Shown: positions 1 to 13,521, numbered from the stretch's first letter. The stretch is DNA of 13,521 nt from Candidatus Anstonellales archaeon (GCA_038740615.1 JAVYLQ010000015.1:1-13521), one strand, 5' to 3'. The notes: generated by a model not told the origin, from the sequence alone. Program-made: numbers and translations.

Positions 1-2
1 TG

Positions 3-1004
3 AACATCTCCTGGCCAAGACCAGGTGAGAGTTATACTGAGGGTATTCGAACATTTGAGTTCTATGTGGAGGATGATTTTGCCCAGGTGTTAACATGTTC
101 ATATCTATTCACAGGGCCAAATACCTATAATAACACAGTGCAGGTACAGAATGGATCAACATACTCTATAAATCTGGAGTTCAGTAGAGGGAATTATTAT
201 ATCAATGTTGAGTGTAGTGATGGTGTGAATTCAGTTGTTGAATCCTATCAATTCAACATCAGAAGATCCGGAGGGAATGAACAACCTCCACAAGATGAAT
301 CCCCTCCTCAACAGCAAGAGACCCCACCTACTGATCAGCAGAATCAATCAAGTACTGATCAGAACGTAACTACAAGCACTATTGAAACAGATTCAAACAC
401 TACTACAACAAACATAGATCTTAACACTTCCACAGAGATCACTACTGATTCCAGTACTTCTGATCAGGAACAACCTACTCCTTCTAGTATAATCATTCAA
501 GACCAATCAAATAGGGATCGAACTACTGTAGAAACCGAACAGTCCCCAGGAACCAATCAACAAATAGTAATTATTACTGATATGGAAGGATCTGATAGAA
601 ATATCAATTTGGAAAGATCCGATACAGAAACAGATTCCAACAATCAACAGATGCAGGGTGATACAGAATTGAAAGAGGATTCCACCGATAGGAACAACCT
701 GATGAATGTAAATAGGGTAATCAATAGTGTTGCAGTTGTTCTAACTTCACCTCAATCTCTGGCAGGTCTACTAGGAGTTGGAGTATCAATAATACTCCTA
801 ATGCTCAGAACGGTGAAATTAACTATAGTAAGAGGTGAGAGGAATATGATATTACTAAAGAATCTATTCAATAAACCTGTTAAGGGAGTAACAGTGAGAA
901 TTCTGGATAAAGAATTCCAATCTGATGAAAATGGAATGGTGGTAACAGATTTGCCAGTGGATAAGGCAGAGATTAAAGGGATGTGGGTAATACTTAAAAA
1001 GTAA
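3..1004 (+). CDS. Membrane-anchored cell-surface protein, 5'-truncated: Ig-like beta domain, Q/T/S/D/P-rich linker, TM helix, short C-terminal domain
   Basis: Frame is open upstream of GTG 66 to the window edge (NISWPRPGESYTEGIRTFEFYV...). Beta-rich segment with a Cys pair (LTCSY...VECSDG), long low-complexity linker, hydrophobic LAGLLGVGVSIILLML; stop TAA 1002-1004. Confidence 0.7.
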   Translation, partial: NISWPRPGESYTEGIRTFEFYVEDDFAQVLTCSYLFTGPNTYNNTVQVQNGSTYSINLEFSRGNYYINVECSDGVNSVVESYQFNIRRSGGNEQPPQDESPPQQQETPPTDQQNQSSTDQNVTTSTIETDSNTTTTNIDLNTSTEITTDSSTSDQEQPTPSSIIIQDQSNRDRTTVETEQSPGTNQQIVIITDMEGSDRNINLERSDTETDSNNQQMQGDTELKEDSTDRNNLMNVNRVINSVAVVLTSPQSLAGLLGVGVSIILLMLRTVKLTIVRGERNMILLKNLFNKPVKGVTVRILDKEFQSDENGMVVTDLPVDKAEIKGMWVILKK

Positions 1005-1047
1005 ACATTCAAGGAAATATTGAACAGATTTTCATTTCACAACTTAA

Positions 1048-1055
1048 TTTTAAAT
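1048..1055 (+). promoter_or_regulatory. Putative archaeal TATA box of the ABC transporter operon
   Basis: TTTTAAAT ending 23 nt before ATG 1079, the same spacing seen at other operon starts in the window. Confidence 0.5.
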
Positions 1056-1078
1056 AGATTGTAAGCCTTAATAACAGC

Positions 1079-2497
1079 ATGATCTACATTCCCATGATTC
1101 TTCTCATAGTATTCACAAGTGGAATCTATATAGAAACAATTTCTAGCGATAAGGTAATATACCGACCTGGTGATACTGCTGTTATAACAGTAAACGGAGT
1201 GATCCTATATAGCTCAACAACAGACCCTCCAAAGAGATTAAGTCAAACTATCATTGAGGGCACCACTTCATTTGGAACCTATATAGCTAATATAGGCACA
1301 TTTGAATTGCAAAATGGAGTCCCTCAGAGATTTAGTAGAGTATTGTCTATTAACATACCGTCTAACCTGAATGAAGGAGTTTATATATTGGATATCAAGC
1401 TGAATGGATTTTTAGATACGGAAAAACAATCTGGAAAGATAGTGAATAGTTTTGGCTCTATACCGATAAGAGTTGAAACAAAAAGAGAATTGAGATTGGA
1501 GATAAAAGATAGAGTCTTATTTGACAGAGGGGAGAGTGAGCTCCAAATATGCACCAATGCCAATGTGAAAAATATCAGAATCAGAGGGTTATATTTAGTA
1601 TCTGAATATTATATAGAGAACTTATTCAATTGTTCAAATCTAAGATTTGAATACATAATAGGTAAGAATAGAACTGGAGATATAGATTTTCCTATTGAAG
1701 TATCATATGAAACATCGCTGAACAATAGATATACAGATGCATTTGTGTTTAAGATAAATGTGGAACAGAGTCCTTCCAATATAAAAATAGAGCAAATAGG
1801 GAATCTGGAGAATAATTTGGATAGATTGAAGTTAATTGTAAAATATGAGGGTAGTGATGAATTAAGAGATGTTAAGATATACTCTAGAGGCCCAATACAA
1901 TTTATAAAACCTAACTATCTTTATATTCCAGAGCTAAGAAATGGTTCAGCTATACAGCTTGATGTAGATACATTCTATGGTGGAACTACTGGAGTTATTC
2001 CTAATGAATTCACCATAACATACATATTAAATGGTGTTGCAAGATCCATGACTCTATTATTACCTATTAGAGTATTTAATAGAGCGAATTTGGATGTCTA
2101 TGTAGATTATAACAATTTGATAGCAGATACTCAAAATACTATAAATGTTGTGATCGGAAATGTTGAGAGCTATAATATCCAAGGAGTGAGGATTAGATTA
2201 GATAGTGAAGATGCGAAGGTACTAACCTCTCAGAGATTTGTAGGTGAGATCATAACCAACGATTACGCATCAGAGAGATTTACACTAATACCTAAAGAAG
2301 GTTTGAATAGATTGAGTGTTTCAGTGTATTATAGAGATAGTGCAGGCAATCAGTATGAACAGAATTACAATTTTGAGATTGTTGCTTCTAAAACAACCAG
2401 TAAAGAACCACAAACCAATCCAATAATATTTGTAATTGGGGTTATAGTTATACTAGTTATATTATATTTAGTTTATAGAAAATGGATAAGGAAGTAG
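1079..2497 (+). CDS. Secreted, C-terminally anchored beta-sandwich protein (COG1361 S-layer-domain-like), ABC transporter accessory
   Basis: N-terminal signal-like hydrophobic stretch, repeated beta-rich domains ending in ...VSYETSLNNRY and ...VYYRDSAGNQY, C-terminal TM (IIFVIGVIVILVILYLVY) plus RKWIRK; overlaps the ATPase start by 16 nt. Confidence 0.7.
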   Translation: MIYIPMILLIVFTSGIYIETISSDKVIYRPGDTAVITVNGVILYSSTTDPPKRLSQTIIEGTTSFGTYIANIGTFELQNGVPQRFSRVLSINIPSNLNEGVYILDIKLNGFLDTEKQSGKIVNSFGSIPIRVETKRELRLEIKDRVLFDRGESELQICTNANVKNIRIRGLYLVSEYYIENLFNCSNLRFEYIIGKNRTGDIDFPIEVSYETSLNNRYTDAFVFKINVEQSPSNIKIEQIGNLENNLDRLKLIVKYEGSDELRDVKIYSRGPIQFIKPNYLYIPELRNGSAIQLDVDTFYGGTTGVIPNEFTITYILNGVARSMTLLLPIRVFNRANLDVYVDYNNLIADTQNTINVVIGNVESYNIQGVRIRLDSEDAKVLTSQRFVGEIITNDYASERFTLIPKEGLNRLSVSVYYRDSAGNQYEQNYNFEIVASKTTSKEPQTNPIIFVIGVIVILVILYLVYRKWIRK

Positions 2498-3162
2498 TAT
2501 TAGAACTAAAATCCGTAGGAAAATACTACATGGATGGAGATAATATACTATGGATATTCAGGAATGTAAATTTAGTAGTGCGAAAAAATGATTTTATATC
2601 AATAGTGGCTCCCAGCGGATCCGGAAAGACCACTCTCTTAAACATAATGGCTACATTAGATAAACCTTCTGAAGGTAAAGTATATATAGACGGACAGGAT
2701 GTATCATCTCTAAATGATCAGGAGATATCTAAAATAAGAGCTAAGAAAATAGGTTTTGTGTTCCAACAATTCAATTTGATTCCAGAGTTAACTGCTCTAG
2801 AGAATGTTACCTTACCATATGTATTCAGCGGATATAATGATGTTGATTATGCTATATCACTTATGAAGCGTTTGGGACTGGGGGAGCGATTGAATTTTTA
2901 TCCATCTCAGCTGAGTGGAGGTCAGAAACAGAGAGTTGCAATTGCAAGAGCTCTTATAAACAGACCAAAGATACTATTTGCAGATGAGCCTACAGGAAAT
3001 TTAGACCCCAATAGTTCTGAAGAGGTTCTAAAGATCTTCCAAGAATTGCATAGTGAAGGGAATACTATAATATTAGTTACACATGATTATAATATAGCAA
3101 GAAGAGCTCAGAGGATCTACACAATATCTAATAAAACTCTGATAGAGAAACATGATATTTAA
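2482..3162 (+). CDS. ABC transporter ATP-binding protein, MacB/LolD/FtsE family
   Basis: Walker A APSGSGKT, Q-loop GFVFQQFNL, signature LSGGQKQR, Walker B/D-loop ILFADEPTGNLD, H-loop VTHD. Confidence 0.95.
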   Translation: MDKEVVLELKSVGKYYMDGDNILWIFRNVNLVVRKNDFISIVAPSGSGKTTLLNIMATLDKPSEGKVYIDGQDVSSLNDQEISKIRAKKIGFVFQQFNLIPELTALENVTLPYVFSGYNDVDYAISLMKRLGLGERLNFYPSQLSGGQKQRVAIARALINRPKILFADEPTGNLDPNSSEEVLKIFQELHSEGNTIILVTHDYNIARRAQRIYTISNKTLIEKHDI

Positions 3163-4330
3163 GTTGATTGCTAAATTCTTGTTCTATAATAAGCTCAGAT
3201 CTGGTTTAGTTGTTTTATCCGTATTTGTATCATCGTTGTTTTTCTTAGGGATATTGGGTTTTGGAAATGCGGCAAAGGAGATTCTTATTAATAATCTGAA
3301 TAGGCTCTCATCAGATATAATATTAATAATTCCTCTAACTGTAGATAATCCAATATTCCTACAGAGAGCTCTAAGAACAGGTCTAATATCAGAAGGATTT
3401 AAAGAATCGGATCTCAGGGAGATTTCAAATATTCCGGGAATTAAAAATATCTATAAGGCAACAGGTTATGATGCAATTATTAATACTCGCAAAGATGAGT
3501 TTAGATTACAGATATTTGCTATAGAGAAAAATGGATTGGATCTACTATTTGAGACAGCGGAATTACAGGAAGGTAAACCTGAGTTAAGTTCAGGAGAAGT
3601 TCTAGTAGGAGGAGGGATAGCAGATCGATATGATTTAAGACTTGGTGAATCGATCAGAATAAATAACAGATCGTTTAGAATCGCTGGAATATTCAAGAAA
3701 GTTGGTCCAAATCTATTCAATCTAGATAATGGAATATTTCTCATATATGATGATCTAATTAGAATCACCAATCTAGATCAAAACAGAGTATACTCGATGG
3801 CTCTCAAGTTCGATAGTTCTGCATATAACGAATCTCAAATAAGAGATCAAATATATCAAATACTAGATAGATCGAGGAAAATAAGAAATCCAGAAGATAG
3901 AGATTATTCATTACTATCTGGATCATCTGTATCTGCTCAAATCTCCATTCTCATAGATGCAATAAGATTTTTCTTCCTAGCCATAGCAAGTATCTCTGTT
4001 GTAGTGAGTTTGATAAATCTGACTAATAATTTGTATATATTCATATCAGAGAGATACAAACAGCTAGCCACTCTCAAAGTATTAGGTGCTGATAATAGTT
4101 TCCAAGCTATTCTGATCATAGGAATTTCACTATCTCTAATATTGCTAGGTGTTATACCCACAATAATTATAATCACAATAATATCCCTAACAGATTTACC
4201 ATTTGTGCTTTATAATTCTGATATAATAATATCAATTTCTCTGCTAATACTTGCTACTATTACAACTAGTTATTTCCCAATAAGAGCTGTTAGAAGTATA
4301 GAACCTGCTGAAGCTCTAAGATATGAATAA
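3152..4330 (+). CDS. ABC transporter permease, MacB/FtsX family
   Basis: RSGL + TM1, large extracytoplasmic domain, ERYKQLATLKVLGA motif, three further TMs, C-terminal IEPAEALRYE. Confidence 0.9.
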   Translation: MIFKLIAKFLFYNKLRSGLVVLSVFVSSLFFLGILGFGNAAKEILINNLNRLSSDIILIIPLTVDNPIFLQRALRTGLISEGFKESDLREISNIPGIKNIYKATGYDAIINTRKDEFRLQIFAIEKNGLDLLFETAELQEGKPELSSGEVLVGGGIADRYDLRLGESIRINNRSFRIAGIFKKVGPNLFNLDNGIFLIYDDLIRITNLDQNRVYSMALKFDSSAYNESQIRDQIYQILDRSRKIRNPEDRDYSLLSGSSVSAQISILIDAIRFFFLAIASISVVVSLINLTNNLYIFISERYKQLATLKVLGADNSFQAILIIGISLSLILLGVIPTIIIITIISLTDLPFVLYNSDIIISISLLILATITTSYFPIRAVRSIEPAEALRYE

Positions 4331-5459
4331 GCTTTTGAACCTTGCACTGAAATACAACATAAATGATAGAACCAGATCCATACTAACTGTGATTACTGTT
4401 AGTATTGCAGCATTGCTAGTTATAATCATAATAATAATAACTCAGAGCGGTGTGAATTTCTTCTTTTCAGAACTGCTAACATTTCAACCAGATCAGTTGG
4501 TTATTCTACCCATAGCTATCCAGGGGGGAGGAGCTGCTTCTGGGATAAATTTCTTCGATATGAAAGATTATCTAGCTGTTAGGTCCTTAGAATGCATATC
4601 TAGGTTATATCCTACAATAATATCTAGAGCTGAATATAATTACAAGAATAGAACAGGCTTTGTATCTGTGGTAGGTTCTGATGAATACTTAACTGATAAT
4701 GAATTATATATATCTGTTATGGAGGGAAGACGAATAGATGAGAACAGTAAAAGAATGGTGGTAATAGGATATCGAGTATGGAAGACTCTTGATGTAAAGA
4801 TAGGTGATAGCATTACTCTTGATGGTAAGCAATTCAGAGTTATTGGCATTCTTGAAAAATCAACTTTCCAATCTACAGATGATCAAGTTTTCATATCTTT
4901 GAGTGATGCAAGAGAATTATTTGGAAATAGGTTCAATTCGCTAATTGGTAGATTTGATCTGAACTGTGATGAGAATGGGCTTATTGAGAATATTAAATCA
5001 ATACTTAGAAGAGGAGGGAGAGATATAACTGTGATAAGCTCTCAGTTTATCAAACAGACAATAGGAACTGTTCTAGATCTAATCTCATTTGCCAGTATTG
5101 TTTTATCATTCGTAGCTAGTATTATTGCTAGCTTTGGTATAACTAATACTATTCTAGCATCATTGATAAAGAGAAGGAAACAGATAGCTGTGATGAAAAC
5201 CATCGGAGCAAGTGATAGAGATATAATAATTCTGATAATCTTTCAGATCTCCATATTGGTGATAGCTGGAATTGTATTAGCTGTTATCATAGCTTCGTTA
5301 TTGACAATATACCTAAACAATTTCATTCCAGTATATTTTAAAATATCCGATGTCATTATAAATATGATAATATTGTATTTAGTATCTGTAACTGCCCCTA
5401 TTATTCTAGGATCCAGAGATATATTTAGGATTTCACCTGTGGAGGCACTTAGAGAATAA
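4323..5459 (+). CDS. ABC transporter permease, MacB/FtsX family (second paralogue)
   Basis: RTRSILT + TM1, KRRKQIAVMKTIGA motif, C-terminal ISPVEALRE; overlaps the previous stop by 8 nt. Confidence 0.9.
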   Translation: MNKLLNLALKYNINDRTRSILTVITVSIAALLVIIIIIITQSGVNFFFSELLTFQPDQLVILPIAIQGGGAASGINFFDMKDYLAVRSLECISRLYPTIISRAEYNYKNRTGFVSVVGSDEYLTDNELYISVMEGRRIDENSKRMVVIGYRVWKTLDVKIGDSITLDGKQFRVIGILEKSTFQSTDDQVFISLSDARELFGNRFNSLIGRFDLNCDENGLIENIKSILRRGGRDITVISSQFIKQTIGTVLDLISFASIVLSFVASIIASFGITNTILASLIKRRKQIAVMKTIGASDRDIIILIIFQISILVIAGIVLAVIIASLLTIYLNNFIPVYFKISDVIINMIILYLVSVTAPIILGSRDIFRISPVEALRE

Positions 5460-6324
5460 TAAATCTTGCCTGAATTAACAATTCATTTGGTTCTGATATT
5501 GCACGAAGAGATAGAGAATCAAAGGAGGCAAAATATGCATATAGAGTAGTCTGATCATGATACGAATGTGATCTCAATATGTATGTCGGATGATAATATG
5601 ATGTGTTCTTTGTATATATCAGATAGGTATATTCTAATACATCTAGATATATATGATCTAGTTTCTCTAATATATCATATAATTCTACTATTTTTCTGAT
5701 AGATATGTTATGATTAGTTCTGATGAGTTTTCTAATGACAGATTCATATATACTAAGCTGTGTAGAATTTGGATCTCTGTTTCTCCTATTCATCTCCTGG
5801 GCATGCCATGCATTATAGAAAGGATGTTGGAAAAGGAGTTTGTAATTGTTAGATAATAGAAATCTGATAAATTCTATTGCTATATCCACGAAAGATAAGT
5901 TCTCTCTTGAATACTTTTTAAGTGTGTTTATATTATCTTTGGATGAATACCTGTAACCTTGCACAGTATGTATTAGTAAGCTTTTCTCGGATGGTAAAAA
6001 GGATATGGGGATTCTAAGTAATTCAAAATATTTTGCTTTAACTTTCGCATAGAGTCTAACATCAAACATACCTTCCATGTGAGGTTTCCCTAGCAGATCA
6101 GCACCCATTCTGATATTATTTCCTATATCGACTCTATATTCTGATATAGAACTTATTATTTTATTAAATTCTTGAAAGTCTGTATCTAAATATTTCGCCC
6201 ATATCTTAATAAGGCAACTTGCGACATTAGTATTGGGTTGAATGTGTTTCTGGTAGATTAATGTATTGTATAGATCGATTGGAACTCTACGGATTTCTTT
6301 ATTGAAATCATAAACACTATTCAT
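5449..6324 (-). CDS. Hypothetical protein (about 291 aa)
   Basis: Long ORF converging on the permease (11-nt overlap). ATG 6324 preferred over TTG 6372, which would run through the tRNA promoter. No family recognised with confidence. Confidence 0.65.
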   Translation of the reverse strand: MNSVYDFNKEIRRVPIDLYNTLIYQKHIQPNTNVASCLIKIWAKYLDTDFQEFNKIISSISEYRVDIGNNIRMGADLLGKPHMEGMFDVRLYAKVKAKYFELLRIPISFLPSEKSLLIHTVQGYRYSSKDNINTLKKYSRENLSFVDIAIEFIRFLLSNNYKLLFQHPFYNAWHAQEMNRRNRDPNSTQLSIYESVIRKLIRTNHNISIRKIVELYDILEKLDHIYLDVLEYTYLIYTKNTSYYHPTYILRSHSYHDQTTLYAYFASFDSLSLRAISEPNELLIQARFIIL

Positions 6325-6347
6325 TAAATTATTCTGTTTGAATAGAT

Positions 6348-6355
6348 TTTTAAAA
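6348..6355. promoter_or_regulatory. Palindromic, probably bidirectional TATA box (tRNA-Val and divergent ORF)
   Basis: TTTTAAAA, 24 nt from the tRNA 5' end (6380) and 23 nt from ATG 6324 on the minus strand. Confidence 0.6.
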
Positions 6356-6379
6356 GTTATAGAGAAATACAAAGTAGGA

Positions 6380-6452
6380 GGGCCCGTAGTCGAGGGGTTA
6401 AGACGCCGCTCTCACACAGCGGAGATCCCAGGTTCGAATCCTGGCGGGCCCA
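6380..6452 (+). tRNA. tRNA-Val(CAC), intronless, CCA not encoded
   Basis: Acceptor GGGCCCG/CGGGCCC with discriminator A; anticodon stem CCGCT/AGCGG, loop CT-CAC-AC (anticodon 6413-6415); T arm CCAGG-TTCGAAT-CCTGG; followed by CTA. Confidence 0.97.
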
Positions 6453-6495
6453 CTAATCTTTTTAAAGATTTTTACTATATTTTATATCAATGTGA

Positions 6496-6513
6496 TCACT
6501 CCTGTTGGAGTGA
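6496..6513. repeat. Perfect 7-bp hairpin downstream of the tRNA
   Basis: TCACTCC-TGTT-GGAGTGA. Function unknown. Confidence 0.6.
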
Positions 6514-6672
6514 GATAGGGTAAAAGTTATCATATTTGTGAAGTTTGATTTCACTTTTCGCGAATTTTTAGTACTTTTCTCTCTAAAACCCCCAAAAATT
6601 TTGCATGATTGCCAGTTTGACAAAAAATGGGGGGTAGTTTGAATTAATTTTTAATTCGCAAAAACCCCACGG
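6514..6672 (+). promoter_or_regulatory. Putative CRISPR leader (5' boundary approximate)
   Basis: Non-coding, homopolymer-rich stretch abutting repeat 1, with inverted elements CCCCCA (6589-6594)/TGGGGG (6628-6633) and GAATTAA-TTT-TTAATTC (6641-6657). Confidence 0.55.
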
Positions 6673-6767
6673 GTCTGTAAGATACCTAAAGGAATGTGAA
6701 GAAAAGTGTGTATCTTAAAACCTATCTTAGGTTAGTAAGTCTGTAAGCTACCTAAAGGAATGTGAAG
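6673..6767 (+). CRISPR. Orphan CRISPR-like mini-array: two 29-nt repeats, one 37-nt spacer
   Basis: R1 6673-6701 GTCTGTAAGATACCTAAAGGAATGTGAAG; spacer 6702-6738 AAAAGTGTGTATCTTAAAACCTATCTTAGGTTAGTAA; R2 6739-6767 GTCTGTAAGCTACCTAAAGGAATGTGAAG (28/29 identical). 66-nt period, GT start and ATGTGAAG end resemble class 1 (Cas6-processed) repeats ending ATTGAAA(C/G). Only two repeats, so not certain. Confidence 0.72.
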
Positions 6768-6820
6768 GATGATGATAGAGGTGATCTCTGAATTATGATG
6801 AGAAACGGGCAGTCTGACTT
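6765..6820 (+). ncRNA. Dual-guide C/D box sRNA (2'-O-methylation guide)
   Basis: Box C ATGATGA 6769-6775; 12-nt guide TAGAGGTGATCT; box D' CTGA 6788-6791; box C' ATGATGA 6795-6801; 12-nt guide GAAACGGGCAGT; box D CTGA 6814-6817; terminal stem AAG/CTT. All four boxes match consensus with canonical archaeal spacing. Confidence 0.9.
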
Positions 6821-7160
6821 AAAGAAGCTTTAGATTACCAAATATAATGTTTAATTTATCTTCAAAATCTGGGCCTGCCCCTATACAAGTTACTGTACCA
6901 GGATCCAGCTCAGTATGGCCAGCATCAACTATCTTTACTACTCTAATTCCCATGGTTTTAGCTCTATTGTATATATCTTCAAGCTGCTCTAGATTGTCCA
7001 CTTTCAATACAATCTTTTTTGCACCTTTAATTCTCCACATGTCTCTAAGCTTCTGGTCGGAGATAAGATAGGCTTCTAAACTAGCATGTGCTACCTGGGC
7101 AGCTATTTTACCACATGACATATTTAAATCCTTCCTAACAACAATTACCTGCTTGAGCAT
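6819..7160 (-). CDS. pth2: Peptidyl-tRNA hydrolase 2
   Basis: KQVIVVRKDLNMSCGKIAAQVAHAS, KKIVLKV, VDAGHTELDPGTVTCIGAGP motifs; 113 aa. Confidence 0.97.
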   Translation of the reverse strand: MLKQVIVVRKDLNMSCGKIAAQVAHASLEAYLISDQKLRDMWRIKGAKKIVLKVDNLEQLEDIYNRAKTMGIRVVKIVDAGHTELDPGTVTCIGAGPDFEDKLNIIFGNLKLL

Positions 7161-7175
7161 AGTTCTGTTAGAATG

Positions 7176-7188
7176 TTTATATTTAAAT
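7176..7188. promoter_or_regulatory. Putative bidirectional TATA element
   Basis: TTTATATTTAAAT containing palindromic ATTTAAAT (7181-7188), 20 nt from pth2 ATG and 22 nt from ATG 7211. Confidence 0.5.
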
Positions 7189-7210
7189 CTTTTCAGATAA
7201 TGATTAATTC

Positions 7211-8188
7211 ATGAAGGAACTTTACATAATTATATTACTTCTGATCATACTATTAGTCGTATCATTTTATGTTATATCCCAGAAAGACACAGAAATTAGG
7301 ACCTTAGAGCAAAATATTAGCAATTTAGAACAGTTAAATGAATTTCTTCTATCAGAGAATGAAAGATTGGCCGGACAACTTACTAGGATATCTAACTTGT
7401 TAGGAGAGAAAAATGATATTATTAGTAGCATGAATCTAGAGATAGAAAAAATGAATAATACCATAGATACGCTGAATAGATCATTAAGAGAACAAATTGA
7501 TAAATATATAGAATTAGAGCTTAAGTATAATTCAACGAAAGCTACAATAGACAATCTTTCAATTCTTAATAATCTGGTATCAGAGATAGAGTATAGATTG
7601 AATTGGTTAGATCTTAATTATTTGGGAATTTCTGATAGGTATTTAAATCTAAAACAGGAAATCGTTGAGTATTGCTATAATTCTGGTATATTAGATATCC
7701 CATGCTCATATATCATTATGGGCAATTATATGAATGAAACACAGATGAACATTACTGATATACATACTGCTTTAAGAATAGGTAAAGGAGATTGTGTAGT
7801 TTATAGTATAATGTTTGATAGATTACTGAAAGAAATTCGACCCATGAAGATACGAACACTCATGAAGTCTGAAGGCAGTAATTATTCTATTACAATAAAA
7901 AATGTTCAATATAACATCAAAAACTACGGCCCAATAGATATTAATTACAATCAATCTAGAGTTGTTTGTTATGGTATTGGAGATAGAGGGCACTGTAGCC
8001 TGGCTTTAGATGAGGACATAATAGATTACTCTATGGGATTGTACCTCGGCAAAATAGGTAAGAATTTTGATATTTGCCAAAGGGATTTGTGTAAATGGAA
8101 AACTGGTTGGATTACTCTACAGATTCTAAATAATGACATCATATATTTAAACTATTCACTCAGAAACATTCTATTATCAATTAGGTGA
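7211..8188 (+). CDS. Membrane-anchored coiled-coil protein with putative transglutaminase-like C-terminal domain
   Basis: N-terminal TM (YIIILLLIILLVVSFYVI), heptad-rich stalk of about 110 aa, GKGDCVVYSIMF and RGHCSLAL...IID motifs consistent with a Cys-His-Asp triad. Confidence 0.65.
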   Translation: MKELYIIILLLIILLVVSFYVISQKDTEIRTLEQNISNLEQLNEFLLSENERLAGQLTRISNLLGEKNDIISSMNLEIEKMNNTIDTLNRSLREQIDKYIELELKYNSTKATIDNLSILNNLVSEIEYRLNWLDLNYLGISDRYLNLKQEIVEYCYNSGILDIPCSYIIMGNYMNETQMNITDIHTALRIGKGDCVVYSIMFDRLLKEIRPMKIRTLMKSEGSNYSITIKNVQYNIKNYGPIDINYNQSRVVCYGIGDRGHCSLALDEDIIDYSMGLYLGKIGKNFDICQRDLCKWKTGWITLQILNNDIIYLNYSLRNILLSIR

Positions 8189-8198
8189 TGTCTATCAT

Positions 8199-9881
8199 AT
8201 GGTTAAAATATCTCTGAATTCTCGAATACCTAAGAAAAGAATAGCAGTAGTGGATAGAGATCTGTGTACTAGAGAAGAGTGTGGGTATCAGTGTATTCGT
8301 GTATGTCCGGTAAATAAATCCAAGAAAGATTGCATAACTATTGATGAGCAGGGATATCCTGTGATTAGTGAAGAGCTATGTATAGGGTGTGGAATATGCG
8401 TAGTGAAATGCCCTTTTGATGCTATAAGAATTGTAAATCTGGATTTTGATTTCAGTAGAACAGTACATTCTTATGGTGTGAATAGCTTTAGAATATACTC
8501 TTTACCTCTACCTAAATCGAATAGTATTGTTGGATTTCTGGGAAAAAATGGAATTGGTAAAACCACCATCATAAACATCTTGGCTAAAAAGATGATTCCA
8601 AATTTTGATCAGAATATATCTGATTGGAATACGGCTTATACTAAGATGACAGCTGAAGAGAAAACGTTCTTTCAGAAGGATAGGAGAGTATCTGTAAAAC
8701 CTCAGAATATAGAGCAATTTAGAACATCGAATGTATCTGTAGGTCAGCTGCTAAATACGCTAGGACTTTCCCTATCTGAATGGACCCATCTAATGGATCG
8801 CAAACTGAGTGAACTGAGTGGAGGAGAATTGCAAAAGTTACTTATAGATATAGCCATATCTCAAAATGCAGAACTATTTTACATAGATGAACCTACCAAT
8901 TTTCTTGACGTATATGAGAGATTGAGATATGCTCTTAAAATACGTGAAAAACTAGAGGGTAAAGATGTTATAGTAGTTGATCATGATCTTGCATTTCTTG
9001 ATTATATTGCTGATTATGTGTATTTGTTTGTAGGTGAGGAAGATGTTTTTGGATTTAGTTCAGAGATAAGAGCTGTTAGAAACGGTATTAACGAATATAT
9101 GGATGGATTTCTAAAATCTGAGAATTATAGATTTAGAGAACAGATAAGATTCGATGATTATTCAGAATCCGATAGACCCCAACATAAGCTAGTAGATTAT
9201 GAGAGTATGGATATATCTGTAATGAATTTCAGATTACATGTGGAGGGAGGGGACATTAAGATTGGTGAAGTAATAGGGATAGTTGGTAGAAATGGTATAG
9301 GTAAAACCAGTTTTGTTCGAGAGTTGGTTAATAGATATAATAATATTAAATTAGCATACAAGCCGCAGTATATTCAACCTTCAGATATTTATGTTAAAGA
9401 ACTCAATCTCAACCAGAATCTAATTGATATGTTTGGTATAAGAAGATCGATTATGGAGAGAAAATTGAAGGAATTGAGCGGAGGCCAGTTGCAGAAGGTC
9501 TATACCGCCCATGTTCTATCGCAGCAGGCAGATCTGTATCTATTAGATGAACCTACCGCTTATTTAGATATAGAGAATAGGATAAGGTTGAGTAAAATAA
9601 TTAGAAAATACGCCACGGAAATGGGAAAAAGTGTAATAATAGTTGATCATGATATATTATTCTTAGATAGAGTGGCGCATAGAATAATTGTATTTGATGG
9701 TCAACCAGGTATTAGTGGAATTGGTAGTTCACCTATGGATAAGAGAGAGGGAATGAATAGATTTTTAAGTATTCTAAACATCAGCATGCGTAGAGATCCA
9801 GATAGTAATAGGCCTAGAATAAACAAACCTAACAGCGTTCTTGATAGGGAGCAGAAATCTACTGGAAGATTCTATTTTTAA
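8199..9881 (+). CDS. abcE1: Ribosome recycling ATPase ABCE1 (Rli1)
   Basis: Fe-S motifs CTREECGYQCIRVCP and CIGCGICVVKCP; two NBDs (GKNGIGKT/LSGGELQ/IDEP and GRNGIGKT/LSGGQLQ/LDEP); C-terminal RRDPDSNRPRINKPNSVLDREQK; SD-like AGGTGA upstream. Confidence 0.97.
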   Translation: MVKISLNSRIPKKRIAVVDRDLCTREECGYQCIRVCPVNKSKKDCITIDEQGYPVISEELCIGCGICVVKCPFDAIRIVNLDFDFSRTVHSYGVNSFRIYSLPLPKSNSIVGFLGKNGIGKTTIINILAKKMIPNFDQNISDWNTAYTKMTAEEKTFFQKDRRVSVKPQNIEQFRTSNVSVGQLLNTLGLSLSEWTHLMDRKLSELSGGELQKLLIDIAISQNAELFYIDEPTNFLDVYERLRYALKIREKLEGKDVIVVDHDLAFLDYIADYVYLFVGEEDVFGFSSEIRAVRNGINEYMDGFLKSENYRFREQIRFDDYSESDRPQHKLVDYESMDISVMNFRLHVEGGDIKIGEVIGIVGRNGIGKTSFVRELVNRYNNIKLAYKPQYIQPSDIYVKELNLNQNLIDMFGIRRSIMERKLKELSGGQLQKVYTAHVLSQQADLYLLDEPTAYLDIENRIRLSKIIRKYATEMGKSVIIVDHDILFLDRVAHRIIVFDGQPGISGIGSSPMDKREGMNRFLSILNISMRRDPDSNRPRINKPNSVLDREQKSTGRFYF

Positions 9882-10659
9882 CATTATATACTACAGCAGT
9901 AAAATATCCTGGTCTTATCTTGTTATTCATTATCGATCTAGGATTCTGATATATTCTCGTACCTATCCACTGATATAATTCTGTAGCTGTTTTAATAGGT
10001 ATTCTATAAGGAGTGGGGATCTCTGAAAAATATCTCTTCCCACTCTCTATCCAACCCCAAGCTAATTCTATCTCAAATCTTATTAGCCGTTCCAATTTAG
10101 AATCCATACACAAATCACTAACTCCAAACATCTCTCTATGTTCTTTAGGTAAATATATTCTGTTAATATTCCTATCCTCATATATATCTCTAACAAAGTT
10201 TATCATTTGCATTCCCCTACCTAAGAGCCTAGCTCCTGGTAATACAGAATCATCCAATCTCAAGATTCTTGAAATACACATTCCTACAATCTCAGCAGAA
10301 CCATACATGTAATCTAGTAACTCTCTATATGTGTATTCAGATTTATATATATCATACTCCATAGATCTAAAGAATGCTTCTATCCATTCATGCTCAATCC
10401 CAGTTTCCCTCATCAACACGTTGAATTTGTTAAATACTCTATTTTCTATATCCCCAATATGGTGTTCTATTCCATTCAATATAAACTCTTTGGCTTTATA
10501 GAGTTCCTCTATTCTTCTAGGGTATTGATCAACAAAATTATCAACGATTCTAAGAAAACTATATAGTATTGAAATCTTATCACGAATATATTTAGGGAAG
10601 AACATAATAGATACTCCATATGATCTACTGGATTTAAGTGTTATATAATTCTCAATCAT
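9859..10659 (-). CDS. crtB: Phytoene/squalene synthase family protein
   Basis: YSFLRIVDNFVD (DxxxD), YMYGSAEIVG, LGRGMQMINFVRDIYED, RIYLP motifs; TTTAAA (10682-10687) 22 nt upstream. Product specificity cannot be determined. Confidence 0.88.
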   Translation of the reverse strand: MIENYITLKSSRSYGVSIMFFPKYIRDKISILYSFLRIVDNFVDQYPRRIEELYKAKEFILNGIEHHIGDIENRVFNKFNVLMRETGIEHEWIEAFFRSMEYDIYKSEYTYRELLDYMYGSAEIVGMCISRILRLDDSVLPGARLLGRGMQMINFVRDIYEDRNINRIYLPKEHREMFGVSDLCMDSKLERLIRFEIELAWGWIESGKRYFSEIPTPYRIPIKTATELYQWIGTRIYQNPRSIMNNKIRPGYFTAVVYNVKNRIFQ

Positions 10660-10688
10660 TGTTTATAATACTCACTTTAGCTTTAAAT

Positions 10689-11714
10689 CTATTTGTTCAG
10701 CTTAAGTTTTTCGAATAGTTCTGCATATGTTCTATGATTTCCGTACGTGAACTCATTAATAATTCTCTCAATATTAACCACCTCTATCCCTGACAGTAGT
10801 AATGCTATCAGAAACTCCACCCAACTATCATTCTCTTTAGATACCGTCTTGAACTTGATCTTCAGATTGAACAGAGTATCGTTTCCTTCTAAATATGAAC
10901 GAATCAGAGGGTGGAGTGAGTGTCTGAATCCAGCCTCATACAACCTTGATATCATGTCATCATCAGTCATTTCATCCCGGTGGATCAGCTGTTGAAGACG
11001 ATTGGTATAGAGTTGGTATTTATTATAAGGGATTTTAAGAAAAGCTGGTTTTCTGAACATGATCTTGATTAGGTAATCTGGAGTATCTAGAATCCTGCTA
11101 TATATATCATTAAACTCCAGATTTTCGTTTATAATATAATTTGCAATCTTGTATCTGATTGATTCACTCAAATTACTCTTTATCTTATCTAGAGTCACAA
11201 TCTTTACCGCATCTTTAAATACACGAATGTTATTCAGTAATGATCGGATCGAAGGTATTGCGTGTTTGTCATATGTGATCGATGTAAGGTTTGAGGATTC
11301 TGATGTATCATAGGCTCTAAATAGATCTGTGTAACTCTCTAGAAGATTCATCAATTCCTCATCGTTTTGATTAACTAACTCTAGAATAGCTCTAGATCCT
11401 TCAAAACTCTCGAACGTATGGTATGCATATAGAATTCTGGGATCGATCCTATATTTGATTAGATATTTTATTACATTCTGAAATATCTGTTTGAAATCTT
11501 CTTGACTAATTTTCCTTTTTTCTACTATATAATTATGAATCCTCATTAAATTATTGAAAATATTACTAGCAGCTTCATTAGGAGTTATTTCAAAAATTTC
11601 TCTATTTCTCAGATAATTTTCTATTGCTCTATCGTAGTAATCTTCTATTTTATAATCCCTCAATAATTTTCTTGCAGTGTTTATATCTATTTTAATCTGG
11701 GATGTTTTCTCCAT
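10689..11714 (-). CDS. Hypothetical soluble, probably alpha-helical protein (341 aa)
   Basis: Long ATG-initiated ORF filling the gap between crtB and tmk; no motif recognised. Confidence 0.7.
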   Translation of the reverse strand: MEKTSQIKIDINTARKLLRDYKIEDYYDRAIENYLRNREIFEITPNEAASNIFNNLMRIHNYIVEKRKISQEDFKQIFQNVIKYLIKYRIDPRILYAYHTFESFEGSRAILELVNQNDEELMNLLESYTDLFRAYDTSESSNLTSITYDKHAIPSIRSLLNNIRVFKDAVKIVTLDKIKSNLSESIRYKIANYIINENLEFNDIYSRILDTPDYLIKIMFRKPAFLKIPYNKYQLYTNRLQQLIHRDEMTDDDMISRLYEAGFRHSLHPLIRSYLEGNDTLFNLKIKFKTVSKENDSWVEFLIALLLSGIEVVNIERIINEFTYGNHRTYAELFEKLKLNK

Positions 11715-11735
11715 TAAAAAAATTTACTAGTTTAA

Positions 11736-11743
11736 TTTTAAAA
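11736..11743. promoter_or_regulatory. Palindromic, probably bidirectional TATA box
   Basis: TTTTAAAA, 21 nt from ATG 11714 (minus) and 23 nt from ATG 11767 (plus). Confidence 0.55.
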
Positions 11744-11766
11744 ACAATTGTTTTAGATAGGTGCTT

Positions 11767-12318
11767 ATGAGAATTGCATTGGAAGGTATAGATGGGGCAG
11801 GAAAAACCACAATTGCGAGGATTCTAGCAGATAGATTGAACATCAAATATCTCAAGTTCCCCAGATATGATTTCATACCTATTATCAAAAAACATATATC
11901 TGGGGAAATAAGATTAGATGACAGAACTACAACCCTACTATTTTTAGCTGATATAATAGATGGGATAAATAATGAGAATAATTATATAGCTGATAGGCTT
12001 TTCTTCTCTACAATTGCTTACTCTAAGTTGAATTTGGATATGTTGGTAGAGCTAATACTAGAGTTATCAATACCATTTCCAGAGTATACGATATACTTAG
12101 ATATTGATCTGGATACGGCTCTTAAAAGGGTATCTAGGAAATATGAGATCACCGAATATGATAGAGATATAGATTTGTTGAATTCTGTGAAAAAAAGATA
12201 TGAAATAGTATTCTCACATAAAGAGATTTTAGATAGGACTGAAGTAATACGAATTGATGCTAGATTGAGTATTGAGGAGATCCTTGAATTGATTCAGAGC
12301 AGAATTAGTAAAAGTTAG
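11767..12318 (+). CDS. tmk: Thymidylate (dTMP) kinase
   Basis: IALEGIDGAGKTT P-loop, KFP, IADRLFFSTIAY, IYLDID, IDA motifs. ATG 11767 preferred to GTG 11761 from promoter spacing. Confidence 0.92.
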   Translation: MRIALEGIDGAGKTTIARILADRLNIKYLKFPRYDFIPIIKKHISGEIRLDDRTTTLLFLADIIDGINNENNYIADRLFFSTIAYSKLNLDMLVELILELSIPFPEYTIYLDIDLDTALKRVSRKYEITEYDRDIDLLNSVKKRYEIVFSHKEILDRTEVIRIDARLSIEEILELIQSRISKS

Positions 12319-12529
12319 ATGTATCTATGTTCTGCTGCAATAGAGCTCCTTCTAATAATCCATATGCATAGTCTATAGCAGCTATAGCATCATAGTATCT
12401 ACGCCTTGAGATGAAATATATTGCATCACTATAATAATCTTTAGCTCTGTTTAGAATTTTCTGATCGACCTTATTAGAACTGTAATCTATGAGCAATCTT
12501 AATTTTTCAAGAGCTCTCCTAGTTCTCAT
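12305..12529 (-). CDS. DUF357 family protein
   Basis: AKDYYSDAIYF...DAIAAIDYAYGLLEG pattern of this small archaeal family; ATGA overlap with the metG stop. Confidence 0.85.
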   Translation of the reverse strand: MRTRRALEKLRLLIDYSSNKVDQKILNRAKDYYSDAIYFISRRRYYDAIAAIDYAYGLLEGALLQQNIDTSNFY

Positions 12530-13521
12530 TGTCCAATACTAGCTCTGAGTTGATCTACTTCTGTGTCTAATTTTCTAAATGGAATTATACTTGAGTTGTA
12601 AACAACTCTATTAGGATAGTTTAAATCAGACTCAACTGAGTAATGTTCAAGTATCCTCTTAGTTGTGAATGGGATGAAAGGTTGTAATAATTTAGTTACA
12701 AACATACTACCATATACTGTTTTAGATATTACTGCCCTAGCATTTTCATAATCCATCTTCCAAGGTTCTTTTTCGGTGAGCATTCTATTGTAATAAGCTA
12801 CTAATTCCATAGCAGTTTCCATTCCTTCTTTTAGATCTACCCTATCCATATAATAGACGTATTTGTCATATATTGCTTTTTCATAATCATCCATCACAGG
12901 TGGATCTAATTCCCTACCAGACCACAATTTATTAACTCTGGTGATTAAATTGCCATAATTTGCAATCAATTCGTTATTTATTTTGCTTTTCAATTCTTCT
13001 AGAGAGAAATCAGAGTCCACTAATCCTGCAGGAGAAATGGAAATCATATAATATCTTATGTAGTCTGGATGGATGTATTTTAGAGTTGTTTCTAATGACA
13101 GGAACCAACCTCTACTCTTAGAGAATTTTTTCCCCTCAAGAGTTAAATAACCTCTTACTGGTATCCTATATGGTAGATTCATATTTGCCCCATAGAGCAT
13201 TGCTGGCCAGAATAGATAATGATGATATATTATATCTTTACCTATAAAGTGATATATCTTAGATCTGTTCCATAATTCTCTCCAATCTTTCCTCAGAGCT
13301 CTTAATGATCCTATATATCCTATAGGTGCATCGAACCATACATAGAATACCTTCCCTGGCATATCTGGTACTGGAATTCCCCAATCTAGATCTCTCACTA
13401 TATCCCAATCTTGCAAATCCTCTAACCATCCTCTAAGATAATTGTATATTTCTGGATGAGCTGTTTTTCTATTATAATTATCTAAAAATTCTCTAAAATA
13501 GCTAAGTTTGAAAAACAGATG
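12526..13521 (-). CDS. metG: Methionine--tRNA ligase, C-terminal part (5'-truncated by window edge)
   Basis: Frame open to 13521 (HLFFKLSYF...). RDLDWGIPVP, YVWFDAPIGY, FIGKDIIYHH, KFSKS (KMSKS-type), NNELIANYGN, EPW anticodon-binding motif. Confidence 0.97.
   Translation of the reverse strand, partial: HLFFKLSYFREFLDNYNRKTAHPEIYNYLRGWLEDLQDWDIVRDLDWGIPVPDMPGKVFYVWFDAPIGYIGSLRALRKDWRELWNRSKIYHFIGKDIIYHHYLFWPAMLYGANMNLPYRIPVRGYLTLEGKKFSKSRGWFLSLETTLKYIHPDYIRYYMISISPAGLVDSDFSLEELKSKINNELIANYGNLITRVNKLWSGRELDPPVMDDYEKAIYDKYVYYMDRVDLKEGMETAMELVAYYNRMLTEKEPWKMDYENARAVISKTVYGSMFVTKLLQPFIPFTTKRILEHYSVESDLNYPNRVVYNSSIIPFRKLDTEVDQLRASIGQ

Follow-up and report, generated by a model that had tools for sequence, protein, structure and literature searches.

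A C/D box guide RNA joined to the terminal repeat of a type I-B CRISPR array in a micrarchaeal genome, and its possible release by Cas6

The window considered here, meaning the whole stretch of 13,521 nucleotides that was analysed, is the entire contig C15 of a Candidatus Micrarchaeota MAG (G000; 541,905 bp in 31 contigs, GC about 0.34, completeness 83%), and the public runs containing it derive from hot-spring metagenomes. The genomes that carry the fusion are reduced, with sizes of about 0.6 Mb. Comparisons were made with a sister species of the same genus (G001), with the congeners G002, G004, and G005, and with one metagenome locus (L035).

Between positions 6380 and 7160, a tRNA-Val(CAC) gene is followed by a CRISPR leader, two repeats enclosing one spacer, and a C/D box sRNA, which a convergent pth2 gene meets from the opposite strand (Table 1). 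An earlier note on this DNA had described the order of leader, first repeat (R1), 37-nt spacer, second repeat (R2), one nucleotide, and full C/D box sRNA, and this was confirmed, coordinates included. The two repeats (repeat family D5; 97% identity, spacing 66) differ solely at repeat position 10 (A/C). An array length of two repeats is what the short-read MAG assembly gives. The note had also placed the sRNA in the position of a second spacer, which is not borne out: a third repeat is absent 3' of the sRNA, which is instead the trailer after the terminal repeat. The pth2 stop codon and the CUU at 6818–6820 overlap by 2 nt, and pth2 is syntenic in G001 and G004. Farther along the window (8199–9881, plus strand), a 560-aa ORF contains an internal duplication (8957–9002 and 9623–9668; 666-nt spacing, 74% over 46 nt), a pattern expected for a twin-domain ATPase.

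Table 1. Features of the window from tRNA-Val(CAC) to pth2, with predicted Cas6 cuts and a candidate promoter element.
Feature	Position	Strand	Basis or remark
tRNA-Val(CAC)	6380..6453	+	ARAGORN; Rfam tRNA 69.1 bits
CRISPR leader	6454..6672	+	blastn copies and alignment with G001 and G004 leaders; 219 nt, AT-rich
Leader hairpin TCACTCC-TGTT-GGAGTGA	6496..6513	+	read from sequence
Candidate TATA-like box of leader promoter	6564..6574	+	predicted; aligns with TTTAATATA in G004
Repeat R1, leader-proximal	6673..6701	+	29 nt; A at repeat position 10
Predicted Cas6 cut in R1	between 6693 and 6694		8-nt handle rule
Spacer	6702..6738	+	37 nt
Terminal repeat R2	6739..6767	+	29 nt
Predicted Cas6 cut in R2	between 6759 and 6760		8-nt rule; handle AUGUGAAG (6760–6767)
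Single nucleotide G, R2 to box C	6768		
C/D box sRNA core	6769..6817	+	read directly, Rfam, strict pattern scan
Box C AUGAUGA	6769–6775	+	
D' guide	6776–6787	+	12 nt
Box D' CUGA	6788–6791	+	
Box C' UGAUGA	6796–6801	+	
D guide	6802–6813	+	12 nt
Box D CUGA	6814–6817	+	
CUU, 3' strand of terminal stem	6818..6820	+	
pth2, peptidyl-tRNA hydrolase PTH2, convergent	6819..7160	-	Pfam PF01981 125.6 bits

Behind the repeats stands a genuine CRISPR system of class 1, the class that the earlier note had supposed, and of type I-B, with a long array and an operon in G001 and a cas6b gene in G000. Copies of the repeat in the G000 assembly are confined to the window (2 forward, 0 reverse, control 0), and the same repeat builds a long array in G001:C7 with spacers of 35–40 nt, one of two assembled arrays of this repeat in that genome (C7 and C21). 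Adjoining one of them is a complete operon of cas6b, a 580-aa gene, cas7b, cas5b, cas3, cas4, cas1, and cas2. The note had proposed searching the genome for cas6 and for other arrays with this repeat: cas6b is present in G000 (G000:C27:630-1448; TIGR01877, 61.7 bits; 92% identical to its G001 counterpart), and further arrays were found in G001, although none elsewhere in the G000 assembly. On the 3' side of the G000 cas6b lie the first 211 aa of the next operon gene, followed by the contig end. Neither Cas1 nor DevR (Cas7) had a match in the G000 assembly (83% complete), an absence that fits, short of proof, a contig break within the operon. The gene after cas6 (G000:C27:1-633, minus strand; G001:C7, L040 4112-5854), which matched no family, is presumably the large subunit; between G000 and G001 its first ~58 aa are near-identical and identity is 64% over 130 aligned aa, which, set against the 92% of cas6, looks like a sharp recombination or divergence boundary.

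The DNA that had been called leader-like is indeed a leader, with conservation at three loci each in G000 and G001 and partly in G004. In G000, blastn copies follow tRNA-Val(GAC) at the end of C21 (G000:C21:8638-8809; 95.9% over 172 nt) and tRNA-Val(UAC) at the start of C13 (G000:C13:1-102; 99% over 102 nt), and both contigs break inside the leader. G001 has the same three tRNA-Val-leader modules, on C9, C25, and C10. Two of the G001 leaders align with that of the window, as does, for the last ~110 nt of the window leader, the leader of a G004 array (G004:C1, L028 1-420), which sits after tRNA-Leu(UAG). Judged by these copies, the array to which the sRNA is joined is one of three sharing a leader in G000. 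Every leader seen in the genus (4 of 4) lies directly 3' of a tRNA gene, namely tRNA-Val CAC, GAC, and UAC, and tRNA-Leu(UAG) in G004, and this could reflect leaders transcribed together with the tRNA, leaders spread by recombination among the tRNA-Val paralogues, or an insertion process directed to the 3' ends of tRNAs. The hairpin core ACTCC-TGTT-GGAGT of the G000 and G001 leaders is kept in the otherwise diverged G004 leader (L028 minus strand, about 265–285).

The orientation of the arrays is fixed by the leader, by the repeat 3' end ...AUGUGAAG, and by degenerate repeats at the far ends; terminal repeats are changed at their 3' ends in G001:C27, G001:C21, and L035. For the repeat, folding predicts no structure (-0.4 kcal/mol). 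The spacers preceding the terminal repeat in G000, G001, and L035 are all different, and because spacers differ between strains we read the arrays as active. Within viral contigs, 0 loci matched the window spacer as an exact protospacer and 0 loci matched the repeat. Relative to unique flanks, depth in public contigs was about 3x for the leader and about 70x for the repeat, so further repeats exist in the population, and more arrays exist, unassembled. Several details of the other arrays were also recorded. Two neighbouring spacers of the G001:C7 array (L025, minus strand, offsets about 414–516) are identical, which amounts to a duplicated repeat-spacer unit. The G001:C7 and G001:C21 arrays have a common trailer starting GGTTGTTT..., unlike the sRNA-bearing array, and one of the two abuts cas2 convergently. 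On G004:C58 a convergent tRNA-Gly is separated from a terminal repeat by 6 nt.

The RNA behind R2 has boxes C (RUGAUGA), D' (CUGA), C' (UGAUGA), and D (CUGA) in order, and was one of six matches in a strict C/D pattern scan of G000. Over 6765–6820, Rfam returned sR2 (31.7 bits, E 8e-4, gathering score 42) and snoPyro_CD (30.0 bits, E 6e-3, gathering score 45), and a further model, sR12, scored 24.5 bits (gathering score 38); since these models are lineage-specific, scores below gathering are no argument against the C/D class. The D' guide forms 10 contiguous Watson-Crick base pairs with 16S positions 1479–1488 of 1490 (contig C11), inside the 3'-terminal GAUCACCUC, with 16S 1483 as the predicted target nucleotide. 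A weaker pairing of 8 bp joins the D guide to 16S 1125–1132; its best match to sense-strand 23S was 6 contiguous bp, and a near-match on contig C6 was rejected as a 23S target because the 23S rRNA gene is on the other strand. Genes for the RNP proteins are present in G000 (fibrillarin, 245 bits; Nop (Nop5), 105 bits; L7Ae, 87.7 bits). Its sequence suggests that the fused RNA is a functional 16S methylation guide. When 6760–6822, 6739–6825, R1, and the junction of G001 were folded, z-scores ranged from +0.67 to +1.5 and did not surpass shuffled sequences, which is uninformative since such values are expected for kink-turn RNAs and unstructured repeats.

A pattern of box C, D' guide, and D' core matched 63 loci in species-representative genomes, 14 of them in bacterial records, which were set aside as chance or coding matches. 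The 49 archaeal loci are mostly from Micrarchaeota, with others in Bathyarchaeia, Desulfurococcales, Njordarchaeota, and Thermoplasmata, and on this distribution the sRNA is old. A D' guide directed at the extreme 3' end of 16S (GAUCACCUC) is common to sRNAs of MAGs from all five of these groups, and the family loci (L044–L106) differ greatly in their second guide and in internal-loop length (49 to more than 150 nt).

The terminal stem of this sRNA involves the CRISPR repeat. As had been noted, the last three nucleotides of R2 (AAG, 6765–6767) can pair with the CUU that follows box D, leaving G-A-U as a 3-nt bulge; in an alternative 3-bp register, AGG (6766–6768) pairs with the same CUU through one G-U pair. 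Conservation of the repeat-sRNA junction in related genomes had been named as a check, and the junction was indeed found in G001:C27 and in L035, each with another spacer, in the order spacer, repeat, 2 nt, and box C. L035 has the repeat-spacer-repeat-sRNA arrangement of the G001 type; it is what remains of five metagenome loci matching the junction pattern, the other four, coding-like sequence without repeat and without sRNA, having been discarded as matching by chance. The end of G001:C27 reads spacer, GTCTGTAAGCTACCTAGAGGAATGTGAG, AT, GUGAUGA...CUGA, and UCU, and this contig is syntenic with window positions 6739–12905 (93.9% over the 6.2-kb flank), while G001:C9, which ends in tRNA-Val(CAC) and the leader start, is syntenic with 5394–6520.

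Between G000 and G001 the sRNA core is identical (48/48 nt), compared with the 93.9% of the flanking 6.2 kb. Positions 1–27 of the terminal repeat are kept in G001, with one additional change in L035, and in both the last positions of the 8-nt tag depart from the consensus repeat. The terminal stem changes from AAG/CUU in G000 to AGA/UCU in G001 with both altered pairs compensated, which is evidence from one species-to-species comparison of a stem of only 3 bp. The changes on its 3' side are free of coding constraint, one replacing the TAA stop codon of pth2 by TAG and the other falling outside the ORF. Across the 15 compact members of the family (49–52 nt; of 45, picked by length and not by pairing), the stem covariation score was 0.633 against a shuffled mean of 0.204, with 0 of 500 shuffles reaching it, and slid-register controls scored 0.16–0.31. 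A stem of at least 3 bp occurs in 19 of 45 loci (shuffled mean 3.7, maximum 10, over 2000 shuffles), a count that leaves out 5 of the 49 archaeal loci (in 4 no box D could be recognised, and in 1 the flank was too short). The covariation and the excess of stems of at least 3 bp argue that the terminal stem is a selected feature of the sRNA; it is essentially absent from the G004 sRNA (1 bp) and so dispensable in at least one relative. By these comparisons, the 5' strand of the stem in G000 and G001 is the end of the CRISPR repeat, and the junction is kept and co-adapted.

The arrangement in G004 points to how the fusion arose. There (L006/L055), the orthologous sRNA lies 1 nt after tRNA-Val(CAC), with pth2 downstream as in the window, whereas in the window 315 nt of leader and array separate the tRNA end (6453) from box C (6769). 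In G002 and G005 the sRNA sits behind another C/D sRNA. Since the G004 sRNA is directly behind tRNA-Val(CAC), most likely a leader-array module was inserted into a tRNA-sRNA dicistron, exactly between the tRNA-Val(CAC) 3' end and the nucleotide before box C; the simplest history would date this insertion to the ancestor of G000 and G001. The earlier note had offered chance adjacency of an array remnant and an existing sRNA as its alternative, of which the adjacency stands, being most likely the outcome of this insertion, but not the remnant. On such a history the sRNA would formerly have been freed by RNase Z, and one endonuclease route to its 5' end would have been replaced by another.

A promoter belonging to the fused sRNA itself is not apparent. 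No TATA-like hexamer was found at -48 to -19 of the sRNA in G000, G001, or G004; among 50 orthologous loci, a loose motif was present 19–48 nt before box C in 33 and a strict one in 17, counts of an archaeal TATA motif that are crude in AT-rich DNA. By eye, a TTTAAA-type box precedes 4 of the 5 other strict-pattern C/D sRNAs of G000. As the spacers before the terminal repeat differ between strains, no conserved promoter lies there, and together with the lack of a promoter-like box before the sRNA in G000, G001, and L035 this indicates that transcription would have to come through the array. Twenty public runs were listed, among them one of RNA (X15), which yielded two contigs: one lies on pth2 (6998–7149), and the second was dropped as a transcript of the window, being a tRNA of another organism with 4 differences. 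Neither covers the leader, array, or sRNA.

With no promoter visible before the fused sRNA, co-transcription followed by a Cas6 cut at 6759/6760, the route suggested in the earlier note and in part supported by these results, is the best reading, and we consider it rather likely that the sRNA is transcribed together with the pre-crRNA and that Cas6 makes its 5' end. Transcription would run from the leader, or by read-through from tRNA-Val, across R1, the spacer, and R2 into the sRNA. The TATA-like box in the leader would set a start about 70–75 nt before R1; in M. kandleri arrays, transcription starts at a point 71–73 nt upstream of their first repeat (PMC3695527; this and the papers cited below are drawn on for the part of their text that was available). 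Cas6b would then cut 8 nt before the 3' end of each repeat, in keeping with the 8-nt 5' tag of crRNAs (PMC3695527; PMC3491384), and the cut in R2 would free the last crRNA and give the sRNA a 5' end of AUGUGAAG-G-box C. The cut may be shifted by ±1 nt, as its position is assumed from other systems and the repeat is predicted to be unstructured. Finally, L7Ae, Nop5, and fibrillarin would assemble on the kink-turn, whose canonical stem would be formed by AAG from the repeat and CUU, after which trimming may shorten the 5' overhang and the 3' end as far as the RNP.

Another possibility, which we hold to be real if clearly less probable, is that the sRNA is co-transcribed with the array but matures independently of Cas6, its ends being set by L7Ae, Nop5, fibrillarin, and exonuclease trimming, with the Cas6 cut incidental or blocked by the RNP. 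Most archaeal C/D sRNA genes have no promoter of their own and mature from longer precursors (available text of PMC7994747), and the context of this sRNA is highly variable, comprising its own TATA-like box, tandem sRNAs, a tRNA fusion, and the CRISPR fusion. Maturation of C/D sRNAs has moreover been described as independent of flanking sequence (Tripp et al., as reviewed in PMC7994747), so Cas6 may be incidental, that is, sufficient but unnecessary. However, a Cas6 that cuts every repeat, as the last crRNA requires, necessarily cuts 9 nt before box C. The degenerate terminal repeats of M. kandleri are still processed (PMC3695527), and the preservation of positions 1–27 of the terminal repeat in G001, with the one further change in L035, likewise speaks against a Cas6-independent route; the two routes are also not mutually exclusive.

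It is improbable, in our assessment, that the sRNA is a primary transcript of its own cryptic promoter in the terminal repeat or spacer, with the array a mere neighbour. Weak, AT-rich promoters do occur in archaea, CTTAAAAC is present in the G000 spacer, the motif scan is crude, and 17 of the 50 orthologous loci are without the motif; nonetheless, the spacer is wholly different in G001 and L035 while the sRNA is kept, a TATA-like hexamer is absent from the repeat, and for a 5' end near box C a TATA box would be required where the repeat begins, which is GC-mixed. Least credible of all is an assembly artefact that misjoined leader, repeats, and sRNA, or a dead two-repeat relic next to an sRNA unrelated to it: both leader and repeat are multi-copy, every repeat breaks the k=31 unitigs, and two other G000 contigs break within the leader, but the window flanks have syntenic counterparts in G001, on contigs whose ends are the leader and the spacer-repeat-sRNA junction, tRNA-Val(CAC) and the sRNA-pth2 pair adjoin directly in G004, contigs of three DNA runs begin at or just inside R2 and enter the sRNA (0 differences in records 8 and 17, 2 in record 23), the independent metagenome contig L035 has repeat, spacer, repeat, and sRNA in succession, and the arrays, whose spacers differ between strains, are probably active.

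In known arrays, to our knowledge, the fragment downstream of the last cut is a trailer RNA without an assigned function, whereas the downstream fragment in the window would, by its sequence, be a conserved rRNA-modification guide. The array otherwise resembles those of M. kandleri (PMC3695527) and N. equitans in its 29-nt repeat ending ...GAAG, its type I-B genes, and its conserved leader, and processing of the terminal repeat in those species is likewise expected to leave a downstream fragment starting with the 8-nt tag. A promoterless C/D sRNA directly behind another RNA gene has its parallel in the tRNA-Val/sRNA8 dicistron of N. equitans (Randau 2012, PMC3491384), where RNase Z makes the sRNA 5' end; plant tRNA-snoRNA dicistrons are further cases cited in the same paper. 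The G004 layout with tRNA-Val(CAC) is exactly of this type, whereas in the window the sRNA is partnered by the terminal repeat of a CRISPR array, Cas6 is presumed to be the nuclease, and tRNA-Val lies 315 nt upstream. N. equitans itself was absent among the core-pattern matches in species-representative genomes.

As in other co-transcribed archaeal C/D sRNAs (PMC7994747; Lui et al. 2018, PMC6009581), the sRNA lies inside a longer transcript on our reading, its context varies between relatives, and box motifs and kink-turn define the mature RNA. The contexts listed in the available text of those two papers are ORF overlaps, tRNA dicistrons, tRNA introns, sRNA polycistrons, and intergenic genes, with no CRISPR context among them; unlike the sRNAs listed there, that of the window has a kink-turn stem partly supplied by the repeat of its host transcript. 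Placing a Cas6/Csy4 site before a functional RNA to release it is an established engineering design (bioRxiv 10.1101/004432; PMC9095627, as far as their available text goes), and unlike those designed circuits in heterologous cells the window would be a natural, evolutionarily retained case. The earlier note knew of no described case, and our search agrees, having found no paper on a C/D sRNA at a CRISPR repeat in the full-text literature outside subscription papers, as far as the text seen extends.

Archaeal C/D sRNAs borrow promoters and processing from neighbours, be they mRNAs, tRNAs, or other sRNAs. If a CRISPR array does act as the host transcript and Cas6 does release the guide, a new route would be added to their expression, and the engineered design would have its first counterpart in nature. 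In a single genus this sRNA occurs in three settings, namely with a promoter of its own, after a tRNA, and after a CRISPR repeat, a natural series on what its maturation needs, which also bears on whether CRISPR RNA processing enters the housekeeping RNA metabolism of reduced genomes. We regard as unlikely the stronger reading in which Cas6 is the obligatory 5'-maturation nuclease of the guide, whose supply would then depend on leader transcription and Cas6 cleavage. On that reading, the sRNA would have lost its promoter and its RNase Z route when the leader-array module was inserted, and the last nucleotides of the repeat would have been recruited into the kink-turn stem. If true, it would imply purifying selection for an intact cas6 and for continued transcription of the array, a natural "addiction" link by which a requirement for Cas6 would tie adaptive immunity to ribosome biogenesis in a reduced genome.
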